Shown: in pieces, positions 1-45,352 of the stretch
How the letters are laid out: the number at the start of each line of letters is the position of its first letter
How positions within the stretch are numbered: the stretch's first letter is position 1
Source of the DNA: an uncultured Candidatus Saccharibacteria bacterium
GTDB lineage: Bacteria; Patescibacteriota; Kazan-3B-28; UBA10110
Assembly (NCBI GenBank): GCA_964424375.1
Contig: CAYRIH010000006.1
Coordinates: 1 to 45,352 of the forward strand
DNA length: 45,352 nt
Reading direction: 5' to 3'
Position numbers and translations under genes: made by a program
The notes under the pieces: model-generated
The model's input: the letters and a program-made list of their open reading frames with translations, nothing else
The model's database searches: none
Told to the model about the DNA's origin: nothing

Positions 1-543
1 GCTTTGGCTACTTATTATATTATTCAGCCTGCTGAAGTATCAGCTAACTTAGCTCGTTACGATGGTGTAAAATATGGATTGTCTGCAGGGGGTGATGAGA
101 AAATAGAAACTATTGAGGAGATGTATCGTCAAACTAGGGCAGGTGGATTCGGAAATGAAGTTAAAAGACGCATTATGCTAGGCACTTATGCTACCTCAGC
201 TGGTTTTAGAGATGCATATTATGATAGAGCTCGTAAAGTAGCTATGCTGATTAAACAAGATTTTGATAGAGCGTTTAAAGAAGTTGATGTGCTGGTTTCG
301 CCAACTACTCCAACTATCGCTTTTAAATTAGGAGAAAAGATTAACGATCCATTAAGTATGTATAAGGCTGATTTGTTAACCGCGCCAGCTAACATCGCTG
401 GTATTCCAGCCATATCAGTGCCATGTGGATTGTCTGAAGGTATGCCGGTGGGATTACAGATTATGGGGCCTCAGTTAGGTGAAAGTATAGTAATGCAAGT
501 AGCACATAATTATGAGCAAAGTGTGGATTGGAGGCAAGAATAA
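1..543 (+). CDS. gatA: Asp-tRNA(Asn)/Glu-tRNA(Gln) amidotransferase subunit A, 3' part (5'-truncated by window)
   Basis: [28 protein letters not shown] and PAISVPCG...[10 protein letters not shown] are GatA C-terminal motifs; gatB lies nearby. Confidence 0.95.
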
Positions 544-938
544 TGTGGTGGGGCATATTACTAGTTTTGGCTTTAGGTATATTGATGTTTTGGTTAACCA
601 CTTTAAAAAGAAATTTAACTAAAGCAGATAGAAAAATAGTAAGTAAACAATGGGATATGGTAGAAAAATTGTTTATCCAAAAAAGATTTAAAGAATCTAT
701 TTTAGAGGCAGATAAAACTTTCGATTTTGTTTTAAAAAGAATGAATATAAAGGGTGTTACTATGGGCGAAAGATTAAAAAACACTAAGTCATTTTTAATT
801 AATTATCATGATGTCTGGGAAGCACATAAAATTAGAAATAAATTTGTCCACGAAGTAAATTATCAAATAGAAGAAAGAAAGGCGCAGGAAGTCATTAGAG
901 TTTTTAGAAGAGCTATTAAAAGTCTTAAAGTTTTATAG
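543..938 (+). CDS. Hypothetical protein with an N-terminal TM helix and a helical (HEPN/DUF4145-like) domain
   Basis: ATG at 543 overlaps the gatA stop (TAATG); hydrophobic N-terminus; AHKIRNKFVH resembles an RxxxxH motif. Confidence 0.7.
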   Translation: MWWGILLVLALGILMFWLTTLKRNLTKADRKIVSKQWDMVEKLFIQKRFKESILEADKTFDFVLKRMNIKGVTMGERLKNTKSFLINYHDVWEAHKIRNKFVHEVNYQIEERKAQEVIRVFRRAIKSLKVL

Positions 939-2312
939 ATGAAATATATTCCGACAATTGGTTTAGAGATCCATGCCCAATTGGCAACTAAAACTAAAAT
1001 GTTTTGCCGTTGTGACAATGATGCTCAAGGAAAAGAACCCAATACAGTAGTTTGCCCTTTGTGTATGGGATTTCCGGGCACTTTGCCAGTAACTAACGAA
1101 ACTGCTATAGAATGGGGAGTAAAAACTGCATTAGCTTTAGGCTGTAAGATTAATAAATTTCAACGGTTTGACCGAAAAAATTATTTTTATCCGGATTTGC
1201 CGAAAGGTTATCAAATATCTCAATTCTTTTTTCCAGTAGGTGAACATGGCAGTGTTGAAGTGGATTATTTAGCTCAGGACAGAAAGACTAAAAAAGAATT
1301 TGCTGTTGGCATTACCCGACTTCATTTAGAAGAAGATGCCGGGAAGTTAATCCATACTAAAGGTAGCACATTGGTTGATTTTAATCGTTGTGGTACGCCC
1401 TTGGCAGAAATTGTGACAGAGCCAGATATAGAATCGCCAGAAGAAGCCAGAGCTTTTATGCAGGAACTACAAAGAATTGTGCGAGGCTTGGGAGTGTCGC
1501 ATGCTGACATGGAGAAAGGTCAAATGAGAGTAGATGCTAATGTTTCTATTAGGCCAGAAGGCCAAAAGGAGCTTGGCACTAAAGTAGAAATTAAAAACAT
1601 GAACTCTTTTAAATTTATGGAGCAAGCTCTGAAATTTGAGATTGAACGGCAAAAGAAAATTCTAGACGATGGCGGAAAGGTTGATCAAGAAACTAGAGGT
1701 TGGGATGAAAAATCTGGCACAACTATTTCCCAGAGAGGCAAAGAAGGGTCTATCGATTATCGTTATTTCCCAGAACCAGATTTGCCACCGATAGTGCTTG
1801 TTGATAAACAAATTAAAGATTGGCAAAAAGATTTGCCAGAATTGCCTAGCGATTTGCGTAAAAAGGCCGAAAGTTTTGGTTTGCCTTACAATCGAGTAAT
1901 TGAGTTACAAGATACAGGGAAATTAAGAGATTTTATAAATATTATGAAGAGTAATAAAGATTTAGCAAAAAAACCGCTGTTGATAGCTAACTATCCAGGA
2001 GATTTTGTGGATTTTTATAGATGGGCGATTAAAGAAAACCCACCTAATATAGTTTTACGAACAGTATATAAGGCTATGCTAGTTGGACTTTCTTTAGATA
2101 ATGCTAAAAAGGGAATTAAAGTTATGGATGAAGCTGAGATAGAGAAGGTGGTAGTCAAAGTGTTAAAAGACAATCCGAAAGTTGTAGAACAGTTCAAGGC
2201 GGGGGAGAGTAAGGTGTTAGGTTTTTTGACTGGTCAGGTTATGGCTAAAACTAAAGGTGAAGCAGAACCAGCTCTAGTCCAGCAAATTTTGCAAAAGTTA
2301 TTGACAAAATAA
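939..2312 (+). CDS. gatB: Asp-tRNA(Asn)/Glu-tRNA(Gln) amidotransferase subunit B
   Basis: IGLEIHAQL, FDRKNYFYPDLPKGYQISQ, HLEEDAGK and YRYFPEPDL motifs; C-terminal Yqey-like tail. Confidence 0.97.
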   Translation: MKYIPTIGLEIHAQLATKTKMFCRCDNDAQGKEPNTVVCPLCMGFPGTLPVTNETAIEWGVKTALALGCKINKFQRFDRKNYFYPDLPKGYQISQFFFPVGEHGSVEVDYLAQDRKTKKEFAVGITRLHLEEDAGKLIHTKGSTLVDFNRCGTPLAEIVTEPDIESPEEARAFMQELQRIVRGLGVSHADMEKGQMRVDANVSIRPEGQKELGTKVEIKNMNSFKFMEQALKFEIERQKKILDDGGKVDQETRGWDEKSGTTISQRGKEGSIDYRYFPEPDLPPIVLVDKQIKDWQKDLPELPSDLRKKAESFGLPYNRVIELQDTGKLRDFINIMKSNKDLAKKPLLIANYPGDFVDFYRWAIKENPPNIVLRTVYKAMLVGLSLDNAKKGIKVMDEAEIEKVVVKVLKDNPKVVEQFKAGESKVLGFLTGQVMAKTKGEAEPALVQQILQKLLTK

Positions 2313-2329
2313 ATAAAGTATGGTATAAT
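2301..2329 (+). promoter_or_regulatory. sigma70 promoter
   Basis: TTGACA (2301-2306), 17 nt, TATAAT (2324-2329), with an extended -10 TG. Confidence 0.75.
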
Positions 2330-2396
2330 GAAAGAAAGGGGTGGATTGACATCCTAAAGAAAGGATAATAAAATTAGATTACTAATTTAAAGAAAA

Positions 2397-2804
2397 GTGG
2401 CTCTAGAATTAGAAAACAATTCATTAAAAGAAGATAAATTTAATCAGGAGGCTAGACCTGAATCTTTAGGTAGTATTTCTGGAGGCGGGGAGACGGAAAG
2501 ACCACAGGAAAGCTCTGATGTTACTGAAATTCCGAGAGATGTCCTGGGTGTTGATGTGGAAACTGTATCACCAAAACCAACTGGGATAGATAAACTGAGT
2601 CCTGCCCAAGAGGAAATTTTAGCAAAAAGAAAAGAAAAAATAAGTGCGGTTATAAAACGAAAACGTCAACAGCAATATCCAGATACAGTAAAAATGGTTG
2701 AATTTATAGAAGGTGTAGAAGCAGCTTCGTCAGGGGGTGCTAAATCTGCCGCATTCTATGCGAGTGTGTCAGATCAAGTAAGGGGATTAGAAAAGTCAAA
2801 CTAA
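2397..2804 (+). CDS. Hypothetical protein (acidic, probably disordered N-terminus)
   Basis: 135-aa ORF with a GTG start, downstream of the consensus promoter and co-oriented with its neighbours. Confidence 0.65.
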   Translation: MALELENNSLKEDKFNQEARPESLGSISGGGETERPQESSDVTEIPRDVLGVDVETVSPKPTGIDKLSPAQEEILAKRKEKISAVIKRKRQQQYPDTVKMVEFIEGVEAASSGGAKSAAFYASVSDQVRGLEKSN

Positions 2805-2833
2805 ATATAAATTTTTTTTAAAATAAAAATAAA

Positions 2834-5275
2834 ATGCTTTGGGCAATAATTATAACTAGTGCTGTTATATTGCTCGCGGGTGGCGGGTATCTTTTTTATA
2901 TGACTTGGCGCAAAAAGAATTTATATCGCCAAGCTGGATCAGCCGCTAATAGAAAATTATTTTTAATTACTTTGCCAAAAGAACTTAAAGAAGAAGATAA
3001 GAATAAAGAAATTAAAGATATTATTGCTCCAGCAGAAATACTCTTACGCAATTTGCATATTATTAAAGGTGATTTAAAGGGAGAACATTTTACTTTAGAG
3101 ATTATAGCTAAAGATGGTTTGGTTGGCTTTTATGTTAGCGTCCCATCTAAACTTGCTAGTTTATTAGAGAAACAAATAACCGCTCAATATCCAGATGCAG
3201 TTATAGAAGAGGTAGAAAGCCCTAATATCTTTCCCAAAGAAGGCCAAGTGGCCGCGGCGCAGTTAAAGCTTAAAAAAGAATCAGCTTATCCAATTTTAAC
3301 TTATCAGAATTTTGAAAATGAGGCACTTAATGCCTTAACCAATGCCTTAAGCAAATTAAACGAGGCTAGTGAAGGTGCGGCCATTCAAGTTTTAATCAGG
3401 CCAGTAGGGGATAGCTGGCAAAAAAGAGGTCGGGCTATGACTAGTTCTATGCAGCAGGGTAAATCAAAAGGTTCTATTACGGAAGGGGTAATTAAGGGAT
3501 TGGGAGAGATAGTATCTATATCAACTGATAAAAAGGACGATCAAAGAGATGAGGCTAAAAGATTAACTCCAGCCGAAGAAAAAATTATTGAGGCCATTGG
3601 CCATAAGTCTACAAAGGCTGGTTTTGAAGTTTTGGTACGCACAGTGGTGGCTTCAGCTACTAAAGAAGAGGCCCAAATCCATTTGAACAATATTTTAAGT
3701 AGTTTTAATCAATATTCCAGTACACAGCTTAATCGATTTGTTTTGGATAAACTCTCGGAGCATAAAATTATTTCCCAATATATTTTTAGATTGTTTAGTT
3801 TCGGTAGGCCATTTGTTTTAAATACTGAAGAAGTAGCAACCTTGTGGCATTTACCAAATGCTCATTTAGACACCCCAAGTATTAGATGGCTTCGAGCTAA
3901 AAGATTTCCACCACCTGATAATTTGCCCAAAGAAGGAGTAATATTGGGCAAAGCTGTATATCGCGGTCAAGAGAATGTAGTTCGTATTAAAGATAATGAT
4001 CGGAGAAAGCATATCTATTCCATCGGTAAAACTGGTACTGGTAAAACTACTTGGATGCAGAATATGGCTTTGCAGGATATTTTAGCGGGTAAGGGAGTCT
4101 GTGTTATTGATCCGCATGGAGATATGATTGATTGGATTTTAGAGCGTATTCCTAAGGAAAGAATTGATGATGTCATTCATTTTTATCCACCCGATACTGA
4201 TAGGCCATTGGGGTTAAATATGCTGGATGCTAAGACACCTGCCCAAAAAGATATGGCAGTGGCAGAGTTGATTTCTATATTTTACAAACTATTTGATCCA
4301 ACTGGCGCTGGTCAGATGATTGGTCCAATGTTTGAGCATTATATGCGTAACGCTATGCTGGCATTATTAGCCGATGATGAATCAGGTGCGACCTTAGTGG
4401 AGATTCCCAGAATGTTCACTGATAAAAAGTTTAGGGATTACAAGTTATCCAAAGTAACTGATCCGGCAGTGCGCCAATTTTGGATTCAGGAATATGCTCA
4501 ATCCCAGCGTGGTCAGCAGTCTGCCGATATGCTCTCATATGTAATCAGTAAAATCGGTCGCTTTTTAAGTAATGAAATGATGCGTAATATTATAGGTCAA
4601 AAGAATTCATCTTTTGATTTGCGCCAGGTAATGGATAATAAAAAGATTTTATTAGTTAACTTAGCTAAAGGCTTAACTGGTGAGATTAATAGCAATCTAC
4701 TGGGCTTTATTTTAGTGTCCAAGATTCAAATGGCAGTATTGTCTCGAGCTGATATTCCCGAAGATCAGCGCCAAGATTTTTATCTCTACATCGATGAGTT
4801 TCAAAATGTTACCACTAGTTCCATTGCCACCATTTTATCGGAAGCTCGCAAATATCGCCTTAATTTAACAATGGCTCATCAATTTATAGCTCAGTTAGAA
4901 GAAAATATTAAAGATGCTGTTCTAGGAAATGTGGGTACTATGGTAAGTTTTAGAATTGGAGCGCCTGATACTGAAATAATTGGTCCGGAGTTTCAACCTC
5001 AAGTTAGCAATAATGATTTAATTAATATCGCCAATAGAAATGCTTATATTAAATTAATGATTGATGGGGCAGCCAGTAAGCCGTTTAATATTGCTACTTT
5101 ACCTCCCATGGGTGATCCAAATCCTAAGATAGCAGGAGCTTTAAAGAAATTGTCCAGGCTAAAATATGGTCGGGACAAGAGAATAGTAGATATGGAAATT
5201 AGAGAACGAGCCAAATTTACAACTGATTTGCCACCAGAAATTGAGGACCCGCTTTCTAGTTCCCCATCAAGTTAA
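2834..5275 (+). CDS. Membrane-anchored VirB4/TraG-VirD4/HerA-like (DUF87) P-loop ATPase
   Basis: N-terminal TM helix; Walker A GKTGTGKT; IDPHGD; Walker B LYIDEFQ; SEARKYRLNLTMAHQ. Confidence 0.85.
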   Translation: MLWAIIITSAVILLAGGGYLFYMTWRKKNLYRQAGSAANRKLFLITLPKELKEEDKNKEIKDIIAPAEILLRNLHIIKGDLKGEHFTLEIIAKDGLVGFYVSVPSKLASLLEKQITAQYPDAVIEEVESPNIFPKEGQVAAAQLKLKKESAYPILTYQNFENEALNALTNALSKLNEASEGAAIQVLIRPVGDSWQKRGRAMTSSMQQGKSKGSITEGVIKGLGEIVSISTDKKDDQRDEAKRLTPAEEKIIEAIGHKSTKAGFEVLVRTVVASATKEEAQIHLNNILSSFNQYSSTQLNRFVLDKLSEHKIISQYIFRLFSFGRPFVLNTEEVATLWHLPNAHLDTPSIRWLRAKRFPPPDNLPKEGVILGKAVYRGQENVVRIKDNDRRKHIYSIGKTGTGKTTWMQNMALQDILAGKGVCVIDPHGDMIDWILERIPKERIDDVIHFYPPDTDRPLGLNMLDAKTPAQKDMAVAELISIFYKLFDPTGAGQMIGPMFEHYMRNAMLALLADDESGATLVEIPRMFTDKKFRDYKLSKVTDPAVRQFWIQEYAQSQRGQQSADMLSYVISKIGRFLSNEMMRNIIGQKNSSFDLRQVMDNKKILLVNLAKGLTGEINSNLLGFILVSKIQMAVLSRADIPEDQRQDFYLYIDEFQNVTTSSIATILSEARKYRLNLTMAHQFIAQLEENIKDAVLGNVGTMVSFRIGAPDTEIIGPEFQPQVSNNDLINIANRNAYIKLMIDGAASKPFNIATLPPMGDPNPKIAGALKKLSRLKYGRDKRIVDMEIRERAKFTTDLPPEIEDPLSSSPSS

Positions 5276-5362
5276 ACCATAGGTAGGGTAGGGGGTTGTC
5301 AAAAATCTCTTAATAATTTAAAATGTATAGTCTAGGAGCATAAAAATTTAAAAATAAACCAG

Positions 5363-5941
5363 ATGAGCAAAAACAAACAGCTAGAAAAAATCCAAGCTTT
5401 AGTAGAAACCGCTTCTGCTAATATCGCTACTGCTAAGCAATTATTAGCAGATATGTTAGGTTCTAGTTTTAGTTCATTAAATTATCAGAGCAAAGCTGGA
5501 AGTTTGAGTGGTGGTGACAGCAAAATTATCGAAGGTGTATTTGATGGACAGTATATGATTGATAAAGAGGGTAAAAAATACCCTGTGCCAGCTAATTATG
5601 CCAGTAAATCTAAATTAGTGGCCGGGGATGTGCTTAAATTAACTATATCAGATGACGGATCATTTATTTATAAGCAAATTGGTCCAGTAGCCAGAAAAAA
5701 GGTTATTGGCACTTTAGTCCAGGATGGTGATATTTATACGGTAGTAGCTGGCGGTAAATCATATAAAGTGCTATTGGCTTCTGTAACATACTTTAAAATC
5801 ACGCCCGGTGACGAATTAACGATTTTAATACCAGAAAAGGGTGAAAGTGACTGGGCTACCATAGAAAGTGCTATAATCGGTCCTGAAACTAGTGAGTCTA
5901 GAGAACCTGACGAGGATAAAGAGGTTCCAGAAGAAAAATAA
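5363..5941 (+). CDS. Conserved hypothetical protein of a type common in CPR
   Basis: IIEGVFDGQYM...YPVPANYASKSKLVAGDVLKLTI is recognised from CPR hypothetical proteins (recall, not searched). Confidence 0.75.
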   Translation: MSKNKQLEKIQALVETASANIATAKQLLADMLGSSFSSLNYQSKAGSLSGGDSKIIEGVFDGQYMIDKEGKKYPVPANYASKSKLVAGDVLKLTISDDGSFIYKQIGPVARKKVIGTLVQDGDIYTVVAGGKSYKVLLASVTYFKITPGDELTILIPEKGESDWATIESAIIGPETSESREPDEDKEVPEEK

Positions 5942-5985
5942 TCAATCTGTTCCTTAACAATCAAACCAAATCGGAGGCGGATAGT

Positions 5986-6222
5986 ATGTCCTGGATAGCA
6001 TTGATCCTAGCATTAGCTGGAGCATACTTAGTTACTCAGAAAAGCCGCAAGCTGCATTTGGTAGCGTTCATTATGTGGACGTTTTCGAATGCGTACTGGG
6101 CTATTTATAACTGGGGAGACTGGGCTCTATGTATTCAGTTCACAATTTTCTTTGGACTAGCTTTGCTGGGCATTAAGAACAATTGGGAGTACAGAAGTGA
6201 AGGTTATAGAAACACCGTATAA
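5986..6222 (+). CDS. Small 3-TM membrane protein
   Basis: GGAGG SD upstream; three hydrophobic segments. Confidence 0.65.
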   Translation: MSWIALILALAGAYLVTQKSRKLHLVAFIMWTFSNAYWAIYNWGDWALCIQFTIFFGLALLGIKNNWEYRSEGYRNTV

Positions 6223-6234
6223 AGCGGTGTTTTT
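6210..6234 (+). terminator. Intrinsic terminator-like hairpin
   Basis: AAACACCG-tataaag-CGGTGTTT followed by a T-run; lies between convergent genes. Confidence 0.55.
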
Positions 6235-6337
6235 CTTTTACCCAGATAGTATGTCGCACAAGATACATTGTGCGACGTTGTATATTTATGTTCTATGCCA
6301 CTCCCCTAGAGTCTCTAAAGGAGCTGATTTTCTTCTG

Positions 6338-7156
6338 TTACCAGATGAAGTTTGGTTGGAGATGGGGATCTTGAGAGCCTTCGTAAAAACGATTAGCATC
6401 TGCATCTGGTATCACTACCCTACTCCAATCTTCATTCATTAAAGTTAGTGGGTTTATAGCTGTTTTATAGCCGTCTTCAATTTTATCTACCTGAAAGTGA
6501 AGATGAGGATTAGTTGTTCCAGTATTACCTAAACGGCCTATTAAATCACCTATTTGAACTATGTCCCCTACTTTGACTGAAATATCTAAGAGATGTCCAT
6601 AGGTTATTGAATAATTATTTCCAGCATCAATTTCTACAGTTTTGCCAATCTTATCTCCTGTAAAAATTACCCTACCATCACTAGCAGAGGTAATTTCAAG
6701 GTCAACTCGGCCAGCAAAATCTATACCATTGTGCCGATTATCCCATTGGGGATATTCAATATTATATGGCTTAGTAATGGCTTCTATAGAACCAAACCAG
6801 CCATATACAAACCAGGTGTCTTGAGGGTTAGTAGAAATAAATTTACCATCTTTAACAGCAAATTTTATAGCACTATCCCCCACTTCCCAGATAATGCCAG
6901 GTGTATTGAAATCTGCACTAGTCCAATTGGATTCAATATTAAAAGGCAAAGATAGGTTGGGAAGTTGAAGTTCTTCCTGGCCATAAATTTTTAAAGGCGT
7001 TAGGTTGCTGTTATCCATTTCTCCTAAAACAGCCTCATTAGCCAATGAAGTTTGATGTGCTGAAATATCTTTATTGATACTGCTATCAGTAGTTAAATTG
7101 GTAGGTAAAAGCACAACCCCTAAAATCATCAGAGTTGTAGATAATTTTATTCGCAT
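6338..7156 (-). CDS. M23 family peptidase (peptidoglycan endopeptidase-like), secreted
   Basis: HNGIDF, YGHL and PHLHF zinc motifs; N-terminal signal peptide. Confidence 0.88.
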   Translation of the reverse strand: MRIKLSTTLMILGVVLLPTNLTTDSSINKDISAHQTSLANEAVLGEMDNSNLTPLKIYGQEELQLPNLSLPFNIESNWTSADFNTPGIIWEVGDSAIKFAVKDGKFISTNPQDTWFVYGWFGSIEAITKPYNIEYPQWDNRHNGIDFAGRVDLEITSASDGRVIFTGDKIGKTVEIDAGNNYSITYGHLLDISVKVGDIVQIGDLIGRLGNTGTTNPHLHFQVDKIEDGYKTAINPLTLMNEDWSRVVIPDADANRFYEGSQDPHLQPNFIW

Positions 7157-7196
7157 AACAAATTACTATATCAAGTTTAATTTGGCTTGGCTAGAT

Positions 7197-10100
7197 TTAC
7201 TTAATGAGCTTAATAATTTTTTTGATGCCTGCAATCCAATTATTTCCCACTGCAGTTAAAGGTAATTTGATTGTATTATCAATGATTTGAACTCCAGCAT
7301 TGTGCAGTGCTTTAAGTACATTTTTATCTTTTAATGCTGAGGTAAGAGTGATATTAATAATATATTCTGGAGTTTTGCTACCCGAAGGAGCTATGTTATG
7401 AGTAATAACAGAAGTGATTTTTTGAGTTTCCAATGCTGCTAATTTAAGTTTGAGTAAGTCGAATAAATTAATTACTTCCTTAGGTAGCTCCCCAAATTTT
7501 TCAAAAAGTTCTGACTGAGCTTCTTTTAATTCATTTTGACTTTCTATAAGCACCAACTGTTGATATGTTTTGATTCTTTGAGCCTCATTATCTATATAAC
7601 GATTTGGTAAGTAAGCAGATATTGGCAGGTCAACCGTGATGGTGTCTACTTGTGGCTTATAACCAGTTTTAAGCTTCTCTATAGCTCGGTTAAGTAATTT
7701 TGTATATAAAGTTAATCCAACTGCGCTTATATGTCCATGTTGTTTTTTTGATAGCACGCCGCCGGCTCCGCGGATCTGCAAGTCACGTAGGGCAATTTGA
7801 TAGCCACTACCCAGCTCTGTGTGGCCAGCAATGGTTTTGAGTCTTTCTAAAGCCTTTCCGGCCAGCTTCCCGGCGTGGTAGTAGAAATAAGCATGGGCCT
7901 GAACTTTCCCACGACCAATCCGACCTCTTAATTGATGAAGTTGGGATAAACCAAAATTGCCGGCATTATCTATTATTAAAGTATTAACATTAGGATTATC
8001 TAGGCCATTTTCAATAATTGTGCTGGCTACTAAGCAGTCATATTTGCCATTGCGGAAATCTTCCATAATTTTGGCTAACAAACGTTCTGGCATTTGCCCA
8101 TGAGCATAGACAAAACGAACCTCGGGCAGTATTTCTTCAAGTTTATTGGTCATGCTGGCAATAGTGGCAACTCGATTATGTACAAAATATATTTGCCCAC
8201 CCCTTTTGATTTCGTTGAGTATAGAGTCTTGAACTGATCCCATATTAAAGGGTGCTACGGTAGTTTGAATTGGTAATCGATTAATTGGAGGTGTTTCTAT
8301 GACACTAATGTCTCTAATTCCCGATAGTGCTAAATTAAGGGTTCTGGGTATTGGAGTAGCGGTTAAACTAAGGACATCCACTTCAGATCGTAATAATTTA
8401 AGTTTTTCTTTATGACTCACTCCAAATCGTTGTTCTTCATCGATAATTATCAAGCCCAAATTAGCAAAGCGAATATCTTTAGAAAGTAATCTATGGGTGC
8501 CGATTACCACATCTACTTCTCTAGTTTTTAGGCTGGCAACAATTCTTTTTTGTTCGACCGGTGATCGAAATCGACTTAAAGCGGCAACCTGCACCCCAAA
8601 TGGGCTTAAGCGTTCAGTGAAAGTTTCAAGGTGTTGCTCGGTAAGAATGGTAGTCGGGACCAAAATTGCTACCTGAAACCCAGAAGTTACAGCTTTAAAA
8701 GTAGCCCTAATAGCTACTTCAGTCTTTCCGAAACCCACGTCAGCAACTAATAGGCGGTCCATGGGTTTAGGTTTTTCCATGTCATTTAAAATATCTTGAA
8801 TTACCTGTTCTTGATCGGGTGTTTCTTGATGAATGAACGAATCTGATAGTGCTTGTTCCCAAAAACCTGCACTATCAAAAGATATTCCTTCTTTTAATGC
8901 TCGTTTGGCATATAGATCTAACAAATCTTTAGCAAATTCTTGGGATTCTTTTTTAATTTTACCAACCATTCGTTTCCAGTTTTGTGAACTAAGCTTAGAT
9001 AAGGTTGGTTTACCGCCATCGACTGATATATATTTACTAAGTTTATCTATTTGTTCTACTGGTACATAAATTCTATCTGATCCGGCGTATTTAATAATCA
9101 GATATTCCCGACTGATATTATTGATGGTCATAGTATCAATATCTATCAATTGTCCAATACCATGATCAGTGTGAACTACATAATCACCTTTGACAATTTG
9201 AGACAAGAAAGCTAATTGTCGTCGCTGAGGAGTTTTGCTATCCGCCTGGGATTTTTCAATAATGGGTGAAAAGATTTCTGTATCAGTTAATAAAATCTTT
9301 TTAAGAGATGGGTTCATAAATCCTTCAACTGATCCAATGTTAGTCAACACAACTTTATCCGTCAGGTCTCGACCAAAATTAATCTTATGTTCTTTTAAGA
9401 TTGGCAAGATGTGCTCCTCTTTATTGGTATTTATAATTATTTGCCAGCTGTTTTTAGTATATTTTTTAATTTCTTGCGCCAATCTGTTTAAATCATTAGC
9501 AAATAATGGGGCTTGAGCAAAATCAAATCGAATTAAACCTTCTTCAGTAGTAGGGATATTAATAAAATGCCAAGCAGAAAGATTGTCTAATTGCTTGCTA
9601 ACTGTGGTGAGAATACCATTGTCTTGCTGATGACCACCTTGATATAATTCATATAAAAGTTGAAATAGTTCATCAGCTTGATTAAATATGACAATGAATT
9701 CTTTGGGCTTATTTTCTATAATATCCAGTAAGTAACTGCTGATTTTTTCGTTTTTTATAGCTGGGACATCAATAACAGTATGTTGTCTAATAATTTTATT
9801 GCTTACTGGATCGAACTCGTTAATGTCAATTATAGTGTCGTCGTCGAATTTCAAACGGTATGGATGAGCATTATTAAGCGGAAAAATATCTAAAATTCCA
9901 CTATGCATAGCCACCTCGCCATTTTGAAACACTTTGCCCTGACGCTCATATCCCATAGATATTAACCAAGCTACAGTTTTGTCAGGCTGAAAATTTTTGC
10001 CTATTTTAAAATTGATGCCCATAGTGGGAATGGTCAAAGGCTCAATCAAAGCATTTATGGGAAATATAAATATTCCAGAATCATTTTGTTTCAGTGCTTG

Positions 10101-10403
10101 AGTAGTAGTTGATCTGATTTGGAAATTATTTATATATTCTTTGCGGTTTATTTTTTCTGATTTTAAATCTGGGTATATATAGACTGGGACATTGGATGTT
10201 TTTTGCAGTATTTTGGCTAGATTGACCTGCCAACTATCGTTTTTGACAATGTAAATTAATTTTTTCTTATGTTCTTTAGCAGTCTGTGCCAGCAAGAGTA
10301 ATTTTCCTGTATTGTTAAGACCAGTAATATAGGTTTTACCGTTAGAAATATTTTTTTTAAGTAATTTATAAGAAGCCAGAGAACTAAATTTTGTCTCCAA
10401 CAT
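7197..10403 (-). CDS. mfd: Transcription-repair coupling factor (start may be ATG 10403 or TTG 10424)
   Basis: CarD-like GDYVVHTDHGIG; ADVGFGKTEVA; IIDEEQRFG; TATPIPRT; QLRGRIGR; DLQIRGAG; TRCF C-terminus. Confidence 0.95.
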   Translation of the reverse strand: MLETKFSSLASYKLLKKNISNGKTYITGLNNTGKLLLLAQTAKEHKKKLIYIVKNDSWQVNLAKILQKTSNVPVYIYPDLKSEKINRKEYINNFQIRSTTTQALKQNDSGIFIFPINALIEPLTIPTMGINFKIGKNFQPDKTVAWLISMGYERQGKVFQNGEVAMHSGILDIFPLNNAHPYRLKFDDDTIIDINEFDPVSNKIIRQHTVIDVPAIKNEKISSYLLDIIENKPKEFIVIFNQADELFQLLYELYQGGHQQDNGILTTVSKQLDNLSAWHFINIPTTEEGLIRFDFAQAPLFANDLNRLAQEIKKYTKNSWQIIINTNKEEHILPILKEHKINFGRDLTDKVVLTNIGSVEGFMNPSLKKILLTDTEIFSPIIEKSQADSKTPQRRQLAFLSQIVKGDYVVHTDHGIGQLIDIDTMTINNISREYLIIKYAGSDRIYVPVEQIDKLSKYISVDGGKPTLSKLSSQNWKRMVGKIKKESQEFAKDLLDLYAKRALKEGISFDSAGFWEQALSDSFIHQETPDQEQVIQDILNDMEKPKPMDRLLVADVGFGKTEVAIRATFKAVTSGFQVAILVPTTILTEQHLETFTERLSPFGVQVAALSRFRSPVEQKRIVASLKTREVDVVIGTHRLLSKDIRFANLGLIIIDEEQRFGVSHKEKLKLLRSEVDVLSLTATPIPRTLNLALSGIRDISVIETPPINRLPIQTTVAPFNMGSVQDSILNEIKRGGQIYFVHNRVATIASMTNKLEEILPEVRFVYAHGQMPERLLAKIMEDFRNGKYDCLVASTIIENGLDNPNVNTLIIDNAGNFGLSQLHQLRGRIGRGKVQAHAYFYYHAGKLAGKALERLKTIAGHTELGSGYQIALRDLQIRGAGGVLSKKQHGHISAVGLTLYTKLLNRAIEKLKTGYKPQVDTITVDLPISAYLPNRYIDNEAQRIKTYQQLVLIESQNELKEAQSELFEKFGELPKEVINLFDLLKLKLAALETQKITSVITHNIAPSGSKTPEYIINITLTSALKDKNVLKALHNAGVQIIDNTIKLPLTAVGNNWIAGIKKIIKLIK

Positions 10404-10427
10404 CGAAAAGATTGTTTCTACCAACTC

Positions 10428-10456
10428 TTGACCATTAGATTAATATGTGTTATAAT
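10428..10456 (+). promoter_or_regulatory. sigma70 promoter divergent from mfd
   Basis: TTGACC (10428-10433), 17 nt, TATAAT (10451-10456), with an extended -10 TG. Confidence 0.7.
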
Positions 10457-10462
10457 GAAAAG

Positions 10463-10800
10463 AATACCTTAATAATTAAAATGGGTTAACTCCGTATTGG
10501 TTCTATATTCGCAAGACTGTAAGTTGGGAGTAGCTTGCCTAGCAAGCCATTGTCCTACCCTCCTTGGGCAAAGCTTGCGGGCAAGGTTCTCCCTGCTTAT
10601 TCCTGGATACCCCAATCCAACAAGTTCACTTGGGATTTGGCAAAAAAGCCTTTTGGCTCGGTATCTATGTAATCTTGGGGAGAAAGGGGTTAGAGGGGGC
10701 AATTAGTTTTTTAGCTCTGATAGCAACATTTCAATCCTACCAGAAAATACTTCGATGTAAATAGCTAGAGTGCCGATATGCCCCCTTTAGCTTACCTAGT
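10463..10800 (+). ncRNA. Candidate large structured noncoding RNA of unknown family
   Basis: GC-enriched region with no credible ORF; about 11 stems paired by eye; G-U pairs favour the + strand; consensus promoter upstream. Ends are approximate. Confidence 0.5.
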
Positions 10801-10809
10801 TGTAATGTT

Positions 10810-11322
10810 CTATAAAAATTTTTCTTTAATTAGTTGTATCGCTTGTGGTATGGCTTTTTTAATTTGGGATAATTCTTGATGAGTAAATTTAGAAGTTACA
10901 TATTCATCTGGCTCTGATATGTGTGAACGTCCAATCCCAATTTTAATTCTAGCTATTTTGTTAGTTTTGAGATGGTTTATTATTGATTGCATGCCTTTGT
11001 GTCCTCCACTGCTCCCAGCCTCCCGGTAGCGAAGTTTGCCGAGCTCCATATCAATGTCGTCGGAGATCACAAGAATATTGGTCGGGGCAACGTTATGCTT
11101 TTTGGCGATAGCGAGCAATGGTATACCGGAGTTATTCATAAATGTTTGAGGCTTGAGGAGCTCAACCGTATCGGTTTTGCTAAAGACAACTTTACGAGCT
11201 TTATTTTCCTTAAACTTGATACCTAAATCTTTTACTAGACGATCGATTACCATCAAACCCACATTATGGCGGCTGTGCTCATATTTTTTTCCTGGATTTC
11301 CTAATCCAACTATTAGTTTCAC
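10810..11322 (-). CDS. pth: Peptidyl-tRNA hydrolase
   Basis: LIVGLGNPG, RHNVG, KPQTFMNNSG, SSGGHKG and RIKIGIG motifs. Confidence 0.95.
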   Translation of the reverse strand: MKLIVGLGNPGKKYEHSRHNVGLMVIDRLVKDLGIKFKENKARKVVFSKTDTVELLKPQTFMNNSGIPLLAIAKKHNVAPTNILVISDDIDMELGKLRYREAGSSGGHKGMQSIINHLKTNKIARIKIGIGRSHISEPDEYVTSKFTHQELSQIKKAIPQAIQLIKEKFL

Positions 11323-11513
11323 TGTGATGGGGTTTGCTTAAGACGCTTCTTGGCTTCTGGGCTAATTTCTACTGTATCATCTTCACCTTTTAATGGGCGC
11401 GTAGGTTTGCTTTTAGATAAATCTTCCACCTTCCTGGGTGGCTTATCTATTTGTTGAAAGGAGTTAATACCTCCTTCGTTACCGGGGTTGCCGATTTTTC
11501 TAATACTAATCAT
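11319..11513 (-). CDS. Small hypothetical protein
   Basis: 64-aa ORF whose stop overlaps the pth start (GTGA); contains DTVEISPEA. Confidence 0.55.
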   Translation of the reverse strand: MISIRKIGNPGNEGGINSFQQIDKPPRKVEDLSKSKPTRPLKGEDDTVEISPEAKKRLKQTPSQ

Positions 11514-11570
11514 ACTTACAGTTTTTATGCCTGTAATTACTTGTTTTATATTAAATCTAGAAGTACCTTT

Positions 11571-11822
11571 TTAGGCCTTTTGAACCATAGCGCCTTCTTT
11601 GACTGGTGAATCTACCTTTACTCCGATTACATCACCCTTCTTGGCTGAATCTACTGCAGCTTTTTCAACCTGCATAGAATCTATGGTTTGCTCAAGTTCA
11701 TCTTCGCCTTTGACGAATTTGACTTGATCACCGACTTTTAGACCGCCAGATATTTCTATAATTGCCACTCCTATTTTATCGTAATAGTGAATGACTTTGC
11801 CGATATTTTTTCCCTCTGCCAT
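11571..11822 (-). CDS. Small beta-barrel protein (translation elongation factor domain II-like / U32 C-terminal-like)
   Basis: IGKVIHYYDKIGVA...LKVGD...QTIDSMQV...AKKGDVIGVKV; GGGAGG SD. Confidence 0.8.
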   Translation of the reverse strand: MAEGKNIGKVIHYYDKIGVAIIEISGGLKVGDQVKFVKGEDELEQTIDSMQVEKAAVDSAKKGDVIGVKVDSPVKEGAMVQKA

Positions 11823-11923
11823 TGTTATCCTCCCTTGGGTTAGGATATGACAAATATATTATATCATTAAATAAAATCTTTTTGCCACTATTTGTTTAGA
11901 TACACGATAATTTGAATTTGGGA

Positions 11924-11971
11924 TTAATTTGCTTCTGGGGGCTGGAAACCAATTTGTTTGTTTTCCATAGA
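11924..11971 (-). repeat. Direct repeat copy 1: duplicated 3' end of the DUF3467-like gene (att-like)
   Basis: 48 bp identical to 14647-14694 except one base (11927 vs 14650); encodes SMENKQIGFQPPEAN*. Confidence 0.92.
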
Positions 11972-11983
11972 CTATCGGGCTAT

Positions 11984-12685
11984 TTAGAATATTTTTATTA
12001 TATCCAGACTATCGGTTTCTAGATCTTCTCCAAAGTAGGAATCTAGCTTAATACTAGTTTCAAACAATCTCTGTGCTTCTGCATCAATAATTCCAGTTTG
12101 GTCTATCCTTTGCTGTTCTATTAATTTAGTGAATGGATCTTGCTTTAATATTGGTTTTTCAACCAATTTTCTTACAGCCAACAGCTCGTTGTTTTTTAGC
12201 AACTGAAATTCAGTTATACTGCTATGGAATTTCATATTTAAAATTATAGATGTATCTTCTAATTTAATCATGGATTCGAATGGTTGGCATTTTCGTGTAT
12301 TGGTGATTATTATACCCTCATCAGTTATACATTCAGGCAAAGGATCAACCATTATAATGTCATCGAAGTTAAATTTGATCCGCTCTAAAATCCTGCCATA
12401 TCTATTCAAGCTCCTAAGTTCATAGTTGCCTATTTTTGAATAACTCGGGATAGCTTTCCCTTTTACCACCAAAGAAAAACCAACATTCTCACCACTTTTG
12501 AATAATTGAATAGCATAAACATCTTTTACATAAGTAGAGTAGGTTGTAGATTCAATTAGAGTTGGGAATACAGCAAATATTCCAGATATTTGTCCAAGTG
12601 TTGCAATTCCTATAACAGAAACCATTATTATGACCGCTGCCCAAAGCATATATGTTCTACTCTTGTTTTTATTCTTTTTATTCAT
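11984..12685 (-). CDS. Hypothetical membrane-anchored/secreted protein
   Basis: Basic N-terminus plus a TM helix; start overlaps the upstream stop (ATGA). Confidence 0.75.
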   Translation of the reverse strand: MNKKNKNKSRTYMLWAAVIIMVSVIGIATLGQISGIFAVFPTLIESTTYSTYVKDVYAIQLFKSGENVGFSLVVKGKAIPSYSKIGNYELRSLNRYGRILERIKFNFDDIIMVDPLPECITDEGIIITNTRKCQPFESMIKLEDTSIILNMKFHSSITEFQLLKNNELLAVRKLVEKPILKQDPFTKLIEQQRIDQTGIIDAEAQRLFETSIKLDSYFGEDLETDSLDIIKIF

Positions 12686-14643
12686 GAATACTCCCCTAAT
12701 AATGTCTCAAGATGAGCCTCATTCACTGGTCCGTGCCAGTGGTTCCACCAGTAGTAATCTTTGAATGGTTCCTGTCCATGTATAAAATCCGTAAGACTAG
12801 TGCGTGAACTTATCATAATACTCTGAAGGGATGGTCTAAAGTTGTCATCTGAATAGCCGCAACCTGGTCCCAGAAGATCGCTAATTCCCAAGAAATCTTC
12901 TTTATTTATACAATCATCAAGATCTTTTGTACATTTGTTGTATTCAATTGTGCCTAGAAGATAACCACCATACTTTGAAATAAATTCGCTCCATGTTATA
13001 CCTTTACCTACAATACTGAGTTCACTCGGAGATAAAACCTGTAAATTTCCCACTGCTTGTCCAACTTTATCTCCCCACCAATTCATTGCTTCTTCTGTTG
13101 ATACAGCACAATTAGGTTGACCAGGCCAATTGGGATAGTCACCGTAATCACCATATTCATCCCTAAGGCTTCCAAAAGAATGTCCAAATTCATGTACAGT
13201 AATGGCTGTATTAATATCATCTTCAGAAACCGTGGGTAATCGAACTACTGCCCAAACTCCTCCCAAGGTTGCGTAACCTCCACCATAGCTGAGACCCCGA
13301 GTAAAATAAATAACTTTATCATAAGGACAGTGAAGATAATTTGAGGGATCAAATTTACAAAATCCATCTTCACATAAATCTTGCAATAAGTAAGTGCTTA
13401 CATGCAGATTAATTTTTTCTTTATTAAATTTGTAAGGCTCTATTCCATACTCGCCAATAAAATATTCCTGTTGTATGTTGATAAGCTCTAACAAGTCATC
13501 TACTGTTTCAAAACTCTCGCCAACAAATAAAATATCCAATGTATCTTCTATTGGACCATTATCCAGAATTGTTAAACATTCGTCTGGTGATGCGATTATA
13601 TAGAATTCATTCCCCCAACCAAAACCCACTATGACATTATTTGAATATAGGTTGTATTTCAATTTATATAATGATATCTCTTCAAAAAGAGAGTTCCAAT
13701 AATTTCCATATATTCCATCTCCCACTTCTCCATCTCCATGTTCACCGTCATCAAACAATTTTATTTGATCTATTTCTTCGACTAGTTTGTTACCAATATG
13801 CCTAGTAATTTCTACTTCAACTCTATCAAACTGAGGCGTTTCATCATCTACTCTTATACCACCCTTAATTAATATGTTTTCTCCAGCTTGGAAAATCAAT
13901 GGTTCTGCATGGATATTTTCAACTACTTCAAAATTTCTTGTTAGAATAATACAATTTTCAGAATCAAAATTTTCAAGAGGCTTGTCTTCATCAATTTCAA
14001 TTACGTAATTACAGACAACTGCACCTACGATATACTTTCCAAGCTCTAAGTCTGGACTATAACTGTGATAATGAGTTTGGATGTCTATTATTTTACCTAA
14101 ATCATATGAATATACCCCCCAATTATAAAAAAGTTTTGGAAATAATCCCAAAGGTTTATACTCTTTTATTTTCCAAATCCACTGCAAAACAGTTTCTTTA
14201 TATTGTTCTTTTATTGTGCCCCATAAGTGGAGTTCCTTTACGTTTATTGGTTTTATTTTATAACTACACCCATTAGTTTCAATTTCCTGTAAATTCAACG
14301 GCTCATCTATAAAAACGGGACAATAAACAACACCAACCCAATACCATTTGTCTCCTTCCAGAAAAACCACATCTTCTAGTTTATTGTTGTTAAGCGCTTC
14401 TTCTTCAATGATATCTTTCTGGAAATATTTTGGCAGGAATTTCTTTTCTTCTATATCATAAATTCCCCACCAATAATAAGGAGTTTCAAAGTTTTCCGGA
14501 TTGTTTGCTTCAAAGTCGTACTTTGCCACTACAAACAATTCGTCAGGGGCAGTTATTTCCAACTGTGCAGAAGCTGCTGCAGCCCAAGATAAGCTTAAAA
14601 TAATCACAAAAAAACTGAAAATCAAAAATTTGTTCATGGTCAT
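12682..14643 (-). CDS. Secreted M64 (IgA peptidase-like) zinc metallopeptidase with a choice-of-anchor-X-like segment
   Basis: Signal peptide; DILFVGESF; TVHEFGHSFGSLRDEY; FRPSLQSIM; LFDDGEHGDGEVGDGIYG. Confidence 0.75.
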   Translation of the reverse strand: MTMNKFLIFSFFVIILSLSWAAAASAQLEITAPDELFVVAKYDFEANNPENFETPYYWWGIYDIEEKKFLPKYFQKDIIEEEALNNNKLEDVVFLEGDKWYWVGVVYCPVFIDEPLNLQEIETNGCSYKIKPINVKELHLWGTIKEQYKETVLQWIWKIKEYKPLGLFPKLFYNWGVYSYDLGKIIDIQTHYHSYSPDLELGKYIVGAVVCNYVIEIDEDKPLENFDSENCIILTRNFEVVENIHAEPLIFQAGENILIKGGIRVDDETPQFDRVEVEITRHIGNKLVEEIDQIKLFDDGEHGDGEVGDGIYGNYWNSLFEEISLYKLKYNLYSNNVIVGFGWGNEFYIIASPDECLTILDNGPIEDTLDILFVGESFETVDDLLELINIQQEYFIGEYGIEPYKFNKEKINLHVSTYLLQDLCEDGFCKFDPSNYLHCPYDKVIYFTRGLSYGGGYATLGGVWAVVRLPTVSEDDINTAITVHEFGHSFGSLRDEYGDYGDYPNWPGQPNCAVSTEEAMNWWGDKVGQAVGNLQVLSPSELSIVGKGITWSEFISKYGGYLLGTIEYNKCTKDLDDCINKEDFLGISDLLGPGCGYSDDNFRPSLQSIMISSRTSLTDFIHGQEPFKDYYWWNHWHGPVNEAHLETLLGEYS

Positions 14644-14646
14644 TAT

Positions 14647-14694
14647 TTAGTTTGCTTCTGGGGGCTGGAAACCAATTTGTTTGTTTTCCATAGA
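14647..14694 (-). repeat. Direct repeat copy 2, forming the end of the intact gene
   Basis: 14651-14694 is identical to 11928-11971 (44 bp perfect). Confidence 0.92.
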
Positions 14695-14961
14695 TTGCTG
14701 GACAGCTGGAGATATTTTTATAGTGCCATGCTGTTTTTCATAAGCTTCGATGTGTTTGCCTAGAACCTGCATTAAAGACTTAGCATGCTGAGGACTTAAT
14801 GTAATTCGGCTAATAATGTTGATCATCTTCATTTGAGGGATTTGCTGGCCAAAGTCAAAATTAAAAGCGGATGGCTGGTGACCAATAAGGGCAATGTCAC
14901 TATAATGTGCTTCTAAATTACTTTTCTCTATGTTTATACGAACTTCCTGTTTTTGATTCAT
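14647..14961 (-). CDS. DUF3467-like protein
   Basis: YSDIALIGH...FNFDFGQ...ISRITLSPQHAKSL...YEKQHGTI matches the family pattern as recalled. Confidence 0.8.
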   Translation of the reverse strand: MNQKQEVRINIEKSNLEAHYSDIALIGHQPSAFNFDFGQQIPQMKMINIISRITLSPQHAKSLMQVLGKHIEAYEKQHGTIKISPAVQQSMENKQIGFQPPEAN

Positions 14962-15015
14962 AGTTTTTTTGATTTAATTTATATCAACTATTTCATTATA
15001 CTCTTGTTATATAAT

Positions 15016-16368
15016 TTATTTGGTGGAGCTTTTAATCAACTTCCAGCGCAGAGGAGCACCAATCATTGGGAAATGAGCACGAATTTTCTTTTCTAAATAG
15101 CGTAAATATGAAAAATGAATTTCTTCTGGGCGATTAACTTTAAGTTTAATAGTAGGAGGATTCACTTGGCTCATGCCAGCAAAATATATTTTAGGAGACT
15201 GCCGCCGTCCCTTTGGGGGGTTGATATTATATGCATCAGCGATTATGCCATTAAGTTTTCTGCCGGGAATCTTGGTATTAAGAGACAACCAAACTTCTTT
15301 GATTTGATCTACAATCTTATCAACCCTTTGGCCAGTCAGCGCCGATAGATAGATATGTGGTGCCCATTTAATAAAAGCAAACTTTTGAGCTAAATACTTA
15401 TCATATTCGGCTGTAGTTCTGCCATCTTTTTCAACAGCATCCCATTTATTAATTATAAAGATTAATCCCTTATATTCTTCTAATATAATTTGAGCGATGT
15501 GCATATCCTGAGCAATAACACCTTCAGGGCCTTCTAGTAAAAGTAATGCAATATCAGCTTCTTTTATGGCTCTAATTAATTTTAAAGAGCTAAATTTTTC
15601 TATCCCCTTCTCTATTTTGCCTCGCCGTCGCAGACCGGCGGTATCGATAAATTCAATTTCTATGGTATCAGCATCAATTGTAGCGTTAACGGTGTCTCGG
15701 GTGGTTCCCGGCTGATTACTAACTAATGATCGATTTTGACCTATCAATTTATTAAATAAAGTTGATTTACCTACATTGGGTCGTCCCAAAATAGCTGTTT
15801 TGACAATTGGTTTTTCATTGACTTCAACTTTTTTAATTCTAGGCTTTTTGATTTTTAACAGCTGATTAGTGATATTGTCTAGCAAATCGCCTATCCCTCG
15901 GCCCTGAACGGCAGATATCATAATTGGTTCACCTAATCCCAAATTGTAGAATTCATGAACAATGTTATCATATTTTTTACCTTCGGATTTATTAACAGCT
16001 AAAATAACGGGTTTGTTAATTTTTCTAATTATAGCAGCCGCTTTTTTATCTTCAATATGCAAACCCTCTCTAATATCAGCCAGAAAGATAATTAAATCAG
16101 CTGATTCTATAGCTGTTTTGGTTTGAAGCAAAATATCTTGAATGAGTGGAGATTTATTGTCCAGTTCAAGACCAGCAGTATCAGCAATAGTAAAGTTAAG
16201 TTTGTTCCAGATAGTATGGCCATACAAAATATCCCTGGTAGTACCGGGTATGGGAGTGGAAATGGCAGTTGGTTTTCCTAATATCTTGTTAAATAGAGTT
16301 GATTTGCCCACATTGGGTCTGCCAATAATTGCCACTAGATATTTAGATTGTGGATTTTTACTTCCCAT
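15016..16368 (-). CDS. der: Ribosome biogenesis GTPase Der (EngA)
   Basis: Two GRPNVGKSTLFN P-loops; two GTTRD motifs; two DTAG motifs; NKxD-like motifs; KH-like C-terminus. Confidence 0.96.
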   Translation of the reverse strand: MGSKNPQSKYLVAIIGRPNVGKSTLFNKILGKPTAISTPIPGTTRDILYGHTIWNKLNFTIADTAGLELDNKSPLIQDILLQTKTAIESADLIIFLADIREGLHIEDKKAAAIIRKINKPVILAVNKSEGKKYDNIVHEFYNLGLGEPIMISAVQGRGIGDLLDNITNQLLKIKKPRIKKVEVNEKPIVKTAILGRPNVGKSTLFNKLIGQNRSLVSNQPGTTRDTVNATIDADTIEIEFIDTAGLRRRGKIEKGIEKFSSLKLIRAIKEADIALLLLEGPEGVIAQDMHIAQIILEEYKGLIFIINKWDAVEKDGRTTAEYDKYLAQKFAFIKWAPHIYLSALTGQRVDKIVDQIKEVWLSLNTKIPGRKLNGIIADAYNINPPKGRRQSPKIYFAGMSQVNPPTIKLKVNRPEEIHFSYLRYLEKKIRAHFPMIGAPLRWKLIKSSTK

Positions 16369-16380
16369 CTTTAAAAATGG

Positions 16381-17301
16381 CTATAGAAACTCTATCCAAG
16401 TATATGATTTAAGAGCCCAATCTAGTAAAAGTTTGCCTTCAGCAAAACGATCCGGACTATTTAATAATACAGCTATAACTATCTGATTGCTGTCTCCTGT
16501 GGCAGCTGTCACTAGAGAAGCCCCAGCTCCTAAGGTGGTGCCAGTTTTTACTCCAATTACATTAAGATATGTGCCAACGAGTTCGTTGGTATTTTTTAGC
16601 TTGTGCTTAAATTTGTTAGTAACATCTGTTACAGTAGTCTCTTGGATAGTGACGATAGAACGGAAAGTTTCATTTTTTAAGGCATGAGTTGTTAATTTGG
16701 CCAAATCCTGAGCTGTAGAATAATGGTTGCCACCATCGGCTCCATAGGAGTTGGAAAAATGGGTATCTTTAAGTTCCAATTGTTTGGCATATTGATTCAT
16801 AGCATCAACAAATCGGATTGAATTACCCATAATACCATCTGCTAAAGCATAAGCAGCATCATTAGCAGATTCTATTAAAGTACCTTTAAGCAAATCTTCT
16901 ATGGTTAATACTTCTCCGGCCCATAAATACATTTGAGAGCCGTCTAACACGGATGCAGTTTTAGATACTCTAATGGTGTCTTGGAGGTCGGTAGAGTATT
17001 TTAACACTACTAAGGCAGTCATAATTTTAGTAAGACTGGCCATAGCTAAGCGTTGGTTGGGATTTTTTTCAAATAAAACCTTGCCTGTATTTGCATCTAT
17101 AACTATGGCTGAAGTTGCTTCAATTTCTGGATCTGCAGCCAATGGATTGCGAACCGGTTCAGGTTTTATTAGTTGAATAGCTAATGATTGTAGTGGATAT
17201 GCCATGGAGTCGCCAAAAACACTCATCAATTCTGTTTTGATTGAGCTTAAGGATCCAGTTAAAAAGTTTATCATTACTAGAAAAATAGCTAGAGTTTTCA
17301 T
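16381..17301 (-). CDS. D-alanyl-D-alanine carboxypeptidase (peptidase S11)
   Basis: SxxK (ASLTK), SxN (ESANDAA), KTG; N-terminal signal/TM segment. Confidence 0.92.
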   Translation of the reverse strand: MKTLAIFLVMINFLTGSLSSIKTELMSVFGDSMAYPLQSLAIQLIKPEPVRNPLAADPEIEATSAIVIDANTGKVLFEKNPNQRLAMASLTKIMTALVVLKYSTDLQDTIRVSKTASVLDGSQMYLWAGEVLTIEDLLKGTLIESANDAAYALADGIMGNSIRFVDAMNQYAKQLELKDTHFSNSYGADGGNHYSTAQDLAKLTTHALKNETFRSIVTIQETTVTDVTNKFKHKLKNTNELVGTYLNVIGVKTGTTLGAGASLVTAATGDSNQIVIAVLLNSPDRFAEGKLLLDWALKSYTWIEFL

Positions 17302-18689
17302 CCCGTTTTTTTGTGTTTAGAAATTGAAATACTAAGTTCTTCAAGTTGCTTAGGATTAGCTTCTCTAGGAGCATCCATCATTGGATCCCGAGCTTTATCA
17401 GTTTTAGGAAAAGCTATGACTTCTCGAATGTTTGGTTCTCCAGCTAAAATCATTATCAATCTGTCTAAACCTGGCGCAATTCCTCCATGCGGCGGCACAC
17501 CATATTTAAAAGCTTCCAATAGATGACCAAACTTAGATTCTACTTCTTTTTGGGATAGTCCCAAAATAGAAAATATCTTGATTAAAAGCTTAGAATCGTG
17601 AATACGAATGCTCCCGCTACCCACTTCATAACCATTAAGCACAACATCGTAAGAAGTACTAGTTATTGATAGTGGATTTTTGTCTAATTTATTCATATCT
17701 TTTTTGGCAGGTGCAGTAAATGGATGGTGACAAGATTCAATCCTGCCTGTTTTTTTATTTTTTTCGAAAAGCGGAAAATCTATAATCCAGGCAAAAGCTA
17801 ATTCATTAGGATTATCTTTATTTTTGCGCAAATCCGGCTTATCTGATTTATATTTAGTTATAGCTTCTTTGTAAGTTAGTCTGGGCCATGGAGTTTTAGT
17901 AATTTTTTTATTAGGAAAAAGTTTTTTAACCATGGTGGTAAATAGTTCCTCGGTTAAAGTCAAGATGTCTTCTTGCTCCACAAAAGACATTTCTAAATCT
18001 AGTTGGGTGAATTCTGGTTGTCTGTCTCCCCTGCTATCTTCATCTCGCATGCATCTGGCAATCTGATAGTATTTATCTAATCCAGCAACCATCAGAAGTT
18101 GTTTATATTGCTGGGGGCTTTGAGGTAGAGCAAAAAATTTGCCTGGATATCTGCGAGATGGAACTAGATAATCTCTGGCTCCTTCTGGAGTAGCAGTAGT
18201 TAGAATAGGAGTCTCAATTTCTATAAACCCGATTTTATTTAGAAATTCTCGGATATAAGTAATAACCTTATGTCTTAAAATGAGATTATTTTTCATTCTC
18301 TCGTGGCGAAGGTCTAAGTAACGATATTTTAATCTAGTTTCTTCATCTGTGACCAATTCTTTATCAATTTCAAATGGTGGAGTTTCTGCTTCATTAAGAA
18401 TGGCAATTTTATCAACGGCCACCTCAATTTTGCCAGTAGGAATTTTGGGGTTGTGGTATTTAGCCTCACGTTTTATTACTTTGCCTTCAATAGATATGAC
18501 AAATTCGGGTTTAAGCTGTTTGGCTTTATTGTATTTATTGTCAGCAAAAACAAGTTGTATAATGCCGGATACATCTCTTAAATCTACAAAAGCGATCTGC
18601 CCCATATCTCTAATGCTATGAACCCAACCATTTAATTGTATTTTTTTACCAATTTGATTAGAAGCTTCTAGAGCTAATATTCTCTTCAT
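17298..18689 (-). CDS. aspS: Aspartate--tRNA ligase, short form lacking the GAD insertion domain, probably non-discriminating
   Basis: OB-fold N-terminus; TPEGARDYLVPSR; LPQSPQQYKQLLM; RQPEFTQLD; PPHGGIAPGLDRL; 463 aa. Confidence 0.95.
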   Translation of the reverse strand: MKRILALEASNQIGKKIQLNGWVHSIRDMGQIAFVDLRDVSGIIQLVFADNKYNKAKQLKPEFVISIEGKVIKREAKYHNPKIPTGKIEVAVDKIAILNEAETPPFEIDKELVTDEETRLKYRYLDLRHERMKNNLILRHKVITYIREFLNKIGFIEIETPILTTATPEGARDYLVPSRRYPGKFFALPQSPQQYKQLLMVAGLDKYYQIARCMRDEDSRGDRQPEFTQLDLEMSFVEQEDILTLTEELFTTMVKKLFPNKKITKTPWPRLTYKEAITKYKSDKPDLRKNKDNPNELAFAWIIDFPLFEKNKKTGRIESCHHPFTAPAKKDMNKLDKNPLSITSTSYDVVLNGYEVGSGSIRIHDSKLLIKIFSILGLSQKEVESKFGHLLEAFKYGVPPHGGIAPGLDRLIMILAGEPNIREVIAFPKTDKARDPMMDAPREANPKQLEELSISISKHKKTG

Positions 18690-18775
18690 TCCGTTAGAAA
18701 TTTTTAAATAGGTGTTTGTATTACTCTTAACTATGTTTTATTGGCTCCCGTTGCATAAATTTCTAACGGGATAAA
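18685..18775. repeat. Inverted repeat of the TCTAACGGG family abutting the aspS start
   Basis: CCGTTAGAAATTT (18691-18703) / AAATTTCTAACGG (18757-18769) is a perfect 13-bp pair; 19 bp with 2 mismatches. Confidence 0.7.
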
Positions 18776-18835
18776 TCTTGTAATTTATTACTTTACTATC
18801 ATAGCAGATTAAATACCTATCTGTTAATTATTAAA

Positions 18836-18858
18836 AAACAGACACAAACTGTCTGTTT
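18836..18858 (-). terminator. Intrinsic terminator
   Basis: AAACAGACA-caaac-TGTCTGTTT; T-run on the minus strand after the 102-aa gene. Confidence 0.6.
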
Positions 18859-18880
18859 AATTTATTAAATAAGATTTAAA

Positions 18881-19189
18881 TTACTTGCCAATTACCATTT
18901 TAGATAGTGAATTGAAGATATTTTGTAAAATAGGTAAGATGCCTGGAAAAATAACTATTAATAAAGCTAACCAGAGCCAGTTTTTTCTGATTAAATTCCA
19001 CAAACCAGCAGCAATGGCCAAAATTAGAACTACTGAAACTATCCATTGATATGGTTCCGGAAACACAGATATAAATTGATTGTATAAATCAAATAGTCTC
19101 TCAAAAAACCCCATGGCGGCTTGTTCACCCGCTTCGGTAGCTTGATCTTTAACAGTGTCAACTATAGCGTTAGTTAGTTCATCTCCCAT
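18881..19189 (-). CDS. Small membrane protein
   Basis: 102 aa with two hydrophobic helices. Confidence 0.7.
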   Translation of the reverse strand: MGDELTNAIVDTVKDQATEAGEQAAMGFFERLFDLYNQFISVFPEPYQWIVSVVLILAIAAGLWNLIRKNWLWLALLIVIFPGILPILQNIFNSLSKMVIGK

Positions 19190-19224
19190 AACAATTTTAT
19201 TTTATCACGTTTTTAAGTGAAAAT

Positions 19225-19713
19225 TTAATTTGGGTATTTTGTATTTATTTTTTTAATTCTATTAATCATACGTGTTGTTGAGTTATGTTTTTTAAATCTC
19301 GGTAGTATTTTTAATTTAGCACCTAATTGTTGTATTTCATCTTCCCATTGTAACCATCTTTTATCATAAGCAGCAAAAATATCTGGTTTTAATTTCATTA
19401 GTATTCTTACAGTTGGTACTGGTTTATTTTTTGCTGGCTTAGGTGCGACCAAGGAATAATCTACACTTTTAATTGCATCTACTAAAATTGCCCTATTCCC
19501 TTCGCTTATGATGGGTCTGTCCATGCCCTTTCTTTCTTTTACTCGTTTATTTGAGGAAACAGCTATGACAACGATATCAGCTAAGTTAGATAACGCTTTA
19601 AAATAATCTATGTGTCCAAGATGTAGTAAGTCGAAAACCCCCCCAGCAAAAATGATTTTTTGGTTCTTATGTTTTCTTCTAATATTCTCCAACTCAGAAA
19701 ACTTGATAAGCAT
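19225..19713 (-). CDS. Cytidylyltransferase/adenylyltransferase family protein (RfaE domain II/TagD-like)
   Basis: GGVFDLLHLGH (HxGH); KGMDRPII; STTRMI. Confidence 0.88.
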   Translation of the reverse strand: MLIKFSELENIRRKHKNQKIIFAGGVFDLLHLGHIDYFKALSNLADIVVIAVSSNKRVKERKGMDRPIISEGNRAILVDAIKSVDYSLVAPKPAKNKPVPTVRILMKLKPDIFAAYDKRWLQWEDEIQQLGAKLKILPRFKKHNSTTRMINRIKKINTKYPN

Positions 19714-19722
19714 AAGAAATAG

Positions 19723-20652
19723 TTACTTTGAAAGCCAGTAGACTATCCAATCCATCAGCCAAAAAGAGCTTAGGATTTTTTCGAATTTATTATCTCCTGG
19801 CATATCAATAATTTTATGGTTAATTTTTTGTTTAGCTAATACTTCTGCTAATAATTGAATTTGTTTTTTAGTTTTTAAATCTTTAGAATCTTCTAAAAAA
19901 ATAGCAAGGTATTTAGTTCTATTGTTATTAAAGCCAATTATTTCGCTATGCATTAACCGAGATAAAGTGTTCCAAAAACATGGGATTTGGACATTATGAT
20001 TTATTTTAATCTTAGTTGTTTGAGCTATAGACCAGTAATCATCAGGCACATATATTAAAGGAGTATGTTTTTTAATTGATGCAGCTAATTTTTTGCCCAA
20101 TTGAGGTAGATATAGTTGAGATATATTTTTTGTAGTTGTTAGAATATCTTCTTTATTACTATTACCGATAATTTTAGCGTTTATTAATATCTGAGATAAA
20201 GCGGCTATTATATATCCGGTAGTAGTGTGTATGTCAAAATGTCTGTTAAGTTTGGGAATTAAAATTAGAGGGATATTTCTTTCTCTGGCATATATTTCTA
20301 ACTGTCTGCCTGCGGTAATGACAACTAAAGGAATTTGTTGTTCATAAGCCGATTTAGCACTATTTAAAATTCCAGATTCGTTTCCAGAAAAAGATAAAAT
20401 AATTATTAAAGAATCTTTATTTATATTGTTTGGCAAACTTTGATCATATCTAATTTTGTAAGGAATTTTGATTTGTTCTTCAAATAGATTGATTAATATA
20501 TTAGCAGGGATCAGATTATCGGCGGGGCCAGTAATTATAATTTCTTTAGGCTGTTTTAGATTGATAGTTTCAGCTAACCTAAAGCCCGACTCAAATTGAT
20601 TGGGCCAGTTGCTTATCATTGAATATTTATCTGATAAATCTAATGTTTTCAT
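19723..20652 (-). CDS. SIS-domain protein resembling bifunctional phosphoglucose/phosphomannose isomerase, with degenerate motifs
   Basis: WPNQF, SFSGN, VITAG and CFWNTLSRLMHSEIIGF follow the PGI/PMI layout; ATG at 20652 preferred over the upstream GTG. Confidence 0.7.
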   Translation of the reverse strand: MKTLDLSDKYSMISNWPNQFESGFRLAETINLKQPKEIIITGPADNLIPANILINLFEEQIKIPYKIRYDQSLPNNINKDSLIIILSFSGNESGILNSAKSAYEQQIPLVVITAGRQLEIYARERNIPLILIPKLNRHFDIHTTTGYIIAALSQILINAKIIGNSNKEDILTTTKNISQLYLPQLGKKLAASIKKHTPLIYVPDDYWSIAQTTKIKINHNVQIPCFWNTLSRLMHSEIIGFNNNRTKYLAIFLEDSKDLKTKKQIQLLAEVLAKQKINHKIIDMPGDNKFEKILSSFWLMDWIVYWLSK

Positions 20653-20704
20653 CCCGTTAGAGTCCACGATAATTAAGTCTTTTATTATTCATATTCATTA
20701 TTTT

Positions 20705-20971
20705 TTAATGGATATCCCAATCTCCCATATCTATTGGTTTTATAGTAGTACCTTCCCAGCGACCGTCACTGCCCAAATGAATATAAATTGGATCGGTAAT
20801 TCCTAATGGATTAATATGTTCTTCGTTTTCCCCTTTTCCGCATATCCATCTGATTGGCTTTGATATGTCATCGGGATTATTATTATCAGAATGTTCTAAA
20901 ATTACTCCTCCAGATTCCACAAATTCATCTACTGGTTCTAAATCTGGTCTAAAAGAGTTTTCTATGCTCAT
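20705..20971 (-). CDS. Hypothetical acidic protein
   Basis: 88-aa ATG ORF with TATAAT upstream. Confidence 0.55.
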   Translation of the reverse strand: MSIENSFRPDLEPVDEFVESGGVILEHSDNNNPDDISKPIRWICGKGENEEHINPLGITDPIYIHLGSDGRWEGTTIKPIDMGDWDIH

Positions 20972-21033
20972 TTTTAGTAATTATATAGTTTAGTAGCAAA
21001 ATATCAGGTAGACTTTATAATATACTTGAATAT

Positions 21034-21108
21034 GGCCCGTTCGTCTAACGGTTAGGACGCGAGCTTCTCAAGCTCGAAACAGGGGTTCGATTCCCCTACG
21101 GGCTACCA
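21034..21108 (+). tRNA. tRNA-Glu(CTC)
   Basis: Acceptor GGCCCGT/ACGGGCT; anticodon arm CGAGC-TT CTC AA-GCTCG; GGTTCGA T-loop; encoded CCA. Confidence 0.97.
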
Positions 21109-21136
21109 TGTGATGGAATTTTGGTATGCTTAGGGT

Positions 21137-21892
21137 ATGAAGATAGTGTCTTGGAATGTAAATGGGATTAGGGCTGCACATAGGAAAGGGTTATTAAAAT
21201 GGTTTAAAAAATTTAAACCAGATATTTTATGTGTGCAAGAGTTAAAAGCCAAGGAAGATCAAATCCCTGATGAAATAAGGCAAATTAAGGGATATCATTC
21301 TTTCTACAATCCAGCTTATAAAAAAGGATATAGCGGGGTCGGTATTTGGAGTAAACAAAAACCCCTTAAAGTTACAACTAAACTGGGGTTTAAGCGGTTT
21401 GATAATGAAGGCAGATTGCTGATGTTAGAATATAAAAATTTTACTCTGCTTAATTTTTATATCCCTCATGGAGATAGAACTAAAAAGAATCTGCAGTTTA
21501 AATTGGATAGCTATAGGTATATTTTTAAGTTTCTAAAGAAGTTAAAACACAGGAATCTAATACTGATTGGAGATTTTAATATTGCTCACCAAGAAATAGA
21601 CCTGGCTAGACCTAAAGCTAATCTAAATAATATTATGTTCACCCATGAAGAAAGGCAGCAAATTTCTGATTTAATCAAAACAGATTTTATAGATACTTTT
21701 AGATATAGTCATCCTAAAGCTCAAAAATATACCTGGTGGCCATATTTTGCTAATGCTAGGGCTAGAGATTTGGGTTGGAGAATAGATTATGTTTTTATAT
21801 CCCAAAAAATGAAGAATAAGCTTAAAAAAGCATTTATCTTAACTGATATCTTAGGATCTGATCATTGTCCAGCTGGGATAGATATAAAATAA
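21137..21892 (+). CDS. xth: Exodeoxyribonuclease III / AP endonuclease
   Basis: SWNVNGIRA, CVQELK, GYSGV, GDFNIAH, GWRIDY and GSDHCP motifs. Confidence 0.95.
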   Translation: MKIVSWNVNGIRAAHRKGLLKWFKKFKPDILCVQELKAKEDQIPDEIRQIKGYHSFYNPAYKKGYSGVGIWSKQKPLKVTTKLGFKRFDNEGRLLMLEYKNFTLLNFYIPHGDRTKKNLQFKLDSYRYIFKFLKKLKHRNLILIGDFNIAHQEIDLARPKANLNNIMFTHEERQQISDLIKTDFIDTFRYSHPKAQKYTWWPYFANARARDLGWRIDYVFISQKMKNKLKKAFILTDILGSDHCPAGIDIK

Positions 21893-21939
21893 AACCCCAC
21901 CAACATCTTAGACAACTGTCGCCATAGACTTGGTGGGGG
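21891..21939. terminator. Hairpin, terminator-like, with its T-run on the minus strand
   Basis: CCCCACCAA (21895-21903) / TTGGTGGGG (21930-21938). Confidence 0.5.
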
Positions 21940-22247
21940 TATTTCCATAAGTTTACCAAATTTTTTTGTTTCAATTCTTTCACAATCCAATAAACTATGA
22001 GCTAACTTTAAGGTCTGGTACTGCAGGACATATTCTTCTTTGAATACATACCCGCGTCCTCCTCGCCGATCTTTTCTATTATGTGTGATCGACTTTCTTT
22101 ATTTTAAAGATCTATTAAAATAATAACATATTATAAGTTTGTGTCAATAATTTTGTACGCCTAGACTGTATAGTTCTTGTATTATCAGTTGTTTTATAGT
22201 AATTTGTAATCACCTTGAAAAATACATAAAAGGAGGCTCTAGCTATC

Positions 22248-22484
22248 ATGAGTAATTCATCGAGCATGTCTGATGAGGAAATTGCTGAACTTCTAAATGA
22301 TAATCTATCTCCTACCAGGAGACAGGAACTTGTTGTTAAATTGAACGGTGATCCCGACGCAGCCGAAATTTTAGCTTTAGCATATCCTGAGGTTGATACC
22401 AGCGCCAGCGGTGGTGGTATTCCTGAGGAACTGATTGATGAATTAGCAAAGTTCGTACAAGCTACTCGGGATAGTGGACCCTAA
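22248..22484 (+). CDS. Hypothetical acidic protein
   Basis: AAGGAGG SD; 78 aa; followed by a terminator. Confidence 0.7.
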   Translation: MSNSSSMSDEEIAELLNDNLSPTRRQELVVKLNGDPDAAEILALAYPEVDTSASGGGIPEELIDELAKFVQATRDSGP

Positions 22485-22506
22485 AACTCTGAACTGCTTA
22501 TAAAAT

Positions 22507-22578
22507 AAAGCACCTAGTTAGGTGCTTTTTGTTTTGGGCATAAAAAAACCACTCCATTTTAGAGACAGAGTGGTTTTT
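22507..22578. terminator. Two terminator hairpins between convergent genes
   Basis: AAAGCACCTA/TAGGTGCTTT (22507-22528) and AAAAACCACTC/GAGTGGTTTTT (22544-22578). Confidence 0.7.
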
Positions 22579-22598
22579 GGTCTTTATAGGTAAATTAA

Positions 22599-22805
22599 TT
22601 ACTTTTTGTCCTTCTTCTTGAGAATTGGCAAACCAGTACGAGAACTTTCTATTATCTTATAACCTTCTGGAACTGCATCTAAAGCATTTGGTCTGATGTC
22701 TTTAGCAAAATAATAAATCATTTGCTTCCGTCCTCCTTTAAGAATGACATTTTTACCGTGAAGGTAGTAAGTTCTATCCTTACTATTTGTGTGACTAAAA
22801 GCCAT
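22599..22805 (-). CDS. Conserved small basic hypothetical protein
   Basis: HTNSKDRTYYLH...IYYFAKD...TGLPILKK pattern; AGGAG SD. Confidence 0.8.
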   Translation of the reverse strand: MAFSHTNSKDRTYYLHGKNVILKGGRKQMIYYFAKDIRPNALDAVPEGYKIIESSRTGLPILKKKDKK

Positions 22806-22862
22806 ACAACTCCTTTTTATTAACTAATATAATAATAGTTTAATTCTATCACCTATGTACTC

Positions 22863-23375
22863 CTATGACAATGTAGCTTCTCCTGGTTTCCAATTGATTG
22901 GGCAAAGCTTGCCGGTTTGTAAAGCTGATAGAGTTCTTAAAATTTCATCAACACTTCGTCCTACATCATTGTCAGAAATAGTTATATGTTTGATGATACC
23001 ATCAGGATTAATAATAAAAGTGCCTCTGAGAGCGACTCCTTTATCTTCTAGTAGTACATTATAATCTCTGCTGATGCGTTTGTGAAAATCACTTAAGAGC
23101 GGAAATTCCAGGCCGCCCAACTCTTCAGCCCATTTTTTATGAGAGTGAATGCCATCAACACTGATTCCAACCATAGCTGTATTAAGCTTTTTAAAGTCTT
23201 CTATTTGATTGTTAATACCAGTTATTTCTGTAGGACAAATAAAAGTAAAATCTGCTGGATAGAAGAATAGTATAGTCCATTTCCCATTAAAATCAGCTAG
23301 ACTATATGTTTTGAATTTATCCTTTAAGTAGCCTTCTAATTTGAAGTCTGGAGCCTGATCGCCAATCTTAAGCAT
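22863..23375 (-). CDS. ahpC: 2-Cys peroxiredoxin (AhpC/TSA)
   Basis: FFYPADFTFICPTE; GRSVDEILR; LCPINW. Confidence 0.92.
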   Translation of the reverse strand: MLKIGDQAPDFKLEGYLKDKFKTYSLADFNGKWTILFFYPADFTFICPTEITGINNQIEDFKKLNTAMVGISVDGIHSHKKWAEELGGLEFPLLSDFHKRISRDYNVLLEDKGVALRGTFIINPDGIIKHITISDNDVGRSVDEILRTLSALQTGKLCPINWKPGEATLS

Positions 23376-23484
23376 ATTAACCTCCTAAGTTATTGATTAT
23401 TAGATACTTCATCATAGTATTATGATGAGAATTGGTAAAGCCATTTAATCAGAACTTAAGTTTATGGGTGTATGGAAATGATAA

Positions 23485-24288
23485 TTAAGCAGCTTTTAAT
23501 CTTATACCAATAACTTTGATTTCTCGACTATCAATTTTTTTCAATAATGCATTATATTCTCTTAAATTAAACATACCTTGGGAATATCTCAGAATGTTGC
23601 GAGCGTCCTTGAATTGGTTTGACTTAAGGTGGATATCAATAATATTTAGACACCTATCTTTTGGACCAACAGAAGGTTCTTTGGGTTCAGTGGATTGAGA
23701 TTTATAATCATTTGGAGATAGTTTATTGATTAACTCTGCCTTGGAAACTTGGGTTTTAATTGGTTTTGTTTCTTCTATTATTATATTTTGTGCTTCCTGC
23801 ACAACACTTTTTTTGTCAGATTCACTGGCGGAACAAAATTTGTCTATAATCTGGTTTTGTCGTTGTCCAGATAAATTCTTAACTGTTATAGCAGCTAATA
23901 ATTTAACTTGAAGTGATTTAATCTCTTTAATAATATTTTTCAGTTCACTAATAATTTGTTTTTTTTCTGAGTAATCAGCCATATCAGTTTTACTACGCCA
24001 TTGGTTTTTGTCCTCGGGATTGAGTAGTTGGGTATTTAATAAGCTTTCTATTTTATTAACTATACTTAATCCTGAGGTAACAAAATCATCAATAATATCA
24101 ATTAAACTTTCCATATGAGCCAGCTTCTTACAAGCCTCAAAGCCTTGACGCCATAGGTTAGCTTCCTCAGAAGTAAAAACTCCCAAAAACAAAGCCTCGT
24201 TTATTTTGCTGTACATTTCTGCCCTTAAAATAGCCATTTCTTCAGGCAGTAAAATTTCCTCTGAATTGGAGATAGTTTCTTTTTCCAT
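23485..24288 (-). CDS. Hypothetical helical protein
   Basis: Long ORF; ATG at 24288 avoids overlap with mscS. Confidence 0.7.
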   Translation of the reverse strand: MEKETISNSEEILLPEEMAILRAEMYSKINEALFLGVFTSEEANLWRQGFEACKKLAHMESLIDIIDDFVTSGLSIVNKIESLLNTQLLNPEDKNQWRSKTDMADYSEKKQIISELKNIIKEIKSLQVKLLAAITVKNLSGQRQNQIIDKFCSASESDKKSVVQEAQNIIIEETKPIKTQVSKAELINKLSPNDYKSQSTEPKEPSVGPKDRCLNIIDIHLKSNQFKDARNILRYSQGMFNLREYNALLKKIDSREIKVIGIRLKAA

Positions 24289-24304
24289 AAATTGTTTTAA
24301 TAAA

Positions 24305-25150
24305 TTAAACTTGCTTTTGAATTTCAACTCGATGAGGGAAAGGTATTTCTATCCCCTCTCTATCAAAAGCTTCTTTTAATTTTTGCCGCAAAAGCCTGGT
24401 TATTTCCCATTGGGCACCTGGTTTGGTTCTGCCCAGTATTTTTATAATAATAGCTGAATCAGCAAATTCTTCTACTCCAATTAACTGGGGTGCCTGAATA
24501 ACTTTTTCGTTATTAGACATATCTTGGCCAACTTGATTAATAATCTGTTTAAGCTTGTTTAAATCAGTATCATAAGCTATGCCGATATTTAAATTTATTC
24601 CTGACCAGCCCTTGCTTTTATTGCTGGCCATAGCAATTTCACCATTAGGTATATGGTGTTGGGTGCCGTCTAGATCTCTCAACACAGTTCTTCTCAAATC
24701 AAATTCTTCTACAGTGCCAGTTATCCCTGCCAGAGTTACTATATCCCCTTCTGAATATTGATCCTCCATTAAAATAAAAATGCCATGAAATAAGTTTTTT
24801 ACCATATCCTGGGCCCCAAAACCAATGGCAATTCCCATAATCCCAGCTCCGGTCAGAATTGGAGTAACATTAATGTCTAACTCAATAAAAACCATCAGCA
24901 AAACTATCAAAAATATGATAATACCAGTAGTTTTAGTAATAACCTGATTTATGGTGCTGATTCTTTTTTCTCTGCCTGTATCTGATCTATCTGGAGATAT
25001 ATGTTTGTTTAAAGTAGATGACAGTAGAGTTTTGCTAGTTTTGGTTAACAAAATTTGAGCCACTAAACCCAAAATGATAATAAAGGCAATTTTTATTCCC
25101 GAAGTCTGCAACCACCCCAAAATAATGCTATTTAGGTTTTCGTAATCCAT
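24305..25150 (-). CDS. mscS: Small-conductance mechanosensitive channel family protein
   Basis: GAGIMGIAIGFGAQD; GTVEEFDLRRTVLRDLDG; IPNG; GIEIPFP. Confidence 0.9.
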   Translation of the reverse strand: MDYENLNSIILGWLQTSGIKIAFIIILGLVAQILLTKTSKTLLSSTLNKHISPDRSDTGREKRISTINQVITKTTGIIIFLIVLLMVFIELDINVTPILTGAGIMGIAIGFGAQDMVKNLFHGIFILMEDQYSEGDIVTLAGITGTVEEFDLRRTVLRDLDGTQHHIPNGEIAMASNKSKGWSGINLNIGIAYDTDLNKLKQIINQVGQDMSNNEKVIQAPQLIGVEEFADSAIIIKILGRTKPGAQWEITRLLRQKLKEAFDREGIEIPFPHRVEIQKQV

Positions 25151-25162
25151 AATGATTGGTTT

Positions 25163-26143
25163 TTAATTTAGTAGACCAGAAACTCTTTTGGGAATTGAAG
25201 TATCTGAAATTGATAAATCAAAACAGTAATAACCTATTGGATGATAAAAAGTTGTGCCACTACGATTAGGCAAAAGCTCTGAAGAAGTAATGTCTTGAGT
25301 GTCTTGGTTAAATTCCGTATTGAAAGTAGCACATAGCTGATAAGATTTAGCCCCAGTTATTTTATATTCAAACTCTTCTTTTGTTTCTGGATCTAGCAAT
25401 CCATCTCTAGCTATATATATTCTTACATCGTTAGCTAATTCATTCAGATCTTTAGGTAGACGATGATACCCTTCCGAATTTTGAGGATCGTAAAAATTAT
25501 AAATAGCCATGCGGATATCAGACAATCTTTCTATTCTAGTTTGGTCTAATCTTTTTATTCTCCTTAAAGCTGGGCTATCAATAATTAAAAGCCCAGTAAT
25601 TACCGAAGCGGTTATAATTAAAATTACTGACCATTCAAAGATCTTAAAACTGGCAGGAATAGGTTTAGTTTGCCCATCAAAAAACCGTAAATGCCAATAT
25701 TGATAACCTAATACAGCAAAGGCAATTATTAAAGTAATTAGAGTGTGGATAATAAATATTAAAGCTAGAGTCCCATTTAAATAAGAGACAAATATGGAGA
25801 TTATCTGCCAGATAATAATTAAAATTACTACTACCAAAGTAAGATAAAGCAACCAGTTTCTAACTCCTGTGTGATGCCGCATTCTACCACTGCCTAACAT
25901 CTTGTTGGCCACAAAATTTAAATATAAAAATATGGGAAAAGCTATAACTACAGCAGCCAAAAAGCCAATTATACTGGAATCGCTAGATAAGTCTTGAAAA
26001 ATATCTACAGCATCTGGTAGATATTTGTTGGTAATCGCTTTGAGTAAAAAATTAAGACTAACGCTAAAAATTAGTAAAGTAGCATAACTTAAAAGGTAAA
26101 TAAAACCATCTCGGGCATAATTGTAACGAGTAGAAGTATTCAT
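25163..26143 (-). CDS. Multi-TM membrane protein (DUF5671-like) with a C-terminal pilin-like extracellular domain
   Basis: About 5 TM helices; DSPALRRIKRLDQTRIERLSDI...LPKDL...DPET...YQLCATF. Confidence 0.7.
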   Translation of the reverse strand: MNTSTRYNYARDGFIYLLSYATLLIFSVSLNFLLKAITNKYLPDAVDIFQDLSSDSSIIGFLAAVVIAFPIFLYLNFVANKMLGSGRMRHHTGVRNWLLYLTLVVVILIIIWQIISIFVSYLNGTLALIFIIHTLITLIIAFAVLGYQYWHLRFFDGQTKPIPASFKIFEWSVILIITASVITGLLIIDSPALRRIKRLDQTRIERLSDIRMAIYNFYDPQNSEGYHRLPKDLNELANDVRIYIARDGLLDPETKEEFEYKITGAKSYQLCATFNTEFNQDTQDITSSELLPNRSGTTFYHPIGYYCFDLSISDTSIPKRVSGLLN

Positions 26144-26171
26144 ATCTTGATTATACAGTTATATTTAAATT

Positions 26172-27896
26172 ATGAAACTAAAGTGGTGGTTAGCATGGAT
26201 TGGCTATTTAGGACTGGCTATAATTATGACTTGGCCTCTGATTTTTAATTTGACTTCGCATATTATGGGAGCTGGAGGTGATGCTCCAATGTTTTTATGG
26301 AATGCTTGGTGGATTAAACAAGCCTTATTTGAGGGGCAATCTTTGTTTACTACTGATTATATGTTTTGGCCACAAACAATTAATTTAACTCTCCATACTC
26401 TAACTTTAGTTAATTCCACAATCATTGCCTTATTGTCTGAATTAATGAATTTAATTTTGGCTTTTAATCTATATTTCTTAATTTCTATTTCTTTATCTGG
26501 GTTATTTACCTTTTTCTTAGTCCGTCATATTACTAAATCTGATTTACCAGCTTTTGTATCAGGGATTATTTTTGCCTTTGCTCCATATATAACTATGCAT
26601 TGGCTAGGACATCAAAATTTAACCACAGTTTGGTTTATTCCTTTATTTGTTTTATTGATAATTAAATTAACCGAAGAAAAAAAGTGGTTATATGCCATAT
26701 TAGCAGGAGTGGTAGCCGGACTAGCTTCTTTAAATGATTTTTATAATCCCGTATTTTTGTTCGGGTTTTTAATTATTTGGCTTTTGTGGCTCTGTTTTTC
26801 TAATAAACGGAAGCTTATTGGTCAATTATGGGCTAGATTTTGCTTAATGATATTTATTTGGGTAGGGGTCTGGTCTATCTGGCTGATTCCAGCTATTAAC
26901 AATTTAATGCAAAATCAAGCTAAAGATGTAATGAGCTTAGAACAAATCGTTACTTTTTATTCGGCTGACTTACTGCGATATTTTGTCCCCAGTTTTCTTA
27001 ATCCTATTTTAGGTTGGCTGGCCTCTGTGGTGCCTGGGAGATTTTCTGGTGGTGTAGAAGGCACTATTTTTGTTGGGTATACTACATTGATATTAATAGT
27101 TGGATTTTTAATTTATAAGTTGTGGCACAAACTAAAAAATCCAATTTTCCCTTCAGTATGGTTTTGGGTGGTTTTAGTCACAGTGGCTGGCATTTTATCT
27201 TTAGGACCATACTTGAAAATAGCCGAGCGGGTTATATTTATTCCCCTGCCCTATGCTTGGATTTATGAACTAATGCCCCTGTGGGGCAACTTTCGAGTGC
27301 CGGCTAGATTTTCTTTGATGGTAATGCTAGGCTTAGCAGTTTTGGCAGGCATAGCATTGTCTTATATATTAACTCGAATTAAAAAAATTTATATTAAGCG
27401 AATAGTAATTTGTCTTATTATTTTATTGGTTACAATCGAGTTTATTCCAGCTCCTTATCCATTAATGGATTTATCTATTCCGCCAGTTTACGAATATATT
27501 AAAAATGATGAGATATCAGAGTCATTGCTGGAAATACCTTGGGGAATAAATTCTGGATATTGGGATGAAGGTAAGTTTATATCTAAGTTCGCTTATTTTG
27601 GCACTTATCATAATAAAAAATTGGCCATTGGTTCAGTTTCACGCATCCCGTATAGTTATTACGAGTTTTATCCAGAAGATCAATTGCCATTTGCATTGCC
27701 TAGCCAGTCCAGTGATATTTTTTATAATGAATTAGATTTTACCAATCAGTGGATAACAGATTTGGTTTTAATTCATAAGAATTATTTGTCTTCTTATGAT
27801 CTTGATGGGTATATCCGATATTTTGAAAACAGTCATTTTACAAAAGTCTTTGAAGACGATTCAGAGATTTTATATAGACTAGGAGATAAGTCCTGA
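26172..27896 (+). CDS. Polytopic membrane protein, GT-C/YfhO-like putative glycosyltransferase
   Basis: Many TM helices; GGDAPMFLWNAWW; FAFAPY; FRVPARF; C-terminal extracytoplasmic domain. Confidence 0.7.
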   Translation: MKLKWWLAWIGYLGLAIIMTWPLIFNLTSHIMGAGGDAPMFLWNAWWIKQALFEGQSLFTTDYMFWPQTINLTLHTLTLVNSTIIALLSELMNLILAFNLYFLISISLSGLFTFFLVRHITKSDLPAFVSGIIFAFAPYITMHWLGHQNLTTVWFIPLFVLLIIKLTEEKKWLYAILAGVVAGLASLNDFYNPVFLFGFLIIWLLWLCFSNKRKLIGQLWARFCLMIFIWVGVWSIWLIPAINNLMQNQAKDVMSLEQIVTFYSADLLRYFVPSFLNPILGWLASVVPGRFSGGVEGTIFVGYTTLILIVGFLIYKLWHKLKNPIFPSVWFWVVLVTVAGILSLGPYLKIAERVIFIPLPYAWIYELMPLWGNFRVPARFSLMVMLGLAVLAGIALSYILTRIKKIYIKRIVICLIILLVTIEFIPAPYPLMDLSIPPVYEYIKNDEISESLLEIPWGINSGYWDEGKFISKFAYFGTYHNKKLAIGSVSRIPYSYYEFYPEDQLPFALPSQSSDIFYNELDFTNQWITDLVLIHKNYLSSYDLDGYIRYFENSHFTKVFEDDSEILYRLGDKS

Positions 27897-27915
27897 CTAA
27901 TAAATAGAATGTTGA

Positions 27916-28722
27916 TTAACTGGCTTTAAATGGTTTAAAGAATCTCCTTGAATAAATGATTTCTTTTATCCTATTTGTGTTAACAGAATCAATAGTATAG
28001 CCAATTAGACCTAAAGATATGATTGCCAATAGTGCCGTTAGCCAATTAATAGGCATGTCACGGTCAGCACTAATATCTTCTGTTATTAGGGCTGTTAATG
28101 ATGCTGTATCTAAAGATGCGAATACGGACTCTGTGATGAGAGCAGTTCTGAGTGTTGTTTGAGAAATATCACCAGCTATTATGGAAGTAGCTTGTGTCGA
28201 TTCTTTTTCTACTCCAAAATGCTGAGTTACAAAAATTATTTCTTTACCATTTACGAATCTAACAGCTACACCAACACCGATGTTAGTAAATTTATTTTCA
28301 AGCAAATTACGATAATGAGAGGGACTATCAATCCAAGCCTTCATTAACTTATCTGTAGAGGTGAATCCTTTGGCTAAATTTTCTCCAGCTAGTAAATAAT
28401 AGTAATCAGTATTATTGATCCAATAAGACATTCTTAGGCCTTCTGGATTAGCGTGGCTGAAATAACCTCTTTTGGCCATATCATTAGCTTTATTTAAAGC
28501 AGAAATCATTAAGCGATTATCTGGCATTAAACTAGGTAATCCAGATTCATTTCTAAGGCGATTGGTGTGCTCTATAATAGTATATCCTTGGTCAACTGCA
28601 AGATTAGCTGCTGATGTTCTAACTGGATTTGATACTATTATTAAAAGAGCTAGAATCGTTAGGCTGGTTCCAGTTAAAATATATTTATAAATAGGTTTTG
28701 TTTTTTGTTTTTTATTTAACAC
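27916..28722 (-). CDS. CAP (SCP) domain membrane protein
   Basis: TNRLR, KANDMAKRGYFSH, AGENLAKG, WIDSPSHYRNLL, IGVGV and TQHFG motifs; terminal TM helices. Confidence 0.88.
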   Translation of the reverse strand: MLNKKQKTKPIYKYILTGTSLTILALLIIVSNPVRTSAANLAVDQGYTIIEHTNRLRNESGLPSLMPDNRLMISALNKANDMAKRGYFSHANPEGLRMSYWINNTDYYYLLAGENLAKGFTSTDKLMKAWIDSPSHYRNLLENKFTNIGVGVAVRFVNGKEIIFVTQHFGVEKESTQATSIIAGDISQTTLRTALITESVFASLDTASLTALITEDISADRDMPINWLTALLAIISLGLIGYTIDSVNTNRIKEIIYSRRFFKPFKAS

Positions 28723-28738
28723 AAATCTAATTTTTAGG

Positions 28739-28793
28739 TTACTTTATTGTATCATAATTTTCTTTATTTGTCAATAGTTATTACTTTATTGTA
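28739..28793 (-). promoter_or_regulatory. sigma70 promoter overlapped by three direct repeats
   Basis: TTGACA (28774-28769), 17 nt, TACAAT (28751-28746); TTACTTTATTGTA at 28739 and 28781, with an imperfect copy at 28760. Confidence 0.6.
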
Positions 28794-28798
28794 AAATT

Positions 28799-28833
28799 AA
28801 AAACCCGAGCTGATTTTTTAAGCTCGGGTTTTT
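28799..28833 (-). terminator. Intrinsic terminator
   Basis: AAAAACCCGAGCT / AGCTCGGGTTTTT downstream of the large surface-protein gene. Confidence 0.8.
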
Positions 28834-28852
28834 TAAGAACTAATGTAATTTT

Positions 28853-31800
28853 TTATCTATCTTGCCAGTTATGGGTACGATAAGTAATAAATGTGGCCAT
28901 AATGCTTAGTCCAAGTAGTAACAAGAGTAGCAACCAAGCATTTGTTCCAGTTTGAGCCAAACCATTCTCATTTTGCTCGCCTAAAATATCTCCACCACCT
29001 GTTCCAGTATTGTTATCACCTAATGCTAATTCATCATTAGTATCCTCATCTTGTTCACCGGCTACCTCTTCTTCATCGGCAGGTGGAGTGTAATAGCCTC
29101 CGCCGCTTCCGCCACTGCCTTGCTGGTCAACTCCACCTTCTTGATTGCCAAAGTCAATGCCATGCCATTCATTGGTGCCGGAATCTATGGTTAAATTATA
29201 GGCATAGTTGTAATCATATCCTGGAAAAGTTTGTGACCAGCCAGATTGAATTTCCTCTCGTACGACATAGTCACCATATTCCAAATCAATAAAGGAGTAA
29301 TTGCCATAATTGTCAGTACTCTGATAAGGTTCATCTTGATCTTTTTCGCCGTTAACATTTAAGTCCAAATAAATTATCCATTCCGCCAAACCATCTTCTC
29401 CCTCATCTTTTTCAGCATTGCCGTTAACATCGTTAAATTTCATGCCTGTGATTAAACCAAGTTCTGGTTCCTCTTCTTCGTCTTCCATAATTTCTCGATT
29501 ACCAAAATTTAATCCAGTTGATTCGTCATTGGCTGATACGGGATAAAAACCGTCTGGTAATGGCGCTGTTTGTACCCAACCAGATTGGGTTTGTTCAGCA
29601 ATTATTACATTACCTTCTATACCAGCAAGATTGAGCCAATAATTGCCATCAATATCAGTTATATCCTCTGCTACGACTTCGTATATTTTTACAGTTAAAG
29701 TGCCAACATTATTAGAAGCATAGATGTCATAAATTTGGAAAGTTACTGGGTTGCCATCTCCAAATAAAGTGTGCCAATAGACATGGCTGGGGTTATAAGA
29801 GCCCCAATCAGGCGCAATCTCATCAATATGCAGATCAAGTAGAGTTGGTCCCCAAGATTCATAGTTTTGGACTATGTCAGTCCATTCTGTATTCGGTTCC
29901 CTTACAGAATATTTAGCATCGGCAGTAATCAAGTCACCAGCATGAAATGTGCTAGAAACTCTCAGGAAATACTTTTGAAAATCTATTAAAGGCATAGAAT
30001 CAATTGGTGTACCTGTTTCTGGCCCATTAGAATCTACTTCTAAAGTTTCTACCAATTTACCAGCATAGATTGTCCAGCCTTCCAAGCCTTCTTCTCCTTC
30101 GTCTTGCTCGCCGTTGTCATTGCGATCATTAAACTTCATTCCAGAAGCACAACCATTGTCTTCTTGGTATGGGTCCTCACAGGCTAACTCATTAATGATT
30201 GTAGTTGTGCTGGCTTCTGCCCATATAATCTCACCTTCATTATTAGGTTCTGTGTTAACTCTGCCTAAAGCCGTATTGTCTATACTACAGACATCTGGCA
30301 ATGAATAAATAGCTCTTACTCCATCAACATCAAATCCATCAGTGGTCTCAGTGTTAAAGAAATCATCAGGATTAGATACATCTATAATTTTAATATATCT
30401 GGCCCAAGTTAAATCACTTAAATCAACTGTTCCATCTAAAATAATGGTGCCCAAGTATGCCCAGTTTATGCCGTATTGTGAGGCATAGATTTCAGCAGTT
30501 TCTGGGTATTGCTCTTCACTGGGATTTCCATAACTGGTTTCGAATACTTCTATATCATCACCATCGCCGTTGATAATATAGTTGTTAAATCCTAAAACCA
30601 GCTCGCCACCACCTTGGTCATCACCAAAGCCCAATGAGACAAAATTAAGTGTGTCGTTATTTTCAGCTTCACCCAAAGCATTTTCTGGATCACTTCTTTC
30701 TTCTAATACTGGCTGTCTATCTTTACGTAAACCTTGATTAAATGATTCTACCCAGTCAGCCCAGACATCCATTGATACAAAAGCATCAAGGGTCACTATA
30801 AATGATACAGTGCCACTGTCTGGAGCAACAATATCCCCTAAGTTCCAAGTTACTGTGCCGCTCGATTCAGTGCCGCCATTATCGGCTGAAACAAAACTGG
30901 TTCCATCTGGCAATTCATCAGTAATCACCATATCATAAGCTATACCTTCACCAATCACTGACCAATTAATAGTATAAATTATCTCACCAGTTTCAGGGTT
31001 AAATTCTCCAAACTTTTCTAGTTCTAAATAGTTACAAGCTCCATAAGTGGCATCAATAGCATCAATATCATAGCCATCTGCTCCATCAATATGGAGATTA
31101 AAATCAGTAGTGTCAGTAATACGAACATACTTAATCCATGGTAATCCTGTGGAACTAAAATCTAAATAGTCTATACCATTGTCTGGAGCCTGGTTGGTAG
31201 CAGTGCCTATTTCATACCAATCACTGCCATTTTGACTAACTTCCACTAAAATAGTTTCTTCTGGATATGAATATCTGCCGTAAGTTATTTCATGAAAAGA
31301 TAAATCATTACCCTCAACATCTAAGATGTATTGATTGAATGATACAACTAAATTACCACCTTGTCCCAAGCTGTAGAAAACACCATCGGGTTCGCCTAAA
31401 GCAGATTCTGGATTGCTCCGACCTGTCTCTACTGAACCCCCACCTTTAATAGGGCCTTGGTTATAGCTTTCTACATTATCAGCCCATTGTGGTCCGGGCT
31501 GACATGGTTCTGGGCAAACTTCTTCTACCCAAACATTATCTAAAAAGGTGCCTAATGAATTAGGATTGCCCAAATCAGAAAATTGAACCCTAGTAATATC
31601 CGAGACAGCCTCGAATGTATATGTATGGTAACTCCAATCAACATCTGTCTCCCCTGGTCTAGAGATAGTATCAACTATATCTCCATCCCACTCAAATTGT
31701 AAGATATTATCATCTACACTGGTATCTGGCCGAGGTGAAAAATAAAAAGAGACTTTATATAAATTACCAGGGGTAGTTGTCAGGTCTTGATAAATATAAA

Positions 31801-32491
31801 CAGAAGCTGGCTCACCGCTCATAGAACCACTTGGTCCGTCCCAGTCAGTATCTAATTCTGCATATTGATTACCAGACTGTGCAATCCAATCATTAACTCC
31901 GGCTTGCAGTTCTAATAAAGCTGGATTTGGTCTTTGATAATCACCATAAACAGTTGGTACGGTTGGCATCCAATTACCAAACCAATCAGTTAAATTAGAA
32001 TTTAATGGAAATATATCCCATTGGTAAGAAGAATCTACGTCTGGATATTCAAAATCTCCATTAAGTATCATGTTTTCTCCACAAGGCAATGGTGGATTAG
32101 GAATAACATCAAGATCTTCTGGTGGATAGGCAGATGGCTCAACTGGTTCAATAAAATCACCAGATTGATCAGCTTCACCTAATATTTCTTCATTATTGCC
32201 TTCATTTCCTTCAGAATTTGTTGCCTCATCTGTATCACCTTCATCTCCAGTATCCATATCTTCTATAGGGTCTTCATTCTCTATAAAATTTTCGTCCGGA
32301 TCTGATAATTGCTCTTCGGCATCTCCATCCCCACTTCCTTCTTCTTTAATAATGACTGGATCTTGAGGATTTTCCTGGGCTAAAACCCAGGAATTAGCAA
32401 CAGGTGCTAATAAAAGAGATATTGCTAGTACAAAACACAAGCTAATCTTAAAAGTTGCTTGTTGTGTACGAAAACACTTTTTAACATTCAT
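28853..32491 (-). CDS. Large acidic cell-surface protein: DUF642-like, two internal repeats, DUF11-like, two SdrD-B-like domains, LAQTG+TM tail
   Basis: Signal peptide; NMILNGDFE; WADxVESxNQG twice; ITDELPDGTSFVSA; GMKFND...GEEGL twice; C-terminal LAQTG, TM helix and short tail. Confidence 0.8.
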   Translation of the reverse strand: MNVKKCFRTQQATFKISLCFVLAISLLLAPVANSWVLAQENPQDPVIIKEEGSGDGDAEEQLSDPDENFIENEDPIEDMDTGDEGDTDEATNSEGNEGNNEEILGEADQSGDFIEPVEPSAYPPEDLDVIPNPPLPCGENMILNGDFEYPDVDSSYQWDIFPLNSNLTDWFGNWMPTVPTVYGDYQRPNPALLELQAGVNDWIAQSGNQYAELDTDWDGPSGSMSGEPASVYIYQDLTTTPGNLYKVSFYFSPRPDTSVDDNILQFEWDGDIVDTISRPGETDVDWSYHTYTFEAVSDITRVQFSDLGNPNSLGTFLDNVWVEEVCPEPCQPGPQWADNVESYNQGPIKGGGSVETGRSNPESALGEPDGVFYSLGQGGNLVVSFNQYILDVEGNDLSFHEITYGRYSYPEETILVEVSQNGSDWYEIGTATNQAPDNGIDYLDFSSTGLPWIKYVRITDTTDFNLHIDGADGYDIDAIDATYGACNYLELEKFGEFNPETGEIIYTINWSVIGEGIAYDMVITDELPDGTSFVSADNGGTESSGTVTWNLGDIVAPDSGTVSFIVTLDAFVSMDVWADWVESFNQGLRKDRQPVLEERSDPENALGEAENNDTLNFVSLGFGDDQGGGELVLGFNNYIINGDGDDIEVFETSYGNPSEEQYPETAEIYASQYGINWAYLGTIILDGTVDLSDLTWARYIKIIDVSNPDDFFNTETTDGFDVDGVRAIYSLPDVCSIDNTALGRVNTEPNNEGEIIWAEASTTTIINELACEDPYQEDNGCASGMKFNDRNDNGEQDEGEEGLEGWTIYAGKLVETLEVDSNGPETGTPIDSMPLIDFQKYFLRVSSTFHAGDLITADAKYSVREPNTEWTDIVQNYESWGPTLLDLHIDEIAPDWGSYNPSHVYWHTLFGDGNPVTFQIYDIYASNNVGTLTVKIYEVVAEDITDIDGNYWLNLAGIEGNVIIAEQTQSGWVQTAPLPDGFYPVSANDESTGLNFGNREIMEDEEEEPELGLITGMKFNDVNGNAEKDEGEDGLAEWIIYLDLNVNGEKDQDEPYQSTDNYGNYSFIDLEYGDYVVREEIQSGWSQTFPGYDYNYAYNLTIDSGTNEWHGIDFGNQEGGVDQQGSGGSGGGYYTPPADEEEVAGEQDEDTNDELALGDNNTGTGGGDILGEQNENGLAQTGTNAWLLLLLLLGLSIMATFITYRTHNWQDR

Positions 32492-32698
32492 GTCTTTTCC
32501 TAATTAATAAATAAATTACTCCACCCCTTCAAGGCTAAAGAATTACCTTCACTTGGTCAAGTGTAGTAAAAAGCTCTTAAATAAAAAAAATTTAAGAACC
32601 TATTTCAAATTTCTAGAATCTAAGAACAATAGTTATCATCCAGTCCTATTTGGACTAGTTTTATTATTGCGAAAAATTAGCTTCCAGAGCTATAAATG

Positions 32699-32727
32699 TT
32701 GACATGTAGGTATTTATGTGGTAAATT
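32699..32727 (+). promoter_or_regulatory. sigma70 promoter
   Basis: TTGACA, 17 nt, TAAATT, with an extended -10 TG. Confidence 0.55.
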
Positions 32728-32758
32728 ATCCATACCAAACTCAGCAAAGGAGGGATTG

Positions 32759-33127
32759 ATGAACCTTAACAAGTCTTTGATTGTATTATACATATTCATA
32801 TTCTTTTCGATATGTATAACTCTTGGTATTTATATCAACTTTGCGCAAGTCAGTCAGCAGATGTTGATTGACTTAGATCAGCAGGTCATCTCCCTACAAG
32901 ATGATAAGCAAGCTCTGCAGGATGAGATTAACACCATAACTGGTAGAACGTTACAGTTATGGCTAGTAAACGAAAACGGGGAGTTGATTCCATTGGGCTC
33001 TACAAGGTTTTTTAGGGAATTAATTCCCGAAAACCCAAACCTTTTCACTGAGGATTTAGGTAATGGTATCGGTTTTACAGGTAACAGAATCGATATCTAT
33101 TTACCAAAAGAATCCATCCACCAATAA
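32759..33127 (+). CDS. Hypothetical protein with a TM helix and coiled coil
   Basis: AAGGAGG SD before ATG 32759; 122 aa. Confidence 0.7.
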   Translation: MNLNKSLIVLYIFIFFSICITLGIYINFAQVSQQMLIDLDQQVISLQDDKQALQDEINTITGRTLQLWLVNENGELIPLGSTRFFRELIPENPNLFTEDLGNGIGFTGNRIDIYLPKESIHQ

Positions 33128-33138
33128 GGAGGCTTACT

Positions 33139-33315
33139 ATGTCTCTTACTTTAGATGATATGAACATGGATCTTGGAGAGAACAAAGGCGAAAAGCAACT
33201 TGAACAGTTGGTTGCTCGAGCTGTTGCCTCTCAATTGGCTTTTCGGCTGTGTAACAGCTTAATAACCGGATTGCATAGCGATGATCCGGTAACCCGGCTG
33301 CTACAAGGCGAATGA
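33139..33315 (+). CDS. 58-aa hypothetical protein absent from the ORF track (MSLTLDDMNMDLGENKGEKQLEQLVARAVASQLAFRLCNSLITGLHSDDPVTRLLQGE)
   Basis: TAAGGAGG SD overlapping the upstream stop; ATG 33139; TGA 33313-33315; terminator immediately after. Confidence 0.7.
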   Translation: MSLTLDDMNMDLGENKGEKQLEQLVARAVASQLAFRLCNSLITGLHSDDPVTRLLQGE

Positions 33316-33322
33316 ACTCCTT

Positions 33323-33352
33323 AACCCCCACAGTATTTATTGTGGGGGTTTT
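33323..33352 (+). terminator. Intrinsic terminator
   Basis: AACCCCCACA / TGTGGGGGTT plus TT. Confidence 0.7.
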
Positions 33353-33376
33353 ATTATTGAATTAAAAAACCTCAAA

Positions 33377-33820
33377 TCAAGAATTTATCCGTAACTTATT
33401 GATATCATCAACTGTAATCCAGGCAGACATCATACCGTAACCACTCTTATCAATTTCAAATGGTTTTATTTTTTTAGGATCACTAAGAAAGATTAATAAA
33501 CAATAGTTCTTATTTTTGAACATCTGATAGTATTTATCTATTTTATCTATCCCTAACCCATCCTTTATTCCATACCTATCGAGTATCTCTTTAACTTTCT
33601 TGGGATTTAGATTAGAAAACTGTAATACTTTAGATACTATTGTTTTTACAGTAACTAGTTCACCAGAATCTTTGAAATAGACAATATCTCCTTTGCTGAT
33701 TCTATCCCAAGGGGCATATTTATTCTTATACCAACGAGATTCTATTGTCTTTTCCTTAGTTAAAATCTTAGGCAGTAAACCCCAAGACTTCTTCATTATG
33801 GCTAAATGGTGTCTATTCAT
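33377..33820 (-). CDS. ASCH/PUA-like domain protein
   Basis: HLAIM...KILTKEKTIESR...GDIVYFK motif. Confidence 0.75.
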   Translation of the reverse strand: MNRHHLAIMKKSWGLLPKILTKEKTIESRWYKNKYAPWDRISKGDIVYFKDSGELVTVKTIVSKVLQFSNLNPKKVKEILDRYGIKDGLGIDKIDKYYQMFKNKNYCLLIFLSDPKKIKPFEIDKSGYGMMSAWITVDDINKLRINS

Positions 33821-33855
33821 ATCTTGATTATAATACTAATTTAAACAACCTAAAG

Positions 33856-33880
33856 AAAAAACCACCCAAGAATGGGTGGT
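33856..33880 (-). terminator. Intrinsic terminator
   Basis: ACCACCCA/TGGGTGGT with a T-run on the minus strand. Confidence 0.6.
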
Positions 33881-33953
33881 AATGGAATTGGCATAATCGG
33901 ATATCACTTTGATTTGATAGCAAGAATGGTTTCATCTGCTTCAGTCAGTTTGC

Positions 33954-34271
33954 TTAAGTACCTGATTGTATCGTCAGTTCATCGGCGAGAGCTACACATG
34001 AATCGCTTTTAATACGATAACCTTTGATGCCAGATGGGTCGACTAAAATCATTGTAGATTGAGGCGGCAAGAATGTTCCTGGGCTAACTTTTCCAGATTC
34101 TTCTATCTGTTTATACAGTGCCTCTGCAATAGACCGATTTTTCACATAAATAAGCTTTGTCGGATCATCTCCAAAGGAACAAAGAATATTTACTGGAAAC
34201 CACCATTCTATAGTCCATTTAGATAGGTCAGCCCTCTCTAATGGATGCATCCCGTCTTCTAACGCGCCCAT
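33954..34271 (-). CDS. Hypothetical protein
   Basis: AAGGAGG SD; 105 aa. Confidence 0.7.
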   Translation of the reverse strand: MGALEDGMHPLERADLSKWTIEWWFPVNILCSFGDDPTKLIYVKNRSIAEALYKQIEESGKVSPGTFLPPQSTMILVDPSGIKGYRIKSDSCVALADELTIQSGT

Positions 34272-34440
34272 ATTCTGGGACCTCCTTTATTTCAAGATTG
34301 CAGTGATACTTCATAATAAAATAAACCTATATGTTTGTATAGGTTTGAGTATTAAAAAACCCTCAATTTTATATGTGGGTATACATTTTCATTATTTTTA
34401 CACAGAACGTACATTATCTGAGCCCAAAGGTTCTTTTTTC

Positions 34441-34923
34441 TTAATAACGAGTTCTACTATCCAGTATACCAACTGCTAACAATATAACTACAGCAACTAT
34501 ACTGCTCAACAACCAACCAAACAAAACAAGAAACAACTTCACTAACCCGAATTGCGACATAATCCGAATGACTAAGAATGATGTCCCCCAAGGGTGCCAC
34601 CGCTTTTCTGAGCGCTGAAATGCCTCAAAATTATTCCATTTATTTGTATTCCAACTCCATCGTCGAGCATGTCTCCAAAAGAAATAACCAGTTACAATAG
34701 CGACCAACATACCGGGCGCCATTAGAATAATACCTGATAAAAGATCCGAAAACCAATCAATGTTGTGAGTAAGTGTAAAATTAAGAAATATAAAAATATA
34801 CAATGGAATTGCAAGAAACAACCCTCGAGCTAAAATATTACCTGGACCAAACACTGTCATTGAAGGTTGTTTAATATATTCAATTTGTGATTCAGATAAT
34901 TTTTCTTTTTCACGTATTTTCAT
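34441..34923 (-). CDS. Membrane protein with a Trp-rich loop (DUF2628-like)
   Basis: 3-4 TM helices; ARRWSWNTNKWNNFEAFQRSEKRWHPWG. Confidence 0.65.
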   Translation of the reverse strand: MKIREKEKLSESQIEYIKQPSMTVFGPGNILARGLFLAIPLYIFIFLNFTLTHNIDWFSDLLSGIILMAPGMLVAIVTGYFFWRHARRWSWNTNKWNNFEAFQRSEKRWHPWGTSFLVIRIMSQFGLVKLFLVLFGWLLSSIVAVVILLAVGILDSRTRY

Positions 34924-35038
34924 TATTTTTTAATTAAGTTGTATGTCACCACGGGACAAAACCGTTCCCAAAGGTTTTATCCATGATTTGGTAGCCTGAC
35001 GTTACCGGATGATGTTAAAACTTTTTGTATAGAAAAAG

Positions 35039-35779
35039 TTAAGAAAAATCAATATTTTTTACTAGCTCAATAACTTCATTGAGAAATATCGTAAAGTCAC
35101 CGTTCTTGTCTCGATTCTGTTTATATATTTCTAAAACTTTCGATCTTATCTCTAAATGTTTTGTATACCCAGAATCAGGTTTTGATAGCAGTTCCCTCAT
35201 GTCTTGATTAAGTAGAATTGTTAATATTTCTTTTAAATGCTGTATTTTTGTCTCATCTAAACCTTTATCTAAACAATGCTGCCTATATTTCTTCAAAAAT
35301 TCGATATGCATTATTTCATGCATGGCAATATCCTCAAAACCACCATACTGATTAAACATAAACCCATTGTTATGGAAAGGACACCGCACACCAAAGGTAA
35401 AGAATCCAAAATATTCTTTCTCCATATCAGCGATAGGAATATCCATCATTTTAGATAGAGCTGTAAAGTATTGAACAGTGATATTATTCCAACGTTTTGC
35501 CGCTTCTTTAATCCTATGACCTGCTAAGCTTTTCATTTCTGGGTTTCCGTAAAAATCTTTTACTTTTTGTCTGATTAAATCCTTAGACTTTTGTTCAGAT
35601 TCAGTATTAGAAATAATATCAGCAACATCTGCTGGTATGCCACCAGGGTTAAATTTAGTTTTGCCACTATTTAAACCATATACAGATTCTTTGGCAAAGG
35701 TGTTATACCAGTTTTGAGCTTCCCATTCTAAATCGAAACCCAAAACCATTCTCGGATATATAGGTTGTTTATTATCCAT
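35039..35779 (-). CDS. Hypothetical protein with an HExxH motif (zincin-like)
   Basis: AMHEIMH followed by HLKEILT (possible third ligand Glu). Confidence 0.65.
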   Translation of the reverse strand: MDNKQPIYPRMVLGFDLEWEAQNWYNTFAKESVYGLNSGKTKFNPGGIPADVADIISNTESEQKSKDLIRQKVKDFYGNPEMKSLAGHRIKEAAKRWNNITVQYFTALSKMMDIPIADMEKEYFGFFTFGVRCPFHNNGFMFNQYGGFEDIAMHEIMHIEFLKKYRQHCLDKGLDETKIQHLKEILTILLNQDMRELLSKPDSGYTKHLEIRSKVLEIYKQNRDKNGDFTIFLNEVIELVKNIDFS

Positions 35780-35797
35780 ATTTTAATAATAGCAGAT

Positions 35798-35828
35798 AAA
35801 AAAGCGCACCGTTTAATAACGGTGCGCT
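35798..35828 (-). terminator. Intrinsic terminator closing the radical SAM-peptide operon
   Basis: AGCGCACCGTT (35803-35813) / AACGGTGCGCT (35818-35828), followed by a T-run on the minus strand. Confidence 0.8.
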
Positions 35829-35856
35829 GTGCACAGCGCGCAATGGAATGTACTGC

Positions 35857-36012
35857 TTAGTCGGGATCAGAAGGATCTGGACAATCCATACATTCGTGGC
35901 ACTCACCTGTGCATGGACTACCTCCAGTACATTCCGCTGATAAAGTCTCGGAATGTCCGTTTTGAGAGATAACATCAGAATCTCTTTCGGAAAAAACAAG
36001 AATCGCAAGCAT
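35857..36012 (-). CDS. Putative RiPP precursor peptide, 51 aa (MLAILVFSERDSDVISQNGHSETLSAECTGGSPCTGECHECMDCPDPSDPD)
   Basis: AAGGAGGT SD overlapping the rSAM stop; Cys-free leader and a core with 5 Cys; terminator follows. Confidence 0.72.
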   Translation of the reverse strand: MLAILVFSERDSDVISQNGHSETLSAECTGGSPCTGECHECMDCPDPSDPD

Positions 36013-36029
36013 TTCGAATCGCACCTCCT

Positions 36030-37382
36030 TTAATAAGAATTGTTGGGTAAACGATTGATTAAATCTAATGCCTTGAGACGAATTATCAAAGGGATGCACT
36101 CAGTAAAAACTTTACAATAAGGAGATTTAGACTGAGCCACGCCCGAGTAACTTACATTCGCAATAGAACATCCTCCCCCACATATTAATGCCCAAGGGCA
36201 ATCAATACAAGGAGAATTGTCTGCCAATACTCCTTTCTCTGTGAGCCCAGGAATAGTTTCTTGAGACCATGCCATTTGCAAAAAAGTAGTTGCATCATCA
36301 AGATTGCCCAGAGGTTGTTTGTCCATTTGAGACTGACAAACAAAAACATCGCCCAAATGACTAACTGCCACACCAGAATAACCAACGTTACAAGCCCGAA
36401 GATGAGAACGACGATTAATATGAATATCGCATAATTGGTGTTTAAATTTGGTTATCTTTTTGCGGATTGAATCAGCGTAATATAAATAGCAATCCCTTAG
36501 AACAACCAGAACTCTTTCCACAAACTCCTGATAACTTTCATACGACCCGTCGTAGTCTCGAAATAACCCATAACGAAACGGCAGATTGTTATCAATAAGA
36601 TATTTGCTGAGAACTGGAATACCTTCGATATTAACTTCGGTAATAGTTGTTAATATCTGAGGATGCATACCTCGCGATATACAAAGATCAATAGAGTGTT
36701 TTACCTGCTTGAATGATTCTCCATGACCATTTCTAATAGGCCTCAACGCATTATGCACTTTACCAATCCCGTCTAATGAAATGGAGAGAATAATCGAGTG
36801 TTTAGAAAGATAATTTAACCAACGTGTCGAAAGCGTCACCCCATTAGTAATCAGGATTAACTTCAGGTCAACATCTTGCCGTAAAAAACGTTTTTCACAC
36901 TCATTAACCACATATTCGATAATAGGACGGTTTAGCGTAGGTTCCCCGCCCGTCAATCTAATAGCCACTGATTGCAATTCATGAACTCTCACAGTTTGCT
37001 CTAGTTTATCGATATACTTACGAGCAATTTCGATAGACATATGTCGCCTATCATGTTTATTGGCGATATAACAGTACGAACAGTCAAGATTGCAATCATT
37101 TGTGATATGTAACCAGGTACTCATAGATCTGATATTCGATGTTTTGAGTGTGTACTTGAGAACGTTGGCTGGTATTTTCTGGCTTACAACTAAGCCATTG
37201 TCAATCAGACGCCTTATTCTTAATTCATCAATATTTATCTGATGCCCAGGTAAACTCTCAAGTAGATCTTTGGTCTCCATATCCATCAAAACTACTCCAT
37301 CTTTCGAACCAGGAACAAATGCATAACCATATCCATCAACGTCATCGATAAAACAATTGTTTACCTGATGATACTGAGACAT
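36030..37382 (-). CDS. Radical SAM/SPASM domain protein, putative peptide maturase
   Basis: CNLDCSYC; TGGEPTL; ITNG; SISLDG; SPASM cysteines ACNVG...DVFVC...CIDCPWALICGGGC...YC; ~85-aa N-terminal extension. Confidence 0.92.
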   Translation of the reverse strand: MSQYHQVNNCFIDDVDGYGYAFVPGSKDGVVLMDMETKDLLESLPGHQINIDELRIRRLIDNGLVVSQKIPANVLKYTLKTSNIRSMSTWLHITNDCNLDCSYCYIANKHDRRHMSIEIARKYIDKLEQTVRVHELQSVAIRLTGGEPTLNRPIIEYVVNECEKRFLRQDVDLKLILITNGVTLSTRWLNYLSKHSIILSISLDGIGKVHNALRPIRNGHGESFKQVKHSIDLCISRGMHPQILTTITEVNIEGIPVLSKYLIDNNLPFRYGLFRDYDGSYESYQEFVERVLVVLRDCYLYYADSIRKKITKFKHQLCDIHINRRSHLRACNVGYSGVAVSHLGDVFVCQSQMDKQPLGNLDDATTFLQMAWSQETIPGLTEKGVLADNSPCIDCPWALICGGGCSIANVSYSGVAQSKSPYCKVFTECIPLIIRLKALDLINRLPNNSY

Positions 37383-37430
37383 TTTCAGTCCTCCTTATTA
37401 TCAAAGATTTCACTTAATAGTGATGATTAC

Positions 37431-37459
37431 AATATATTAAAAAACTAGCTCTAGGTCAA
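37431..37459 (-). promoter_or_regulatory. sigma70 promoter of the rSAM operon
   Basis: TTGACC (37459-37454), 17 nt, TATATT (37436-37431); AAGGAGG SD at 37396-37390. Confidence 0.55.
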
Positions 37460-37471
37460 GCTTATTCAGGA

Positions 37472-37545
37472 TGGCTGGGGTGGCAGGATTCGAACCTACG
37501 ATCACGGGACCAGAACCCGTTGCCTTACCACTTGGCTACACCCCA
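37472..37545 (-). tRNA. tRNA-Gln(CTG)
   Basis: TGGGGTGTAGCCAAGTGGTAAGGCA; anticodon arm ACGGG-TT CTG GT-CCCGT; GGTTCGAATCC; encoded CCA. Confidence 0.97.
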
Positions 37546-37576
37546 ATGTTTAATATTTCCTTTATGCACGATTTTA

Positions 37577-37635
37577 TTGCCTTACTCACTTGCCTGCCCG
37601 CTGACGCGGGACGCGGCCAGGGGCTACACCCCAAT
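37577..37635 (-). pseudogene. Relic 5' part of tRNA-Gln interrupted by a 30-bp insertion
   Basis: TTGCCTTACtCACTTG [30 nt] GCTACACCCCAAT matches 37520-37547 apart from the insertion and one extra T. Confidence 0.7.
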
Positions 37636-37682
37636 AATGACATCTAGATTATAACTTAACACAGAATCTGTCCATAATACTT

Positions 37683-37704
37683 AACGGCTCATCCATGAGC
37701 CGTT
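37683..37704. terminator. Hairpin, possible terminator
   Basis: AACGGCTCAT-cc-ATGAGCCGTT. Confidence 0.45.

Positions 37705-45352: not shown

Follow-up and report, generated by a model that had tools for sequence, protein, structure and literature searches.

Analysis of the window (the whole stretch of DNA that was analysed, 45,352 nt) showed that the 385-nt gap between mfd and pth holds a real, single-copy gene on the + strand, and that its product is almost certainly a genuine, conserved and structured noncoding RNA outside every known family. An earlier, sequence-only reading had proposed an undescribed large noncoding RNA at this place, and the proposal was upheld by the lack of an Rfam family, the single copy, the strand specificity, the gene's own promoter and covariation across two orders. 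The RNA was classed as a free-standing structured regulatory RNA, a new family of a known sort. The full statement, in which this uncatalogued gene makes an RNA that would pair in trans with Shine-Dalgarno (SD) sequences and would be set by a conformational switch, is considered to have a little under an even chance of being right. The features of the locus were as follows.

7197..10424, - strand: mfd, a listed ORF that flanks the RNA gene
10428-10800, + strand: RNA gene region, with an extended -10 promoter, a GC-rich body and a terminal hairpin
10428..10456, + strand: promoter, with -35 TTGACC at 10428-33, a 17-nt spacer, TGn at 10448-50 and -10 TATAAT at 10451-56
10810..11322, - strand: pth, a listed ORF that flanks the RNA gene and is convergent with the RNA

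The promoter scan gave a score of 11/12 plus the TG of the extended -10, in agreement with the near-consensus promoter noted before, and an RNA start near 10463 was predicted from it. The same layout (TTGAC-N18-TAYAAT with TGn, on the same strand) was present in 14/14 aligned copies, and the TTGAC/TAYAAT layout in 9 of 10 further class members open to examination; the scan also called promoters at homologue loci, including L058. A total of 23 sites of the form TTGAC-N17-19-TAYAAT were found in the genome that holds the window (G000; 654 kb, 31 contigs, 93.75% complete), and since many of them precede genes, this form is the ordinary strong promoter of the organism. The GC enrichment that had been reported was also seen, with 0.47-0.51 at 10500-10699 and 0.26-0.35 in the sequence on either side. 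The gap contains four ORFs (45-77 aa), every one of which starts with TTG, and all four, on both strands, produced equally partial tblastn matches in relatives. This is the pattern of nucleotide conservation and not of a single conserved frame, so a small protein-coding gene was rejected, and the earlier view that the gap holds no credible gene was correct. The + strand folded at -115.9 kcal/mol (z -4.15, with 0/100 shuffles as good), as had been anticipated for a structured RNA, while the - strand folded at -97.6 kcal/mol (z -2.19, with 2/100 shuffles as good).

BLASTN with the region showed matches in 14 of 61 related genomes (own genome counted), and in 13/13 matched relatives the match sits between mfd and pth. 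Two covariance models were used: R1, the trimmed core (13 sequences, 168 positions and 43 pairs, with the truncated copy of G006 excluded from the seed), and R2, the hairpin P1 only (26 sequences from both groups, the class and a second order). The class consists of one order, with the identical 26 genomes for both ranks. R1 found one + strand copy in 24/26 class genomes at 51-156 bits, and the two misses were G009 (91% complete) and G019 (85% complete). In the window, R1 gave 146.5 bits on the + strand versus 25.4 bits on the - strand; secondary matches were weaker - strand echoes of the same locus. With stricter filters, R1 matched 13/151 genomes of an even phylum sample, six of them outside the class, and in the second order (around G108) it matched 19/28 genomes. 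R2 matched 27/151 genomes of the phylum sample, the weakest matches (27-34 bits) possibly including false positives, such as L179 without the loop motif and L185 without pth. Twelve matches were new to the R2 search and mostly carried a GCCCUCCUUUAAG-type loop. As a negative control, 80 pth neighbourhoods across bacteria were searched, 3 of them labelled Patescibacteria and none from the class. R1 matched 0/80 and R2 1/80, a weak match (22.7 bits) on a contig labelled Gammaproteobacteria that was again convergent with pth. The RNA family is thus widespread in a phylum of small-genome bacteria, taken to be the Patescibacteria/CPR.

The RNA runs from the P1 hairpin through a three-way junction and a GGGAGA tract to a terminal hairpin, and its parts were as follows.

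10463..10518, + strand: variable 5' leader of 56 nt, matching nothing in relatives or in the rest of the genome
10519..10603, + strand: P1, a long near-continuous hairpin, 10521-10555 with 10566-10598 (R2 match 10519-10602, 69.4 bits)
10552-55 with 10566-69, + strand: P1 apical stem
10556..10565, + strand: P1 apical loop UACCCUCCUU, with a CCCUCC core kept across the family in the alignments
10587..10593, + strand: UUCUCCC tract, pairing with 5' GGGAG 10526-30 or 3' GGGAGAA 10678-84
10605..10666, + strand: three-way junction domain, with stem 10605-11/10660-66
10612-40, + strand: P2a, a hairpin in the junction domain
10641-47, + strand: A-rich joiner in the junction domain
10648-57, + strand: P2b, GCC 10648-50 with GGC 10655-57 and a UUUU loop
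10677..10684, + strand: 3' segment GGGGAGAA, which supplies the 3' side of P3, a long-range helix
10686..10794, + strand: terminal hairpin, in which 10687-10701 pairs with 10779-10793 around a 77-nt insert

Covariation supported this architecture. From 13 sequences aligned simply with MAFFT, RNAalifold gave 41 pairs, 25 of them compensatory. The model-fitted alignment of 26 sequences, which is biased towards structure in a way that the MAFFT-based counts are not, had 91.6% of 1025 cells paired and both-side changes in 36 of the 43 pairs; 0/500 shuffles were as good, and slid controls reached 35-51% paired. An independent MAFFT alignment of 19 second-order sequences was 93.9-97.7% paired versus 29-48% in slid controls. 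It is the pairing, and not a reading frame, that the homologues conserve, which was the outcome expected by the sequence-only reading. Both-side changes were found in 18 of the 23 pairs of the P1 helix (lower and main stem), with the apical pairs covarying in 4/4. In the model-fitted alignment such changes occurred in 6/6 pairs of the junction stem, 6/7 of P2a and 2/3 of P2b, and in the MAFFT alignment in 6/7 of the outer stem of the terminal hairpin. The junction nucleotides were conserved in the alignments. G-U pairs accounted for about 86 of the 1025 cells (tallied from the model-fitted alignment) and, as had been pointed out before, suit only the + strand because they become A-C mismatches on the other strand.

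Several stems that had been paired by eye were recovered with covariation, namely 10522-30/10589-98 (the base of P1), 10605-11/10660-66, 10614-37 (P2a) and 10688-701/10779-92. Others had to be redrawn or dropped. Relatives keep one continuous hairpin (10521-10598) in place of the small hairpins 10533-47, 10550-71 and 10574-85, and the covarying pairing of GCC 10648-50 with GGC 10655-57 replaces a hairpin at 10641-55. The proposed outermost stem (10512-21/10668-77) has its 5' half in the leader, which is absent or unrelated in relatives and ranges from ~4 nt to ~230 nt among the homologues. The proposed inner stems 10709-16/10763-70 and 10726-30/10754-58 fall inside the insert at 10702-10778, 77 nt long and present only in the own genome. 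This insert was rejected as a repeat or mobile element, with no second copy in the genome or in relatives. The gene is real, then, but of the ~330 nt first given for it only ~200 nt form a conserved core, the leader and the insert being lineage-specific. In relatives the terminal hairpin is short, terminator-like and common to the convergent pth. The terminator scan called no canonical terminator in the window, and called one in the L058 homologue.

The UUCUCCC tract at 10587-93 is invariant and has two mutually exclusive partners, GGGAG 10526-30 in lower P1 and GGGAGAA 10678-84 in P3, whose formation would close the junction domain. P3 was the helix that RNAalifold picked on the unfitted alignment of the second order; there its pairing stood at 97.4% and 94.7% (3 covarying pairs), and that of lower P1 at 80.9% (2 covarying pairs). 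In the class the two were near equal, with P3 84.5% paired versus about 83% (tally) for lower P1. Where the tract changes, both partners change with it: U to C in the tract of G002 goes with A to G in both partners, C to U in G174 with G to A in both GUUG segments, and C to A in G173, G085 and G171 with U in both partners. The alignments thus show that UUCUCCC can pair with either G-rich segment, both pairings being kept through compensatory change. Two exclusive helices under selection, as in a riboswitch-like switch, were therefore found (both 81-97% paired, with compensatory changes), and a pattern of this kind in the alignments marks two conformations that exclude each other and are both under selection; we infer that the RNA itself switches between them. 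Rfam 15 gave no aptamer, ribozyme or riboswitch model match for the region or for six distant homologues, and the neighbour genes suggest no ligand.

The search for known families covered all 4227 models of Rfam 15. At the gathering score, no match was found in the region, in line with the expectation of the sequence-only reading, and only two tRNAs were found elsewhere in the window. At E<=10 on 10350-10900, only chance matches appeared, to MIR169 (24.7 bits versus a cut-off of 80), mir-588 (15.3 versus 70) and mir-7918 (13.7 versus 80), and the Rfam scan of the six distant homologues showed nothing relevant. The housekeeping RNAs were taken individually. RNase P RNA (RF00010) was rejected, the region having no match and the genome's copy lying at C9:17193-17685 (176.6 bits), and tmRNA (RF00023) was rejected in the same way, with the genome's copy at C10:8768-9144 (150.4 bits); the earlier observation that the region lacks RNase P, SRP and tmRNA hallmarks is consistent with these results. 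For 6S RNA (RF00013), also rejected, a 6S-like RNA was found at C5:45016-45159 that aligns over its full length and folds as a rod with a bubble (43.6 bits, just below the 46.4 cut-off), and the region's architecture differs from it. A 6S search in five other genomes gave no match, with a model that detects 6S in just 5/14 control genomes. SRP RNA was rejected with no GNAR-tetraloop helix 8 visible in the region and with 0/26 class genomes matched by RF00169 and 0/26 by RF01854; since the searches found neither Ffh nor FtsY as a binding partner, the region cannot be SRP RNA. A description of this RNA was not found in those parts of the literature that were covered, and the same parts yielded no report of a conserved noncoding RNA beyond the universal ones for Patescibacteria/CPR.

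The SRP proteins gave a side observation of their own. PF00448, the profile of SRP54-type GTPases (Ffh and FtsY), had a match above the cut-off in 0/26 class genomes, in none of the 151 phylum-sample genomes and in none of 10 further genomes. Three named Patescibacteria MAGs were added: two were without PF00448 above the cut-off, and the third passed it only via summed P-loop-level matches at profile positions 10-39 of 196. The own genome had no PF02978 match and no DTAGR motif in six frames. In tblastn against it, E. coli Ffh gave no match (best E 0.42), and the controls RpsP and TrmD gave 1e-13 and 1e-48. By these sequence searches, Ffh, FtsY and SRP RNA are apparently lacking. No published statement of SRP absence was found in the portion of the literature that was covered.

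The functional reading that we favour starts from the P1 loop. The loop, UACCCUCCUU, resembles the genome's 16S 3' end, ACACCUCCUUUCU; that end reads CACCUCCUUUCU, ending in ...GGAUGGAACACCUCCUUUCU (G000:C2 near position 105). The loop displays CCCUCCUU in the class and AUCACCCUCCUUU in the second order, and CCCUCC is kept across orders with the exception of genus g8 and of G025 and G018. Wherever a lineage has the motif, it is located in the loop and not in a helix. The strong SD form used in the genome is AAGGAGGG, which is complementary to CCCUCC, and AAGGAGG(G/U) occurs 4-7 nt upstream of the start codon in 8 ORFs of at least 50 aa in the own genome. By its sequence, the P1 loop copies the anti-SD and at the same time complements strong SD sites, which gives a conserved motif, predicted to be unpaired, that is complementary to ribosome-binding sites, as in SD-pairing sRNAs. 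The gene's own promoter (by scan) and its terminator-like hairpin would likewise suit a trans-acting sRNA. Natural deletions bear on which part of the RNA acts. In several members of genus g2 the RNA is reduced to its leader, P1 (loop included) and a U-run behind them, an indication that P1 is a functional core. In the 5 genomes of g8 the CCCUCC loop is lost while the junction, the GGGGAG tract and the terminator are retained, and the loop is also lost or altered in G025 and G018. Because g8 keeps the remainder of the RNA without the loop, the CCCUCC loop is not the sole functional element, and because of both kinds of deletion the two halves of the RNA are separable and neither is indispensable everywhere.

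In the proposed mechanism, the RNA would be made from its own strong sigma-70-type promoter and would end at the hairpin common to the convergent pth. An abundant RNA would then act in trans, its exposed C-rich P1 loop pairing with the ribosome-binding sites of mRNAs. By competing there with the 16S anti-SD and 30S subunits, the loop may lower translation initiation. The junction domain, together with the alternative pairing of the tract with lower P1 or P3, would form a conformational switch governing how active or how stable the RNA is. This SD-pairing mechanism is the most likely functional reading, and it is offered tentatively, at about a one-third level of belief. Besides the loss of the loop in g8, two points stand against it. 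Complementarity to generic SD sites predicts no specific target, and in the own genome the loop gave no target other than such sites; a purely trans role also leaves the tight linkage to pth unexplained.

The resemblance of the loop to the 16S tail can also be read in terms of a protein. The P1 loop would then be a decoy that mimics the single-stranded 16S 3' tail and titrates or recruits a protein that recognises this tail (Era, RbfA, KsgA or another factor in 30S maturation, bS1, bS21 or an anti-SD-cutting nuclease, for example), with the junction domain adding affinity or regulation. We regard this as unlikely. The KH domain of Era binds the 16S 3' stretch concerned, which would fit a decoy, and so would the second-order loop AUCACCCUCCUUU, which has one C more than the canonical 16S end. 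The class loop UACCCUCCUU, however, agrees with the own 16S tail, AACACCUCCUUU, only in the CCUCCUU core. A strong promoter would suit a stoichiometric sponge, and elaborate conserved junctions are commoner in RNAs that bind proteins or ligands than in sRNAs that act by simple base pairing, but no conserved RNA-binding protein gene was seen next to the RNA, the neighbours being mfd, dprA, rplK and dnaX.

The linkage to pth, which SD pairing in trans leaves aside, would fit with the RNA being a cis-antisense regulator whose transcription, or whose duplex with read-through mRNA, controls the downstream gene or pth. The RNA lies antisense between co-oriented genes, with pth or rplK upstream and mfd or dprA downstream, and its -35 box is 4 nt from the mfd start codon. 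By tblastn, pth adjoins the RNA in 24/24 class loci and is convergent in all of them, and mfd is present at 23/24, the exception being cut by a contig end. In the second order, pth is convergent with the RNA in 19/19 loci (16 directly adjacent, 3 at 0.5-1.1 kb), and among the 12 further R2 matches it adjoins in 8, within the 3-kb locus. The antisense layout even persists with other partners, as rplK-RNA-dprA in L057 and pth-RNA-dprA in L058. This reading is nevertheless improbable. The downstream gene varies by lineage while the RNA motifs stay constant, and in G071 and G118 the RNA neighbours dnaX, which is divergent from it, and a search of the 3.2-kb locus found no pth. Antisense control also needs no conserved fold, and it leaves the 36/43 covarying pairs, the invariant loop and the three-way junction unexplained.

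A structured role of another kind (ribozyme, RNP scaffold, or ligand sensor that does no SD pairing) was judged unlikely to a similar degree. The SD- and anti-SD-like tracts would in that case be mere helix strands, and for at least one of them this holds, since GGGAGA pairs with UCUCCC in P3; the conserved junction nucleotides would also agree with such a role. Against this, CCCUCC is in a loop and never in a helix wherever it is present, and no similarity to a ribozyme or riboswitch model was found in Rfam. The very divergent housekeeping RNA (SRP, 6S, RNase P, tmRNA) that the sequence-only reading had allowed for, or a small protein gene, has only a slight chance of being correct, for although SRP RNA is unaccounted for (RF00169 and RF01854 both 0/26), the SRP proteins were absent too in the searches, RNase P RNA, tmRNA and the 6S-like RNA sit elsewhere, and there is no conserved frame.

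The RNA is notable for its covariation, its near-consensus promoter, its anti-SD-like loop and its distribution, with a single copy in most genomes of two orders and presence in roughly a sixth of the phylum sample. A large part of bacterial diversity belongs to the Patescibacteria/CPR, and the RNA offers a testable entry point to RNA-based regulation in organisms whose genomes are very small. With two exclusive pairings that are both under selection, it is a candidate for a natural RNA switch outside the cis-acting context typical of riboswitches. Should the family extend to cultivated, genetically tractable Saccharibacteria, its function would be directly testable there. A more ambitious idea, for which the prospects are slim, joins the two halves into a free-standing CPR sensor-effector RNA, in which the P3-closed junction would sense a metabolite or protein and UUCUCCC would toggle the abundant anti-SD-mimic hairpin. 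If true, it would mean global control of translation initiation or 30S maturation in regulator-poor cells, and a new housekeeping RNA class specific to a major, largely uncultured bacterial radiation.

Comparison with known systems places the SD-pairing reading among several partial likenesses. Like raiA, OLE, ROOL, GOLLD and HEARO, the RNA was found via conservation and covariation, with a function unknown at discovery and a lineage-restricted distribution; it differs from them in its smaller core (~200 nt), in its phylum and in having no sequence or structure match to those families in Rfam. It shares with 6S RNA a stable structure made from a strong promoter, but not the closing stem, central bubble and terminal stem of the 6S design. 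SreA and EutX/Rli55 offer a parallel for a possible sensor, here the P3-closed three-way junction, coupled via exclusive helices to an effector, whereas the present RNA has no matching aptamer family and no cis-controlled downstream gene. With the 16S 3' tail, the loop has CCUCCUU in common, and in the second order the match reaches AUCAC-CCUCCUUU. In contrast to that tail, the motif is the hairpin loop of a small RNA and not a free 3' end, and the one extra C in the loop makes GGAGGG its best complement. No Rfam sRNA model matched the region. The closest parallel is with the RsaE/RoxS-type sRNAs of Firmicutes, which are also free-standing genes with their own promoter and terminator and carry an unpaired C-rich motif, complementary to the G-rich SD, on a stable hairpin. 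The present RNA is two to three times larger, comes from a different phylum, has one CCCUCC loop versus several UCCC motifs, and adds a covarying three-way junction, a bistable pairing and the linkage to pth. By analogy, it would work most like these C-rich-loop sRNAs of the RsaE/RoxS type, while not being a member of that group.

Several copies of the structured noncoding RNA between mfd and pth were reduced or altered in the genera g2 and g8. Those in g2 (L014/L042 in genome G006, L047 in G010, L048 in G008, and L046 in G012) were cut down to the 5' leader, the P1 hairpin and a U-run; neither the three-way junction nor the GGGAG tract has survived in them. In the g8 copies L008, L013, L011, L040, and L041, P1 is shorter and lacks the CCCUCC loop; the junction domain, the GGGGAG tract and the terminator are retained. 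Copies L007 (G015) and L010 (G013) had an insertion of about 230 nt in the leader, between the promoter and P1, with many palindromes (e.g. GTCATTCC...GGAATGAC), which from its sequence looks like a small repeat element.

The covariance model of P1 only (R2) gave a weak match (22.7 bits, E 0.0033) at L106:2141-2251 (-), on a contig labelled 'uncultured Gammaproteobacteria'. The match carries the loop CCCCUCCU and is convergent with pth. It may belong to the RNA family, the MAG being either mislabelled or unrelated.

In the window, the mfd start codon abuts the promoter of the RNA. A promoter-like site at 10761-10734 (-), which comprises TTTACA and TAGGAT separated by 16 nt, with a TG, lies within the genome-specific insert; the site is weak (9/12) and could drive mfd.

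Near-consensus promoters were also present at four further positions in the genome (G000), each with GC-rich sequence downstream that is unlike an ORF start:

C2 near 29974 (-), near-consensus promoter
C12 near 5323 (-), near-consensus promoter
C10 near 14265 (+), near-consensus promoter
window 2301 (+), near-consensus promoter

By their sequence context, these four sites may be additional RNA genes. The only Rfam matches in the window were two tRNA genes:

21034-21105 (+), tRNA gene
37475-37545 (-), tRNA gene

Searches for the SRP pathway showed no match above the cut-off for Ffh/FtsY (PF00448) in G000, in the 26 genomes of the class, or in the phylum sample of 151 genomes. The Ffh M domain (PF02978), searched in G000 only, was not found there, nor was SRP RNA (RF00169, RF01854) in the 26 class genomes. 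A motif search and tblastn with the Ffh of E. coli confirmed this negative result in G000; RpsP and TrmD served as positive controls. From these searches, the entire SRP pathway seems to be absent from the phylum as sampled. E. coli GrpE produced no tblastn match in G000 (best E 1.9), a result of little weight given how rapidly GrpE diverges.

Outside the window, a 6S RNA candidate was observed at G000:C5:45016-45159 (-), scoring 43.6 bits, just below the Rfam cut-off of 46.4. The alignment was full-length and the predicted fold was a rod-and-bubble structure (z -4.59), and this locus is likely a 6S RNA.

Follow-up and report, generated by a model that had tools for sequence, protein, structure and literature searches.

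Maturases of the SCIFF type, among them CteB with its precursor CteA (TIGR03974; structures 5wgg and 5why), combine a leader-binding N-terminal domain (RRE) with a radical SAM (rSAM) and a SPASM domain, act on a short Cys-rich precursor and have no dedicated exporter; to our knowledge, SCIFF systems are clostridial and lack an HExxH partner. QhpD of the QhpD/QhpC system (TIGR03906, in NCBIfam the maturation enzyme of quinohemoprotein amine dehydrogenase) forms Cys-Asp/Glu thioethers in a substrate that is the subunit of an enzyme. PapB, a SPASM rSAM enzyme acting on the Cys- and Asp-rich precursor PapA (freyrasin, NF047865), links Cys to Asp/Glu and accepts Cys-Xn-Asp with n = 0-6 (PMC9413430). 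CrpC of Methanococcus voltae, a SPASM rSAM enzyme with an RRE, is described as forming ranthionine links on the Cys-rich CrpA with its C-X-X-Q/D motifs, and the same source connects growth of Methanococcus on pyrite with a SPASM enzyme that acts on a Cys-rich substrate (PMC13692751). The only pairing of rSAM/SPASM and HExxH in RiPP maturation that we found is that of ChlB and FxsB-type rSAM proteins with alpha-KG-HExxH domains (TIGR04267 / IPR026337). The HExxH domain of ChlB hydroxylates Asp and His; for PflC and PosC, hydroxylation of Gln and oxidative backbone cleavage are described, and for PflC hydrolysis in addition (PMC12636437).

The window, i.e., the whole stretch of 45,352 nucleotides that was analysed, carries on the minus strand a unit of three genes for an rSAM/SPASM enzyme, a short Cys/Asp-rich peptide and an HExxH protein. 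On the basis of sequence comparisons and structure models, and with somewhat better than even confidence, we read it as a ranthipeptide-like thioether RiPP cassette with an HExxH metallopeptidase as partner. A description of this cassette was not found in the literature searched; subscription journals and supplementary files lay outside this search and might hold one. For the peptide family, too, we could not find a published description. The features of the locus are, in the direction of transcription:

37472..37545, minus strand: tRNA-Gln(CTG), boundary between conserved synteny and the variable segment with the cassette
37431..37459, minus strand: promoter-like site (TTGACC, 17 nt, TATATT; 10/12 matches) upstream of the rSAM gene
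37390..37396, minus strand: Shine-Dalgarno sequence AAGGAGG of the rSAM gene, read from the sequence, 7 nt before the ATG
36030..37382, minus strand: radical SAM/SPASM peptide maturase, 450 aa, assigned by Pfam, invariant Cys, the AF2 model and the closest fold, CteB
36023..36030, minus strand: Shine-Dalgarno sequence AAGGAGGT of the peptide gene, 10 nt ahead of its ATG and sharing one base with the stop codon of the rSAM gene, the last of that codon
35857..36012, minus strand: putative precursor peptide, 51 aa, assigned by its ORF, recurring homologues and leader contact in the complex model
35803..35828, minus strand: intrinsic-terminator-like hairpin and T run between the peptide and HExxH genes
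35039..35779, minus strand: HExxH zincin-fold protein, 246 aa, conserved third partner without a Shine-Dalgarno sequence

All elements which an earlier note on this DNA had placed here, from the promoter to the terminator, were present at their positions when the sequence was read. The promoter is only plausible, since such sites are no commoner in the region than in shuffles (8 seen, 9.9 expected). The same strong Shine-Dalgarno sequence precedes the peptide gene in eight of nine compared loci, the window included. Of the 11 base pairs in the stem of the terminator-like hairpin, 7 are G-C, and the T run comes after the stem; the region folds with -26.5 kcal/mol (z = -4.2), and a G+C-rich hairpin with a U run, unrelated in sequence, stands at the same place in six of seven folded loci. 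The view that a minimal unit of two genes ends complete at this hairpin had to be given up, because a conserved third gene comes after it: the HExxH gene starts 24 nt past the terminator and accompanies enzyme and peptide in further genomes. Co-expression of this gene is presumed, as it lies behind the terminator and has no Shine-Dalgarno sequence. The absence of a transporter from the unit was borne out by a census of 142 neighbouring ORFs in 30 loci, in which no transporter family recurred among the 25 most-matched of 86 families; a downstream 160-aa membrane protein and other small ORFs recurred in none of 160 loci. On one side of the tRNA-Gln the synteny is conserved (gltX, GT4, membrane protein). 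Att-like repeats flanking the cassette were not detected; the single exact repeat that stood out copies 14 nt from the 5' end of the tRNA-Gln, at a place 88 nt upstream of the tRNA and not flanking the cassette. Rfam returned nothing except the tRNA for positions 34000-39000. No RNA runs containing the 2.7-kb stretch were listed; the matches were four DNA runs from one study, possibly the source sample, labelled exclusively as marine sediment metagenome.

The motif C97-x3-C101-x2-C104 of the rSAM enzyme and seven further Cys in SPASM spacing (C331, C349, C392, C395, C401, C405, C423) fit the maturase architecture CX3CX2C + C-x(n)-G-x4-C ... C-x2-C-x5-C-x3-C ... C. All 56 aligned relatives share these ten Cys as well as G344, and an eighth invariant SPASM Cys does not occur among them. 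Seven Cys in the SPASM domain would correspond to the CteB-like arrangement, with a cluster site left free for the substrate thiolate. Pfam identified Radical_SAM (68 bits), Fer4_12 and a SPASM stretch over residues 331-396 that scored 16.6 bits, below the cut-off of 21.5. For the AF2 model (pLDDT 91.5) the closest solved fold over the full length, including the N-terminal leader-binding domain, was CteB (5wgg; Foldseek E 4.7e-19, TM 0.69/0.71, 466 columns), followed by TigE and anSME, and the top sequence match among solved structures was anSME (E 7.8e-16). The enzyme reached no curated NCBIfam family cut-off. PapB gave the best match with 132.6 bits against a cut-off of 340, and NF047865 aligned with residues 89-414 only, not with the N-terminal domain. 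The PapB model was also best in seven of nine sampled family members, and eight relatives and a second copy in this genome scored 121.5-164.7 bits with it, all under 340. The SCIFF maturase model gave 94 bits (cut-off 425), and the window peptide and nine relatives match no NCBIfam model, SCIFF precursor models included, which upholds the earlier statement that the core is not a SCIFF sequence. The CrpC model (TIGR04463) gave 57.7 bits (cut-off 525); the substrate of CrpC is a large repeat protein, not a peptide of 40-50 aa. The anSME model (TIGR03942) gave 107.2 bits (cut-off 349.45). As a counterpoint to the thioether reading, every model stays below its family cut-off, and models of several SPASM families that form no thioethers come close to the PapB score.

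Such families allow the view that the rSAM enzyme performs another Cys chemistry: conversion of Cys by oxidation into a formylglycine-like species (anSME), the formation of an X-Cys heterocycle (thio-oxazole, SbtM as annotated) or the cross-linking of residues other than Cys through C-C or C-O bonds. We consider this rather unlikely. DynA (110.1 bits), nif11 (107.7), anSME and HxsB (106.2) follow within about 25 bits of PapB, anSME leads the sequence matches to solved structures, the relative P0069 gives 83.6 bits with the SbtM model as well, and the strict [D/E]-Cys dipeptide of the cores described below would suit a reaction using the preceding residue. None of these models comes to its cut-off, however; the invariant SPASM Cys are seven and not eight, the best fold match is CteB with the N-terminal domain included, and PapB and QhpD, the best models for the two enzyme copies of the genome, are by annotation formers of Cys-Asp/Glu thioethers.

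The model of the HExxH partner (AF2, pLDDT 91.4) has helices at residues 148-171 and 176-185. The invariant residues of the family are H154, E155, H158, K183, E184, T187, G204, Y205, H208 and R212, with H154, E155, H158 and E184 conserved in 13 of 13 sequences. E184, a Glu 26 residues past the second His, would be a metal ligand; HExxH with a downstream Glu on the next helix is the pattern of gluzincins (MA clan). The ten best structural matches were catalytic domains of M1 aminopeptidases and LTA4 hydrolase (Z 6.2-7.6, 151-163 residues aligned), and thermolysin gave Z 5.3, all below the caution line of Z 8; the HExxH domain of the alpha-KG oxygenase ChlB (8s5f) gave Z 5.2. Foldseek retrieved nothing at E <= 0.001, no peptidase model of Pfam or NCBIfam matched the window protein or its family, and a family profile against PDB sequences yielded nothing meaningful. 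The family comprises 974 representative clusters and is free of Pfam assignments; in the Atlas the nearest named clusters are putative peptidases.

A different function of the partner within the same architecture would be that of an Fe(II)/alpha-ketoglutarate oxygenase which beta-hydroxylates the many Asp or cleaves the backbone oxidatively, so that the product would be a metal-chelating, metallophore-like peptide with thioethers and hydroxy-Asp. To this we assign a small share of the probability. The rSAM-linked HExxH proteins in RiPP pathways are, as demonstrated for ChlB, alpha-KG hydroxylases of Asp and His (PMC12636437), and the Methanococcus report ties a SPASM enzyme with a Cys-rich substrate to growth on pyrite (PMC13692751). 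In the family of the window, His208 and Arg212 are invariant and one helical turn apart and could bind the metal and alpha-KG, respectively; Asp is extremely frequent in the cores, 8s5f is among the structural matches, and a glutamate dehydrogenase in the genome (223.8 bits) makes alpha-KG available. On the other hand, M1 domains rank above 8s5f in structure, and the nearest named Atlas clusters are peptidase-like. In ChlB, both domains are fused and the rSAM part forms cyclophanes, and the HExxH family of the window shows no relation to it in sequence outside the motif. The TIGR04267 model matched none of 13 family members at E <= 10 and nothing in this genome, and hhalign of the family with three true TIGR04267 domains gave a probability of 0.4 % (E 0.15) over 29 columns around HExxH only; membership in the alpha-KG-HExxH hydroxylase family (TIGR04267 / IPR026337) was thus rejected. 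Marine sediment is often anoxic, and the confinement of the DNA matches to this habitat is a further, weak point against an oxygenase. The supply of alpha-KG, considered as an argument against an oxygenase, does not discriminate: glutamate dehydrogenase and aminotransferases are present, isocitrate dehydrogenase was not found in the genome.

The association of the partner with the peptide recurs. A tblastn search with the window protein found 23 loci. Among 160 fetched loci, 23 had peptide and HExxH family member, 14 the peptide only, 5 the HExxH protein only and 118 neither. Among 30 peptide-bearing loci an HE..H ORF was present in 23, and 28 of 142 ORFs had this motif. Removal of the leader could be the task of another protein, since a separate Peptidase_MA_2 gene adjoins the family member in one locus (L001) and two of six longer family members scanned contain a transglutaminase-like protease domain.

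For the N-terminal extension of the rSAM enzyme an RRE had been proposed. An RRE of the PqqD-like kind is a winged helix that pairs a beta-strand with the leader. Fold and complex model agree with an RRE-like domain at about residues 1-70, for which Pfam gave no match (residues 1-90): the CteB match covers the whole length, and the AF2 model contains strands 11-15, 18-22 and 31-33 and two helices only (35-42, 53-61). In the complex model the leader was placed on this domain with an ipSAE of 0.84 in each of three runs, compared with 0.00 for the best of three controls; residues 27-34, 36-37 and 54-62 of the enzyme contact residues 3-10 of the peptide. In a calibration, 58 complexes out of 80 with a solved structure attained this mark, as did 2 out of 110 mismatched pairs; the counts apply only approximately because own alignments were used. 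The runs agreed in at least 31 % of the contacts, and the pLDDT of the partner was only 43-46. The score may stem from likeness to solved leader-RRE complexes, e.g., CteB/CteA, and the peptide's own fold is uncertain. In the models the domain behaves like an RRE.

The predicted precursor carries a hydrophobic-Ser-Glu motif, conserved at residues 3-10 of the leader, and five Cys (C28, C34, C38, C41, C44), the first of which is residue 28. Its acidic core presents the triplets CHE, CMD and CPD and a PDPSDPD tail. The triplets, taken by the earlier note as the hallmark of the peptide, are thus present in the window core, yet they are not the best-conserved feature of the family. In 37 distinct cores an Asp/Glu stands at i-1 of Cys in 159 of 231 cases (69 %, compared with 33 % in shuffles; none of 2000 shuffles was as high), whereas Asp/Glu at i+2 is weakly enriched (92/228; 10 of 2000 shuffles as high) and at i+4 equals the shuffle mean (69/207). 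Across the cores compared, the conserved unit is [Asp/Glu]-Cys and not Cys-x-Asp/Glu, and an i to i+2 Cys-Asp/Glu link is one possibility rather than a signature, since the enrichment sits at i-1 and only weakly at i+2. Of the novel class inferred in the note, the RiPP-type pair matching no curated family stood up in the model scans; the i to i+2 link as its mark did not. In contrast to PapB substrates the window core is devoid of CX3D, as stated before, no Cys having an Asp/Glu at i+4; in the family the acid precedes Cys, the Cys are 2-3 residues apart, and the HExxH partner is constant in cassettes of this type. E9, C41, D43 and C44 are invariant in ten of ten peptide sequences. Pfam gave nothing at E <= 10 for ten peptides, and each of 24 predicted homologues of the peptide is either without a name or labelled 'hypothetical'. 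Cys/Asp-rich ORFs with a strong Shine-Dalgarno sequence stand directly behind the enzyme gene in 25 of the 30 relatives examined for them, and Cys/Asp-rich ORFs lie beside homologous enzymes in 37 of the 160 fetched loci; by this recurrence the peptide ORF is not due to chance. That the 51 codons are nevertheless open by accident, with the enzyme maturing some protein whose gene lies in another place, like anSME, would suit the low Pfam SPASM score and is very improbable: loci with enzymes only 30-50 % identical have a short ORF at this position that shares the leader and core motifs and has a strong Shine-Dalgarno sequence, and in the complex model, where the controls stay at 0.00, the conserved leader lies on the enzyme.

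In the thioether reading, the rSAM and peptide genes are probably co-transcribed, with a presumed terminator after the precursor gene. The 51-aa precursor would dock on the enzyme, its leader (residues 3-10) adding a beta-strand to the RRE-like domain (residues 27-37 and 54-62). The enzyme would hold one SAM-cleaving cluster and, through the seven SPASM Cys, two auxiliary clusters; the 5'-deoxyadenosyl radical would abstract hydrogen from acceptors in the core, and Cys sulfur would be joined to the carbons concerned. As acceptors the abundant Asp/Glu are the likeliest, by analogy to PapB and QhpD. Up to five thioether rings could arise from the five Cys, giving a compact, strongly acidic polycyclic peptide. 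By analogy, short rings seem feasible given the tolerance of PapB for Cys-Xn-Asp with n = 0-6 (PMC9413430). The [D/E]-Cys of the family, with the acid before Cys, is the reverse of the PapB Cys-X3-Asp, a counterpoint to this reading. The HExxH partner, judged from motif and fold, would remove the leader as a metallopeptidase with about even probability; the remainder falls to oxidative tailoring or another activity. The conserved unit contains no exporter, and the product may work within the cell or be released through a pathway not linked to the unit; metal binding, signalling or antagonism towards a host may be its role. In a bolder form, which we hold to be unlikely, the cassette would stand for a RiPP class of ultra-small symbionts that is new to the literature and passes by horizontal transfer between Patescibacteria, perhaps also DPANN archaea, with [Asp/Glu]-Cys runs stapled into very short thioether rings, a new lineage of zincin-fold enzyme doing more than leader trimming (e.g., oxidative Asp tailoring) and an acidic polycyclic product, metal-binding or host-directed, kept twice in a genome of 0.65 Mb.

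The genome has a size of about 0.65 Mb, and the cassette resides in the variable segment adjoining the tRNA-Gln. It was not found in the genomes of the same family that were compared, 11 in an enzyme search and 6 in a synteny check. A second, distantly related cassette is present at a separate locus of the same genome; the best model for its enzyme is QhpD with 130.8 bits, all scores with this model being under the cut-off of 453 bits, and enzyme-subunit genes of the QhpD type were not found nearby. Patescibacteria, whose genomes are tiny, are generally regarded as making hardly any specialised metabolites. One survey reports no biosynthetic clusters in its Patescibacteria genomes (PMC11613949). 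The expectation of the earlier note that RiPP clusters would be out of place in such reduced genomes fails insofar as, in the genomes compared, the cassette family is typical of Patescibacteria; it retains some ground in the patchy occurrence, as it occurs in 6 of 401 genomes from the phylum. A genome of about 0.65 Mb spends two separate loci on a peptide-modification cassette; none of the curated models tested fits its enzyme, peptide or partner family, and the last of these by itself comprises 974 representative clusters. Solving the chemistry would add a RiPP family and give a function to a large orphan zincin-like family, and it could open a first way to a molecule which may serve episymbiotic bacteria in dealings with their hosts or in metal handling.

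The rSAM/SPASM gene, the two Shine-Dalgarno (SD) sites, the 51-aa peptide gene and the terminator described in the earlier note were all found in the sequence, and the gene of a 246-aa HExxH protein follows directly:

37472-37545, minus strand: tRNA-Gln(CTG), upstream of the cassette
37431-37459, minus strand: promoter-like site, upstream of the 450-aa ORF
preceding the 450-aa ORF, minus strand: ribosome-binding site AAGGAGG
36030-37382, minus strand: rSAM ORF, 450 aa
overlapping the stop codon of the 450-aa ORF, minus strand: second ribosome-binding site, AAGGAGGT
35857-36012, minus strand: peptide ORF, 51 aa
35803-35828, minus strand: G+C-rich hairpin of 11 bp with a T run, downstream of the 51-aa ORF
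35039-35779, minus strand: HExxH ORF, 246 aa, starting 24 nt past the hairpin

A promoter of the rSAM gene had been claimed as well; the site is present, but its function is only plausible because such sites were equally frequent in shuffled sequences (8 found in the region, 9.9 expected).

Enzyme and peptide had been regarded as a minimal two-gene unit. This view has to be extended: tblastn located relatives of the HExxH protein next to enzyme and peptide in 23 loci. A profile built from 13 members and run over 160 loci revealed peptide and HExxH family together in 23, the peptide alone in 14 (several of them short contigs), the HExxH family alone in 5 and neither in 118. At least one ORF of at least 110 aa with HE..H was present in 23 of 30 peptide-bearing loci (28 of 142 ORFs), including members of other, equally unannotated HExxH lineages. 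Judged by gene neighborhood, the HExxH gene is the third member of a conserved unit, and no other recurrent neighbor gene was found in the 160 loci. The reported lack of a transporter was borne out among the best 25 of 86 neighbor families listed (142 ORFs, 30 loci). Ten residues are invariant in the HExxH family (H154, E155, H158, K183, E184, T187, G204, Y205, H208, R212), which matched neither Pfam nor NCBIfam. A word-indexed search retrieved 334 members, with a Pfam domain in none of the 120 matches listed; 1.84 billion representatives contained 974 (E <= 0.001), 526 (E <= 1e-10) or 185 (E <= 1e-30). In 6 of the 7 loci folded, a G+C-rich hairpin plus U run separated the peptide gene from the HExxH gene, the hairpins of different loci being unrelated in sequence. 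A strong SD precedes the peptide gene in 8 of 9 loci. An SD was missing from the HExxH gene in all ten loci compared (the window and the fetched loci L001, L002, L081, L091, L093, L096, L103, L104 and L132), of which at least 7 have a -10-like hexamer that ends 6-8 nt upstream of the HExxH ATG, directly past the terminator (window: 35780-35802). This combination suggests, with the reserve appropriate to AT-rich DNA, a separate and possibly leaderless HExxH mRNA.

A short Cys/Asp-rich ORF began just past the enzyme gene in 25 of 30 inspected loci. Filtering for at least four Cys and at least five Asp/Glu within the last 26 residues flagged 39 of 160 loci; L031 and L046 were removed by eye as unrelated, leaving 37. 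The 51-aa peptide is real and a member of a family. In the close clade, hydrophobic residues followed by Ser-Glu-x-Glu form the leader motif and the core usually closes with Cys-Pro-Asp-Gly-Asp-Cys-Cys-Thr-Asp-Tyr, which is strongly conserved; the window peptide is a divergent member that retains the invariant Cys-x-Asp-Cys-Pro and has Pro/Asp repeats at its C-terminus. Ten peptides scanned against NCBIfam gave no match, nor did ten scanned against Pfam, and 24 predicted homologues in a large protein collection were each unnamed or 'hypothetical'. Longer peptides of 62-65 aa with dense Cys-Asp/Glu-Cys repeats adjoin more distant relatives of the window enzyme in L166 and L167 (same-phylum genomes G365 and G352), L166 having two different ones. 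In 37 distinct cores, compared with 2000 within-core shuffles, Asp/Glu was enriched at i-1 of Cys (159 of 231, 0.69 vs 0.33; 0 of 2000 shuffles as high), depleted at i-2 (0.14) and mildly raised at i+2 (92 of 228, 0.40 vs 0.335; 10 of 2000 as high), counts that are descriptive and not probabilities, as the cores are related sequences. Cys-to-Cys spacing was mostly 2 or 3 residues (68 and 54 of 195 intervals). The i-1 enrichment together with this spacing points to [Asp/Glu]-Cys, repeated with a period of 2-3, as the conserved unit. The C-x-acidic triplets emphasized in the earlier note do occur in the window core, but are not the conserved unit of the family and result largely from this periodicity.

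Pfam assigned the enzyme to Radical_SAM (68 bits) and Fer4_12, with a SPASM stretch below threshold. Among 80 rSAM models listed from NCBIfam none was close to its cut-off; the top model was PapB (132.6 bits, cut-off 340), followed by DynA, nif11, anSME, HxsB, QhpD and SCIFF at 94-110 bits. The three cysteines C97, C101 and C104 plus seven C-terminal ones, spaced as in SPASM domains, were invariant in an alignment of 56 relatives, which held no eighth invariant C-terminal Cys. Close relatives numbered 62 at 39-58% identity, those named being Patescibacteria lineages, and the next-best match dropped to 31%. The AF2 model (pLDDT 91.5) was nearest, over its whole length, to the thioether-forming SCIFF maturase CteB (TM 0.69/0.71); TigE, anSME, SuiB, SkfB and ChlB followed. 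Its N-terminal 70 residues, three or four strands and two helices, probably form a short winged-helix-like domain. Modeled with the precursor, the enzyme scored 0.84 in 3 of 3 runs, the best of three controls 0.00; in the calibration, 58 of 80 solved complexes scored this high, as did 2 of 110 mismatched pairs, counts that hold only roughly because own alignments were supplied. The runs had at least 31% of contacts in common at a partner pLDDT of 43-46, and confident contacts joined the conserved leader motif (peptide residues 3-10) with enzyme residues 27-34, 36-37 and 54-62. The leader is thus modeled as a strand pairing with the N-terminal domain, as in known complexes of an RRE with its leader; since such complexes, e.g., that of CteB, are already solved, the pass may reflect likeness.

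The AF2 model of the HExxH protein (pLDDT 91.4) had no Foldseek match at E <= 0.001. The best ten matches of an exhaustive structural search were catalytic domains of M1 aminopeptidases or LTA4 hydrolases (Z 6.2-7.6, 151-163 residues) and thermolysin reached Z 5.3, all under the caution line of the tool, Z 8. The nearest named Atlas clusters, Peptidase_M78 (21% of members), then DUF4932, Peptidase_Mx1 and DUF5700, are putative peptidases. A leader peptidase is the favored role, with an about even chance of being correct. It is weakened by an extra Peptidase_MA_2 gene adjoining the family member in L001 (6591-7250, minus strand) and by a transglutaminase-like core domain fused in 2 of 6 longer members scanned (P0321, P0348), which point the other way. 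By analogy, the protein may have an activity like that of ChlB, although outside its family: ChlB is described as an alpha-KG oxygenase that acts on a RiPP made by an rSAM enzyme, hydroxylating its Asp and His, and the related PflC as able to hydroxylate and also to hydrolyse (PMC12636437). The ChlB HExxH domain (8s5f) was among the matches of the same search (Z 5.2), but M1-type domains scored higher, and the TIGR04267 model of that family found nothing. Membership in TIGR04267 itself was rejected, as family members had no match at E <= 10, the genome of the window had none, and, when profiles were compared with three true members from other genomes, only 29 columns around HExxH aligned, at a probability of 0.4%, which places the protein outside the known hydroxylase family.

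An enzyme relative at E <= 1e-40 was present in 6 of 401 sampled genomes of the phylum, including that of the window (654,059 bases, 31 contigs, 93.75% complete), and in 0 of 11 same-family genomes. The gene order gltX, GT4, membrane protein, tRNA-Gln was kept in six same-family genomes; after the tRNA-Gln none of the six had cassette genes and the content differed, with synteny resuming at ~27,900 of the window in one of them. Conserved synteny on both sides indicates a variable segment of ~9.5 kb beside tRNA-Gln (window 27900-37470), which also contains:

27916-28722: CAP-domain protein
28853-32491: SdrD_B/DUF11 surface protein, 1212 aa

Neither an integrase nor flanking repeats were detected. 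The tRNA-Gln is preceded, 88 nt upstream, by an exact 14-nt copy of its own 5' end (window 37546-37635, minus strand), followed by an unusually G+C-rich stretch capable of self-pairing, where Rfam finds nothing; this element may be what remains of a tRNA, or it may terminate the upstream gene. An EncFtn-like (encapsulated-ferritin-like) gene of 63 aa (75.5 bits, window 37825-38016, minus strand) has tRNA-Gln on one side and the conserved membrane-protein gene on the other, and tblastn revealed no counterpart in the six same-family genomes. A second cassette, L162, is located on another contig of the same genome (G000 contig C1: 55538-59098), with positions within the locus:

454-1308, plus strand: HExxH protein, 284 aa
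1378-2670, plus strand: rSAM/SPASM enzyme
2672-2791, plus strand: Cys/Asp-rich peptide, 39 aa

The two enzymes share 25% identity (E 5e-21), and the second HExxH protein, with a weak DUF4932 match (23.7 bits, cut-off 28.7), has no detectable similarity to that of the window. Such distance indicates that one 0.65 Mb genome has two cassettes of the same design and of different lineages.

In kind, the cassette is a SPASM-rSAM system for Cys-rich peptides, and no description of its family was found in the literature searched. For its chemistry, the best-supported prediction is that Cys is stapled to acidic residues through thioethers. Sequence comparison argues that the three genes are a real and conserved RiPP cassette, whose most interesting point is what the HExxH partner does.
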